From Phyllosticta citribraziliensis (lineage: Eukaryota): DNA of 64,000 nucleotides. Location of the stretch: assembly GCF_038025025.1 (NCBI RefSeq), contig NW_027117346.1:1116001-1180000 (forward strand), in the 5' to 3' direction. Shown piece after piece: positions 1 through 64,000 of this stretch. A program made the translations under genes and the position numbers. The notes beneath the pieces are model-generated. The model was not told where the DNA came from. It was given only the letters and a program-made list of their open reading frames with translations, and searched no databases. How positions within the stretch are numbered: position 1 is the stretch's first letter; every line of letters begins with the position of its first letter.

Positions 1-1116
1 GTCGCTCTTGTGTCATATGCTACTTGGGCACGAAAAGATACTGGTACGGCCGATGCGCTCCATGTGTTCTTGAACAAGACTCCTCCCGGCGAAAACGACA
101 TCGAAGTCCTGAACACCGCCATTGAGCATGATCTTCCCGAGGTCTGCAAACGTTTTGCACACCTCACCAATCACCTCGACAGACACGGCTGGCCTCCGCT
201 GGTGCTTGCAAAACAAAGAGAAAGAGAACGTATCTACGAAATGCTGTTCAAGAACTCAGACACAAAATGTTTACAAAAGTCAAACCAAGCGAATTGCCTC
301 CGGAGTCCTCAGTTCCCCAGTTCTTGGAACAGAGACAGTGCAAGAGGTCTTTTGTCTGTGGCTAATAATGGTGTGACTATTTCTGGGGCCCTAGGTAAGT
401 CCAATGAAATACTCCAAGGCTATCCTCGAGCATACATCACTAAGATTGACAGATGGCAAAGGCGAAAACGGACCCAAGGCCGATCCAGTGGTCAGAGGAA
501 ACCATCCCATACCCCCAGGACAGCGGTTCTATTTTGAAATCAAAATCGACGAGCTCTTTGGACAAAAATATCATAAAAGGTAAGCAGCACTTCCTCAGAT
601 TGACGTGCCAGGTCAAAACAGAGATGCTAATCATGTTGCGAGGCAGAGAAATTGACATCGGGTACTGTTCGCAAACATCGATACTGCGAAGATCTCTCGA
701 ATCAAGGCGAGACGGCGAACGTGTCCCATCCTGGGAGTATCCGTCTTACAGTGACAAAGCTTGCGCATTTCGCCACGGTTATCAGCGTTTAGAGGCGCTC
801 AGCACCTATTTTACCTGCGGTGATGTTTTAGGGGCTGGGATCGACTGTGCTGCCAAGAAAAGCTGGTTCACGAGGAACGGGGAGCGCTTGGGTAAGCAAT
901 TCTGGACTTCCAAAAGATCCATTCTAATGCAAAAGTTTTCAACATGCTAATCAAACAGATGCCACTTTCGAACGCAGTTGTATGAGAGGGAAGCTCTTTC
1001 CCATCATTCAGATGGTCAATGTTGGCGTCAAGATCACTGCAAACTTTGGGACGCCGGGATCGCCGCCGTTCAAGTACAAGTGGGAAGATTACCTTCAAAC
1101 CAAGGAGCAAGGCTAG
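1..1116 (+). CDS. 3' end of an ankyrin-repeat + SPRY (B30.2) domain protein (5'-truncated by the window)
   Basis: Ankyrin-like DRHGWPPLVLA in the first exon. Splicing introns 395-452, 580-646 and 892-958 (GTAAG..CAG) gives the SPRY motifs VRGNHPIP..RFYFEIKI, IDIGY, GDVLGAGID..WFTRNGERL and LFPII..ITANFG, with TAG at 1114-1116. Confidence 0.8.
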
Positions 1117-1520
1117 ATAGCAGAAGTCGTGGCATGCAGTACCCCTCGAAAGCTCCCTTTTTCCATCCGCCACAGAGCTTCAATGCTTCCAAATCCCTTG
1201 ATGATGAGGTGATTTGAACGGTCCCAATTGAGCCGATGAATCAGAATCTTGAATGTCCTCCGTTCACTTTTTTTTGGCTTGTGCGTGCCACCCTGGCTCG
1301 TATGCGGCAACTCCGAAGTGCAGTGCAGCATCTGTCTGGAACAAAGTCTTCCACAGTTCATGTCCCCTTGCAGCAACTTCAAGTGTAGCAAATAACGTGC
1401 TCGGCCATGCAAGATGTTTAGTATGGGCGGCGAAGAATGAAAAATAAAGTCCATTTTCTTGCTTGGAAATTGACTTGTGGGGTATCTTTTAGACTAAGAC
1501 GAACGACTTCCGCCGACAGC

Positions 1521-2877
1521 TTATCCAGAGGAAAATTTTCTTGCCAGCCAGTTGCTTCCATTCTCCATGTAGTCTTCCCTGGTCACGGCCAAGCTCTTCA
1601 ACAGGTCTGTGTTCTGCGCTAGCTTCACACCGCCAAGCCATGTATACGTGATGGGATCGTCTGGCCGTCTGATTCTCAAAGGCCACTCTCCAGGCATAAT
1701 GCTCCTCAACTCTGCCTCCAACTTCTCCATAAAGCCAGGTATCAGGGAGTTTCCACCGACAACTACGACGTTGGCTAACATAGCTGGCCAAAGCCCTTCT
1801 GGCAGTTGCTGGAGGCACTGAAGTATTGCCTCTGGGATGCCAGGTTCCTGGAGCCCAACATCCAGCGGATTGAACAGCAGCTCTGGGACCGCAAAGCGCT
1901 CATTTCCCAGTGGCAGAATGTCTTCCTTTGGCCCGCCCGACATTCCCAGTCGTTTTGCTTTTGCTGCTGCCGAGGGATCATGAGGGCGCGCATATCCACG
2001 TTGTCTGTCGGTGTAGTCGGGGAGGATGTAGTCGACAACGACGGATGTGTCGACGGGTTTATTTGCGCGCGTCCAGGTGCGTTCGAGGTCGACGGCAAAC
2101 TGCGACGAAACGAAGCAAACGTCCTCCTTGATCTCGTTGACGAGATGTGTTTCGTCCATGAAGTTCAAATGACGCAGAGAGATGAGTTCCTTCATGTAGT
2201 TTGTCAAGAACTTCCCACCGACCGAGAGACGGCGAATGGCCGAGTGAAACGGACGGCCTTTGTGGAGCGGTGTGATGGTTGTATGGCTGTAGCCAGAGTC
2301 GACGAGTAGGAGGTATTCGGTAGGTGGAAATTGTGACGGGGAGACGGAATCCGAGAATAATGAGGGTATGTCGTTGTAGGTGTTGAGGGAGGGTCCCAGG
2401 ATACGTAGGTACGACGCGAATTCGTACTCTTCAAAGATCATCTGGTCGCAGTTTGCTTGCAGGGCAGCCGGCGAATTCGGCGCCTCAGTGAGAATGAGAT
2501 TTGTGTCGGACGGATCGCACTTTACGGTCAGCCTCTTCCTGACTTGTGTGTACTGGGCTCAGCTCTACCTTGAGCTTCGCGTCGTCTCCAAAGAATTCAT
2601 GTTCCCATACTGCCTTTTCACCTTCCCAGTTCACGACATATCCCTTCTCCACAGGCCTACGAAAGGCCATCTCTCCAAAGTCTTTGCATCCATCTAGTTG
2701 AGAGCCGATCCAGACGCGTCGGTCTCGCGCGCGTGCGATGCAATTGGGCGTAATGCGGCATTGGGAGGGGTCGGCGTGTTCTGTTGCAAATCCGGCCTTA
2801 ATGTTGTAGGCGCCGTTGTCAATGACCAATGTCTGCGACGGGAAGGATGGTTTGGATGGTCTGGAGCCACGGGGCAT
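1521..2877 (-). CDS. ARP6: Actin-related protein 6 (SWR1 complex)
   Basis: TLVIDNGAYNIKAGF, RRPVEKGYVVNW, LLLVDSGYSHT, LGNERFAVPELLFNP, DPITYTWLGG. One intron, 2568-2520, joins the two ORFs in frame. Confidence 0.93.
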
Positions 2878-5006
2878 CGTGTGCTGCCTGGAAGGAAGAT
2901 GTGAAGATCAAACTCGGCGGTGCGACGCGTCCGTGGTGACGTAGGCTGGGAAAATTGATGGCGGGGAAGGCTCGGATCTTGCCCTGCCCGTGGTCAACAA
3001 CCACTCCACCCCGTCTTCCATGAACTGGTCTCGACCCTCCACCTTTTCGCAGCTTTTCGCGCTCTGCTGGTTGCTTCGAAAGCTGTACGACCCAGCTGAC
3101 GGGATTTTGACTCCGCGTCTTACAACATTATCGGAAAACTCCAAACTGATGCCCGAATCCCGAGCGCGCCTGATGGAGGCTCACACCGATTTGTTGAACG
3201 CTCTGACAAGGTCTCGAGGATTGTCCGAAGGGTACGAAGCAACACAATGCAGGACCAGAAGCCAATCTCACCAAGTGTCCATACCAAGCCGTGCCTGCTC
3301 TTCAGATTGACCGACTCCGGTGGACCAAAAAGAGTTTGATCTAGCAAGCCAATTTTTAACCAGCACAACGCTCAACAATGAAAAGACGCTTATGTATCTG
3401 AAAATATCTACAATCTCAGATCATAGCCTAGAGATCCGGTGCCACTCTACGGTCCGTTCTGGATTCACTGGTTACTGGCGCTTGTAAGATGCACAATGTT
3501 GGCAGGAACTTGGCGGACTTCTTACTGCTTACACGTCGGCAAGGAGTTGTCACCCACGCTGTTTGAAGCGTCAAAAGCCACTGTCAAGGGATCAGCCGCT
3601 TTTCTTACTGTACTTGCAGGTAACTCACACAGATGAAGAGTTGGCATTCACACGTCCAGGGAGCGAAGTTCTCTGCAAGGTACAACAAGACCGGGTAAGC
3701 GAATGCAAACGTCTCAGCTTGATTCAGTCATAACCGGACCTGCAAAATGGCGGATCAGACGGGCTGACCCCCGCCGCTCCGGTTCAATGTTGAAGGCTGG
3801 TCGTCACCGAAGACGCCGTCTCTACAAGGCGTGAACTACCTCCATGCCAAATTTTCGTCAGTCGGCTGACGAGTGGATGCAGCTAGGATGGATCAGACAC
3901 GCCAATTAAGCCTGCATGTACTTCTGCAGCCTTGGCAGTCCCTGAGTGCTTCATTTGCAAGCCCGCCACAACTTTTTGCCTTGAATCCTCGAATTGGACG
4001 TCACGCAGCAACACCCTGCATACACTCAAACGCCGCGACGCGTGTGCACCGAGCAGCCGTTTTTCCGGCACTGACCAACGGCTTTGGCATCTCGAGACAC
4101 GGTGGCAGGTGGTGGATGTCACGTAATCCTACAACTTGGCCGGATTTCAACGTGGACTTTCAATATCGGGACTCATGTCAGACGGTCCACGCTCACGTCC
4201 GGCAATTCAGGCGCTCTTGACATTTTCGTGATGCAGGGACCGCTGACGACTCCAGTTCTGCGCAAATACACTGTGACGCAATGTTGGAAGATGTCGAAAT
4301 GTCAAACATCCTTAGAGGCAGGCCTGTCGAGCGGGAGTCGTCCAGTCAAAAGCCGCGTATCTCTGACTTCGATTTTTGCTCCGCATAGGCTATGCCTGAA
4401 GGAGAGCTAGGCTGTCCAAGAAGAGGAAAGGTAGGAGGATCGCGACAACTTCTGGCGCAGTGGCACCGGGTGGCGCCGTCGCTTGCCGCTAATGCGGTTT
4501 ACGTGAAAATGGCACATTGGCACCAGGAAATCGCGGTACGCAGCTTGGCCATCCAAGACTTGCACTGTCGGTCCTCTGAATTACCAGTCCGGCATTCTGG
4601 CGAAGCTATAAGCGTGGGCGCTGATCATGAGGCTAGCTGACCTAGAGACGACAAAGCCCTTGATACTGCATGTTCGCAGCGCCCGAAAGCTGATCGTCTT
4701 TTTTTCAAGATGCTGAACGAATCGAGATCCTTCAGAAGCTTACCCGAATCTCACAAGACCGGCATTAGAGACTACAGCGAGGTCGACGGAGTGGACCCCT
4801 AGTCACATTCTGACGGCATCCGCAGACAGCGGGATCTTCGCAACCGTCTTATTTTTTCCTTGGTCAGAAACACTTTCAAATGGCTGGTAGCCATGTGGAC
4901 GAAGCCTATATCAACAGCCGCATCTCAGATCCACTAGCTCCCCAGCGTCTCCCTCCTCAAGGGCTCTCAGACCCTCGTTTGAAGCTGCCTCTAATCCAAG
5001 TCATTC

Positions 5007-6728
5007 ATGGCTCTCTTGCAAAATATTTTCCCTTTCCTCTTATTCGCCGTCATTAGTGGCGCCCTTTTCCTTGTCTATAACCAATCAGTGCTATATCTCC
5101 ATCGGCGAAAGGTCATCCGCGAGAATGGTTGCGAGCCTCCAACTGCGGCCAAACTCTTGGACCCTGTCCTCGGAATCGACAACATAATTACACTGGCCCG
5201 CGAGTCTCGCAATCACAACCTACTCGGACACATCTCGAATCGCTTCAAACAATATGGCCAAACGTACTCAACACTCCGTCTAGGTACGCCACTCATCATG
5301 ACCAATGAGCCTGCAAATCTGCAAGCAGTGCTGGCGACACGCTTCAAGGACTTCGCACTGGGCCCGTTCCGACAGCCGGCAATGGGCCACTTTTTGGGAA
5401 AAGGAATCTTCACGACGGACGGAGCGCACTGGGCGGCATCGCGCGCCATGATTCGGCCTAACTTTGCACGAGATCAGGTTGCAGACCTGGCGATGCTGGA
5501 GAGCCACGTGCAGGACCTCCTAGCGGTGTTGCCGCGCGACGGGCATACCGAAGTTGACCTGCAAGAGCTCTTCTTCCGGCTGACAATCGACTCTGCCACG
5601 GCTTTCCTCTTTGGCAAGAGCGCCGATACGCTCAAGGAGAAGCTGTACAGCAATGATCCGGCCATGACGCGACAGGGTGCCAAGTTTGCGGCGGCGTTCG
5701 CGGCGGCGCAAGAGGAGTGTCTGAGTTTCGTTCAGATGGGCCCGTTGGCTGCACTCTTGAAATGCAAAGCGAAGGTTGGCGACGGCGAACTGGCTGTCGA
5801 CGTTGTGCATAGCTACGTGGACCAGTTTGTCGACGAAGCCGTTCGCTACCGCCAATCCCTGGACGAGAAACAGCATGCCTTTGGCGCCGCGGACAGCCCC
5901 AAGGAAGACAAGTACGTCTTCTTGCACGAGCTGGCCAAGCAGACGACGGATAAGCGGCGCATCCGCGACGAGTTGCTCAACGTGCTGCTTGCCGGACGTG
6001 ACACGACTGCATCGCTGTTGGGAAACCTGTTCTTTGTGCTCGCGCGCCGCCCCGACGTCTGGGCCAAGCTGAAGCAGGAGATTGCCGTGCTGGATGGCAG
6101 AACGCCGACATACGAAGAGCTGCGTGGTTTCCGATACCTCAAGTGGTGTTTGAACGAATGTACGTTACCCCCTGACCAACCCCTCCCTATCTACCCCTTT
6201 CCCTGTTCATAGAGCTCTCACTAAAGCACCAACCACCCCTTTCGAACACACAACTCAAGATTGAGAAAACAAACTAACCCCTCCACAGCCCTTCGCATCC
6301 ATCCCGTCGTCCCAATCAACACGCGCCTTGCCACCGCCGACACAATGCTGCCCGTCGGCGGCGGGCCCAGTGGCACATCTCCCATCTTCGTCAAGCGCGG
6401 CACCGCCGTCGTCTACTGCCCCTTCACCCTGCACCGCCGCCGCGACGTGTGGGGCGCGGATGCCGACGTGTTCCGCCCCGAACGTTGGGAGGGCCTCAAG
6501 GTCGGCTGGGAATATCTACCTTTCAACGGCGGTCCGCGCATCTGCGTCGGCCAGCAATACGCGCTGACCGAGGCCGGCTACGCGACGGTGAGGATGGTGC
6601 AGGAGTTTGAGGCGCTAGAGGGCTGTCGGGGGGAGGAGTGGCATGAGTTGGTGACGTTGACGCTTTGTGGCAAAGGTGGGTGCTGGGTAAAGCTTAGGGG
6701 GTTGGGCGTCGGCGAGCCGAGGGCGTAG
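5007..6728 (+). CDS. Cytochrome P450, CYP52 clan (alkane/fatty-acid hydroxylase-like)
   Basis: N-terminal TM anchor, GIFTTDG, I-helix LLAGRDTT (CYP52-type), ESLR across intron 6160-6288, PERW and heme motif PFNGGPRICVG. Confidence 0.92.
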
Positions 6729-7299
6729 AGTGGATGCCTTGATGGGTGGCGCAGACGGGCAGTCCGTGGACAAGGAAAGTCTTTGGATTGAGCGCTGACG
6801 CAGGCGGATTTAGCTATGTGGTGGAGGGAGGGAGTGAGGCAGGCAAGGACAAAGGTTAGCGAGTGAGGCATTTTTCGTTCGATGAGGCAAAGCTTCTGCT
6901 GCTGCGTTTGGTTGAGCGTTTGTTGCGCCGATCAGGCTTTCTCGACAGGCATGGAAAACAAACGGCTTGAAGCAGACGGCGCGGGTCTGGCAAATCGAGG
7001 CAAGAGGAGGAAAGCGACGGTTTGTGATTGGCAAGGAATCGTCCTGTATGGATGGTATGAGCATGCGTCTCAAACTTGGTAGTTTCTGTAAAATGTAGTT
7101 GAGATTCAGTCTACAGGATGATTGCAACTCGTGCATGTTTGACGTTGCCAAAGGCGAAACCAATCAACGAAATAGGCCATGGCCTTCTCGCCTGATTGTT
7201 CTGAAGCAACCAGTCATCCATCCACTGCCATTCCTTTGCTTTCCTCCGATTACCCGTCGAGTCATTTGCTCTTAGTCGAGTGCATTTTCCCACCGTCGT

Positions 7300-7982
7300 C
7301 TACAACACTGCAGCCGCCAGCCCCACAACGCCTGCGATTCCCATGAACGCTGAACCTGCATCCACCGCTGCAGCGGCATTCGATGGCGTCGCCGTCGACG
7401 TGCCGGAGCGCGAAGACGAGTGGGTCGACGTCGAATTAGCGGCGGCAGCGTCGTTCTTGAGCGTGCCGGTTGCGGTGGTGCTGGCAGTGGCAGCGCCGAC
7501 GGAACCGCCCGAAGACGACTCGTTGAAGCCAGGCACCGTGTTGCAAAACTCTGAGGCTTGCTCGGGGATTTCTGGCAAGAAGGTTAGTTTAGTGTTTGGG
7601 ATAGGGTTCAGCTGGTGAGGGAACGGGAACGGGACTAGACGATTCTAGGGGCCTAGACGGCAAAAGTAAAGAGCCCGGGGTGACCATGGTGAAAAGACAA
7701 AACTATGGGGCTGTAGGGGAATGGCGGGTGCTTACGCGCAATCTGAGTCTCGGAGCAGGTACCCGGGTGGTTGGAGAGGTACTCGGTGATGTAGTTGTCG
7801 TACCAGTCCTTGCCGGTCGTGCAGACGCAGAGGAAGTCCGTGGTTTGACATGGCCGGTCTGACGACGAGCTAGCGGCTTCGAACGCTCCGGACGCGCATG
7901 AGTCTTCGAGGATTTTCAGGTCCTGGGCCATGGCCGTCGCAGCCAGTAGCGTGACCGAAAGGAGGGAGAGCGTGTACTTCAT
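7300..7982 (-). CDS. Secreted, GPI-anchored CFEM-like protein
   Basis: Signal peptide MKYTLSLLSVTLLAATAMA, CFEM core CQTTDFLCVC, intron 7735-7572, Ser/Thr-rich stalk and hydrophobic C-terminal GPI signal (SAFMGIAGVVGLAAAVL). Confidence 0.8.
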
Positions 7983-9253
7983 TGTAGAGGAGATCTGTGA
8001 TTGAGGTGGATCGAGTCTGGATGGGACATTTCGAATGCATGGCGACGAGACAGTTAAGAGCTCTCGCAGAGCTGGTCAACAATGGAACGCAGGGAGGAAT
8101 TCACAGCTGAGCAGATGGAGTACTGGACGAGCTAGAGCCGCGCCCCCAATGAACCAATAACTCTGAGCATTCAATTGATTTTTTCCACCCATCGCAGAAG
8201 GAGCATGGAGCAGGCTGATCCAGACCGTGGAGTTTCGCAGTCCAAGGGTGCTGCTGGAGGCGTCCCGGCGCTAACGTCGAATATTCGTGGCAAAAGCGGT
8301 CCTTTTCAGGGACGGTCATGAAGAAGAGTAGTCCCTGAACAGGGACAGGGCAGGTTATAGTCCACATGCGGAAATCAGCCCTGGGGAGAGGCATCAGCAC
8401 TGGCGTTTGCGGCATAAAGCACGTGGTAAGGTTAAAAGTCGAGACGCGACTTGGGGGGATTTTTGACGGAGCGCATGGATCAGTTGGCTCTATCAGCCGC
8501 GGGGAATTTCTTTGATGTTTAAGTGGAGCCAGTTGTTGATAGGGCGGGCGATGGCGATGGCCGGGGGCCCGCGATGGATCTGGTGTCGTGGTTCCTGTTA
8601 GAGGCGCTCGACTTGCGGACTGGACGACTGACGGCGCAGGAAGATGGTGTTGTCGACTGGTGCCGTCGTCGGGTCGGGTGTGCATGGTGCATGGTGGGAA
8701 GCGGGGGATCCGGAGAGGTAAGCAGACGATCGGGACAGAGGGAACGGAAGGCGGTGACAGCAGCCATGGTGTCAGAGGTCAGAGGTGGTGACTTCACCAC
8801 GGGAGTGCTGAGAGAGGCGCATGGCATTGGCATGCAATCGACAGAGGCGGAGTGGTTTTGCAATTGAGTCTCGAGGCCAATAGCGTCGCAGTCTCGTACG
8901 AAGTGCTGGAGTAGTGGGACGACGCGCGCCAGAAGAGTCGACGTGATGCGACGCCAAGCGAAGCGGAGCTCCCTCAGTCTTGTCTCTGCTCTGCTCTGCT
9001 CTGCTCTGCTCTGCTCTCACCCTCCCCCCATCTCTGCCGTCCTTCGTCCCAGTCCGCCGCCATGTCGCCCGTCAGTTGAAAACTTGTTCGTCTGCTTATC
9101 CACGGCCCTCTCCGCCCAAGGCAAGGCTCGCCAATCCCGCCTCGCCATGCTGACCTGATATTTCTTCCTCTTTGTTCGGTCGTGCCGTGACTGAAATTCC
9201 ATGACGCCCGCTCCGTCCTCGTCCTCGTCCTCGTCCTCGCACTCTAATCAACC

Positions 9254-11313
9254 ATGGCCGCGCCAACTCTGCTGCTGCTCTGCCGCCTCGCCCTGGTCAG
9301 CCTCATGGCCGCACCGCTGGCTTCCGCCGCGACCGTGACACCCTCCAACACCACCGACGCCTCTGCCGAAGACGATGGCATTGTGCTGCTGGTCAGCCAC
9401 GGAGAAGGCATGGTGCCCGCATCCACCGTCGCACCCTTGACCTCCGTCGCGGCCAACGGTCTCGAAGTACGTACATGATAGCAAAACTCTATTAACCCTT
9501 CGCATCTTCTAAGCTTTTGCCTACCCCACAGCCACCAGGACGGACCGGGGAGCTATTCCTTGCAACCGACAGTACCGCCCAAAACGTTAATAGTTCAAAC
9601 ATTGCCTATATCAACTGTGAACCCTCTGCCTACGCGGGCAACATTGCCGCCTCGGATGTGCTAAGCACAGTCATCGAAAAGGGCGTCGCCGGTGCCCTCT
9701 TCTTCAGTCCTTCCGCCGCCTACTGCAACGTTACCGGCATCGACAGTACTACCGCCTACGTTTATTCCATGACCGACGCGAGTGTCGCAAGGAGCGTACT
9801 TTCCGACCTCGAAAACACCACAAACAACCTCAAGTACTTTGCTACCATCCAGCCGCGCTCGGATGTAAACAATACCGACAACATGAGCGGCAACAATACC
9901 ACAACCTCCGACTATTCCGGGTCGAGCAATCCGCTCGGCCCCTCACCGTCCACGGCTGTCGCCATGATTATCTTGTACAGCATCACCGGAGTCATCACGG
10001 CGCTATTCCTCATTATAATCATCACTGGCGCTTTGCGCGCACACCGTCATCCCGAGCGGTACGGCGCCGGAGTCGTGCTTGGTGGAAACCGCGAAGGCCA
10101 GCGACAGACACGCGTGCGCGGACTGGCGCGGGCCATGCTGGAAACGATACCCATCGTCAAGTTTGGCGAGCAGCAAGGGAACCAGCAAAACAAGCGTGAG
10201 GATGTGGAGATGGGCGAGGCAAGAACAAGACGCAGCAATGAGGCGCTCCGCACGAGCGAGGACAATGGTCGTCGGAGCCAGGGCACCAGGGGGTCCGAAG
10301 AACGCTCGGCCGGCGCAAATGGTAGCACAGCGGAAGCGGATGATGGCATTGCCGCGGCGACGCCCGCTGCGAGCGCGGAGAACCTGGGTAAATCGGGCGG
10401 CGACGTCTACACGGGCTGCACCATCTGTACCGACGAATTCGAGCCTGGAGAAGACATCCGCGTCCTCCCGTGCGATCACAGGTTCCACCCTGCCTGCGTC
10501 GACCCCTGGCTGCTTAATGTCAGCGGCACTTGTCCATTGTGGTATGTTGACTGATCCAATTCCCAATTTCGTGCACTGGCTGATTTGATTCGCAGTCGCA
10601 TCGACCTTCATCCTGCTTGCGAGGGCGCTACGGATAACGACCGCCCCGGCTCGGATCTAGCGCCTCCATTGTCTCCCACCGATGCTGCCGCTGCAAACAT
10701 TCCCTCGACCCATCGACATCGTCGACACACGCTCCGAAACATTTTCCACATCCGCCCAGAAACACTAGAGGAGCGGCTCGCGACGGCCCGTAGTCTCCGG
10801 CTCCACGGCTTTACAGGCGGCGACTCGGAAGACACGGCACCACCTTCGCGCAGCGAGCGTGAAGCCCAGCAGGGCGTCGCTGGCGGAGAGGAGCGGCATC
10901 GACGGCGGTTGAGCGGTCTTTTCAACCACGGTGACGATGGTAGCAGTCGGACTAGAATCATCTCGAGTATTCCTCTGCTAGGACGGAGACGGGCAGGGTC
11001 GACGCGCTCCGCAACGCCTGCCGACGCATCCGCAGGCCCAGCCGCCGCTCCAGCCGCTGTTGAAGAGCGCCGCACTGGGTCGCGCTCTGGTTCGCTGCCG
11101 CGTGCAGATACGGTCTCGAGGACTGGCACGAGTACACCGCCGCGCAACGGCAGCCCTCTCCGGAATGGGACTCCCCCGCGCAGTGGAAGTCTCCCGCGCA
11201 GCAATGGCAGCCCATCTCGCAACGAGAGTCCTCCACGTATAGCGACTCCGCCACGCGTCAGCACGCCACCGGCGCCATCATCGCGCCGAGCAAGCGACGA
11301 GCACCAGAGGTAG
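9254..11313 (+). CDS. Signal peptide / luminal domain / TM / RING-H2 E3 ubiquitin ligase (PA-TM-RING-like)
   Basis: Signal peptide, TM AMIILYSITGVITALFLIIIITGAL, RING-H2 CTIC..LPCDHRFHPAC..TCPLCR completed across intron 10542-10595. First intron is 9467-9531. Confidence 0.88.
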
Positions 11314-13214
11314 TCTCGGCGGCGACGCGGTTGCGATCTTGGGCGTGGACGAGTCGAGTAGTTGATCTTATCCCCTTTTGCGTTCATGGTTTCTCTCGAC
11401 GGCACCCCCGGCCGTTGTCTTTCACTCTCCACGTTAGCCTCTAGACGGGCACAGATTCTGTCTCCTTCGTTCTCATCTTTCTCGACACGACATGAATGGG
11501 GCATGGTCACGGCGTTGACGGCGTTTTAGCGCAATGGGCGGCATGGTGGCGGTAGCATCGTCATCATGATCATCATTTTCACTGTGAGCGCCTACCGGTC
11601 CACAGACATTTACATTGGACGGGACAGGGCAGATCAGGACCGAACAGAACGGGCGGCAGCACTGAGACTACGGCATGGCGGATTCTTCGTGATACCTATC
11701 TGTTCACCAGACGGCTGGGTCGGATGGTCATTTCTTTCTCCCAAGTCTTTTTTCATCGCTTGGATGTTTCCTCTCTCTCTTTTGCTCAATCTTTTGGCCT
11801 GTCTGCGGCATGTTTTCAATGCGCACGACGGAAGGCCCCGGGCATGCCTGGAATAGCACAGGTGGATAGACGGGATGGACACGGTCAGTGACGGTCGGAC
11901 TGAGGAACTGTGTGTGTGGCGTGGCCAAACGTACTGGCTATGGGCGTACATGCGCACGCACGGCTGAACGGCCGAGATGGAATATACCACAGTGATGAAC
12001 GTCAAAAAGAATTGAGAAGTCATTCACTACCACGGTGACGCTTAAGGAGCAGTCATCCATCGCCACAGATACTCGTAAGGAGCCGCCCGTGGTCTGTCAA
12101 TGCAGCCAAAGCCGTCGTCATCGTGCAAGTCCGTCCGTCCCGGCTAGCAAGGCACATATCAACAATTCTCCCCCTTAGTCTCCTCCCCGGATGACCATAT
12201 ATACCGCTGAAGCAACACAAATTATCGGGTGGATAGGAGCACCAAGGATGCCCACATTCATTCTTGGTGCTCCTGTCCACTCACTCAATCTTTTTGCCAA
12301 TTTCCTTTAATAAGCTAACCGCAGCGTGGAGCTTTTCCCCAAGCGATAGCAGGCGGCACCCGCATTGGGAAGTGCGCGCGGCGTGTGTTCGAGTCCGCGG
12401 GTGCGCTGTGTGTGCTTTTTTTTTGGGGTGTGTCGTTCGTGATGTATGTGTGTGTGTGTTTTTGCCGAGGGCTGGACGTGTGGGCGTGAGTGGTGGTAAA
12501 TGTGATCTGGTGGGCTGAGGTTGGGTGTGGGTAAGTAAGGGAAGTCAGAGGTCAAGTCAAATTCTGCGTCAACATCTGCGGCTCTCATTCTATCTATATT
12601 CTTCTGATTACCTGGATCTAGGCTGTGTGTCTCGACGCGTCTTCTCACCGCTGCGGCCATCAAGGCGAGTGGGAGGAGCATTCGTGCGTGGAAATGAGGT
12701 TTTAAATTAGAGTGAGCGATGGTGGTGCTCTTCAAAACTTGCTTGACCTGGTCCTTTCAGGACAGTCAGTTCGCACGCGCTTGAGCTATCAGGACATATC
12801 TTTCTCACTGGTCGTCCAGTCCTCCATGCTAGATGTAGAGTAGAGATGGAATTGCCGCAAACAAGGAGACAAAGAGAAAGACACAACGCAGGGGTTGAAA
12901 GCGAGGCAAACGGACAAGGTCGTGCGCTCAGAACAAAGAGCAGGGAGTCCCTTTGTCAGTGCTCTCTGTCAACGCCGGATTCGACCATCTTCATGCTCTC
13001 GCTGGAGGCTATGTCCTCATCATTCACTTGAGCCTCAGTGTTCAGCAGCTCTTTCTAACAAAGCACAAGGAGGGAGACGACTGTCTTTGTTGGACTTTCG
13101 TTTTCATATGTCCGCCCGACGATACATTCACTTGGTCCACAAGGCATTCTCATCCTCGCACTGCTCAAACTTTCGCATTTCTCAAGAAGATTCACCCACC
13201 GACACATCGACGCC

Positions 13215-14225
13215 ATGGCGAAGACGCCCCCGCTTCCCGGCCAACGAGTGATACCATTCTGGGGACAAATCGAAGAGCCCGAGGACCCGACGCCAATCTG
13301 CAGCCTCTGCCTCGACGTGCCCATCGGGTGGATCCGACCCGGGGACCCAGCAGACCACCACGACACGCTGCGGCTCAAGACGTGCGGGCACGTATTCGGG
13401 CGAAACTGCCTGCTGGACTACTACGACGCCGACGTGCGCGTGCACAAGTGCCCGACGTGCCGCCAGGCCTTCCGCCCGCCGCGCTCCCTCGTCTACGACC
13501 CCTCCGAGGACCTCATCGTGCCCGAGGACGGCAACTGGGCCATGAACGTGCCGGGCCGGCCGGGCATGCGCATCCAGGGCGAGTACGCGGGCCGGCTGCG
13601 CAGCGTCGAGGACTCGTTTTACGACCTCGAGTTCTTCGACCGCGCGGATGATATCCGGCTCGCGCGACGCACCCTGCCTCCTGCGTTCTATGTGAGCGGC
13701 AACTACGGCGCGTTCAAGGGCAATGTGCGGGAAGCGCAGAGGGACGAGAGGAGGATCCTGTTCACCCATGGAAACGAGTCGATTGGGGAGGCCGAGTTTG
13801 ACCGGTTGATCGCTTTCGCAAAGCTGCCGCGCGTTGAGGCGGACCCGATGGTTCCCAAGGACTTTGAGCGAGTGCGGTACCAGTGGGTGACGGTCCGGGC
13901 GCAACACATGTCGAAGAACCTGATGACTCTGTGGAGCCAGATGCACTTCAGGCCCGAGTACGGAATCCGGATGGGCTCGCCGCTACACGCAGTCGTTCTT
14001 GAGGTCCTCGCTGCGCTCGAGCAATGGTGCGGCGAGTACGATGGCATGATGTGCCAGTTGGAGACTCTGCAGGAGAACATGGTTACGACGCTGAGCAATA
14101 CCTGGCCGACTGTGACGAGGGATGAGTGTCCACAAGGCGCGGAGCTGCTTTTCACACACATTGTGCAGTGCCTGGCGTTGGCCAGGTTGACTCGTGAGAT
14201 GGAGGCGTTTGGTCGTCTGCCATAG
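13215..14225 (+). CDS. Intronless RING-variant (C3HGC3-type) zinc-finger protein with an unrecognised C-terminal region
   Basis: 336-aa ORF with a good ATG context and CSLC..CGHVFGRNC..CPTCR. Confidence 0.75.
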   Translation: MAKTPPLPGQRVIPFWGQIEEPEDPTPICSLCLDVPIGWIRPGDPADHHDTLRLKTCGHVFGRNCLLDYYDADVRVHKCPTCRQAFRPPRSLVYDPSEDLIVPEDGNWAMNVPGRPGMRIQGEYAGRLRSVEDSFYDLEFFDRADDIRLARRTLPPAFYVSGNYGAFKGNVREAQRDERRILFTHGNESIGEAEFDRLIAFAKLPRVEADPMVPKDFERVRYQWVTVRAQHMSKNLMTLWSQMHFRPEYGIRMGSPLHAVVLEVLAALEQWCGEYDGMMCQLETLQENMVTTLSNTWPTVTRDECPQGAELLFTHIVQCLALARLTREMEAFGRLP

Positions 14226-15517
14226 GTTGAGGGCAGAAGCAGGTCAGGGACACTAGTCGATTTGTCTTATTGAGCACTTTTTCTTTGCGATTGATGTTTT
14301 GATCATGTTGACAAGTCGATACGGTCAAGTAGAGGTGGTTGACGGCGCTAGCACGGATAGCTGAGACGACGGGCCAGAAGCCAAAATAAATTTTCACCTG
14401 CGACAGTCAATGCTAGTGGGGCAGCGAGCAGAAGTGACCGAGCCTAAGCAATCAATGTATGGGGTCCCCAGACAGACGCAAGTACAGCGGTGGGGCTCGG
14501 GCGTCTTGCTTGAAATTTGGCACCAAGCGCCGTTGAAGGAGGACTTGTTGGCTGGCACCAAAATGATGTCATGGCGCAAGAGAGAAGAAGAACGACGAGA
14601 TGGAGAGGCGATTGCGCAGAGGGTTCGAGAAGTAGATTTTGGAGGTGGAGAAGACGTGTCCCTGTGCATCAGTGGGACCAGTAGGGCCCAGGCCCCCTTG
14701 GCCGAATATGCGGGGACACGGGGCGGCTTGGGCGACAACACAGATACCACGTCGCAGAGCACAGCCAGGGCGAGGGTTGGAAGGAGATGGCGATGGTGTA
14801 GCTAGAGCTGATTGTTGCTTTGACTGTATGGCGCGGGCTGAAAGGCGCGATGTTGTACGGTTTAGGCGCCGCACGTCAACAACAGCCAACCAACCACAGG
14901 CGGCACCGGCACGACGCATCCCCCGGCTCGGAGAAACTCACGGGGCAGTGGCGGTGCAGGGGGGCTGCCATTGGCTGGTGGTGGAGATGTGTCGTCATGG
15001 GGGCTGATGCTGGGGCTGGTGCTAGTGCTGCCCTCGGCTGGGTGGTCAGTGGCAGCAGGAGCGGCCCGAGCGCCCGGAGAAAGTTGGCAGCAACGCAAGC
15101 AACCACCTGCACCCACGGCACTAGAGTAGGAGTCCGGTAGCTACCGTACATTACAGTACATGTTCCTGACTGCTAGGGCACCCGCTACTCACAGGTACTA
15201 AGACCCCCTTCTCGCCCGCTTGCCCAGACCCTCACTCCCCAATCTCGGCCATCTGTTTGCGGTGCCTGCCCTTGGTCACTGACCACTGACAGCCCAGCCA
15301 AGCCTCTCGGCATGCGTAAGTCTTCGGTTCTTTCCACCGCCACACCCACACAAGCCACTCTTCGTGTTGGGGCCTGCCCGCTGCCGCCTGCCCTGCCCTG
15401 CCCTGCCCTGCCTTATCTAATGCTCTCTCTCCCTTATAACCGCCCTCTTTGTCCTCTCCCTACTCTGCTCCTCTTGTTCCACCTTCACCACTTCTCGCCT
15501 GTCGCGACCCTCCATCG

Positions 15518-17921
15518 ATGGGAGATCCTTCTAATACCGACCTAGACCGTATCAACTCGTGGGCTCATGCGCATGCCTCAAACCGCACCCAGAGACCTGA
15601 CCGACGCCCACCTCAGCCGCTGAGGTCCACGCCCAGCAATGGCACAAATCCTTCTGACAAGTCGCCTGCCTCGCAGTCCGACCCCAACTCAACCTCCACC
15701 TCCCGCCAACCCCCAGACAATACCCAGCTTGATGGAGCTTCGCCTGCCGCCGTAGAAGGCAACCCCAAGTTGCCTCCCCTCACTCGCGCCAAAAATGGCA
15801 CTTTTCGATTCGTCAAACATTTCATCGATGCCCTGTGCTACAGCTGGGTGAATGTGCTCCTGGTCTTCGTGCCCATCGGCATAGCTACCAAGCCTGCTCA
15901 CATGTCCGAAGAGCTGGTCTTCTCCATGAACGCCATTGCCATTATCCCGCTCGCCGGCTTGCTTAGCCACGCCACTGAGAGCGTGGCATCAAGGCTGGGA
16001 GACACTCTCGGCGCCCTGCTCAACGTATCCTTTGGAAATGCTGTCGAGTTGATCCTGTTCATCATTCTTCTGGCTAAGGACCAGATTCGTGTTGTCCAGG
16101 CTTCGCTGCTGGGCTCCATCCTGGCAAACTTGCTTCTGATTCTGGGCATGGCCTTTTTGCTTGGTGGCCTGCGCTTCCAGGAACAAGTCTACAACAACAC
16201 CGTGACAAACATGAGTGCCTGTTTGCTTAGTCTTGCAGTCATGAGTCTGCTCTTGCCGGTAGGTCCTTGTTGATTTGTTCGACAAGACTGCCCATTGCGA
16301 ATACTGACCACAAACAGACGGCCTTTCACGCCTCCTTCTCCAACGAGGCGAATGCAGATGTCAAGACTCTCAAGGTCAGCCGTGGCACCAGCGTCGTGCT
16401 CCTCGTCGTCTACGTCCTCTACTTGCTGTTTCAACTCAAGTCCCACTCGTACCTCTACGAAAGCACGCCCCAACACATTATCGACGAGGAGTCTCATCCT
16501 GGTGTGCTTGCCGACATGCTCAATTCCAGCTCATCCGACTCGTCCAGCTCTTCTAGTGACTCTAGCGACACCGACACGTCTTCTGGCTCGAACACGACGG
16601 CGAAACGGATCAAGCGCGCCTTTCGACACCGCAAGCGAAGAAAGTCGAGCGCAAGCTCGAGGACTAGCCCGTCCATGCCCTCGGCAGCATCCGTCATCAC
16701 TAGCCCTTCGGTCGAGAATCACCGCGCATACTTTGACTCTCAGGCACACGCCAGCTCAGGCCAGACTGATGGGCCGTCTCGCGGCGAATCGGCCCTTGGT
16801 GCCATCCTGAGCGGCGATGAGGCCGACAATGACGAGGAGAAGCCCGAAGGCATGCCCCGCGTACGCGACTTTGAACAAGGCTCCTCGGTCTCTCCTCCTG
16901 TCGAAAAGCCCCGCAAGAAGGAAAAGAAGAAGCACAAAAAGTCGCGCTCCCACAAGGCTGCCGAGGGACAGTTGAACGAAAAGACTGCCGGAGTCAGCGA
17001 GCATCCTCAGGGCTCTGCAAGGCAACAAAAGGCCGTCGATCGTCCACACGTCGGATTCGCAGATGGCACAGCCGAAGCAGCACCCGAGACTGCGACCCAA
17101 AACAAGCGCCCGTTCAACATTCGTCAGCTTTCCGGACGACCCCCAAGGCTCCCCTCGCTCCTGTCCAACAATGTCTTTGTCACACCGTCGTCCAATGTTC
17201 CTCAGACGCATGCAAACACGGCTCGTGGCGCAGGATTGCGCCGCACAGCTTCTCTTCCGGATCGCCTGAACCGACCTTCGCCGGCAGTTGCTGGCCCACC
17301 AGCTCCTGGCCAGGTCAGACCCGTCAATTCCGAGCACGAGTCGCAGGAAGAAGAAGAGCACGGCGAAATGTCGCGCACGTGCGCCATTGTCATGCTGGTC
17401 ATCTCGACTGGACTGGTTGCCGTCTGCGCCGACTTTATGAGTGACGCCATCCAGCCTCTGGTCGAGACGACGGGTGTCAGCCAGGCCTTTATCGGTCTCA
17501 TCATTCTCCCCATTGTCGGCAATGCTGCAGAGCACGTCACTGCCGTGACAGTGGCCGCAAAGAATAAAATGGACCTTGCAATTGGTGTCGCCGTGGGCAG
17601 CAGTATTCAGATTGCCATCTTCGTCACTCCAATCATCGTACTGCTGGGCTGGATCATGGGCAAGGAAATGTCGCTCTACTTCAACATTTTCGAGACCGTC
17701 TCGCTGTTTGTGACGGCCTTTGTCATCAACTTTTTGATTCTCGACGGCCGCAGCAACTATCTCGAGGGCTCCCTGTTGATTGCGGCCTACATTATCATTG
17801 CGTAAGTTGGATGCACGTTGCTAGACATGGTATAAACTAACTCGTGTCTAGGGTTGCTTCCTTCTTCTATCCCGACGGCTGCGATGCCAGCCAGATCGGT
17901 GGCTCGACTGGATCTTGCTAA
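15518..17921 (+). CDS. Ca2+/H+ antiporter (CAX/VCX1 family) with a long cytosolic loop
   Basis: Alpha-repeat motifs LNVSFGNAVELI and LPIVGNAAEH, plus GSSIQIA and FQLKSH. Introns 16259-16317 and 17802-17851. TAA at 17919-17921. Confidence 0.9.
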
Positions 17922-18476
17922 GGCTTGACCTGGCCGTAGCTTTTCAACTTCTTTTCTTTTCTTCCAAAGGCGAGGGCGTCGGCATGTCAGTGAGCAGTGA
18001 ATGGATTGCTTCAAAAGCATGAGAGGGATACTCAAGCATTGACGAAGGTATTGAACGGAGACGCGGATATGTGAGGCTGGGGCAGAATCGAGTCGAGTAG
18101 TATTCGGGGTAGGGCTTGCTAGGTGTTTGCTTCTTTGATGTCGAGATGAGGCTTTTACGATGAGATACCAACTGATTCATTCTTTCACTCTTACCCTGCC
18201 CATTTCTTCATTCTCACATGACATTCCATAATTGTTCCAATAATGGAGCTTAATTCATACCAAGTTCAACACCAGACGCCGTTCCCGTCGTGCCTGTTTG
18301 CATTTTTTCAATCTATGTGGTCGTTTCAATCGTACAGTCTGAAAGTATTACAAGGCGGACAGCCAATGTCCGAGTGGAAGCGAGCGCAGGATATGAAAAG
18401 CGCAGCGCCGTGGTCCCCACGAAAGAAATGATGCCGCAATCTTCCTCCCATCTCCACCGCCGGCTTACCTTTTATC

Positions 18477-20008
18477 CTACGCCGCCGCAACGCGTGCCCC
18501 CATGCGCTGAAAGACGACAGCGTCATCATCCACGTCGTCGACGACGGGCGACTCGACGGGACTGATGCGGCTGCCCATGCGGTCCAGCGCCGGCTCAGGC
18601 GTCGTGCTTCGGCTGATGCTCGTGGGTTGCGGGTTCGGGTGCAAAAGGGGGACGTTGAGGCCGGAATTGACCTCTTGGGACTGGGGCTTCCCCGAGTCCG
18701 ACGGCTTCGTCTTGGTCGGGGTGACCATCAAGCTGTCCTTCCGGCCCCTGGCGCCCTCGCCCCTGCGCATGGCGGCGACCTCGTCCTCGACGCGGCGCAG
18801 CATGTCCTGCTCGGCGCGCGGGTCGCCGAGGACCTGCAGCATGCCCTCGCGGGTGGCGACGCGCTCGATGCTGCCGAAGTACTTGACCGTCTTGACCTTG
18901 AGCTCGAGGGTGGCGTCGTCGTCGGCGACGACCATGGCGTGCGGGTGCATCTGCAGGGCGCTCAGGGTCCACATGTGCGAGACGCCGTCCTCGACGCAGC
19001 GCTGCAGGGCGGCGGCCTTGTGGGCGCCCGTCACGATGGCGACGACCTCGCGCGCGTCCAGCACGGTGCCGACGCCGACCGTCAGCGCCATGCTCGGCAC
19101 GGCGGCCACGTCGTTGTCGAAGAAGCGCGCGTTGGCCAGCTGCGTGTCGTAGGCCAGCGTCTTGACGCGCGTGCGGCTGGCCAGCGACGAGCCCGGCTCG
19201 TTGAAGGCAATGTGCCCGTCGCTGCCGATGCCGGCCAGGAACAGCTCGATGCCGCCGTAGCTGCGGATCAGGGCCTCGTAGCGCGCGCACTCGGCGGCGA
19301 GGTTGGGCGCGTTGCCGTTGAGCAGGTGGGTTTGGCTGGGGGGCAGGTCGGTGTGGGAGAAGAGGTGCGTGTACATGAAGGTGTGGTAGGACTGGGGGTG
19401 GTCGCGCGGGAGGGAGACGTATTCGTCCTGCGTGGTGTTAGTCCATGGGGGCACCAGGGGTAAGGGGGAGGAAGAAGTGAGGAAGTGACGAGAGGAGAAG
19501 GAAGGAATGGCGGTGTGAGAAGAGAGACGATGCAGAGTCAGTCTCTCTGCAGCCCCGGGGCACGAGACATGTTTCGACTGGTGCCTCGTTCATGCATGGC
19601 ATCAAGGGCAGCGAATGGCGAGGCCGACGCCATGTATAAGGGGGCGGGTGGCTGGCTGGACAGAGACATCATACCATGTTGAACGTGACAACATTTTGGA
19701 ACGACAGCTCGCCCCTCTTGTACTTTTCGACCAGCAGCTTGTATATGATCTCCGGGCTGCTGCCCGTGGGCAGGCCCAGGACGAAGGGGCGCTCGGGGGT
19801 GGGGTCAAAGGACCTGATGCGCTCTACGACTAGATGAGCATCCATCCCATCGTCTTATCTATACCGCAAGTGACGCACCGACGATGTAGTCTGCAATGTA
19901 CTGCGAGGCGGCGGTGGGGTCGTCGCGGATGATGAGCCTCCTGGATGGTGGTGTTGGTCAGCGCTAGTCCGCGAACAGGACGACAGGGCCACGGATCGAG
20001 TCGTACAT
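18477..20008 (-). CDS. NAG1: Glucosamine-6-phosphate deaminase (NagB/DAM1)
   Basis: Spliced product [45 protein letters not shown]. Introns 20006-19941, 19878-19824 and 19674-19428. Confidence 0.95.
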
Positions 20009-20900
20009 GGTGATGAGCGGCGCCGGGATGCGATTGAGCGGTAGGCTGGTGCTAAAAGCGGATACGGAAGCCGGTCGGAGGAATTTGGGAGCAGTTTGGA
20101 TCGTCTGGTACCAGAGGTCAGTGGTAGGAAACGGCCGGGCAGGTACATTTGACCTATCTATTTAGACTCTCGGGCAGACGTCATGGACGAGTGGATGCAA
20201 CGGGTGCGGAGAAGAGAGGGTGCATCAGCGTGTTACTACGGAGCGTCGCTGCAGTGCAGTGCAGTGCTATCGCTGAGCTTAATCGTGACATGACTGATGG
20301 CCCCGGTGGGCCCTGATGGAGCGCGCCGAAGGGCCCAGGGTCAGGGTCAGGGTCAGGGTCCGCCTGGGTGCGGGCTGCAGTGCGGAGAGACGGCCACGGG
20401 CAGCAGAGTGGCTGATCAAACGGTTACATTGAGGCTGAAGGATAATCAATGTTTCCCTCGTCGAGTCCGACCATGTTATCTGCTGTCGCTGACATGGGCA
20501 CGTTTGTCCTCTCCCTCTCCCTCTCCGCAACCGAAGCTCGACTCTTCCATTCTCTTCAGCCCCTGGACCACGTCCCATTCGCCCACACGCCTCGGCCCTT
20601 CCGTATTTGGGCCACACCTATCGTCCAGCCTAGCCTATCGCGCTGATAGCTCCATGCGGCACAGACGAAGACGCATGTCACCCCAGCTGCCAATCATCCA
20701 ATCCACCCCCCGCGCCACCACTGGATATATACCCTCTTCACCTGCATACCACGCCATGCAACCGAAACAATTCCTCGCCTGGTCCTCTGCGTCCCCAAGA
20801 CCGGTTCCCGCCCCTCCCTGCGCTACCTATATCCAACCACCACATGCTCCATGACAACCGAGTAGCCACATCACCACGAACCCACCCCGACATCCTCGCA

Positions 20901-22624
20901 ATGGCTGCGTCCGACGTCGAGAAGACGACGCCCGCCAACGAGCGCCCGGCCTCGGACACCCATTCCGCTGAGGAAGCTGGCATTGCCGACTCGCGCCCGC
21001 GCTCGTGGAAGTACCGCGAGTTCAACATCCTGGGCCACCGCGTGTGGTACGCGTCGCCGCCAGCCCAGCTCCTCATCGTCTCGCTCGTCTGTTTCTTGTG
21101 TCCTGGCATGTTCAATGCCCTGTCCGGCATGGGCGGCGGCGGCCAGGTCGACACGTCGGCCGCGAACAAGGCCAACATCGCCCTCTACTCGACCTTTGCC
21201 GTCGTCGGCTTCATGGCCGGCACCATCGCCAACACCCTGGGCATCAAGTTCGCCCTTGGCTTTGGCGGTCTGGGCTACAGCATCTACGTCGCATCTTTCC
21301 TGTCCTTTTCGCACACGAGCAATTACGGCTTCACCATCTTTGCCGGCGCCTTCTTGGGCGTGTGCGCCGGCCTGTTGTGGTGCGCGCAGGGCGCCATCAT
21401 GATGTCGTATCCCGCCGAGGAGTCCAAGGGCCGCTACATTTCCTGGTTTTGGATGATTTTCAACCTGGGAGCCGTCATTGGAAGCCTGGTAAGCCGAGCC
21501 CGCTGCGCTGGGTTGTGGTGCTGGCCACGAGCTCACAGTCAACATCCCTTGCTAACCATGGCGCGTTTCGTCACGCCTGCAGATTCCCCTCGGCCAGAAT
21601 ATCCACACCACAACCGACAGCACCGTCTCCGATGGCACCTACATTGGATTTTTGATTCTTACCCTGCTGGGCGCCGCCCTGGCTTTTGCTCTCGTCGATG
21701 CCAAGAGTGTGGTGCGCGAGGACGGCTCACGTGTCATCCTCATGAAGAACCCAACGTTCAAGTCTGAAATCATGGGCATGTATGAGACGTTCCTTACTGA
21801 TCCGTACATCATCGTGCTTTTCCCCATGTTCTTCGCCAGCAACTGGTTCTACACGTACCAGTTCAACGATGTCAATTCGGCCTATTTCAACACCCGCACC
21901 CGCGCCCTCAACAACACGCTCTACTATCTGATGCAGATTGTCGGCGCCTTCATTTTCGGCTACGCCCTCGACTATCGGTCCGTCCGGCGTTCAGTTCGCG
22001 CCAAGGCTGTCTGGGGTGTCCTGTTTGTGATTACTATGGTGCTCTGGGGCGGCGGCTACGAGTTCCAAAAGGGCTACACGCGCGCCGACAAGGCCTCCGG
22101 CGACCTCAAGCCCAAGGACTGGAGTGACTCGGGCTACATTGGACCCATGTTCTTGTACATGTTTTACGGCTTCTACGACGCCGCGTGGCAGACCACTGTA
22201 TACTGGTGCGTCCCCTCTCCCTCCCTTCTCCCGTTCCCAACTTGTCTGACATCTCACCAGGCTCATGGGCGCCATGACCAACAACGGGCGCAAACTGGCC
22301 AACTTTGCCGGCTTCTACAAGGGCATCCAGTCGGCGGGCGCGGCCGTCATCTGGTCGCTCGACCTCGACGGCAAGCCCTACATGAACCTCTTCGCGTCGT
22401 GCTGGGGCTTGCTCGGCGGCTCGCTCATCATCGCCGCCCCGCTCATCTGGCTCAAGATCAAGGACCACGTCAACCTGGCCGACGATCTGCGCTTCACCGA
22501 CGAGACGGCCAGCGATGTGGCGCCCGATGGCAGCGCGGGCGGCGCCGTCGTCGAGGAGACGCTCGGCTTTGGGCCGACCGCGGCGGCCAAGGCGGAGAAG
22601 AGTGAAGGCGCAGCAGTGCATTAA
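20901..22624 (+). CDS. NGT1: UNC-93/DUF895 MFS transporter, Ngt1/NOPE1-type GlcNAc transporter
   Basis: FLCPGMFNALSGMGGGG, GLLWCAQGAIMMSYP, FFASNWFYTYQFN, GFYKGIQSAGAAV. Introns 21489-21582 and 22206-22260. Divergent from NAG1. The substrate is inferred from family and context. Confidence 0.82.
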
Positions 22625-22751
22625 AGAAGGGGAAGAAAGAAAAAGAAGAAGTGAAGCAGCGCGAGGGTGGCGGTGAGTGATTGAGCGAGCGTCTTGTCCG
22701 TCTGTGTTGCATTTTGGCCGGTTTGGGATCTTTTGCGTCTTGTGTGTGTGC

Positions 22752-22752
<1 letters not shown>

Positions 22753-22793
<41 letters not shown>
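22753..22793. repeat. (TC)n microsatellite, about 20 units, in the NGT1 3' region
   Basis: Perfect TC run preceded by a short TG run. Confidence 0.95.
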
Positions 22794-22796
<3 letters not shown>

Positions 22797-25544
22797 TTCC
22801 CTCTCGAGAATGACGACGACGACGAGATATTTATATACCACTTTTCTTCTTTTGTTCTTGGTGGTTAGTTGGCAGGAGGTGTATGATGACGATTGGAGAG
22901 GGGGGGAGAGAGAGAGAAGGAGGGAGAGTACAGTGGCAGGATGGCTTCGCTGGCTTCGCACATACATGTACCGTCTGTCTGCGCGTATCTGAAGCAAAAG
23001 AAGAACGGGAGATACCGGCGGTGGGAGAATGGGCTGGAAGGATCTAAGGACGAGGCAAGGATGGCATGGCACGGCGCGCGGCGGAATCGATTATCGGTAC
23101 ACCCGCAACTTCTTCTGTAGTTAATTGCAGTTTAATGACTTGTCCATTCTCTTCTTTGCACGTTTTTCCTCCACTCACTTTTATCACCTCCTTTCTTCCA
23201 ATTGTTTTGGCCTTTTTCCCTTTACTCTCGTTTTATGTTTGATTCAGTGTACAGATTGCATATATCTCAATTTAGTAAACATCCATGACTCTTTCTAGCT
23301 ATCGAATGCTTGATTATAAGCCACGAGCAAATCATGATGCAGTGGCTACACCGAGAAAAGCAATTATTTGATTGAAATCCACGGAACAGGATTCATCTCG
23401 ACATACGATGCAACAAGTCAGCATTTTGACCGTACGTTCCCGTTTGGCTTTTGAAACTCGGGATCAGGGCAGAGTAGGTTGAAAACTGATGTGTTGGCCG
23501 TGGGAATGGTGGAGAGCAGGTAATCGTAATCATCTATATACCACACGAAGCATTTGCCCAGCACAGACGAAGGAGCCGGCACGTAGCAGTGGCAGTTGCG
23601 GTGGCGTGACCAGGTAGGATATGCACATACACGAGCTGGATGAACGACCTAGAGAGTACGGTACTTGCGGTAAGCGGTCCAAGCTACGCCTTTCGTGGGT
23701 ACTCGAGATACCTCGGTACTTTCCTCGCAATGGCAGCAAGCAGCCAGCTGCCCGTTCCGTGGAATGTAGTGTGTGTGTGTGTACAGCGCCGGCCGGGCCG
23801 TTGGGATCCACGACACCAACCTAACGGGCGGAGCGGCCGACGGATATGTAAGGTTGAGCACGCTACTGTCTGCTCTGTGGATTTCCCCGGGGTTACGGCA
23901 ATGCAAGGTCGCTCGCTGCTCGGCCAGATGGCCGGTTGGCCGGTTGGTCGAGGGGGTGTCTGGTCTACGTCTGTCGAAGTTGAGGAATTGAGGCTCTGGC
24001 GAGCCGTGGGATTTGGTTGGCGAGGTTTTGGGTTGGTGGGTTGATTACCTCGTTTGGGGGTAGGCTTGATGTATACCTATGTCGACAATGGTGCGTGTGG
24101 TCTGCGAGCAAAAAGATACATGGCACGAAAGGAAGAGAGATGGAGGGAAATGGAAAGTGACGGTACTCGAGCATGAAGAGATCGAATGTCCTTCCCAATC
24201 AGGCAGTCGGGTGCGTCAGGGCCGACACCTGGCTGGCTGAGTCTCTCCCCGCAACGTGACGCAGATCTGGCCGATGAGACGTGTATGCGGCTCAGGTGGT
24301 GGTGGCGGTCAAGGACTGTCTCGGCGTGGAATCTTGCCATGACCCAGTCTCTTTAGGTCTCGTGATAAACGGCGAGACTGAGAATGAGATGCAGTGGCGT
24401 GCGACTTTGTCATGGTTTGGTTCTCTTGTTTCATCGTCGCGATGCTACTACACTGCTCGAATACGCATGATCCTGGCAGGCTTATGATGCTGCCTGCCGT
24501 TGGTGGCGGCGGCTGGCCTCGAGACATGGCGGCCATTGTTTATGCGAAGAAGTCGACATCTGCCGGATGGCATGCAGGGTGAACAATGACGAGACGTCAA
24601 GCCGCTCCATCGTGGCAGCGGTCAAGCCGAAGCGACATCAACGTCTGTGAGGGATCCTCTGGCGTGGCTTCCCGGCTGTGAGGGATGGGGCAAAAAGACC
24701 ATGCAAACGACGCCACGTCTGTATGTGATGGCGATGGCGCAAATGCTTCAGCATCTGCGAGGGATGGCGAGTATGGCCATGGGATGGGCGAAGAAAGTGG
24801 CACAGAAAAGGAGAGGTGAGGCCTGACGCATGAGGCAAGTCGCAGGCCGGGCAGGGCAGGCTGGAGCTCGCTCGGCAAGGCTGGGTCGAGGGTTCCACGG
24901 CGGCCAGGTCACGTCGGGACGTGAGATGGTGGCACCGAGGAGCGTCGACGTTTTGGGACTTGTTCGGCTTCATGGTCACAGATGCAACCGAAGGCCAAGG
25001 CTCCTGAAGGGGATATAAGCAATGGGGCAGCGAGGTTGCACGCAGCAGGATGGGCTCGATGGGGCGAGTGGAGTGCGACCTGGGTGGACTTTGATAGGCG
25101 ACAGCGTGACATTCGGCAATCTGCGATGGGAGAAGTGGAGACGGGCGTTGTCTGATTGCAGGACCTCAGCGGGCAGAGTTACACCCAACGGGCGGGAGCA
25201 TGGTGTTGAAGTTTTGAACATGTCGCGGAGAGCAGAGGTGAGAGGTGAGAGGTGAGAGGAAGGGCCGCACGTGGGCTTGGCTGCGGGCGGGTCGCGGGGG
25301 CTGCATCGGGCTAGCTGCGTTGCATCGTCTCGTATCATTTCGACGACGGCAGTGATGTGCCTTGCCTACCTTACCATAGCGACATGGCTAGACACTACAC
25401 AATGCCCATACCAGTTGGTTTTCTCCTGCTCTGGCCTCCTCCGCCTCCTCCTCCTTCTCCTCCTCCCGCCCCGACTTATATACCGACGCGCCACCGGGTC
25501 CATTGACTCCCTCTCCGCCATCCCAGTCCCAGTCCTCTCCCGTC

Positions 25545-27199
25545 ATGCTCCCCTCGCCCATCCACGCCGTGCTCCCCCCGTCTCTGTCTTCCTCTCCGAA
25601 GCGCGTCCACAATGTAGTTCGCGCCTGCGACCTCTCCATGGACGACTTTCTGCGTGACGTCCACCGTCAGTTTGACGCCCCTCTCCGCCCTGAGCGCCTC
25701 GTCACCATGTCGGCCAAGCTGCAGCACCAGTTTGCCCAAAAGCTTCAGACCTCGTCCATGTGCATGCTGCCGTCCTACAACCACACGCTGCCCACTGGTC
25801 ACGAACGCGGCACCTATCTCGCCCTCGACGTCGGCGGCTCGACTTTCCGCGTGGCCCTCGTCAAACTCGGCTCCAAGCGCATGGACCTGGTCACCATCTT
25901 TTGCTTCCCCATCACCAACGCCGTGCGCGCCCTCGAAGGTCCCGCCTTTTTCGACTGGATGGCCGACCGCATCGCCGAAACTCTGCTGGACCCGCAGGTC
26001 CAATCCCATTGTGACAGCGCCCAGACGCTGCCCATGGGCGTGGCCTGGTCCTTCCCCATCGAGTAGGCTAGCAGCATTCCTTTGGCCCCTGCAAACAAGA
26101 CTGACGGCTCAGACAAACTTCGACTCGCAGCGGCATTCTCTTAGGCATGGGCAAGGGGTTTCGCGCAACCAACGGCGTCCTCGGCCAGGACTTGGGCGAC
26201 TTGATTCAGCAGGCGTGTGTGAGAAGGGTGGGCATAATATACCTGTCAAGCCAGACTCGTGCTAATCGTGACAGAACCTCAATGTTCGTATGGATGCCAT
26301 TGTCAATGATTCGTCGGCCACTCTGCTCTCGCGCGCCTACGAGGACGAGTCAACCCGGTTGGCGTTGATTTTGGGCACCGGATTGAACGCCTCTGTCCAT
26401 TTGCCCGTGACTGTTTTGTCCCGCGAAAAGTTTGGCCAGAGACCTCAAGAGTGGCACGACCAGGCAGAGCGCGTGCTCGTCAACACGGAATTGAGCATGT
26501 TTGGCAAAGACATTCTACCCACTTCGCGATGGGACGATTATCTCAACGCCAATCATGACCATCCGGATTTCCAGCCTTACGAGCATTTGATCAGCGGCCG
26601 CTACATGGGCGAAATCGTGCGTCTGATTCTGCTCGAGGCCATTCAAAGAGCCGGGTTGTTCGGCGGAAACATTCCTGAAAAGTTCAGCGAGCCGTACAGC
26701 TTCGACACGGGCATCATGGCCGTTTTCGAATCGTAAGGTTCTCGACCGATTATTTCATACAACCCATTGCTAACGAAAATGCAGCGATGAAACGCCTACC
26801 CTATCCAAGGCCTGCACAACCCTCCAAGCGGCGCACCCCCTGCCCACGCCGCCGACCTACGCCGATCTCGTCCACGTCCGGCGTATCTGCCAGCTCGTAT
26901 CACACCGTGCCGCGGCGTACCTGGCGACGGGCGTGCACGCGCTCTGGGAGCTGCGCAACAAGGCCGAAAACCTGACCCCCGCCACAGTCGGCCACGTCTC
27001 CATCAGCTGCAACGGGTCCGTCATTGAAAAGTACCCGGAATTCAGGTCTCTTGCCCAGCGCTACATCAACGAGCTCACGACGTTGAGCGGCGCCGATCCC
27101 GCCGGCTGCGTCGACCTTGAGCTCGCGTACGAGTCGTCCATCTTTGGCGCTGCCGTCGCCGTGTGCTGCCTCGAGGACCATGATGATCATGTCTCGTAG
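25545..27199 (+). CDS. Hexokinase-family GlcNAc kinase (Hxk1/Hxk3 type)
   Basis: [61 protein letters not shown]. Introns 26063-26112, 26228-26274 and 26733-26784. The start could be 25545 or 25638. Confidence 0.9.
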
Positions 27200-29580
27200 A
27201 GCCAAAGTCAATCGAGCGCGTTGCACCATGCGAGAGCGGGGCGGGGCAAGAGCAAGGTATTTAGTGCATTGCTCGAGTCTCGATGGCCTCCCTGCGATGC
27301 GACGCTACCCGTTGGGTGGTCGCCCCAGGAGGCACCGCTACCGCTCGCCCGGGATCGTTGCGGCTGCACCCGCATTCTGCGCTGCTGCAGCCAGACTCGC
27401 CGCGCCGCGCCGACGTGTCCAGTTGGTTGGCGCACATTCTCGGCGCCTTTGCTGCGTGCGGTGCTCAGTCCATCACCCCCTGCTCCGCTCTAGGGGTACG
27501 TGTTTCGGAGCAAGCCAGCAAGCCAGTCAGCGATGGCTGCATGACGTCGAGCGGTCGAGGGAGATGGAACTCGAGTCCATGTTGACGACGTCGTCGTTCT
27601 CGTCGCACCACAGCTGTGACTAGCCCCTCTGCTACCACCCAACTTCTCCACCCGATGCGCTGCGATGCGATGCGCAGCCCAACTCAGCGGCGCCCGACAC
27701 GCTGGTACGTCGCGACCGAGCGTGTGGGAGCCCGCAGCTTTGGGGCGTCACTCGCAGTGTTGATTGGATTGGCACGTCGTTCTTATCGCAAGCCGCATGG
27801 TAGTTAGAGATGCCGTGGCAACGTTGGGCCCAGTCTTTCAATCACGACAGATGTACATGTATACATGGAGACGAACAGAGACGGACAGACGAGAAAGGCA
27901 TACGATCAGAAATGTAGACTGTGAGACCGTCCAATGAGAACATGGCGATGATGCGATCAATCTCTCTGCAATCCGCCGCCTGCGTGAACCAAGTCTAGAT
28001 ATGTTTCATCACCGCAGTGGAAGAGGAATTTCGCCAGAGGCTTGGAAAAACGCTCTTGTCTGAATGTGGCGGAGCTCGGATTTGAGTTATCCAATTTTTC
28101 CCCCTTTCAACTTGTATGTACGTAAACGTCTCTCTGCGAGCTTCATAGTTGGGCGAATGCTCCTTGACACGTCATGTAGTTAGCCACGTAGTTATGCACG
28201 CAATCAGATAGAAGCAAAGAAGGAAAACAAATGATGGACTGTAATTCATCAACTCTCCTCTCCGTCAGTCAGTCAGACCATGCATGCCGTTAATGATACT
28301 ATGCCATGCTTGCTTGCTTGCTTGCTTGCACTGCGCCAACAATGACCGCATGCCTCCTCCATGATGCGAGGTGGGTTGCTACCATACCAACCCAACCCCC
28401 CAGGGCATGCCCATCACCAGATCCTGCTGCCCCTAGAGCACACCCAAGTCCCCCAAACCGCCATCCCAAATACCAGAACAGTAAACAGACAACACAACAA
28501 TACAAACAACGCGCGACTGGCAGACCGGGCCAGCCAGTCAACCGATTCGAGCAGCAAACAAACTAACAACCAACCAACCAAACCAAGCCAAATCAAAAGG
28601 ATGTGCTAGAGGTAAAGCCGCGAGCGAGACGCAAAGCACAGCGAGCAACGATTTGTTGCGCGTAAAGTCGTCAAACCACAGATTTGAGTCCTTGACTCGC
28701 TTTCTTGCCGCCTCCTCTCCACTCACAGGTACTAACCCCAGTCAGCCACCCCCAGCGAGCTAGTCAGTCGGTCGGGTGAGAGCCAGCCAACGATCTGGCC
28801 AAGTAGTGCAGTGCGTTGGCTGACATGGCTCAGCGCTGCTCCGCCCAGACGACCCGTCCCGTGCCGTCCATGGCAGCCCATTCCCTCGGGTACGCAACGC
28901 CCCGGCAAGGTTTCAGATTCAGCGGCAAGCCGTCAGCTTTTTGAAAAAAAAATAACTCCAGCGATTTAGAGTTTGGATTGAAGCGCTGGCGGGATGACGC
29001 GGGGCGGGGCGGAGCGGGGCGGGACCATGGCTTTCCCGGCGCTTTTTTTTCTTCGTCTGATCTATTGCCGACGGCAGGGCGTAAAGGTGAGGCTACGCGC
29101 ATAAGGGAATCTTCCTTGCCGCCTCCAAACTGAGCGGAAGAAGTGAGGCGGTCTCATCCTCAGCGTGTGTGAGGGGACCTTTGACTCGGCTTTCATCGTC
29201 GCAGATGTCAAGCGAGAAAGGCCGAGTGTCCAACTGCCAAAGAGAACAAGTCGTAGCTCCTGCAGGAATTGTGTCCTCAGCAGAATCTCCATTCTCCACG
29301 AAATCTCTGTTCCCCACAGCGCAGCTTCTGCCATCCCAGGCGGACTTCGCGCAACGGCCCACTGTAATACCGCAGAGCGGTCCAATATTCCAACAAGATG
29401 CATGTCTGTTGCATTCGGGTATCCCAAGACAAACAACAACGCAATTGAAAAGAAAAGAAGAGCAGTCGTAATGTCGTAACCAAAGCCTTTCTTCCTCTTG
29501 AGCAGGTTCCAAGGCCTGCGGCGGCAATCGCTTGTCAACATGTCGAATTCCATTCATCGAGCAAAAATCCACCCCCCGGC

Positions 29581-31276
29581 TCACGGTGATTGCTCTGAAA
29601 AGTAGCGCTTACTCCTGTTCCGCACCGCCATGGCCTTGGGATCCTGCGGAAGGTTGGTGTGGTGAACAACATGCGGCCGGTACACGGCATCGACCGGCGG
29701 CATCCAATCATCTAGACCAAGAGGAAAGTACTCGTAGAGCAGGTCGGCGCTCTCGTCGGGACTGCTAATCAGGTTGAGGGAAAATGACGGCGTTCGCGGT
29801 GTCGGCTGGCTCAGCTTAGGAAGCTTCTTATGAGCTTCGGAGACCGAGTCGGGCTTCTTGGCTACCTCTTCGGTGAGGGACAAGGCAATAGGCTGTGGCA
29901 AAGCTGGCCGTTGCCGCGCGCCATGATTGTGACGTGAGACTTCTGGGCTGGACTGTGCGTAGGGTGGACCGGATTGCATGCCGTATGACGGAGGGGCGGG
30001 GGGAATGGCAGTCATGGGGCCGTTTTGCGCTGTGGGTATTTTCCATTCGAAAAAGTCGGGGGACACCAGGGTGTCGTTAGGGTCGAAATGGAAAGGCATC
30101 TGCGGGATTTCAACAGTCGTGGCTTGCGAAGCTTCGCGCTTGTGGCCGTGGCCATGGTTTGAATCGCCAGTAGAGGCCCTTGTCGTTGGCTGTGCAGGAG
30201 TGTGTGGTTTCCGAGCTGTGCTGCCGCTCCCGCTGATCGGAAAGTCTTTTCGAGACTGAAAGTTTCTCGGGCTGCGTCCTCTCACTATGATGGCGCCAGA
30301 CTGCACTTCACAGATTGGCGCGCGTACTCCTGATGCCAACGTGGCCATGAGCTTGAGTCTGACGACAAAATGCTGTTGGAGCTCCTTCCGGCGGCCGTTG
30401 TTGGCCGTTGCAATTCGGAACTGCAGCCTCTTCCATGCGATGGGAAAGCTGACATATTCAGAATCTAGCTCCTGACCGTTGGCCATGTCTAGGGGTATCG
30501 AAGGCGGCTCTTTTTCAGTCTTGTCTTCAACAAGCTGTGTGCTGCCTGCCGGGGTTTTCCATGGCACCGAAATGATCTTCACCGGGTTGCCTTCGACTGA
30601 CTCAGTTGCTGAAATGACCAATTCTTGCGCCAAAATTGGGACTTGCTCTCCCTGCTCGGTGATGATGTAGTTCAAGCCGCGCGGCAAAGTGATGGTTCCT
30701 GTCACCTGGAACAGGTTGCGCCGGTAGCACGTCAGCTCGGTGGGTGGCGGGTTGCCATTGTCGCCCGAAGCCCACGGCGACTCTGCGAGAAAGAACATGC
30801 CGCGCAACTGCGCGACGAGCGAAATGGTGTTGCGGCGGCAAGCATAGTCGAGCAGCGGGTACGGCAGTGTCGGAGCGGAGAAGCCGAGCAACTTGTTATC
30901 GCGGTCGACCGAGTCGGCTTCGGCAACGACCGAGTCGGCGTGAGTTGGGTGCTCAAAGGCACTGAACGTGTCGGAAAAAGGGTCTTCGTAGGCGGCGCTA
31001 GCAAAGGATCGCAAGGGGGCCTGCTGGTGGGGCGGCAGGGGGTGGTGAGTATAGGTCGCATCCTCGCTCCTGAGGGAGACGGATTAGCATGGTTTTGGGA
31101 TGGCGCGGGCCGTGACAGGTCGCGTACCCAGCAAAAGTTTCGGCGTCGAAATTGGAGTGGCGGTCGAGGTTATCCAGCGGCAACATGGGCGCGTCGAGGG
31201 CGTCTTGGGCGGTTACGTTGGACAGTTGCATTGGCGCAGCGAGATAGGACATGGTGATGGTGTCGAAGCCGTCCAT
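29581..31276 (-). CDS. RON1: NDT80/PhoG-family transcription factor (RON1-like)
   Basis: ELTCYRRNLFQV, WKRLQFRIATANNGRRKELQQHF, IIVRGRSPRNF. Intron 31127-31070. Embedded in the GlcNAc cluster. Confidence 0.9.
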
Positions 31277-31853
31277 GTCTGCTGTCGTGGTGCAGGCGGG
31301 CGCAAGGCGCGCTCATTCGGGCAGGGCGAGAGAGCAAATGGCGTGGGCATACGGGAGATGGGGGAGCGGGCGAGGGAGATGGCGAGAGCGAGGTGAGCGA
31401 GAGGAGAGGAGAGGAGATAGATGGAAGATGGAGGTCAAAGTGAAGAGCAGCCGTTGGCCTGGGCTGGGCGGGCAGCCGGGGTGGAGTCTGGAGAAGCTTG
31501 ACTAAACCTGGAGGCCACGGCCACGGCCACGGACGGCCTAACTGCCTGGCCTGCCCTGCCCTGCCCTGCACAGTACAACAACTCACCACACCACGGCTGA
31601 TCTAAGATTGGAAGCCTGTGTATTCTGTGCCACGGCGGCCGCTCCCCTTGCGGTCACACGCAGCCGCCGACGTCTGAAGCTGATGAGGCACGATAACCAC
31701 CCACGATCGAGAGTCCCAAGGGTCCCAAGGGTCCATCCCAAGCCCTCTACGCAAGGGCTTCCTCGACTCCGTCTCCGACTCCGACTCCTCATCCACCTCC
31801 ACCTCCACCCCCACGTCCCGTCTAGGTACCTCTCCACTCCACGCCTGACCGCC

Positions 31854-34800
31854 TCACGACGGTGGCACCATGGTCCACGTCGCCGCATCGCAGCTGACTT
31901 CCTCAAAGTTATGCAGCACATCGAAGCCCATGGATGACAGCCCGTCAATGTTGCCGTCGCCGTCAATCTGCGCCCGTCAGTCCTGTAGCCTTGCTGCAAG
32001 GGAGCCGCGCTTACATAGTCGAGGATGCACGCGTTGCACGCCTGCTGTTTGAACTGCCGCATCCCCAGCAAAATCAGCCCCTGCAGCAGCGTCGAATACT
32101 CGCCCACTGCGGGCGAGATGACCGGTGACGAAATCCCTCCCGTCATCTCGCCCGTGTCCTTCATGGCCGGCACAAATTCTGCCAGGCTCGAGTCCATGTT
32201 GTAGAGTACCACGGTCCCCACCAGCGCCCCGTCCTCGGATCTCTTGGCTCGGATGACGCCACACGCCCCTGGGTCTGCAAGCGCGAGCTTGTACACTTCG
32301 GCCAAGCCTTGCCGGTTGCTTGTCTTGATGTGGTCCAGCACCGCCTGCGAATACTCCCACCCATACACCAGATCAAACTCGACCCCGGCGCTGCCCAGGC
32401 TCTTGGCCATTCCCTCGGGCGGCGTCCAAGTCGATAGATTGCGAGCCACCATGCTGCACACCGGCCTAGACAGAGCCGTGTTCCACCCAATATTAGCAAA
32501 CCACGCCCGTAGTCGTTTTCGCTCCGCGCCGTGCCCAGTCGGGATGCCGAGGAAGATGCTCGGTAGCCTGGAGCCGAGCTGAAATCGCTTGATTCCTTCA
32601 CGTTGGAGGAGCGTCCGAATGGCGCGGTTGTGCAGCGAGTGACCAATCGAAAGCTTTCGTCTTGCTGGGTCCACGAATAGTGCGCCTATTACTCCTGTTC
32701 CCGTCGCCCTGAAAAAGTAGGTCGAACAAAACCCGTATAGTGCCTGCGTCGTGCTATTCCTGACGACAAAGTGCGACTCGATGACTTCTGGATGGTGTAG
32801 CAAAAATGAATTCGAAGTGGCGCTGGCGAGCTCTGACCGTTGATTCGGTGGCATGCTCTCGGTAATGGCCTTGATCAAATTATCCAGCGCATTGGCGTCT
32901 CTTTCGTCGTTGAATATTTCCACGAGCCAATGCTGCCGCGACTGGTGCAGTTTCTGACTTTGGCTGATTGTACCAGGCAGCGTGCCTGAGGGGTTGTGCT
33001 CTCCGTAGAGAATCTTGACAAGGGAATTAAGTGCCGTCTCTGTAAAGTCATATGTACAAATGTAGGTGCCAATCAATGGGTCCATGGCAAAGTCGTAGGG
33101 AGAGCTCACCGCCACGACGATGAGCGGCTTCTCTCTTCGTTCGCCTCCAGCCGTGTACTGCATGTTGCAAATCATGGAGACGTGTTTGGTGAAGCCTTGC
33201 TGGTACAGATTGCGGTTCGCATCGGCAGTGAGAATTATGATGGCGCTCGCCCTGTTGATCAAGTTTTCGTGCACTGGCCGGACACCGTTAGCTGTGTATG
33301 AAGTATGAAGGACTCGCCCGTTGCGCTGCCGCGCCAAAGATCTGCCAAGTTCGCGGAAGACGCGCTCTCCGCTCATGACAGAAGCACTCCGTTCCCAGAC
33401 GGCTGGCTCCGGTGAACCGGCCGATACCGTTTCTGACAAGGCATATGAGGCTGCCGATGCAGGAAGTGGTTTTACCAGGGGTGTAAGTAGAAGAAGCTCT
33501 TCGTCAGGCTCGATAATGTTGGACAGGGGCAGAAAGCGGTTCTTATCCCGAACGACGGTAATGGACTTGTTGTACGCCTTGGTGGACAGAGCAGTGTGGG
33601 AAGGTTGCATTGTCGAGAGGATACTTATGCCGGGAGGATTCAGCGCCTTTTCCCAAGACGTGCACTTTGACTTCATGGTCAAAACCCGGCGAAGCGACTC
33701 TCTTACCCTGTCAATGGTAATGGCAGAGTTTTCGAAGCCGACCTTGAGGCCATCGATTGCTTCTTTCTGGACAGAAAATGAGCGGCACAGCAGCACAATG
33801 TCGCAGCCGGCATTGACAGCCATGACGGTTCCACCACCGACGCCAATGTTGTGGCTCAGTGCCTCCATTTCCAGGCACTCGGAGACGACGACGCCCTCAA
33901 ACTTGAGGTCTGAGCGCAGTAGACCTTCGACGACTTGGTCGGAGAGGCAGGCATGCATAATGTTGAGACCGGCAGAGGACATGGCACATCCTCCAACCAT
34001 CATCGAGTCCAGTCCTTGGGAAATGGCATTACGGAAGGGAACGAGGGCACTCAAGCTAAGCTGCTCGAGCGTTTCTGTAATGATGGGGACGTCGAGCGCG
34101 GAGCCCAGAAACTCCAAATTGCCATACGAGGGGAAGTGCTTGCCCATGGTGACGAGGCCGGCCTCTTTGTAGCCCTTCATGAAGGCTACGCCGTAGGCCG
34201 AGACCTCTTGCGGGTCATCACCAGTGGTTCTGACTCCTAGAGGTTGATTTCGCGCATTGGTTAAGACGTCAAGGCAGGGGCCCATGATCCAATTGATGCC
34301 GCAGGCCGAGATCTCCTGGGCGGTGGCCTTGGCCACTTCAAAGGCCAGATCCGTAGAGCCGGTAGCGGCAATGCCCATGGCGCTGGGATACTGACGAATG
34401 TAGATTTCGTCAAAGAGGCTGTTGACGCCTCCATTCTCCTGGTCCACGCCAATGGCTAGCGGGACCGGGTGGCCGGCGTCGCGGGCACATTTCTGCAGTT
34501 CATAACACAATCTGGTGGTTTCTTCTGCGGCTTTGAAGGTTTAGCAACCATGCGCTGCTACGCTGGCCTGGCGGCAGACAGGGCCCATCTTACATTTAAG
34601 GTTTTTTGCCGTCAAAAGAATCGAGCCGATGTGATGCTGCTCTATCAGTTGGCGGATCTGCGGGGTGACTGTGGTCCCATCGAAGCCCATCATAAACAAT
34701 TGGCCCTGTACGATGCGGCGTCAGAGGTACATTGCGAGCTCGCCATGGCCTGAGCAGACATACCAGGGTCCTGCGAGCCAACGTCAACAATCCGGGCCGT

Positions 34801-34880
34801 CACATGGCGAGGCGTGGATGGGGCTCTTACCAGTCCAAATTGTCCCAAAAGGGATCGAGGTGGGCCTGCTTGCCGACCAT
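31854..34880 (-). CDS. NGS1: GH3 beta-N-acetylglucosaminidase-like + GNAT fusion (Ngs1/Nag3 GlcNAc sensor)
   Basis: IGVDQENGGV, KHFP, AVNAGCD and VAVSSPYD followed by GNAT VDPARRKLSIGHSL. Introns 34830-34771, 34763-34706, 34593-34531 and 32014-31968. TGA at 31856-31854. Confidence 0.9.
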
Positions 34881-35384
34881 GGTGGTGGTGGTCGTCGGCG
34901 ACGAATGACAGGGAGCGTCTTGCTCAGATGCGGAGCCTCTCACTGCGACGTCGAGTAAGTAGTATTGAGCATGTCTGCAACGTGAGGACTGGACGGTCGG
35001 CGGTCGCTATGTAACACCAGTCATCCCTTGCCCTCTGCGACTGTAATGGCGAAGGACGGGCGTAACAAGCTGACAGTCGTCGACGTTACATCTGCCGCCG
35101 GGCCCGCCGTCCCTCTCGGCTTCGACCGCCAATGCCCGCCCAAACCTCAACCACGTTACCCCGTCCAACTTTCGTCCCTGCGATAAGCTCCATTGCGACC
35201 ATGACCATGACGTTTGACGCCCCATGTGCCGTCCTCGCGCTGCGACGCTGCTCCGCAGCTTGTGAAGGGGAAAAGTTTGTGCAATTTGCCAGTCAAATCA
35301 TGTTTTCCTGTCCTTGAGCCGTTTTTGCCTTCTCTTCGCTCTGCATCCAATCTTCTTGTCCTTCAGTCAACATTTTCTCCCATC

Positions 35385-36806
35385 ATGCCGTCGGCGATTC
35401 CCATCTCTCCCGTCCGCGAACCTAGCGGCATCACCAAATTCACAAACTGCCGCGTCGTCCGGGACAATGCCCTGGTGTACGACGACCTGTGGTTCAGCTC
35501 CGTAGCCGGCAAAGTCCTCCACAGCCAACAAGTATTCTACGAGCACCAGTTGGTGCCAGACGAGGTCATCGACCTAGGCGGCCGTATCGTGGCACCAGGC
35601 TTCATCGACGTGCAGCTCAATGGAGGCTTCGGCTTTGACTTTTCGGTCGTCCCAGACGACATTTCCCACTACGCCAAAGGCGTACGGCGCGTCAACAGGA
35701 GTCTGATTCGCACAGGCGTCACATCCTATCTTCCAACTCTGACCAGCCAGGACAAAAACGTCTACCACAAGGTCAGCTAAACTCCCAGCTCACCACACAA
35801 AAAAGAAGGACGCCGGCGCTGACACTGGAGATCAAATCAGGCACTCCCCTTTCTCGGACCCTCGGGCTCGCGACGCAACGCAGCCGATGGCTCAGAATCT
35901 CTTGGTGCGCACTGCGAAGGGCCATTCCTGAACCCGACCAAAAACGGTGTACACAGTGTTTCGGTCCTGCGAACAGCACCCCGAGGCATGGCCGATCTTG
36001 AAGAGTGCTATGGCGCCGAAAACATGCAAGGTGGAGGCGACACCAACACGCGCGGTCAAATCCGGCTCATCACGCTCGCGCCCGAGTTGCCCGGCACGCT
36101 GTCTTGCATTCCAGCGCTACGGGCCCGCGGCATCGATGTATCAATCGGACACTCGGAAGCGACCTTTGAAGAGGCCAGCGCGGCCATCTCGTCCGGCGCA
36201 GCCATGATAACGCACCTCTTTAACGCCATGCGACCCCTGCACCACCGTAACCCAGGCATCTTCGGGGTCCTCGGGACAGCAGCGACAACGACGCAGACGA
36301 AGCCATTCTTTGGGCTCATTGCCGACGGGATCCACCTGCATCCGACCACGGTCAAAATAGCGTGGCAAGCGCACCCGGCGGGCATGGTGCTGGTGACAGA
36401 CGCCATGGCGCTGGCGGGGCTGGGCGACGGCGTCTACGACTGGACCAATGGGTCGCGCATCATCAAGCGTGGGTCGGTCCTCACTCAGCAGGAAACCGGC
36501 CGCATCGCCGGCAGCGCCGTCTCGCTCATCGAGTGCGTCAACAACTTCCTCAACTGGTCTGGCGCCAGCGTCCCCGAGGCTATCGGCGCGGTTACTCGCA
36601 CTCCCGCCCGCATGCTTGGCCTCCAGCACACCAAGGGCTCGTTGCTACCCGGTGCCGACGCCGACTTTGTCGTTCTGAGCGAGGACGCGATGCCGGGTGC
36701 CGAGGGCGAGGGCCCGGTGCGCAGATTGAATGTCGATCAGGTGTGGAAGTTTGGCAGGCGCGCGTTTGACGTTGCCGACGAGGAGGAAGAAGTCGCGACG
36801 AAGTAG
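35385..36806 (+). CDS. DAC1: N-acetylglucosamine-6-phosphate deacetylase (NagA)
   Basis: [50 protein letters not shown]. Intron 35772-35840. Confidence 0.95.
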
Positions 36807-37470
36807 ACTCGCAAGGTGAGACAACAAACGATGTTATGAATGCTGATCGGGTTAGATTGTAGCATCGCTTTACTTTCTCTGCAGCTTTCCCCTTTCCCCT
36901 TTCTTCCACTGCGGCGACGCATTTTACCTTAGATTTCACATTACAACATGGGCTGTAGCGCTGTGCACTACGCAATAGAACTATCAAGGCACAGAGTAGA
37001 CATGTATCTGTATTACGGGCGTCGTAGATGCGCTTAGGGGTGACGTGGGATTCCTATCCTGATCCAGGGACGGTTTATTTAGAACATATCTTAGTAATCG
37101 GCTATGGCTTTGCCTTGGGAGCATTCATTCACGACCACGGCTGCGCTGAAGGAGCTGTTGTCAACTCCAGGCACCAGATCTCCGCATCCAGTCACATTTC
37201 CGCCTCTCTTTCCTCATACAGTCGAGCCCCTTTGTATAAGTCCATTCCGCGAGTCTAATACTTCATCCACAGCAAAAGAGACGCGAATCATCTGGCCGGT
37301 CCGCGGCGCGCTCTCCCACCCATGTTTTGAGATTCTCTTTTGTCCTAATTAGGAAATGCTGCGGTCGTGCGTTCGAGTACGAGTTGCTTCAGATGTTGCC
37401 TGCTAAGGCGTCGCTTTTCCATTCTTTTTAGATGGGCATTGCTATGCGATATGCTGAATTGAGGTCACAT

Positions 37471-37836
37471 CCTAGGGACCAGTCGTGAGCACACCATCAT
37501 AGTTCTGTCTTGGGGGCATTCGTTCATGGCCACGGCTGCACTGGAGGAGCAGTCATGAACTGTCACAGTTGTGTTCAGGGAGCATTCATGTACAGTATAC
37601 CACTGGAGCATTCAAGGAGCAGTCATGAATCACTACAGTACAGATGTGTTCAGGGAGCATTCATCCGCATCTACGGTCGCGCTCAAGGAGCAGTCATTCA
37701 TAACTGCTGGTGCGTTCAGGGAGCAGTCATCAACCATTACAGCTATGTTTAGGGAGCAGTCATAAACCGCTACAGAACAGCCATGTTCAGGGAGCATTCA
37801 CTCGCACCTACGGCCGCACTTAGGGAGCAGTCATTG
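37471..37836. repeat. Degenerate direct-repeat array: 11 copies of core RGGAGCAKTCA at 33-38-nt spacing
   Basis: Cores start at about 37475, 37512, 37545, 37578, 37615, 37653, 37686, 37719, 37752, 37790 and 37823. An outlying dimer lies at about 37117-37160. Confidence 0.85.
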
Positions 37837-38169
37837 ATCAGCCACGAAGGCTAGGTAATGGTGGTCTTGTTCAAAAATATCATCTAGGTAGGACAAAGAT
37901 GGGACAAAGGAAGACGACCAGAAAGACAAGACGGATATCTCTTGCACAATAGCGCTTGCGATACGAGAGCTCGCTGTAACTAAGCATGCCGTCAGCCAGC
38001 TTAAACGCTCCATCTAACAAATGAATCAAAATTCCAAACAAAAGAAAAAGTTGGAAAGTCCAAGCCATCCATCTTCGTCTATGCAAACCATGACGCGTTC
38101 ACCTTCTTCTCGCTTCTCCTGTATCCAGAGTCTACATTGGCAACACCGCCAGGACACACGTGGTAGTCT

Positions 38170-39859
38170 TTACAGTTTCGACTTCTCCTTGGGGCCTGAT
38201 AATGGGTCGTAGACGTTGAGGGCAAGAGTGTCGGACGGCACGCCCGCACTGTGGAAGCTTAGGCCGCGCGTATCGAGCAGGCTGGGGTTGAGCTGGTCGA
38301 CGCTAGACGCGCCGATGAGGCGCATGTTCATTTCCATTTCGTCCTGTATGCGAGGAAGGCGGTTAGTTGAAGTTACCCAAGAAAAGCAGGATGTCGACAG
38401 GAAAGTAGAGAGAACGAAAAGTGAGAATCTTGACTTGCCTTGAGCAGCTGCATGGCGCGGTCCACGCCCGCGAGGCCGTACGCAGACATGGCGTAGAGGA
38501 ACGGACGACCGATGCCAACGCCCTTTGCGCCGAGACACAGAGCCTTGATGATGTCGGTAGCGCGGCGGATACCACCGTCAATGTAAACTTCGATGCGCTT
38601 GTCCCAGCCGCGCTCGCGCAGGACAGGCATGACCTCGGCGAGCACCTCGACGCCGGAACGCGCGAAGTCGAGCTGGCGGCCGCCGTGGTTGCTCAACACG
38701 ACGCCCTGCACGCCGTATTCGACAGCCTTGAGCACGTCCTCGACGCACTGCACGCCCTTGAGGATGATGGGCATCGACGTGATGGATTTGAACCATGCAA
38801 TGTCCTTCCAGCTCAGGCTAGGGTCGATGAAGGACGATATGGCACGCGCGGCCCCCTGCGAGCGATCCACGTTGTCGCCTGTTGAGCTCTGCACGTTGGA
38901 TCCCACGTCGTCGAACTTGGACCGCATGTCCTTCTCGCGGCGGCCCAGCTGTGGCGCATCGACTGTGATAAACAGCCCCTTGCACCCGCGCTTCTCGGCG
39001 TGCTCTACGATGCGTTTGGTGATTTTGCGGTCCTTGTTGACGTAGAGCTGCAGCCATTGCACTTGTCCTTCGCCCGCCGCGTCAACGATTTCGTCGAACG
39101 AACACGACGCCAGCGTCGGAATCATCTGGATTACGTTGTGCTTGTGAGCGCCTCTCGTCAGGACGACTTCGCCTTCGGGGTTGCCGAGTTTGCCCAGTGC
39201 AGTTGCTGTCACGTAAAAGGGAATAGAGACTGGTGTTCCGAGCATGGTGGTTGAGAAGTCAACCTTTTCTACGTCGACGAGAACGCGTGGACGGAACCAG
39301 ATTTTGTGGAAAGCAGAGTGGTTTTCACGGAGTGTCTGGGCAAGTTAGCATACCAGCTTACCCTTTGAATGTATGGAGGTTGGGGGTTTGAGCTCCATGA
39401 CCGCGGGCTTCTTACAATCTCATCGTCTGCACCACTTGAGTAATATGCCCATGCAGTCTTCTTCATTGTCTTCCTGGCCACGGCCTCAAAGTCCATCAGG
39501 TTGTAGCATTGCTCCAGTATGGGCATGGTCTTTAACCTCTCCTGACGTTCCCTCTCTTCTGGATCATCTGCCTTCTCTTCCTGCTCCACTGTGTTCATGT
39601 CCACCTCACCCAAATGCTTATCCGCCTCCAAGTACTTGTCCAGCGTGTCCGGAGGGTGGATCGGCTCGAATTCCTCGGTGGCGTCCTTGCCCGCATACTT
39701 GAGGATAATCTTGGAGCCACCAGGGTGTTCAGGGAGAAATTCGGTTACATCGTATGCTCGGCCGTGGACAATGACCCAGCAGCTGTCGGCGGAATCGTGT
39801 TTGGCCACATCGGCGCCGGTCAGCTTTACCGGCTGCGTGGCGTTGCCCTTGCGATTCAT
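38170..39859 (-). CDS. Flavocytochrome b2 / L-2-hydroxy-acid dehydrogenase (cytochrome b5 + FMN domain) ending in SKL
   Basis: b5 motif FLPEHPGG; FMN domain AYYSSGADDE, TVDAPQLGRRE, LSNHGGRQLD, DGGIRR. Introns 39415-39336 and 38438-38344 (GC-AG). Confidence 0.92.
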
Positions 39860-41696
39860 GGTGAAGAGGGGGAGAGAATGGAGTCGGACGAAGGGGAAGG
39901 CGGAGACGTCGGGGCGATAATAAAGTCACTTGGGTGAGGGATGGATCAAAAAGACATCATGATATCAGGACGAGGTGGCGTATAAAGTTGAAGTCGACGG
40001 ACAACGGGACGTGGACATGACTAGTCGATGCGACTGGCGCGGACAAGCTCGGTTGATCGTAGCGCGAGAGTGTGGGGTAAAGACCGACGAGGCCAGCCGT
40101 GGGCCAATGGCTCGGCGACGTTTGCTAAGCATTCCCGGCACCCACCACCCGAACGACGCGCCGATCCGGGACCTGACCTGAGCGACTCTCAGTCTTGGGC
40201 CCGTTTGCCCGAACAAGACAAAGAAGCCAGTCCCACGTTTTCGACTCCAACAATTCGGTATCATTCACGACACGGTGCCGCAAGAATGGCCTTTGGCCGA
40301 GTTCTTCTCCTTTCAACCCACCTTTTCTGAAACCTACATGTGCTCAAAACCTGGTGTTTGTAGAAGAGGCACTCATCTCAATCTGTTCACTCGTCGCTGA
40401 TTTTGGTGTATTGTACCCATCCCAAGACATTTCGATGGGGTTTGTCCAGAGTGCTTCGATTTCGACATGACCGAACTGTTGCCTTGAAGTTTGTAACCCT
40501 AGGATGAGAGAACGAAAAGTAGAGCTGGTCCTCATGGGGTCGGGACGAGGACTTCCATGATATCAAAGCGGCTTTGAGAGAATTCGAGGTGAGTCTGAAG
40601 AAACCATCGACAGAGGCCGTGTCGCTTGTGAGATGAGTACGGCTTTGCAGACCAAGCCTAGGGGCAGTGGCGGTAGCTCGGTAATTCTCGCCAGTCACTT
40701 CAATGATGCCCACAACCAAGCTGCCTGCCAGCCTCTTCTTCCAATCGTACAGTGAAGAATGCGCACTTCCAGCCATGTCGACGGTCGACTTTGTCAGGAA
40801 TTCCTATTGCGGGTCAATTCGAGGTATGGCCATGGTTGGAACAGCGGGACAGTGTTGATCCGGGATAGTAATGTAGCACAGACTGGAGTACAGCACTTGA
40901 ATCGAACTGGGGCGCATTGGAAGACAATCAGTCGGCTTGGCAACGGCGCAAGAGGCGTGACGTCGGTTTGTTGTTGCGGTGGAGCTGACGGGAGGGCCTC
41001 ATGTTTTCCGACAGGGATGGTGGTTAGTAAGCAGCCGTCGCGGGACATGCGGCCGGGCAGGCCCGAGGGTGGCTCTTACACGCCAACACCGATCGGATGG
41101 CACCAAACGACCATGGCAGCAACGGAGAAGACATGGCGACATTATGGATTTGCACCAACGTGCCTGGCGTCAATGGCAAAAGACCCATGGGGCGGCTCGA
41201 CGGCCACTCGGCTTGTTGTTTGCGACAGCACGAGGCGCCGGCCAAGACAATGGCGGCTTGCCGTGGACACGCGCAACTTTTAGCTTGGGCCTAGGTGGTC
41301 GCCTGGCACATGGATCGGACCACTCCATTACAACGACTTCCTCAACACCATAGCCCCCTCGTCTTCTTCGCTCGCTGCTATACCAAACGGGGCCATGCTG
41401 AGGCCGCTTATGGCCCTTCAACGCTTCCCGCGCCTTTCCTTCTCTCATTTTCTGTCCGCGCCGCCTTCGTGAAGTGCCGATCGACCAGCCTAGAGCCCAC
41501 CTCATCGCCCAGCGCCGCACTTGCAGCACCAGGAAAAGCCAGCGTCCCATCATCAGGCTCCCACTACACTACCGACCGTACCTTACCCTTCCACGCTACT
41601 CCTGACCTGTCTCACTCCCTCAAACACTTGCCCCTCGAAACAAGACTGCCCCCATCCCGTCTCTCTCCACGTCCCGCACCGCAGAGCCCGCCGAAC

Positions 41697-42736
41697 ATGG
41701 CCGGCACCGACCTCGAGGCCAAGATCGTCGTCTTGGGTTCTCAAGGTGTCGGCAAAACAAGCTTGGTCCACCGTTACGTCAAGAACAACTTTGCAAACAC
41801 CACCTCGACCGTCGGCGCCTCGTTCCTCACCAAAAAGGTTGTTGACATCGACACCTCGACCGTCGTGCGCCTGCAGATATGGGACACGGCCGGCCAGGAG
41901 CGGTACCGCAGCATCTCCAAACTGTACTACCGGGGTACGTGCTCTATCCACTTGGACCCTGTATAGACAAACAGACCCTGCATCTTAGCGCCGCATGCTC
42001 GTCTTACTCCCCACGCCGTTTGCTGACTGTCATTCGCGTAGGAGCCAATGCCGCCGTCCTCTGCTACGACATTACCGATCCCAAATCCTTTGAGGAAATG
42101 GGCCGCTGGCTTCTCGAGCTAAAGAAGAATCTTGGCGACGACATTATCCTGCACGTCGTTGGCACAAAGTCTGACAAGGTAGCCGAGGACCCTACCCTGC
42201 GCAAGGTACCTTTCGAGCGCTGCATAGCCTACGTCGCCGAGAACCTGTACCCGCAACACCAGCCACACGACAAGCCGACGACGCCGATACCGAGGAGCCT
42301 CTGGGGTGTCGCAAACGGCGGCAAGGACGACAGCGGCATGGCGAGCCCGCAGAGCAACCGCAGCAGCGGGTTCTGGGGCCAAGACATTGGCTGGGACTGT
42401 TGTCACGAAATCAGTGCCAAGGACGGCGAGGGAGTGGAGGAGGTCTTTCGCGTCATTACGCGCAAGTTGGTCGAGCAGCGCAATAAGGTCATGGAGCTCG
42501 AGATGCTGAGCACCCGCGGCGTCACTCCAGCAGCAAGCGGCTACTCGAATCAAAACGGCTACTTTGAGTACAGCAATGCCAATCCAAATGGCAGCTTCAG
42601 GGTGGGCATCGGCGACAAACGAAGAAGCTGGCTGGGCTTTCCCTCGCCAGCCGTCGCCAATCCGCAGAGCGCTGGCGCCGACGCCTTGGCTGCGGACGTT
42701 GAGCGGCGTGAGAAGAAGAGCGGCAAATGCTGTTGA
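41697..42736 (+). CDS. Rab-family small GTPase (Rab5/21/24-related, atypical G4)
   Basis: GSQGVGKTS, TVGASF, WDTAGQE, GTKSD, EISAK and a C-terminal CC prenylation site. Intron 41935-42041. Confidence 0.9.
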
Positions 42737-43653
42737 CCGTCCCTGACACGCACATTTCTTCATGTCGTGAGCACAGCTTCTTCGGGGGGTGCCGAATCTG
42801 GAGTTTGGAGTTTCGTTTTCTTGCTGGCAGGTTCCATCATTCGTCTCGTCTTCAGACTGTCATTCTTCTGGCCCGGTCGATACGTCATTCTCCGCACGAA
42901 TTCCTTTTGTTTTGTCGTCTTTCTAGTTCCTGTTCACCGCAAGCGACGTTTATCATTTCCGGACCATTTCTTGGTACTATGTTCTTCTCAAGAGGCGTTT
43001 TCCCGGTGGTCTCTTCGTTCTGTAGCACTTCGTCTATTTTACTTTTTTCCTTGGTCCATAATCCTGTCCCTGATTGTCAGAAGTCTGTTGCACTTATCTG
43101 TATAGCGAGCTCACGCAGCTGGACGTGTGTTCGCTGTGCTCTTTTATAGCCGTCAAAGATACCCCTTTGGATATCCGCCCTTTGAATCTTCAACTGTCGT
43201 GAGTCACGTTGACCAAGGTGTTGCTTCTCGCATCAGCCAAGCTGTGTCACTCCCCTCCGCAAACAGGGCCAAGAATTGACTGCTCCGTTGCGGCCAGCAG
43301 CGTATGGAGGACTGGCCTGGATGAGCATCTTCATTTGATTTGGCAGTCCGGCTTGATTCTGCTTTACCGCTGCCGCCAACTTCAAGCTGTCGCGTGGAAG
43401 CCATCGACGACACTAACATTTGTTGTGTGTATATTTGCCCTTGCTTGCTCCCTTGAGGATAATCTCTTCATGCCATATACATTAGCCATTGTATCCAGTG
43501 GCGGATAGTTAACTTCTACGGCCATCACAAGCATGCTTGTAGGTAATATCAATGTTCTCGTCTTGGACGCGTGCTTAAGGAAAATCTAAAGCTTGACGCG
43601 GAAACGCGGTTCTATTTTCTTCCTTCTGGAATTTTCCCCATGGGTATATCATC

Positions 43654-44315
43654 CTACTCCTTTCCACCGCCTGCCACGACCTGCAGCACCAAGAAGAGTG
43701 CAATAGCCCACCAATACCTATTGAGCGAGCGTCAGCATCTACGGCAAATTAGACCTTCCACTTCGGCACCACTCACTTTTGCAAAAACGTCTTTTCTGGC
43801 ACCTCCTGGCCGGCCACCTTGCCGCTCTCGTCCAAAACGACAGGCTTGTTCAGCACAGGAGCAGGGCCCTTCTTGACATGCTCGACGCGCACATCGACCT
43901 CTTCATCTGCTTCGTTCGTACGGGGAACGGCACCGAGACCGACAGTGAAGATGTCGTCACCGTTGGGCGCGGCGTGTAGCACCAATGTCTTCTTATAATA
44001 CGGGGTCAGGGCAGCGGCGGAGGTGAGGATGGAGGACGAGGAGTCGGACGAGAGGCCGATGCGGACGAGCGTGGAGAGGTCGGAGGGGCTGGTAGGCGGG
44101 GACCACGAGAGCAGCGCAGCGGACGCGTTGGCGGCGTCGTAGGAGACCTTGGCGAGGGGCTGCGGCTGGGCTTTGCCTTCACCGAGCGGCCAGGCGAAGA
44201 CGGTGAGGGTCGCCGCGTCGGCAGTGCTGCTGGCTGCCAAAGCAAAAGTGCTGAGGAGGAAGAGGACAGCGGCGATAAGACGCACGGGCGCCGCGAGTGT
44301 TGATGCGGGAGCCAT
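43654..44315 (-). CDS. EMC10: ER membrane complex subunit 10-like protein
   Basis: Signal peptide, PVLNKPVVL, PEKTFLQK|YWW plus a C-terminal TM after intron 43776-43718. Confidence 0.75.
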
Positions 44316-45152
44316 GGAGAGTGATGCAGACGCGATTGCTGGCTGGGCTGGGCTGGGCTGGGGTGCGCGATGCGGACGTTGGCGGTTGACGTTGGTGTGG
44401 CGAACCGACGGCGGCGGGATGATGTTGGCGGCCCACTGTATTACATCGACGCCGGGTCATCAACGAGCGGGAGGTGCGGTAGGGCTGCACTGGTTGACGG
44501 AGCCAAGTGCGAAGTGCGCCGCGCGAAAAGGACCTGCAGCTGTAGCCAACGCCTTGGTTTCTGGAGTGCCAATTCTTGGACACGTTGGCGGCGGACAGCA
44601 GGCCAGGTCAGAATGCCGCGCAGCTCGTGGTACAAGAGGGTGCAGCAGCAGCTCCGAGTCAAGGCGGACCGGGGGAGAGCCCAATGGCGGGTGGTGGCGG
44701 AGACACCGGGGCCAGTGGGTCCTTGTCTAGACGAAAATCGCGACCATCGTGGGGAAAGCTCTGGTGTTTCCAGGCACCGCCGGTGGGGATTGGCGCAACG
44801 CTGAGGTGTGTGCCGTGGTCCATTCATTCCTAAATGCTGGTTACGACATGGCTTCGAGCTCCCCCGGTCAGGTCTCAAGCTCAGGGTGCCTGCCTGCTTC
44901 TCGACTGCTCAACAAAAAGCTTCTTTGCCAGCTCTTCCCTCCTCTGACCTCAAAACCTTCTTCACACTCCTCCCTCACCCCTCCTTGTGACACTCAGACA
45001 TACCCCTCAGCTTCCCTCAGCTTCAATTGACACATTGGCTACCCCTCACCACTCCCACCTCCTCCCTCACCTCAGCTGTCAACTCGTCTTGACACCTGAC
45101 ACTTGTCTCCAATTCCATCGAGCCGTCTCTTGAAGCTCTCACCTCTACCATC

Positions 45153-47104
45153 ATGACTTCTCTTCCTTTCCGCCAGCCTCCCTCGAGGAAGCAGTCCAGG
45201 CAGCTGTCGACGGACCCTCACAATGAGTTGCGTCCCTTCGAGGACCACTACATCGGCATTGATGTGGGAACCGGCAGCGCCCGCGCCTGCATCATGAACG
45301 AGAAGGGTGACATTGTCGGCCTCGCCTCGGAGAACATTGGCCTCTGGCAGCCCCAGACAGGCTACTACGTAAGTGAGCTGGAGGCGAGCTCTCACCGGAA
45401 TATGCCCGCTGACGTCACTGCAGGAACAATCGACGACCGACATTTGGCGCTGCATTTGCTCGTCCATTCGTCGCGCTCTCGACCAGCACAATGTGGATGC
45501 CAGCACCGTTCGCGGCATTGGCTTTGATGCCACTTGCTCTCTCACCGTCTTCAATGGCGTGACTGACGAGCCCGTCTGCATTACTGGGCCCAGCTTTGAC
45601 AACAAGGACGGCAACGACCGCAATGTTGTCCTGTGGCTGGATCACCGCCCCATCGACGAGACAGTCAAGATCAACAACACGAAGCACAACCTCCTGCGCT
45701 ATGTCGGTGGTAAGATGTCCATCGAGATGGAAATCCCCAAGGTCCTGTGGCTCAAGAACAACATGCCACCCGAGCTTTTCAAGAAGTGCAAGTTTTACGA
45801 CTTGACGGATGCCTTGACCCACATGGCCACTGGCGCCGAGACTCGCAGCTTCTGCAGTGTTGTCTGCAAGCAAGGTTTCGTGCCCGTTGGCGTCGACGGC
45901 AGTGTCAAGGGCTGGCAAGAGGACTTCCTCAAGGAGATTGGGTTGGAGGACCTTGTCGAGGACAACTTTAAGCGGATAGGAGGAGTCAACGGGGTGGTTA
46001 GCCTTCCCCACACATCTTTGAACAAGAAAGTGACTAATCCATTCGCAGAACAACGAGTATTCGACCGCCGGCGAGCTCGTCGGTACCCTCAGCGAGCGTG
46101 CTGCCCAAGACATGGGTCTTCCCGCCGGCATCGCTGTTGGCAGCGGTGTCATTGACGCCTACGCCGGCTGGATCGGAACTGTTGGCGCCAAGGTCAGACT
46201 GAGCGCGGAGGAACTTAACTCGGACGCGCCCAAGAACGACGTCTCGCAGGCTTTCACCCGTCTGGCTGCCGTGGCCGGTACCTCGACTTGCCACTTGGCC
46301 ATGTCGCGCGAGCCCGTCTTCGTTCCCGGTGTGTGGGGACCTTACCGCGATGTCCTGCTGCCAGGATACTGGATGGCCGAAGGTGGACAGAGTGCAACTG
46401 GCGAACTTCTGAAGTACGTCATTGAGACGCACCCAGCCTTCAACGAGGCCATGACGGTGGCCGAAACGTTCAACACCAATATCTACGATTACTTGAACGA
46501 GCACCTGCGCGAGATGGCTGAAAAGCACAACGCGCCCTCGGTCAGCTGGCTTGGCCGTCACTTCTTCATGTACGGCGACTTCTTCGGAAACCGCTCTCCT
46601 ATTGCCGACCCCAACATGAAGGGATCAATTGTCGGTCTCAGTAGCGACAAGTCGCTGGACAGCCTTGCGCTCTACTACCTTGGCACCTTGGAGTTCATCG
46701 CCCTCCAGACCCACCAGATCGTGACGGTCATGAATGAGTGCGGACACCAGCTCTCTTCCATCTTCATGTCTGGCTCGCAGTGCCAGAACGACATTCTCAT
46801 GCACCTCATCGCCACGGCCTGCGACATGCCCGTATTGATCCCACGCTATGTTCACGCTGCTGTCGTCCACGGTGCGGCCATGCTGGGTGCCAAGGCTGCT
46901 TCTGCCGACAAGGAGGGCAAGACAACTCCTCTGTGGGAGATCATGGACCGTTACAGCAAGCCTGGCAAGATGATCAAGCCATCGACCAACGAGGGCGAGA
47001 AGAAGCTGCTGGCGGCCAAGTACAAGGTCTTCCTCGAGCAGCTTGACAACCAGCAGCGCTACAGGCAGCTGGTTGACGAAGCTGTCACCGGCTGGAAGGC
47101 TTGA
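45153..47104 (+). CDS. FGGY-family carbohydrate kinase (D-ribulokinase, YDR109C-like)
   Basis: YIGIDVGTGSARA, GIGFDATCSL, WLDHR, MSIEMEIPK, AGTSTCH, AEGGQSATG, GNRSPIAD. Introns 45369-45423 and about 45997-46048. Confidence 0.92.
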
Positions 47105-47503
47105 ACAAAAATGGACGATATGGATGAATGTTTGGGACGACAGTGGATGCTTGGACATGATATCACGGTAAAAGGGACCATCTGCCTATTTTCGGCATTT
47201 GCATGGAAAATCATCTAGATGGCCCTTAGATTAAACATTTTTTTGACACTTGGGGTAATTAATCCGGTTTTTGATGCTTGCCTTCGACTTGAATGCTTGT
47301 GAAATTGATGCTCCATCGTCTCCAATCCCGATGAGGTCATTGATAGCAACCCGAGCTTCCTTGCGATAAGAAAGCTGGAGCTGGCCTAAGCTGCGTGGTG
47401 TGTGCCCGGGCACGGGCCCAAGCGTCAGGTTGCACTTGGTTCGCTCGAAACTTCGGACGCGAATCCCGGCCACAATCTTCCAACACCAACTCCGTAACTT
47501 ACA

Positions 47504-48451
47504 ATGAGCTCCCCTTTCGTCCGGCGGGCCGCCTCTGGCTTTTGCAGAAGTCTCCAGACTCCACGAGCTTCCAACCAAGTCCTCTTGTTCCGGAGCAGCA
47601 TTGCCCAACGCAGCTACGTGAACGAAACCAACCCGCGTCCGCAGTACGCCACCACGAACACGCCTCCAGCACGCCGTGCCACGCCTGCTCCCGCAAGCTC
47701 TTCAAACACATATACCAATTCGAAGCCAGCGCCGACACGGTCCAGTTACTCGAGTAACACCACCAATTCGACTCCTTCCGCAACACCCGCCACCAGCACA
47801 AATGGCAGCCCGAACGGCAACATCAACGGCAACGGCGCGCCGCCGACGCGTTCTCTCGATGAAGGGCTCTTGGACAAGCCGCTCGACCTGCCTTCGCCCC
47901 CGGATGCTGACACAAGCGCACAACCCGACTGGTCACGCAGCTTCCACGGGCTCTCGGCCACACCCTTCAGCGCCGAAGCAGCGCGCGCCCTGCTCGAACC
48001 GCTCAACGCAGACGACATTGAAATCAAGCCCGACGGCATCGTGTACCTCCCCGAGATCAAGTACCGGCGCATCCTGAACCGGGCGTTCGGGCCCGGCGGC
48101 TGGGGCCTCGCGCCGCGCGGCGAGACCATCGTCACGCCCAAGCTCGTGACGCGCGAGTACGGGCTCGTGGTCGGCGGGCGGCTGGTCAGCGTCGCGCGCG
48201 GCGAGCAGCAGTACTTCGACCCGGACGGCATCCCGACGGCGACCGAGGGCTGCAAGAGCAACGCCCTCATGCGCTGCTGCAAGGACCTCGGCGTCGCCAG
48301 CGAGCTGTGGGATCCGCGGTTCATCCGGAAGTTTACCAAGGAGTATGGCAAGAAGGTTTGGGCCGAGCACGTCGTCAACAAGAAAAAGAAGCAGATTTGG
48401 CTCCGCAAGGACGACGAGTTGCCGTACCCGTTCAAGGAGAGCAAGTTCTGA
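47504..48451 (+). CDS. MGM101: Mitochondrial genome maintenance protein Mgm101 (Rad52-like annealase)
   Basis: Basic presequence, then [41 protein letters not shown] and [16 protein letters not shown]. Confidence 0.95.
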
Positions 48452-49209
48452 GCTAGTTGTTGAGCCATGTGGTCCATGTGGATTGGAGTGGGATGGAAGC
48501 GGAGGGAGGCAAACTTGGGCCCAACACTGCCTGTCTGCCGGCGTGCTACGAATATTTTGTGTTGATTGTGCTCAGTTTCAGGTTTCTTTTTGGGGCCACG
48601 AGAAGTATGGCCTGCGGGGCAGAGGGAGCAGATGGAATCAATCGTCCGGCCAAAAGAGCACAGGGAGATCTGATCACCATCACTGGAGTTTCGTTCAAGC
48701 GGAAGCATAGTCTGCGGACTTGCACAGGCCGTGGGTGTAAGCAGGCGGCTGTACAGCACAGTGATATGATATGTACCCACCAGCTATCAGGCATGGCTAA
48801 AAAAAAGAAGGGCAAAGGAAAAGCAACACCAGACAGATAAAAGCGACTCTCATCTCCGCGCGCGTCCCTTGGCCTTCTCATCGTCCTGCATCTTCGCGAA
48901 ACCCAAGCTACGCAATAGACACACATTTACTTGCCTTGCCCACGTTCCGATCTAGAGCTTCCTACTATCAGAAAGCACTTGCTTCAAGACAACAATGAGC
49001 AGCAGCGCGCGCGAAACTTTGTAACTCAACTTGCTTGCAGCAATGCAAGGTCGCGCGTTTCTTCGATTGAATTACCTACCTAAATATCCGTACGTTGGTT
49101 TGTCCGTCCGCGTGGCATTCCTCCTCTTTCTTCTGTTGACCTAAGTCTGCCTGTGATGAACAGGACAGATCCGAGTGGAGTGACTCGCCATGGTCGCACG
49201 CTCTATTTG

Positions 49210-49236
49210 TGCGTGCGTGCGTGCGTGCGTGCGTGC
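49210..49236. repeat. (TGCG)n microsatellite
   Basis: About six TGCG units in intergenic DNA. Confidence 0.85.
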
Positions 49237-49523
49237 CAGCCAACGAAGCGACCGACCTAGCTGCTTGCTGCGAGCATCTGTTGCTGTTCCTTCCCTGCTT
49301 GAATCGTCCGAGTCGTTGAATCCGCCCCGAGCCTTGTGTGACGCCATGATGAAAACGCAAAACCAGCCTACCTAACTGCCCATCCTAGGTCTCCGTGCCA
49401 GACCGTTCTGGAAGAATACCCCCTTCCGTCAAACCCGACCTCCCTGAGGAAACCAGAGCCAAGACCGTATGTACGCCGTTGTCGTAATAGAACGTTGAGA
49501 TTTAGCTTGAAGAGACAGCATCA

Positions 49524-50695
49524 TCAGTACGCCAGGTCGGTGCCACTCGACCTGGCTCTGTCCTCGCGTGAGCGCTCCCTGCTGGTGGACCCGCTGGCAT
49601 GACCTCCAGCACTGCTGCCGGCACCGCTGCCGCCCCACTGCCACGGCATCCACCCGCCGCTCGCGGTCCGCTGGCCCATCTTGCCCAGATGCTGCTGTTG
49701 TCCGTGGCTGTGGTCCTCGCCCAGGGCCTCGTCATACTCGACGCGATCAAACTCCAATTCGCTCTTGCTCTTGGACAGGAAGCCCTCGCCGCTGTCGCGG
49801 AATTCGCCCGGCGTCCGGTTCTCGCTGGTGCTGGTCGACAGGTGGTCGGCCTCGCGGTCAAACGCCTGCATCAACATGCGCAGCTGGTCGCGTTTGGACG
49901 AAATGTACGAGAGGCGCTCCTCGGGCGAGCTGCGAGACAGCTCCTCAGGGATCAGCGCCTCGGGCCCATCACCGCGCGCGGTGCTGCCAGACTTTTGCCA
50001 GGCCGCGGCGCCCTGCAAGGCGCCGGCCACCAATCCGTAAAAGTCGCCGGCCGGGGCGGCGAGTCCCTGGCCGGCGGCGGGCAGGTTGAAGCGGGAGAAG
50101 AGGTTCTGGGCGTAGGAGCCGGCGGCGGCACCTGCGGCGCCGGCGCGCGAGGGCGGCGGGGTGGGCTCGCGGGGCGGCAGGCCCAGGACGTTGACCTTGA
50201 GGAACTCGATGGCCTGCTTGAGGTAGTTGAGGCCGGCGCGCTTGGCATTGTCGTGGGCCTCGCTGATGAAGCGGTCGATTTCGGCCTCGTGCTCGGCCAG
50301 GAACGGGTGGACGTAGGTCGTGTACAGGTGCGGCGCGCCCTCTGCTCCTGGGGCTACGAGGTAGCAGTAGGCGCCGAAGCGCACCCAGGCGTAAAAGGGC
50401 AGCCAGTCGACGGCCCAGCCGGCGTAGGCCTCAGTGGTTTGGGCGATGGTGAAGACGACCCAGTACATGAGCCATGGGGTCAGCTGGGCGGGATCGCGCG
50501 TCCGCAGGGCCTTGTAGGAGGCGAAGATGGGGAAGAGGGTGGATACTCCGGTGCTGTTAGGAGCTCTGTCAGCATCGACTCGTAGATTCTGAGGTGTCGG
50601 GGTTGAGGCGACAGGGAGCATGAGGGGCAGATGGACCATGTAGACCCGACGTACGTGAGGAGATTGGGGAAGATGTCGAATATTCCGAAAAACAT
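49524..50695 (-). CDS. HVA22/TB2-DP1 (REEP-like) membrane protein
   Basis: MFFGIFDIFPNLLT|TGVSTLFPIFASYKAL..LTPWLMYWVV..WLPFY..LYTTYVHPFL..EAEID. Intron 50654-50554. Confidence 0.85.
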
Positions 50696-51605
50696 GGTTG
50701 CAGGATCCCTCACGGCGATGGGCGGGAGGTGTCGGGAGCAGTGTCGGGACGAGGTGTCGAGGTGGGGAGGTGGAGGAGTGGGAGGAGGAGGAGGAGTGGT
50801 AGACAAAGATTGAGTGCCTGAAGGCTACCTGAGCCTTGGGTGACGACGATTGTGCCGCTCGAAGATCAGTCACTCACAGGCTCCATCCGCGGCGCCATGG
50901 CCTCGCTCACCGCCCGCTTGCAGCTGGAGCTTCGGCACGGGCCATGGACCGCGATAACGTCACGATTGGGATCAGACAAACCGCCACGGCAGCCAGGGCT
51001 GTGACTGTGACGAGCTCATGTCTGCTACACCTCAGCTCTCCATCTCAACCTCATTGTCTTCCAGCTCCTCGATTCAACCCGGGCCTGACGGTGCCGTACT
51101 ACCACCTCCAGGACATGCTCCCAATCAGCCGACGCTACGCGCATCCACTGTCTCAACAGGGATAGCGTGCCTGTCATGACCATGTATTTTTGGGGACAGA
51201 CGCTTTCTGCGACATTGTCGCCTGCGGCTCTTTGACGACGATAAATCATCCAAAACCACGAGGCCTTCCGTCACTCATCCACCGGTACACATGTGGCATC
51301 ACGATATAGGTCTTGCTGCACTGGACGGCTACAGCCCGCAGCAGCGAAAAAGCCCGAGGTGCTTCCACGTCACGAGCAATGCCAACTGAACCTTGGACGC
51401 GCCCTCAACCAGTCCACCTACATTACCACCTGTACATACTCGACCTGCTCATGTGAGGGTCTTCCCACGACGCCGCTCACTCTTCTTTATATTCCTTTGG
51501 CCTCGTTTCGTTTTGGCACCGTCCTCCTACAGTCCTTGTCCAACGCCCAAGGTCACCAGGCACACTAGCTCTCCACCACCCGACTACGTCGGTTCGCATG
51601 CCGTA

Positions 51606-52672
51606 ATGTGTATCGCCATTGTGACGACCGCACATCCAGACTACCCCTTTATCCTCTTAAACAACCGCGACGTACGCCCACTTGCGCTCCTCTCCTGCCC
51701 CTCGACTCCCGTTCTGACTGATTGCAGGAGTACCTTCGCCGCCCCACCGCTCCGGCCCAGTGGTGGGCGCCTCCACATGACCACGTTCTTGGTGGCTACG
51801 ACCTGCACCGCCCCGCCCACGGCACCTGGTTGGGAATCACCCGCCAGGGCCGTCTGGCCGTCCTGACCAACTTCCGTGAGGAGGGCGTTGTCATTTGTGA
51901 GGAAAAGAGCCGCGGCGCCATTCCCAATGCGTGGTTGAAGCTGCCACCCACCTCGACCGAGACGACGGCCGACTTTGGCCAGCGGCTGGTCGAGGAAGAG
52001 CAGGTCAAGGGCGTCGGTGGCTTCAGTCTACTGTATGGTCGTCTCCAAGACGTTGTTCAAAAGCGTCACGACGACGGTCATGCCAATGGCGCAAATAGCA
52101 GCGGTTCAAAGCACCGCAAAGGTCTCGCCATCCTCTCCAACCGCACGCCCGACGTCCACGGCTTGATTTGGGTCGCCGGCGAGCCGGGCGAGACTCACGC
52201 CCTCAGCAACTCGCATTACGGCGACAACTCGTGGCCCAAGATTGTCCGCGGCAAGGAAGCCACCAAAGCCGCCGTCGAAGCCAGTGTGGCTGCGGGCGAG
52301 ACGCGCGACCAGCTGCTCGAGCGCCTCTTTGGCGTGCTCAGTCAAGACAGCTTGCCCAAACACCGGTCCGGCGAAGCTTGGGAGATTTATCTGCGCCAAC
52401 TGCGCAACAGCATCTTCATCCCAGACATTGGCCGCGAGGGCGACGGTGTCGTGACCAAGCCGACGGAGGATATGTCCTTTGCAAAGAACGGAGATGAGAC
52501 TGCGACGACCGCGGCCAGCGGTATCTACGGCACCCAGCGGCAGTCGCTAGTGGTGGTTGACCGCGACGGCAACGTCACGTTTGTCGAGAGATCTTTGTTC
52601 GATGCACAGGGCAGGCCCGTTGAGAGGGGCAAGGGGGACCACAAATTTGAATTCCAAATTGAGGGATGGTGA
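51606..52672 (+). CDS. TANGO2/NRDE (DUF833) family protein
   Basis: MCI start, NRD|E motif formed across intron 51672-51727, GTWLGITRQGRLAVLTN, SRG, LSN..WPK, YGTQ. Confidence 0.9.
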
Positions 52673-53467
52673 TGCTGGCATTTTGGAGTTGAGGAGTGCT
52701 TCATTGTCAAAGATACCTCCTGGAGCGTTCAGTACAGCACAGCACAGCAGGCGCATGAATGCACGGTTGAATTGCCCTTTGGCTGAGTCGGTGCCCAACT
52801 GGATCTTGGTATTCTCGGTTGTCTTGTGTACATGTAGAATGGCCCGCCCCGTCCAAAGTGGTACAGAACAGACGTGCAGTGCAGTATGCATGCCGGCAGC
52901 CGGCAGCGGGCATACTGACACTGCATCAGCATACTCTTCTTACCGCCACACTCTTCTCAGACAATGTACAAAGCTCTTGCCAACTCTCCACTTTGACAAA
53001 TGGTCTTTTCTGCCGGTGATGTTGGGCCCTCGACGAATTTGAGACTATTAAACAACAGCAGCATTGAGTAAAGCATGCTTACGTATCTCTTGCCCCTGTC
53101 TCCTCTTATCTCAAAGGATACCCACAGCGGCCCCAGCACGTAGCCGAGTTGCCTTCTCCTGATTTGCGTGGATGTACGTGGAATCCTTTGCTTACGCTTC
53201 ACCGCTGCTCCGTATGATGCTTCCTACGCGGCGCCAGTTAGCCAGCCAGCCAGGTGCTGATAGACTGTCATGACTCCATCTATTCATTCACCTGCATGCA
53301 CGTGTCCTCTATCCAGCATGTGCAGCCGTAAAAGCTTCGCCTGGAGATCCGCTGACAAAATGCTCGTAATCACGTACCATCACCAAACGCTGCATGCGCC
53401 TCTCCGCAACCAAGTCCCGCCGAACCGTCGATAAAACGCAAAAACGCCGCCTCCCCTCCAACAACAA

Positions 53468-53625
53468 GCGGGAGTGGCCTAGTGGTTAAGGCGCTGCTTT
53501 CCCATCATTTGGTTTCGCCTCTAAGCGAAAGAGACAAGCAGAAACCGCGAGGTAAGTGCCCGCCTTCCGCATGGGGATGAATGTCGGCTAACGGGCGCTC
53601 TACAGTTCGAATCTTGCCTTCCGCA
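53468..53625 (+). tRNA. tRNA-Gly(CCC) gene with two intervening sequences: a canonical 37/38 intron (53505-53535) and a spliceosomal-type GT-AG insert at 53/54 (53552-53605)
   Basis: Acceptor GCGGGAG/CTTCCGC + A73; D stem GCCT/AGGC with loop AGTGGTTA; anticodon stem CTGCT/AGCAG with CCC at 53501-53503; T stem GCGAG/CTTGC with loop TTCGAAT. The three exons sum to 37+16+20 = 73 nt. G1-C72, C2-G71, G3-C70 and A73 fit eukaryotic tRNA-Gly. Confidence 0.88.
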
Positions 53626-53629
53626 CATC

Positions 53630-53635
53630 TTTTTT
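53630..53635 (+). terminator. RNA polymerase III terminator (T6) of the tRNA gene
   Basis: TTTTTT begins 5 nt after the discriminator base, followed by a second T5 run. Confidence 0.8.
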
Positions 53636-54125
53636 GGCTTTTTGACGGCTGGAAAAGTGACTGGGGAGAGGGGGCTCGTTCAAGGTGTTTCTTCTGTCCG
53701 GATTATCATTTTGGTCTTTGAGATAGCGGAGGGTTTAGAAGCTGCAACCGAGTGAGCCACAACGGGAGTAGAGAAGAAGCCTACAGGTGGGAAACTAGAA
53801 CAACTGCTTCTTTTCGTTGTCTCGTAGAGGAGCTCATCACCAGGAGAGGGAATATTTGGTAGTCTTCGGAGGCAGTCCATTTGGTTTTTTGGGACGCCGT
53901 TTGATCCAATGGCGATGACGGACGGGGTTTTTCTTCGTCTTCCTCCTCCTCTAATGCAGTATATCTGTTAAGACCCCTTTTGAGTTTCGCGGCCCAGGTA
54001 GAAAGCTCTTCACACCCCATCCAGCAGCCCCCGCCTCTTCTCAGGTTTTCATGCCGTGGCATCCATGGAGCCCAAAAGAAATGGAGTAGCAACGTCCCTC
54101 TCACACCACACCCTCTCTTAATCCT

Positions 54126-54785
54126 CTACTCCCTCTGCAACACAACCGTCAAGCCCATCAAGCCCAGCATGACCGTCTTCAACCACGGGTACTCGCTAAG
54201 CAGGATCGTCACGTATCCGACCCACGGGATGAAGCCAAATACGCTGCCAATGACGTCCTTTTCGCGGTTCAAAAACGACTGGCCGCGCGCGTACAGCTCC
54301 GTGTCGTCGGCGACGTTGTTGTCGCCCTTGGTCAACAGGCGCAGAGGGTTGGGTCTAGGTACGTCAGTTCATGGTTCTTCAGCCAGCCGACTCCAATCCA
54401 CCACTGTTTCTCCCCCTCCATTCTCCTCTCCGTCTTTGCAGCGACCCAAGAAAAGAAGGAAAGCAGGCCCAACTCACCCTCCTCCAAACCTCCTCACGAC
54501 GCGATGCACAATCGGAATGTCCTTGCCGCGCACGTTGTACACGACGACCTCGCCAATCCGCGTGTCCATGGCCCGATTCCACAGGAACAGCAGGTCGCCG
54601 CGCTGGAACGCCGGCTCCATGCTGCCCGACAGCACCACGACGATCGGCGACGGCGAGTTGGTGGCCACCGACAGCCCCTTCCACAGCATGAACGCCGTGC
54701 TGAGCACCAGAGCGAAGTTGAGGATCTGCGCCGCGATCTGCCGCGACTGCAGCCCCGCGAGCGGTCCGAGCAGGTCGTTGAGCAT
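54126..54785 (-). CDS. SEC11: Signal peptidase complex catalytic subunit
   Basis: [40 protein letters not shown]. Intron 54477-54355. Confidence 0.95.
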
Positions 54786-55403
54786 CGTATCGTGGGCCTG
54801 GTTGCCGTGGTTTGCTTTCGTGTCGTCGCCGAGGGCGGTACGCGCGCGTTCGTTGCGATGGAAGAGGCGACTAGTCGGGCAGAGATGCGTGGGCCAAAAC
54901 TTGGCGAGTGGATTTACGGAGCTGCTCGGTGGGCAGGTGTGTTGGTCGATTGGTGTGTCTTGTGTGTTCGGCCGGCGCGGCCGTCAACGCTGTGGAATTG
55001 ATGAAGCCAGGTGTTGACAAGGGTAGCTCGGTACAGAGGTAGGTGCGCAGGGCAGCGCCGCCGCGGCGGAGATCCCCGCCAAGAGTTACTATGCCTTTAA
55101 ATACTCGCGGCGTCAAGAAGCCATTTGCAAAGACTGTTGACCTTGAACAGTGTCAATTGGTGCTAAATTCACTTTTGAATTTCTCAACGCTCTACAGTAC
55201 AGTCCACTGCTCCAGTTTCCGTGTTTGACGTCCTTCCCTTAAAGAGGCCCTCATGATCGATGCAAAGGTATCTTTTGCCCCTTCCTCGTCCAATATCTAA
55301 CCACCCACCGCAAAAATTAAAGCCCTAGGGCGCCAGGCTTTCCTTGCTTCGTTTCGAGGCCAAGTAAAAGACATTCGCCAGGCGTAGACAGAACCAAAAA
55401 TCA

Positions 55404-57840
55404 TTACTCAGAACCCGGGTTGCGGAAGTTGGCAACGAGGTTCGTGTATTGATGCGTCAACTCTAGCACGTGCTGCGGTAGGCTCGTTCCCTGAATGATG
55501 CTGCGGACCTTCAATGTTCCCTCTTCTTCGATGAGCCTGCGGATCATGAAGAGCAGCGACGGGGAGAACTGTTGCCATGTCAGAAAGCTCAGCGCAGATT
55601 TTGCTATTTGCCAACTTACCTCGGAGTACCACCTGTATTGCCAGCAAACAAGGCGGATGAGAGCTCCGAGCATCATTCTGATGTTGCCCTGCTGCTCGTA
55701 CAATTTCAACATGCCCCGCATAGCCTTGGGCGAGAATTTGATGTTAAGACACGCCTGGTAGGCTTCCACGGCCTCATCATCGTGGTGCAGCCTCTCTGCG
55801 AGCTCGCCGAGAATCTCCCACTCCTCAGGGTTTTTCTTGTACAGCAATTGCTGCTGACGGTACTGCGCCATCTCAGTTCTCCAGATGGTGTACACGCGCA
55901 AGTCTTCGTAGAGAACCATGAAGAGGTTATCGAGCCAGCGCTCGCAGAGGCGCTTGTTGTGAAACTGTGTGTACTGGTTGTGGGAAGGATCAGGCTCGTC
56001 ACTTCCGGCCTTGACTTCTTCTGAAGCAACAGTATTGGATGGTTTCTCCAAGGAATTCCCAGCCTCATTTGCGTCACTCTTGGTCTCTCCGTCTGGTGTA
56101 GGCTCGCCATTCTCTCCATCGCCATGGCCATTGGTTTGCGGGCTCGGAGACCTTATCGCGCTAGTGCTGGCATTCCGGCTTGGAGGGGGCTGCGGTTGTT
56201 GCGTCACCGCCTGCTTCTCGTGTCGATATTCCTCCTCCATGACAAAGACTTGGCTTCGTATCCTCAACAGTTGGTCCCATCCAATTTTCTTGGTTATCTT
56301 GGTAAGAAGCATGTAAGCCTTCAAAAAGGTTCCTCTGAAACCCGCAGCGTGAAGCTTCTTCAATGTCGGGTGGACTGCATCGACATCATTGGGACCGGTG
56401 CTATCGTCGATTTCATCGCACACGCTCTCGGGCATGAGAGGAAGGTTGATCTTGAATGGCTCCGGTATGCGAGGTGCGTCTTTGTCTTGATAGGTGAACA
56501 TTGGGCAGGAATTGAGGGTCAGAAGCGCGAGATCCCATTGCTCCAGGCTGACATAAATCTCGGCCAATCTAGCCCAAGTGCTGAACTCACTTGGCGCAGA
56601 CACAACACTCCTCTTCGCAATCTCCAGCGCCATATCAGCGCGTCCCTTCTTGTTGAGAAAATCAGCCTGGCAATCCAACAGAGAATAGTCCATGGGGAGC
56701 TCCTGGATCGCGTCGTGCAACAGCTGAACAGCCTTGACTTCTTCGTCGGCCGAAATGTAGACTCGGGCGAGCAGTGATGAAATTTCCGGGTCTCGGGAGC
56801 GAAGCTTTTCGAAAAGGTTGATTCCCGACGCGTAGCGGCCGCTGGTATGAATATAATTGAGAAGGCCAGTCGTCAGGTGGTTGGAAACGAGGTTTGGAAC
56901 CTGGATTTCTGGATCGGAACCGAGTTGCCAGCCTAGAATGTGTCAGAATTGAAGTGCGGCCAACTGGGACTGGGGCAGACCATTGAAGAAGAGCCGCTCA
57001 GCGGCATCCAAAAATTTGTGCTCGGCCTCGGTGCTTGTGATGGGGTTGAATCTTCTGACTCCGATGATCTTCTTGATTTGGTCGCCCGAGCCGTCATCTG
57101 CGTACGAATATGCCCGCAGCACGCTGCAAAGATACGTCTCAAGCCACAGCTCATCTGACGCAACGCGCTTCTCTCCCCGCTCATCGATGCAGTAGCTCTC
57201 CACCGTTCCGGGAATCGCTACCTGGACACGCATGTCCAGCCGTGAAAAGGCATTGTAACAGCTTGATCCGTCAGCTTGGATCCACGTAGGCTTCGGTGAT
57301 GTTTTACCAGTATAGTCCAGAGACGACCTTGTGGGTTTTGTCATTTGGGGAGTAGGTCAAGGTGTTTATGTAGGCTGCAAGACTTGCGGACGAGGAGGCA
57401 TCGACGCCGGTTATGTGGTGGTATACTCCGGCCTGTACGTTGGTTAGCCCGGCTGCCTAACCCAAGCGTGATTTGCGCCTAATGGAAGATCGAGTCGACG
57501 GACCTTGTTCGCAGACCCCTTTTGCTGTTTTACTAGGTGGACCAAGTCAGGAGGACCCAATTCACGCAGGGTCTGCAAGCTTTCTGTGCGGAGATCGACG
57601 ACGGATTGTATGTCGTCCTCATAGATCCTGAGAGAAGACACGTCAGCATGATAATCGCAATTGAGGACCCAACTGGCATTGACGCCGACAGCCACAAAGT
57701 ATGAGGATATTTCAATGGGAGGTCAAATTCGAGCGACGGCAGTATCCAATGCATGCGCGAGAGGTGCTGACGGCGGGGGCTGCATAGCTGGCCAGTAAAC
57801 GGGATTTGACCTACTCGGGGACCGCTGGTTGAGGAACCAT
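55404..57840 (-). CDS. ChAPs-family exomer cargo adaptor (Bch1/Bud7)
   Basis: MVPQPAVPE|IYEDD, LRELGPPDLVHL, YHHITGVDASSSASLAAY, CYNAFSRLD, ALLTLNSCPMF, KRLCERWLDNLFMVLYEDLR. Five introns inferred. Confidence 0.9.
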
Positions 57841-58141
57841 GGCTGTCGGGCAGAATGGTGTGTTTGAGCGTTGCTATAGCGGCAGCATCAATTATCGACG
57901 GAGCTGTTTAGACGAGATGGAGGGAGAAGACGAGAGACGTCCAGGCGCATTGCTGTTGAAGGTCGCAGCGCAGCTCCGCCGTCCTGACCTGGAGCCCCCA
58001 GCCCGGCAGGGCGTGCACGGGCCGCAACGCCGACGCGGGAGCTGCGCATCATCCCTCCGGCCCAGATCCACCTCACTCTACACGTTCACCGCGGCACCCA
58101 ACCCCACATCCAGCCCTCGGTTTGGATCGTGGGCGCGCACA

Positions 58142-61100
58142 ATGGCAAGTTCTTCCCTCTCAAGTCGCTTTTCCAGCTTCAACTGACGCGTAACGCGACG
58201 CAGTCGGCCTTCAAAGCGCTCAATATTGAATCTGACGTCGAGTCTGATGATGAAATCGACAACACCAAGGAAATCCAGATTGAGGAAGCTCTGAAGCTCT
58301 ACCAGACGGCGCTCAAATACCACTCGGAGGGACCTCGTTCTTTCAGTCAAGCTGCGGAAGCCTACAAGGCCCTATTTGAATCCGAAATCTTCAACTACAC
58401 CGAATCATTGTCCGAATTCCGCCGCAGCGCTCTCCATGGCGACCCCGACTTCGACTTGCTCTTTCAAGAAGACTTCGATGCCGGTCCAGTGCAGGCAGCA
58501 GGCGGCGCAGACTCGGCTCCCAATACACTGCCCCAGATCCTGCACCTCTCATACAAAAATCACGGACAATTCTTGTTGGAAGCGCTTCATCATGAGCTGG
58601 GAACCTCTCAGCTATCGTCCTCATCAGACGCTCCGTTGCAACTCTTCGCCGAGGCTCTGGATAAAGATGATACGGATCTAGACCTGTGGTCGCGGGCTGC
58701 CTCAGTGGCCGCATTGGCAGGCAGTAGCAGGATCACAAGGTTTTGCCTTGAGGCCGTTCTCGAAGGCGACGACGAGGGCCTGGACAGCATTATGAGGCTT
58801 CCTGGACTAGAAGAAGGATTTGCGGGCCAACAACTTCGAGAATTAGTGGAAAAATTAAAAGATGAACTGTCTCTCGCGCTGGCGCCACTTTCCGATTTGC
58901 GACGGAAGCGACTTTCAGCTGCAATAAAGAAGCGTCTGGCCCCTCTTACTTTTGCTCCACTCCCGGCCGAAGTGCAATTGCGCAAAAAGCTACAAGACGC
59001 GTTTGACAGCCCACCTTTTCAAGTCACCTTGACCCCAATATCAGCCACCTGGGCTCACGTCGGCGATGCCATATTGACCGAATACATTCAAGGGCTCCAA
59101 CAGCAAACAGAAACAGGACCTGGTGCATTAGTGGCACTCCAGCTTTCAGCCCACGAGTCTGTCCCCGTCAACCGCCCTGGAGGCAAGCCAGAAGCGAAGC
59201 AGGATTTTCAAGATGGCGACGGTCAAGACACGAAAGAGCAACTCCAAACAATAGCGGCCGCAAATGGGGACAGTGAGATGAAAGATGCCGGGGACGACAC
59301 ACGGACTTCAAAACCCGCAGCGGCAACAAACGGCCATGGCGCAGCGATCGATCAATCAGAGAGGCCAGGTGGTCCTTCCAGGAAGCGCTCAACTGAGTCT
59401 GCCGGCCTGGCTGAGACAGCTGACAGTGGTCGCGTCAGGAGCAAGAGGATACGGGCACGTGAATCCGTTGGGGATAGCGTGCTCGGCACCGTCCCTGACA
59501 CATCTCACCAGTTCTATGAGTCGGATATTACTCAGTACGAGCAGGCAGATGACTGGCTCTTTGAGATCACTGGCGAGATTCTTGCAAAGTTAGGCATCAA
59601 TAGCCTGGGCTCCCCCAGAAAGCTGCGAGATGTGCTTCGGAGTCAAGGCGAATTCGAAGAGTCTCGAAACGCCAGGTTGGACATTGCCGCGAAGGATCTT
59701 TATTCGGTCCTCCAAAACTGCACACCGCAAGCAGCAGCCATCCTTACAAGCGGAGATTCAATTGACTTGCTGGGTGGCGCTTCACGCGAAGCAGGCCTAA
59801 ACGCGTTCCTTGGCTATACCAAGTCCCCGGGCGCGAATTCCTCGACCGGACCCCTTCTCGTTGATGAAGGATTGCTGGCTTGGTCGCAAGGTATCGAGAC
59901 TGGTCGTCCAGCCAAGGAACTGCTATGGTCATGGTTGCAGGCTATGATGAGATCTGATGGCATGTCGACAAATAGATACCAGACGGACCAAAGGTCCAGC
60001 TATTTGCGTCACCAGTGGTCCGAGGATCTGAAAAGAATCGTCGTCCAAGCGATTGTCAACGCCGATGATCTTATCTACCAAAGGCTCTCAGAGGAAACTG
60101 CAAGGCTGGATTCGAGACTTCTACAAGCCCAGGCCTCGAAAAAAGGTATTGAACTTGACGAGCAGGAAACGTCTATGATTGAAATGGTTCAATCGGTTTT
60201 TGAATTGCACCTCGATGTGTACTCCTTGATCAGACATCCAACGTCGAGCGTGGACATTTCGACCCAGACTTTGCAGCGAGAACGACTTGAAAGGTGGGTC
60301 TTGCTTGCCCGCGACGCCATTGCCTACCGTTCAAGCTGCAAGAAAACTTCAAGCATTGACGAGTTGGATTTCCGACATCTCTGGTCTTCCATTTTCCATC
60401 TCAGCGTCTCCGAAGACACGTCTCAGGATTACATCGTTGCATGCATCGAGGAGTTGAAGACCATTGCCGGCCTTCTTGATATTCCAGTGGTACATTTGCA
60501 AAACAACGCAATCATGCCCGAGCTTTCAGTCGACGCGGCCCAGCGTGAATTGACCAAGATTAACATGAAGGACGCATTCATGAAAGTCTTCCAGCAAGAC
60601 GAAAATGATCCGGTCACTGTCATTGAAAGCCTGGAGCCGATATTGGAATCATCGTGTCAAGGAGACTCTCAGCAAAATAATCGACATTCTGGCAGATTGG
60701 AAGTCGCAGACAGCCAAGACGACTTTGATAACTCCTCGCAACAATCTGATCTGGGTGACAAGAACGAGCAGACGGCAGCCCAAGTCAGGCCTGGTCCTTT
60801 GCAGGCCATGATCCAATTCGTCTCCAACGCCAACGTATCGTTGCGTCTTTCATTGTGGCAACGTCTTCGGCAGGCATACGATGCAATCGACTATCCTCCA
60901 AAAGTTGTTTCGTGCTACTTGCGTAGTGTCGAGATACTCGTCGAGGACGTGAAGAGCGCGGCTTACACCGAAGATGCTCCAGAGCAGAGGTCAGCTGAGC
61001 TGCTTAAATGGCTTCGCATCATCGACGAGATTTTTGTCAAAATCCTCAAAAATTTTGGGTTGGAAAACATGTTCGAGTGCATTGACGAGGCTCACATGCG

Positions 61101-64000
61101 TTCGTCTTTGAACGCCATAGGCGAATTGCTCTGGCTTCTCAACACGACTAACGTCTACGAGGACCTGGTCCGAGTCGGTCAGCTCAGTCAACCCACGTTG
61201 GAAGGCCGACCTAGCCCTGTGCATCATACAGTTCTGGCCAAGCTCCACGAGATTCAGCTTCGTGGCTGGATGGTTCAGTGGCTTCTCCTAGGCGACGCAA
61301 TGGAGTCCAACCCAGAGTTGTTTCCGAATCCGAATGAGGACAAGTTTGAGTATCTTCGCCACCTGCACCATGCCTCTGGTGTTCGAGGATTCTGCGCTGC
61401 TTCAAACAAGCTTCTTCTCAGGGTCACGAAAGATCAGCTTTTGCGCTGGTTCAAAGACGGTGAAATCGCGGATGTTGATACGCGAGACACGGTGCTCTGC
61501 CAGGTCCTCTACGACTTATACAACTTGTTTTGCTTCACAAAACCAGCAGACAAGGCTGACCATCCCAGCGAATATGATCCGATGGATCAGAAAGCTGCTC
61601 TAAAGCTGCTCGATTTTGTCATGTACCAGACGCGTAAAGTAAGCCTCAAAGACTTGCACAAGACGCAACTTGGTGCTTCAATCGACGTGGTACATGGCCA
61701 TCTTGCCCGAACCAAGCCAGCAGGGGCCGACGATCTTGCGTTCAACAGGTTGAAGTACATGTCGTTCATCAAGTCGCCCATCAGAGATACCGACCTATAC
61801 CGCTGCGCAAGGGGCGTCGGGGCACTATCGACAAAGCCAATAGCCTCCAAAAACGCTCGGATCGCATCAAAAGGATGGTACTTTCTCATGGGCAGCCTTG
61901 CGCTGAACCGTTTCAGGTCCCAGAATCAGAAGCGACAGGCTCCCGTTCCCACAGAAGATCTCAACATTGCTTCGGCGTTCTTTGTCCAAGACCTAGAGTA
62001 TGATTCTGAGCGCTGGGAGACTTGGTACTTGCAAGCGCTCTCATACGACTACCAAATCGATGAGATGGTGGCGTGGTCGGCTGAGAAAGTCAACAGAAAT
62101 GACCCTGATTTAATACAACACCAGAGGGCAGCGATACATTGCTACGCAATGGCAGTGGCCACGGCTATCCGACACGCGGACTCTTCCGACAGAACCCAAG
62201 ACAAATTGGCGCAACTCTATGCCGACTATGGCATGAGAATGTATGCATCTACGAGGGATCCGTTTGCAATGCAGGTGTTCGCTTTCAAGGAAGCCGAGAC
62301 CAGGTTCTTCAGCAAGCATCAGGTTTTGAGGGAGGCCCCATTCAAGCCCATGTCCGAATATTCGGCCTGGAATTTCGCTGCTGGACTGTTCCAAAGGGCA
62401 ATCAATCGCAGGCCCGACTACTGGCTCAATTACTACATGCTGGGCAAGTGTCGTTGGAAAATTCAACACAGGGTCTATCATTCCCACCTCCAGGTCGCGA
62501 CTGAAGCTACTCTGAATGCGTTCAAACGAGCTATAGAGGAGCTTCCAGAAAAGAGGGGGTCAAGGGATGCAATCCTCGAGCCACATTACAAGCTGCTATC
62601 GGTGCTCCACAAAATGGTCCACGCGAAAGACGGACATATGAGGTCGCCATACCACGCCATGGTAGATCTTCAGATCACGCCCTACGCGAGACAGGTCCCC
62701 ATGCCTCTTTCCAAACATAGTCATATTATGGAGGGTGATCACGAGGCATGGGACGACTACTGTCTCAAGGTGTTGAAGGTCATTCGGCAGGCCGACAAGT
62801 CCAACTGGCATCACAGAATGACCGCAAGGGCTGCCCAGATCCAGTATGGCGATCCACGACCAGAAGAAGCCTTCATGTCGGCCCTCGCCGCCAAGACTGA
62901 GCTCACACAGCAAATATTCACCAAAACAATGCAGCTACAAGTATGGAAGCCAGAGTACGAGCGTTTGGGTCGTCATTTTGTCTACACCACACGCTATACG
63001 ACATTCTTCATCGAGCTGCTAGCTCAGACAAATGACAGAGCAGGAATGGAGGCACTGGCCAAGAGAGTGAGACGACGAAATCACGAATTCTACCAGCACG
63101 CAAGACTTTGGCAGTCTCTGTGCCAAACCTATCTCAAGGTAAGTGTCTACCCCCAAAGGCAGACCTCTTTTGTTTCTAACATTGCTCGTAGATGCTTCGA
63201 AAAGCTGCAAAGATTCCCGAAGGCCATGAGGATGCTGTCTTCAAGGCCATTAATCACGAAGAATGGCTCTTCTGGGCCGGCAAACTCGAAGTGTGGTGTC
63301 GAACGCAGGGACACACGTCGCCTGTCTATGAGGTCCTCACAGAAGCCATCGAGCTTCGGCGCTTGAACAATAACCTCATGAAGGCAACGCTGATTGACGA
63401 CCTCATTGGCGACACCTACGCACTGCTGTACCAACAGGTCGTGCCGGAACTGATGGCCGAATCTGGTCCTGCTCCCACATCTGAAACAACGCAGCCTCAA
63501 ACTGGTGCTCTGGCAGCTCCTGAGCGGACCAACATGATGTCCATGCACAACATTATGAACATGGACGGAACTTCGGATCCTCAGGGACAAAACCCAGCAT
63601 TCCATGTCTTGAACCTGCAGTCCTCGGCACAGCCGCAGCCAACACCAGCGGAACCCCCCACGACAACAGCCGGTCCCAAGACCCGGGTTAAGGGTGTCGG
63701 GCGTCGAGAGCTCATGCGCAAAGCTGATGCCGCCGTCACCCGTCCAGCCGCTGCTGCTTCCACAACAACCATTCCCATACGCGCAACGCCGACACCAAAG
63801 TCGGTGCCGCCCGCAGCTGATGCCACTGCCGGTGCAGCTGAGGATCGGGAAAAGGTTAAGGAGGAGCCAGAAGCAGAAGGCGAAGCAGAGGTAGAGGGCG
63901 AGGCAGAGGCCGAAGCCGAAGGCCAGGACGAGCAGCAAGAAGCCGCGCAGGAGACGGCAGAAGAGGGGACGCAGGAGGAGACGGAGACGGGGACCGGCGC
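58142..64000 (+). CDS. HIR3: Histone transcription regulator 3 (HIR complex; Cabin1-like), 3'-truncated by the window
   Basis: M|SAFKALNIE..DNTKEIQIEEALKLYQ, LYKNHG-like SYKNHGQF, ILEPHYKL, DKSNWHHRM, QVWKPEYER.GRHFVYT. Introns 58145-58203 (GC-AG) and 63139-63191. The frame is still open at the window end. Confidence 0.9.

Follow-up and report, generated by a model that had tools for sequence, protein, structure and literature searches.

Spliceosomal introns of fungi occur in the Pol III-transcribed U6 gene, in the U1, U2 and U5 snRNA genes and in rRNA genes, as described in one report (PMC5855946). This account bears out the U6 precedent in some fungi that the original prediction for the present locus had relied on. 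The examples include U6 of Schizosaccharomyces pombe, U1, U2 and U5 of Rhodotorula hasegawae, and ascomycete rRNA. Introns of tRNA genes are handled by the tRNA endonuclease (SEN), which cuts either at position 37/38, located by a ruler mechanism, or at a bulge-helix-bulge (BHB) motif (PMC4090602), in agreement with the earlier statement that tRNA introns normally lie at 37/38 and are cut by SEN. Spliceosomal and tRNA introns are held to be unrelated and to be tied to different transcripts (PMC12530127, 2025; PMC10275265). In Cyanidioschyzon merolae and in nucleomorphs, tRNA introns are reported to occupy D-, anticodon- and T-arm positions (PMC4090602; PMC9602550). A literature search, with most subscription journals outside its range, found no tRNA with a spliceosomal intron, and the original prediction likewise knew of no described case. 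Because of this outcome, the prior for a spliceosomal tRNA intron is low.

Here we describe a tRNA-Gly(CCC) gene in a 64-kb window, which is the whole stretch of DNA that was analysed. The short introns of the window, with their CTRAY branch motifs, and its gene content suggest a fungal host. The T-arm of this gene is interrupted by a 54-nt insert of mRNA type (GT-AG). The locus resembles the known ncRNA introns of S. pombe U6, R. hasegawae U1, U2 and U5, and ascomycete rRNA in combining a GT-AG intron and a branch consensus with a structured non-coding gene. It is closest to U6 as a putative Pol III product, and the B box of U6 is described as interacting with its intron (PMC5855946). It differs from U6 in that a tRNA host lies away from the spliceosome active site, and the reverse-splicing rationale offered for U6 is inapplicable here. 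It differs from all of these ncRNA introns in that the tRNA-Gly(CCC) gene also holds a SEN-type intron, and in that splicing of the insert is a prediction from the sequence. The tRNAs of C. merolae and of cryptophyte and chlorarachniophyte nucleomorphs share with the locus a T-arm interruption besides the 37/38 intron, whereas their introns are reported (PMC4090602; PMC9602550) to be BHB-like or 3–24 nt long and to be without GT, branch site or AG signals; the insert has no BHB and carries spliceosomal signals.

Structure and genomic context of the tRNA-Gly(CCC) gene

The tRNA-Gly(CCC) gene was read directly on the forward strand at 53468–53625, with G1 at 53468 and the discriminator A73 at 53625. 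Exon 1 (53468–53504, positions 1–37) encodes the 5′ strand of the acceptor stem, the D-arm, the 5′ strand of the anticodon stem, the anticodon CCC and A37, and contains the A box (53475–53485, TGGCCTAGTGG). It is followed by a 31-nt intron (53505–53535) placed after A37, at 37/38, which ARAGORN reports as i(38,31). By position this intron is of SEN type and belongs with the canonical introns that are removed by SEN and Trl1. Exon 2 (53536–53551, positions 38–53) provides the 3′ strand of the anticodon stem, the variable loop and the 5′ strand of the T-stem, GCGAG. The 54-nt insert (53552–53605) lies between G53 (53551) and T54 (53606), that is, at 53/54 and, unlike the canonical intron, beyond the reach of the ruler mechanism outlined in PMC4090602. 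Exon 3 (53606–53625, positions 54–73) encodes the T-loop TTCGAAT, the 3′ strand of the T-stem CTTGC, the 3′ strand of the acceptor stem and A73.

The signals around these exons are those of a Pol III gene. The B box (53604–53614, AGTTCGAATCT) is intact in the DNA despite the insert, because the terminal AG of the insert substitutes for A52-G53. Both the A box and the B box match their consensus motifs. A T6 run resembling a Pol III terminator (53630–53635) starts 4 nt after A73 and is followed by a T5 run (53640–53644). T runs inside the gene reach at most 3 across its 158 nt, and an A-rich leader lies upstream. The spacing between the A box and the B box is 118 nt, above the usual length. With its A box, B box, T6 terminator and freedom from internal T runs of 4 or more, the locus looks like a normal Pol III unit. 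Re-reading of 53300–53800 matched the previously proposed anatomy, including both introns, the splice-type signals and the T6 run, base for base.

The gene is located between two convergent protein-coding genes. The upstream neighbour, on the same strand, belongs to the TANGO2 family, and its last long exon (51722–52672, forward strand) matches Pfam PF05742 with an E value of 1e-55. The downstream neighbour (54129–54983, reverse strand) is a SEC11 signal-peptidase gene that matches human SEC11C among PDB sequences with an E value of 7.6e-33; its exons gave no match in a Pfam search at E 0.001. A 123-nt intron of the form GTGAGT..CTGAC..TAG was read in the SEC11 gene at 54355–54477 on the reverse strand. 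The assignment of the flanks to TANGO2 and SEC11, first made from the letters of the sequence, is thus borne out by both E values.

In-silico removal of the insert restores a canonical tRNA

ARAGORN, run both with default settings and with introns allowed, predicted 0 tRNAs in the native 64-kb window. When 53552–53605 was removed in silico, ARAGORN called a tRNA-Gly(ccc), annotated i(38,31), whose cloverleaf is clean. The product is 73 nt long, with stems of 7, 4, 5 and 5 bp, the acceptor strands GCGGGAG and CTTCCGC, the T-stem strands GCGAG and CTTGC, the T-loop TTCGAAT and the anticodon loop TTCCCAA. The cut may be shifted by one G with an identical product. A canonical cloverleaf with its anticodon was thus obtained only after in-silico removal of the insert and not from the native DNA, and the ARAGORN call agrees with the earlier claim that exact GT-AG excision yields a normal T arm and a 73-nt cloverleaf.

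As a control, every GTNNGN..AG segment of 30–160 nt on both strands of the whole window (n = 16,200) was removed, and each product was submitted to ARAGORN. Only 3 of the 16,200 removals yielded a tRNA call. All three were at the 53468–53625 locus, and the call was canonical solely with the exact excision. ARAGORN solved the remaining two poorly: their product is 95 nt long, its T-stem is mismatched and its acceptor includes three G-U pairs. GT..AG removals at other B-box-like sites in the window gave no tRNA (0 of 275 at 12387 on the forward strand and 0 of 184 at 40907 on the reverse strand), and an Rfam E-value scan of 11900–12480 returned nothing beyond sub-threshold matches to miRNA-like hairpins.

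Splice signals and intron-like character of the insert

The insert carries the three sequence signals of a spliceosomal intron. Direct reading identified the 5′ splice-site consensus GTAAGT (53552–53557), which follows exon AG, the branch-site consensus CTAAC (53588–53592) with the branch A at 53591, and the 3′ splice site CAG (53603–53605), all on the forward strand. The branch A is at a distance of 39 nt from the 5′ splice site and of 14 nt from the end of the insert. No AG intervenes between 53591 and 53604, so the CAG supplies the first one downstream of the branch A. In its 5′ splice site, its branch consensus (CTRAY) and branch distance, its YAG end and its length, the insert conforms to a U2-type GT-AG intron. 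Estimated from the k-mer frequencies of the window itself, the chance that a given 54-mer holds all three signals is about 1.3e-8. Strings of the strict form GTAAGT..CTAAC..YAG number 3 on the forward strand, the insert included, and 0 on the reverse strand (128 kb over both strands).

The insert was compared with candidate introns of the window. The heuristic intron list holds many false positives in this GC-rich DNA, and the comparisons were confined to well-flanked short members. These are 50, 50, 54, 59 and 60 nt long, a range that includes the 54 nt of the insert. The distance from the branch A to the 3′ end is 8 to 34 nt among the candidate introns of the window and 14 nt in the insert. 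Several introns are supported by protein domains: a 107-nt intron in a Ras-family gene was verified by consecutive Pfam coordinates (1–70, then 72–127), and RING, hexokinase and Na/Ca-exchanger domains stop, by Pfam, at exon ends adjoining short introns. The G+C fraction of the insert is 0.61 vs 0.42–0.56 in six short introns of the window, and its folding energy is −22.9 kcal/mol (z −2.5) vs −5 to −14 kcal/mol in the same six. The size and geometry of the insert match those of local introns, and its G+C content and structure are atypical. The insert had been said to share both signals and size with the protein-gene introns of the window. The likeness in size holds, as introns of 50–60 nt exist there; the likeness in signals does not hold in full, as branch motifs in the window are most often CTGAC and not the CTAAC of the insert, and only 2 other strict strings occur. 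No further copies of the insert beyond chance 8–10-mers were found within the 64-kb window.

A hairpin and an acceptor-strand copy within the insert

The insert contains a predicted hairpin (53555–53599) whose 8-bp stem pairs 53555–53562 with 53592–53599, joining the tail of the 5′ splice site to bases just past the branch site. It covers positions +4 to +11 of the 5′ splice site, and an extension of the T-stem pairs G+1 and U+2. The hairpin together with the T-stem extension could hinder U1 binding. In the minimum free energy (MFE) fold of the precursor, the acceptor, D and T stems are kept and the insert forms a side hairpin, and the hairpin of the insert is retained, in weaker form, in folds of variants rebuilt for the relatives.

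The insert also bears an exact 10-nt copy (53562–53571) of 53616–53625, which comprises the end of the T-stem, the 3′ strand of the acceptor stem and the discriminator. This in-register copy had been overlooked in the original prediction. It lies 54 nt upstream of its original, an offset equal to the length of the insert. A repeat as long as this was found at offset 54 in 1 of 2000 shuffles and at any offset in 42 of 2000. In register, the insert is identical to the following 54 nt at 22 of 54 positions vs 12 of 54 for the preceding 54 nt.

Rfam/Infernal matches the locus as a short tRNA at 53468–53571 with 38.6 bits (gathering score 29), placing a false 3′ end inside the insert because the copy at 53562–53571 reproduces the 3′ strand of the acceptor stem. 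It had been expected that standard tRNA finders would probably miss the gene or call it a pseudogene. A miss applies to ARAGORN with its 0 calls and not to Infernal/Rfam, which does call the locus with a wrong 3′ end. The copy is broken in relatives, by 53570 C>G in X5 and X10 and by 53569 G>C and 53570 C>A in X9 (contigs described below). The pairs G1-C72 and C2-G71 of the short form are thereby lost in all three, and its cloverleaf vanishes in folds of the rebuilt variants, which argues that the short tRNA is not the functional product. The short tRNA was rejected as a real gene; it has a non-canonical T-loop, is not followed by a terminator and has broken acceptor pairs in three relatives.

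Since the copy repeats the acceptor strand in register, we suggest, with low to moderate confidence, that the insert may have been born from a local duplication of the 3′ part of the gene. A model in which a tandemly duplicated exon segment gives rise to an intron has reportedly been described by Rogers in 1989 and in later work. The insert resembles this model in bearing an in-register copy of the sequence just after it, at an offset of 54. It departs from the model in that only 10–13 of its 54 bases are alike and the rest are at chance level, in that the original junction here is AG/TT and not AG/GT, and in that the copy in the relatives matches at 8–9 of 10 bases.

Comparison with relatives

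Of 16 sequencing runs listed as containing the sequence, none is recorded as RNA. Contigs from four of these runs that aligned at 80% likeness or more were compared with the locus: X2 (organism A), X5 (organism B), X9 (organism C) and X10 (organism D). For X5, X9 and X10 the comparison is confined to the stretches that their contigs cover. The X2 contig (3372 nt) is identical at 301 of 301 bases and may be the source of the window. X5 covers 53400–53641, and its sole difference within the gene is 53570 C>G. X10 covers 53494–53643 and shows 53570 C>G and an additional T after 53518. X9, a single 158-nt contig covering 53476–53629, has all of its gene differences in the introns. In the 31-nt intron these are 53506 C>T, 53508 T>C, 53519 C>T, 53522 T>G and an insertion of CCAAA after 53522. 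In the 54-nt insert, one base is lost at 53559 and 53569 G>C, 53570 C>A and 53593 G>A are found, the last at the base adjoining the branch motif CTAAC. The insert is present at the same place in X2, X5, X9 and X10, with X5, X9 and X10 coming from three studies, and none of these contigs joins across the insert as an insert-free allele would.

All 12 events inside the gene in X5, X9 and X10 fall in the two introns, and 0 fall in exons. Exon 1 is identical in X2, X5 and X9 where covered, and exons 2 and 3 are unchanged in X5, X9 and X10. In X9 the 65 exon bases contain 0 changes, and the 85 intron bases contain 8 substitutions and 2 indels. The sparing of exons has a P value of 0.004 for the 10 events of X9, 0.009 for substitutions (Fisher) and about 0.001 when the events of X5 and X10 are included. 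Outside the A and B boxes, too, the 43 exon bases show no change (P about 0.017); for exon 3 alone (20 nt), conservation is not significant. The flanks of the relatives diverge by about 4–15% (7–15% in X9). The interiors of the introns appear to drift at a roughly neutral rate, because the upstream flank of X9 differs by 5–10 substitutions in 68 nt, while the exons appear frozen. This pattern indicates purifying selection on the exons, with modest power given how close the relatives are. Gene conversion by other copies of tRNA-Gly, or the binding of TFIIIC, could instead have kept the exons conserved.

GTAAGT, CTAAC and CAG are unchanged in X5, X9 and X10. With 4–5 events in the insert, however, the 14 signal bases would be spared by chance with P 0.22–0.30. 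The changes in the insert are few and the relatives close, and the kept GT, branch site and AG are therefore no evidence of selection on the signals. The original prediction had proposed that conserved GT, branch and AG with a diverging interior in relatives would support function. The signals are kept and the interior differs, but the relatives are too close for this sparing to carry weight. It had also named loss of the splice signals or decay of the stems in orthologous loci as evidence to the contrary, and neither was seen in X5, X9 or X10. Of the marks of a pseudogene, neither decayed invariant bases or stems nor a lack of conservation was seen among these close relatives. A search for wider relatives used a pattern that carried none of the splice signals and consisted of 10 bases from exon 2, a 40–70 gap and 13 bases from exon 3; it matched 1 metagenome contig, 1 genome contig and 0 viral contigs. 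The two matches, the metagenome contig and a Poribacteria MAG, were rejected as chance occurrences, as neither has a tRNA body.

Alternative explanations

In the strongest of the rival explanations the gene would be dead or dying, with an intron-like sequence (a reverse-spliced intron, an introner-like element or a local duplication) lodged in the T-arm, a transcript that stays unspliced and GGG read by another tRNA-Gly. Eukaryotic tRNA genes with an insertion in the T-arm are usually taken for pseudogenes (PMC4090602), and any insertion restores its gene if cut at its own boundaries, so restoration alone proves nothing. The relatives are also close, so a young pseudogene could still appear intact. 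We nevertheless consider decay unlikely, given that the exons of X9 are spared (P 0.004) while the introns and flanks diverge, that the invariant tRNA features, A and B boxes and terminator are all intact, and that the insert is common to at least four organism labels, hence not recent. Alternatively, the insert might never be removed and the locus might serve another role, as a TFIIIC-bound boundary between the convergent genes or as a tRNA-like RNA whose T-arm hairpin is extended or which takes the short form with its end at 53571. The Rfam score of the short form and the MFE fold of the full precursor, where the insert is a side hairpin and the acceptor, D and T stems persist, fit such a role, and the A and B boxes alone might account for part of the exon conservation. 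The short form, however, lacks canonical bases in its T-loop and a terminator behind it, and its acceptor pairs and folded cloverleaf are lost in X5, X10 and X9; the exon bases outside the boxes are unchanged as well (P 0.017). A role without excision is thus highly doubtful.

Other alternatives accept excision and differ in how the precursor is made or cut. Pol II transcripts are the normal substrate of the spliceosome, the same-strand TANGO2 gene ends 800 nt upstream, and the spacing of the A and B boxes exceeds the usual; a Pol II transcript, either TANGO2 read-through or a separate non-coding transcript, could therefore be spliced by the spliceosome, with RNase P and RNase Z releasing the tRNA. 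This route seems improbable in view of the Pol III hallmarks of the locus, namely perfect A and B boxes, an A-rich leader, a T6 run 4 nt past the discriminator and no internal T run of 4 or more, and U6 shows that Pol III transcripts can be spliced (PMC5855946). It is very improbable that excision needs proteins only, with SEN or another endonuclease cutting both boundaries and Trl1 joining the exons. Spliceosome-free T-arm introns are reported in C. merolae and in Guillardia nucleomorphs (PMC4090602; PMC9602550), and eukaryotic SEN is able to cut BHB substrates (PMC4090602). At the insert, however, only 1 of the 4 pairs of a BHB central helix (4 bp) forms in either register, and in the MFE fold the 5′ cut falls within a helix and the 3′ cut within a single-stranded stretch of 11 nt. 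Nor would cutting by proteins account for the perfect GTAAGT, CTAAC and CAG (P about 1e-8). A BHB/SEN route at the insert was rejected, as the insert lies at 53/54 and not at 37/38 and no bulge-helix-bulge can be drawn. Ire1-type sites have the consensus CNG/NNGN in a 7-nt loop, and by eye neither junction of the insert fits. That the insert is an assembly artefact of a metagenome contig is hardly credible. The best-matching run, X1, is a surface metagenome and may be the source of the window, as may the contig of X2, which is identical over 301 bases; the contigs of X5, X9 and X10, by contrast, come from other studies and organism labels and span the insert with private differences.

Proposed maturation pathway and significance

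The exact signals at the exact boundaries and the lack of a BHB leave the spliceosome as the only known machinery that matches the sequence. Our best explanation, to which we give a little better than an even chance, is that this nuclear gene for tRNA-Gly(CCC) is functional, that its two introns differ in kind and that its T-arm would be restored by the spliceosome. The original proposal that the tRNA would need both SEN and the spliceosome to mature agrees with every test made of the sequence and is supported in part. From the sequence we infer Pol III transcription, spliceosomal excision and the following order of steps. Pol III would transcribe the gene through the A box in exon 1 and the intact B box and stop at the T6 run. 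In the folded precursor the acceptor, D and T stems would be in place, with a separate hairpin of the 54-nt insert protruding from them. The spliceosome may then recognise AG/GUAAGU, CUAAC and CAG, excise the insert as a lariat and join G53 to U54, a joining that would create the T-loop and the tRNA elbow. End-processing enzymes, exportin and the SEN endonuclease would presumably act only after removal of the insert. SEN, which measures from the mature body, would then remove the 31-nt intron at 37/38 together with tRNA ligase.

A bolder proposal, which we hold tentatively and at slightly less than even chances, is that this may be the first nuclear tRNA to need two unrelated splicing machineries, with an intron derived from a local duplication of the 3′ end of the gene and with the spliceosome rebuilding the elbow before RNase P and RNase Z, export and SEN.

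If true, the spliceosome would be able to work on a pre-tRNA, and an order would be imposed on tRNA maturation. A spliced T-arm intron would cross the line between the spliceosomal and tRNA intron classes, and tRNA would join the short list of ncRNAs with mRNA-type introns (U6, U1, U2, U5 and rRNA). Genomes of the group would appear to lack tRNA-Gly(CCC) or to carry a pseudogene, because ARAGORN misses the gene and Rfam/Infernal misplaces its 3′ end, and an insertion-tolerant search of tRNA sets could reveal further cases. The only tRNA-Gly(CCC) of these fungi would then depend on, and possibly be regulated by, the capacity for pre-mRNA splicing.

Relatives' contigs around the tRNA-Gly(CCC) gene

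In sequencing run X9 (organism C), each flank of the tRNA-Gly(CCC) gene, compared over window positions 53400-53671, was recovered in two versions with depths of approximately 127 and 79. These paired flank versions and their depths suggest that the run contains a pair of haplotypes or else two closely related organisms. In the unitig that holds the CCC anticodon and the first intron base, the depths of the flank versions add up (approximately 202). This summed depth is a hint that each haplotype has a single tRNA-Gly(CCC) locus, with the intron region compared in one version.

In run X5 (organism B), the likeness to the window ends sharply at 53641, 6 nt past the T6 run. The loose end beyond this point, of which 30 letters are visible, opens with a short palindrome whose strands resemble a T-stem plus acceptor motif.

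In the window itself, a degenerate resemblance to the T-arm and the 3' strand of the acceptor lies approximately 50 nt 3' of the gene (53674-53699, + strand). About 15 of its 26 bases match, as counted by eye, and many of the mismatches are transitions. This look-alike may have arisen by chance, or the 3' end of the tRNA-Gly(CCC) gene may be present here in a third copy that has decayed. ARAGORN recruited it in both of the poor alternative tRNA solutions, the two non-canonical calls at this locus.

Other features of the window

A near-perfect hairpin of approximately 25 bp (12222-12296, + strand) lies 3' of a TATATA at about 12199. Its Rfam matches are miRNA-like and sub-threshold, the top one reaching 28.9 bits where the gathering score is 64. 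The sequence 3' of the hairpin contains AAGCTAACCGCAG, resembling a branch site and acceptor. A GC-rich piece (12340-12424, + strand) has a B-box-like GTTCGAGTCC, a CGCGG/CCGCG stem, an 8-nt complement pair and a T9 run at its end. No tRNA emerged here after any of the 275 GT..AG removals tested. The hairpin and the GC-rich piece may represent an unrecognised Pol III gene or small RNA gene.

At 57988-63998 (+ strand), 1717 codons run without a stop up to a 53-nt intron, beyond which another open frame continues. The intron, at 63139, was located by a strict GTAAGT..CTAAC..TAG match. Neither the 713 residues just before it nor the 269 after it matched Pfam at an E-value of 0.001.

Automated annotation of the tRNA-Gly(CCC) gene

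The Rfam/Infernal tRNA model clears its gathering score at 53468-53571 (+ strand), with the 3' end misplaced within the insert, the 54-nt GT-AG candidate intron between G53 and T54. This interval is an annotation trap: the likely output of Rfam/Infernal-based pipelines is not a blank but a tRNA-Gly with a low score or a pseudogene label.

Follow-up and report, generated by a model that had tools for sequence, protein, structure and literature searches.

The window, by which we mean the whole 64,000-nucleotide stretch of DNA analyzed here, is ascomycete-like in character: its GC content is 51 to 60%, and the nearest Atlas clusters of a neighbouring ChAPs-family protein belong mainly to Ascomycota. 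Upstream of the locus of interest lies a plus-strand ORF, ending at 52672, which from its translation we take by eye to be TANGO2-like; the other flank is occupied by a minus-strand gene (54126-54983), named in the same way and presumably a signal-peptidase SEC11-like gene. Between them stands a nuclear tRNA-Gly(CCC) gene with two interruptions: a canonical tRNA intron, and a 54-nt insert at the border of the T stem and T loop that has GT..AG ends and contains a second copy of the tRNA 3' end. The features of the locus are as follows, with the basis of each in parentheses.

53224..53377, minus strand: 154-nt intron of a minus-strand transcript, GTACGT..CTAAC..TAG (joint 53222/53377 in the contig of sequencing run X1)
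53468..53625, plus strand: tRNA-Gly(CCC) gene with two interruptions (ARAGORN after in silico removal of the insert; Rfam tRNA match); acceptor stem GCGGGAG/CTTCCGC, discriminator A, normal D arm (sequence)
53501..53503, plus strand: anticodon CCC (sequence)
53505..53535, plus strand: canonical tRNA intron, 31 nt, between positions 37 and 38 (ARAGORN)
53547..53551, plus strand: 5' strand of the T stem, GCGAG (sequence, Rfam, ARAGORN)
53552..53605, plus strand: GT-AG insert, 54 nt, between tRNA positions 53 and 54; starting with GTAAGT, with CTAAC at 53588-53592, and ending in CAG
53559..53571, plus strand: internal echo of the tRNA 3' end, made of CCCGC (T-stem 3' strand, 3/5 identical), CTTCCGC (acceptor 3' strand, 7/7) and A (discriminator) (repeat search, shuffles, end of the Rfam alignment)
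53606..53625, plus strand: exon 3, made of the T loop TTCGAAT, the T-stem 3' strand CTTGC, the acceptor strand CTTCCGC and the discriminator A
53630..53635, plus strand: T6 run, candidate RNA polymerase III terminator, 5 nt behind the gene (sequence)

ARAGORN reports no gene in the unspliced DNA, either by default or with introns allowed; with 53552-53605 removed in silico, it reports a 74-nt tRNA-Gly(ccc) with a 31-nt intron at 37/38. The Rfam tRNA model matches 53468-53571 with 38.6 bits, against a gathering score of 29, and this match ends on the internal copy; with E values up to 5, Rfam found nothing besides it between 53000 and 54200. For annotation, this means that ARAGORN is blind to the unspliced gene and that Rfam ends the gene on the wrong 3' end. 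The gene is presumably transcribed by RNA polymerase III. The T6 run is the expected terminator of that polymerase, and no run of four or more T was read inside the tRNA gene; a putative A box (TGGCCTAGTGG, 53475-53485) and a putative B box (AGTTCGAATCT, 53604-53614) were assigned by eye against the general consensus forms.

Four public sequencing runs that contain the locus were used as Logan contigs, X1 and X2 being labelled as organism A and X3 and X4 as organism B. That these are RNA runs is a guess, so the presence of the locus in them is no evidence of its expression, and the contigs are strandless. They were aligned to 53200-53900 at 80% likeness, and uncovered stretches (upstream of 53377 in X2, and 53223-53376 in X1 and X2) were excluded as evidence. 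In X1, one contig of 3,372 nt joins 53222 to 53377 (CT..AC, cut +1). The spliced minus-strand transcript spans the whole tRNA gene antisense, and may be part of a long 3' region of the SEC11-like gene (54126-54983). Before 53291, the contigs of X3 and X4 continue with letters resembling window positions 53190-53222, which implies either that organism B lacks about 68 nt of the minus-strand intron or that it splices differently. The branch regions of the tRNA insert (GGCTAACGGGCGC, 53586-53598, plus strand) and of the minus-strand intron (GGCTAACTGGCGC, 53231-53243, minus strand) are identical at 12 of 13 positions, with a blastn-short E value of 8.3, and in both CTAAC lies 13 nt from the intron end; this likeness may be due to chance, or may hint that the 3' part of the insert was copied from nearby.

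Intron signals of the insert

Judged by its sequence, the 54-nt insert looks like an mRNA-type intron. The arrangement GTAAGT-N(20-50)-CTAAC-N(6-25)-YAG has three matches in the window against 0.10 expected, and none of 100 shuffles reaches three. The match at 63139-63191 (53 nt) behaves as an mRNA intron, in that its removal opens the whole of a 400-codon test stretch, compared with 275 codons when it is present; removing the match at 17802-17851 (50 nt) lengthens the open stretch only from 200 to 222 codons. Among the blastn-short matches listed, no second copy of the insert appears within the 64-kb window, the others being 8 to 13 nt long with E values of at least 2.

Introns of the endonuclease type are defined, in the excerpt of PMC10485636 used here, by a 4-bp helix flanked by two 3-nt bulges or by their location at 37/38, and, according to the same excerpt, 37/38 introns are the only ones that the heterotetrameric TSEN of animals and fungi removes. 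A bulge-helix-bulge structure was considered for the insert and rejected: in a scan whose geometry is a simple model, none of 16 registers gave a 4-bp central helix, the best reaching 2 of 4 pairs. The same scan of the 37/38 intron gave 1 of 16 registers with a 4-bp central helix and a 4-bp anticodon stem, which is bulge-helix-bulge-like.

Excision at the exact GT..AG borders would restore GCGAG|TTCGAAT and a normal cloverleaf, and the canonical intron would be taken out separately, presumably by the tRNA splicing endonuclease. Removal of the insert would be expected to depend on the spliceosome.

An in-register echo of the tRNA 3' end

The letters and coordinates on which the preliminary description of this locus was built are exact: after GCGAG the unspliced gene reads GTAAGTG-CCCGC-CTTCCGC-A (53552-53571), and after CAG it reads TTCGAAT-CTTGC-CTTCCGC-A (53606-53625). 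The 10-mer GCCTTCCGCA occupies 53562-53571 and 53616-53625, each copy standing 10 nt past a splice border, and the start-to-start spacing of the copies is 54 nt, which is the length of the insert. A repeat search between 53300 and 53800 returned one family of direct repeats, with two copies of 10 nt. Over the tRNA part, 12 of 20 positions are identical in register (1/7 in the T loop, 3/5 in the T-stem strand, 8/8 in the acceptor strand and discriminator), and AG also stands in register at 53550-53551 and 53604-53605. The last 34 nt of the insert agree with the 3' trailer at 10 of 34 positions, a chance value that is reached by 34,785 of 100,000 shuffles. The match of the repeat itself is far beyond chance: when the insert was shuffled, 1 of 200,000 trials produced an in-register run of at least 10 with the 20 nt of exon 3, and 45 of 20,000 produced a 10-mer that also occurs elsewhere in the gene, whatever the offset. 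Over the 64-kb window, GCCTTCCGCA has 2 matches versus 0.30 expected, and at least 2 were seen in 6 of 100 shuffles.

Comparison with one relative, organism B, indicates that the region is constrained. Aligned to window positions 53291-53890, the X3 contig shows 75 substitutions and 25 gap letters over 600 aligned nt, the differences being individually listed, in positional order, up to 53697. Within 53452-53640 (189 nt), the single difference is 53570 C>G, inside the internal copy, and divergence starts at 53641; intact 31-mers amount to 0.44, where 0.47 is expected under one change only. The insert keeps 53 of its 54 positions, and exon 3 and the T6 run are kept as well. The probability of at most one change in 54 nt is 0.024 at the rate of the upstream flank (0.099, 16/161) and 0.0003 at the overall outside rate of 0.18; for both introns together it is 0.0014 and 9e-7, respectively. 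These low values argue that the insert and the canonical intron are both constrained. It had been suggested beforehand that a relative sharing the intron be examined for the internal copy; organism B has the insert and retains 9 of the 10 positions of the copy, which shows the match to be more than incidental. Though retained, the internal copy is no better protected than its surroundings, and its identity to the 3' end could be maintained by selection instead of being a matter of history. Since the whole insert is conserved and the comparison is with one relative, history and present selection are not separable by it.

We would give about an even chance to the reading that the intron arose through duplication of the last 20 nt of the gene, and that the echo is the footprint of this event, now held fixed by selection; the register, and a spacing equal to the intron length, are what favour a duplication footprint. 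The last 20 nt, from T loop to discriminator, would have come to stand twice, 54 nt apart, either by tandem duplication of the 3' end together with its trailer, the trailer part having since diverged, or by a duplication of 20 nt with 34 nt of filler DNA between the copies. The T loop of the upstream copy would have been rebuilt into GTAAGT, the spacer would have gained CTAAC and CAG, and splicing would now throw away the upstream copy. Such a path would be multi-step, and would include loss of the first terminator if the trailer was duplicated. We infer both the duplication and this order of events.

A duplication of the 3' end had already been offered in the preliminary description as a possible origin, and the evidence bears it out in part. 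The register, the 54-nt spacing and the in-register AG agree with it; the T loop, the trailer and the splice junction do not. The upstream 'T loop' GTAAGTG has 1 of 7 letters in common with TTCGAAT and the next 13 nt have 11, a pattern that is not one of neutral decay after duplication, so strong remodelling must be assumed. Since the 34-nt part agrees at chance level, any trace of a 54-nt tandem duplication is confined to the tRNA part. In the mature sequence the exons meet as GAG|TTCG, with AG|TT in place of the AG|GT of the classical duplication model, so the duplication did not provide the donor GT. As to precedents, introns born by duplication are described as retaining likeness to the adjoining exon in the accessible part of PMC3265369, and direct repeats spaced by about the intron length are described around many introns in that of PMC11782384.

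A wider reading, which we put forward tentatively and think rather doubtful, adds function to this history: the gene would need both the spliceosome and the tRNA endonuclease, its T-arm intron would have come from duplication of its own 3' end, and the copy would act as a co-transcriptional stand-in for the acceptor strand. The retained copy would then keep the splice sites accessible, in a host that is apparently a polymerase III transcript. If this were true, the locus would offer a datable and mechanistically readable birth of an intron in a non-coding gene.

The same preliminary description held that the unspliced RNA can close an alternative cloverleaf with the splice donor as its T loop, and that this decoy end might be kept to direct folding or processing of the precursor. 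That such a cloverleaf can be drawn is confirmed by the Rfam tRNA match (38.6 bits), whose alignment ends on the internal copy and makes 'alternative cloverleaf' a fair description. The 4 of 5 T-stem pairs that had been counted are correct without a bulge; in the Rfam alignment the stem GCG(a)GG/CCCGC has 5 pairs with a bulged A. In sequence, GCGAG (53547-53551) falls between the ideal complements of the two 3' strands, and pairs with CTTGC via one G-U and with CCCGC via one mismatch or a bulged A.

That the internal copy, however it arose, is selected for pairing with the 5' acceptor and 5' T-stem strands upon transcription seems to us unlikely, although it is still a live rival to the duplication footprint. 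The exons would be held in a tRNA-like minihelix with GUAAGU shown in the loop, and the branch site, the 3' splice site and exon 3 would be single-stranded until the spliceosome or RNase P acts. Acceptance of the decoy form by the Rfam model and the ability of GCGAG to pair with both 3' strands agree with this, as do the two T-to-C differences (CTTGC to CCCGC), which lead to a perfect 5-bp stem in the bulged register of Rfam, the 9 of 10 copy positions kept in organism B, and the constraint on the insert. Folding of nascent chains at nine lengths, with energy models that are blind to proteins and kinetics, predicts the decoy cloverleaf as the minimum-energy structure for the chain ending at 53571 (-36.9 kcal/mol), but only for that one; other folds win in chains ending at 53580 and 53590, and the insert hairpin is predicted from 53605 on. 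The minimum-energy fold of the full precursor (-55.7 kcal/mol; whole-precursor stability unremarkable, z -0.72) is a normal cloverleaf with the real 3' strand, from whose T loop the insert projects as a hairpin. Forcing the decoy acceptor stem yields -47.4 kcal/mol, a cost of 8.3, and pair probabilities at full length are 0.0 for the seven decoy pairs compared with 0.94-1.0 for the real ones. When folded by itself, the insert is predicted to close into a hairpin that runs from its first G to C52 (-22.9 kcal/mol, z -2.5; 2 of 200 shuffles as good), in which CCCG of the echo pairs with CGGG (53592-53595) and CCGCA lies in a weak apical stem. These models thus lend no support to a stable decoy in the complete precursor, where the copy is predicted to be locked in the insert hairpin; the decoy cloverleaf could form only briefly, during transcription. 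In addition, the sole substitution in the 189 conserved nt, 53570 C>G, removes the G1-C72 pair of the decoy cloverleaf, and the nascent fold with the G of organism B is not the decoy cloverleaf; an RNase Z cut behind the decoy would moreover be expected to sever exon 3. A role of the copy in folding or processing is weakened by the folding results and by the change at 53570.

The duplication footprint also competes with an order of events in which a foreign intron came first, entering at AG| by reverse splicing or as a mobile 'introner', and the 13-nt likeness was patched in later, by short gene conversion or template switch from the real 3' end. The perfect splice signals and the 41 of 54 nt that are unlike gene or trailer are as such an entry would have them, and reverse splicing is how, in the excerpt of PMC5855946 available, fungal U6 introns are generally held to have arisen. 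In its branch region, GGCTAACGGGCGC, the insert matches the minus-strand intron, with the same 13-nt distance to AG, but at the high E value given above. We regard this order as improbable: no other copy of the insert is among the matches listed for the 64-kb window, and a conversion patch placed exactly in register needs an explanation of its own.

Probable excision in public sequencing runs

In X2, one contig of 1,435 nt joins 53551 to 53606 and skips exactly 53552-53605, that is, the 54 nt with their GT..AG ends. The joint is ambiguous by 2 letters (53549-53551/53604-53606) and has 173 nt on its shorter side; over 470 nt the contig carries no other differing letter, and the 37/38 intron is kept. 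A template switch between the two 10-mers was examined as the source of this joint, and would sit within the repeats with 10 shared letters. As the joint lies at the GT..AG borders with 2 shared letters, it is not such an artefact. The insert is kept in X1, which is silent on plus-strand splicing because an antisense RNA cannot lose a plus-strand intron. Two weak hints can be added: X1 shows an exon border at 53377, and it is there that the X2 contig ends, as if X2 were also RNA; and in organism B the contig of X4 breaks off at 53551 without a loose end, where X3 runs on, as would be expected of a fork at the 5' splice site. We consider it likely that the 54-nt insert is excised at the RNA level.

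The converse would be that there is no splicing of the insert, that the strain of X2 has DNA without the 54 nt, and that the insert-bearing gene is disabled or decaying. With the run types being guesses, a clean passage of the X2 contig through the joint and an X1 contig that keeps the insert while showing a minus-strand splice could be read in this manner. The precise 54-nt loss would then be the sole difference over 470 nt, and DNA shortened precisely at the GT..AG borders would in its turn imply that a spliced RNA had served as the intermediate. The insert also predates the divergence of organism A from organism B and has kept 53 of its 54 positions, unlike a dead gene, and the stop of the X4 contig at 53551 points weakly in the same direction. 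There is in our view little probability left for an absence of splicing.

Less probable by far is that the true gene ends at 53571 with the T arm GCG(a)GG-TAAGTG-CCCGC, the downstream 20 nt being a relic. The best Rfam alignment does stop there, but the loop TAAGTG is without the T-loop consensus present in TTCGAAT, no T run occurs before 53630, ARAGORN rejects the unspliced form, organism B keeps exon 3 and the T run and changes position 72 of the supposed acceptor, and the X2 joint discards that end. A chance resemblance of the internal copy, although several other 10-mers of the insert recur in the 64 kb, is the most improbable of these explanations in view of the in-register (1/200,000) and any-offset (45/20,000) shuffles.

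Relation to known introns

To our knowledge, eukaryotic tRNA genes are taken to carry only endonuclease-type introns at 37/38, and a literature search without most subscription journals found no published report of a spliceosomal intron in a tRNA gene. A GT-AG intron in the T arm would add tRNAs to the short list of non-mRNA hosts of spliceosomal introns. With its in-register echo the locus preserves, as few do, an internal clue to the origin of an intron; as the intron is short and conserved and its mature flanks are fully known, duplication, insertion and a functional decoy should be distinguishable here.

The excerpt of PMC12530127 consulted treats the three classes of nuclear introns as unrelated to one another and as bound to different substrates. 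Spliceosomal introns are known, according to the accessible text of PMC5855946, in fungal U6 and in U1, U2 and U5 snRNA and rRNA genes; among these, U6 is transcribed by polymerase III, and in S. pombe its intron is removed by the spliceosome. The insert resembles these fungal U6 introns as a GT-AG intron with canonical 5' splice, branch and 3' splice sites in a fungal gene for a structured non-coding RNA. Unlike the introns of snRNA and rRNA genes, it has a tRNA as its host, which is absent from the list in that part of PMC5855946, and the gene carries a canonical tRNA intron besides. Whereas U6 introns are there said to be 'otherwise not conserved in sequence', with reverse splicing put forward as their origin, the insert holds an echo of the 3' end of its host.

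With intron gain by AGGT tandem duplication (the Rogers model; ATP2A1 in PMC3265369 and potato RdRp in PMC4974935, as far as the available excerpts go), the insert shares a partial in-register likeness to the exon, an intron length equal to the repeat spacing, and the restoration of the original sequence expected when one copy is removed; it differs in its AG|TT junction, in a likeness that extends over 13 of 54 nt, and in a host that is a tRNA and not a coding exon. Its 10-nt direct repeat with a spacing equal to the intron length recalls the border direct repeats of PMC11782384, again as given in the part consulted, but stands 10 nt inside each border and on a functional strand of the host RNA. 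An interruption outside 37/38, and more than one intron in a gene, are also known from the non-canonical tRNA introns of archaea and red algae described in the excerpt of PMC10485636; these are cut at bulge-helix-bulge motifs, in contrast to the 0 of 16 registers, the GT..AG ends and the CTAAC found here.

Scans of metagenomes gave no match for the 5' half (25 nt) or the 3' end (22 nt) of the gene. A scan of genome contigs with a 22-mer of the D arm had as its sole match a tRNA-like gene in an Aenigmatarchaeota MAG (L001, 293-420), which has a long interruption after the anticodon region, receives no call from ARAGORN by default, and is unrelated to the insert. Within the window, the segment made of the anticodon and the canonical intron (53498-53523) forms a 26-nt inverted repeat, 73% complementary, with 53769-53794, located 245 nt downstream; this is probably a matter of chance.
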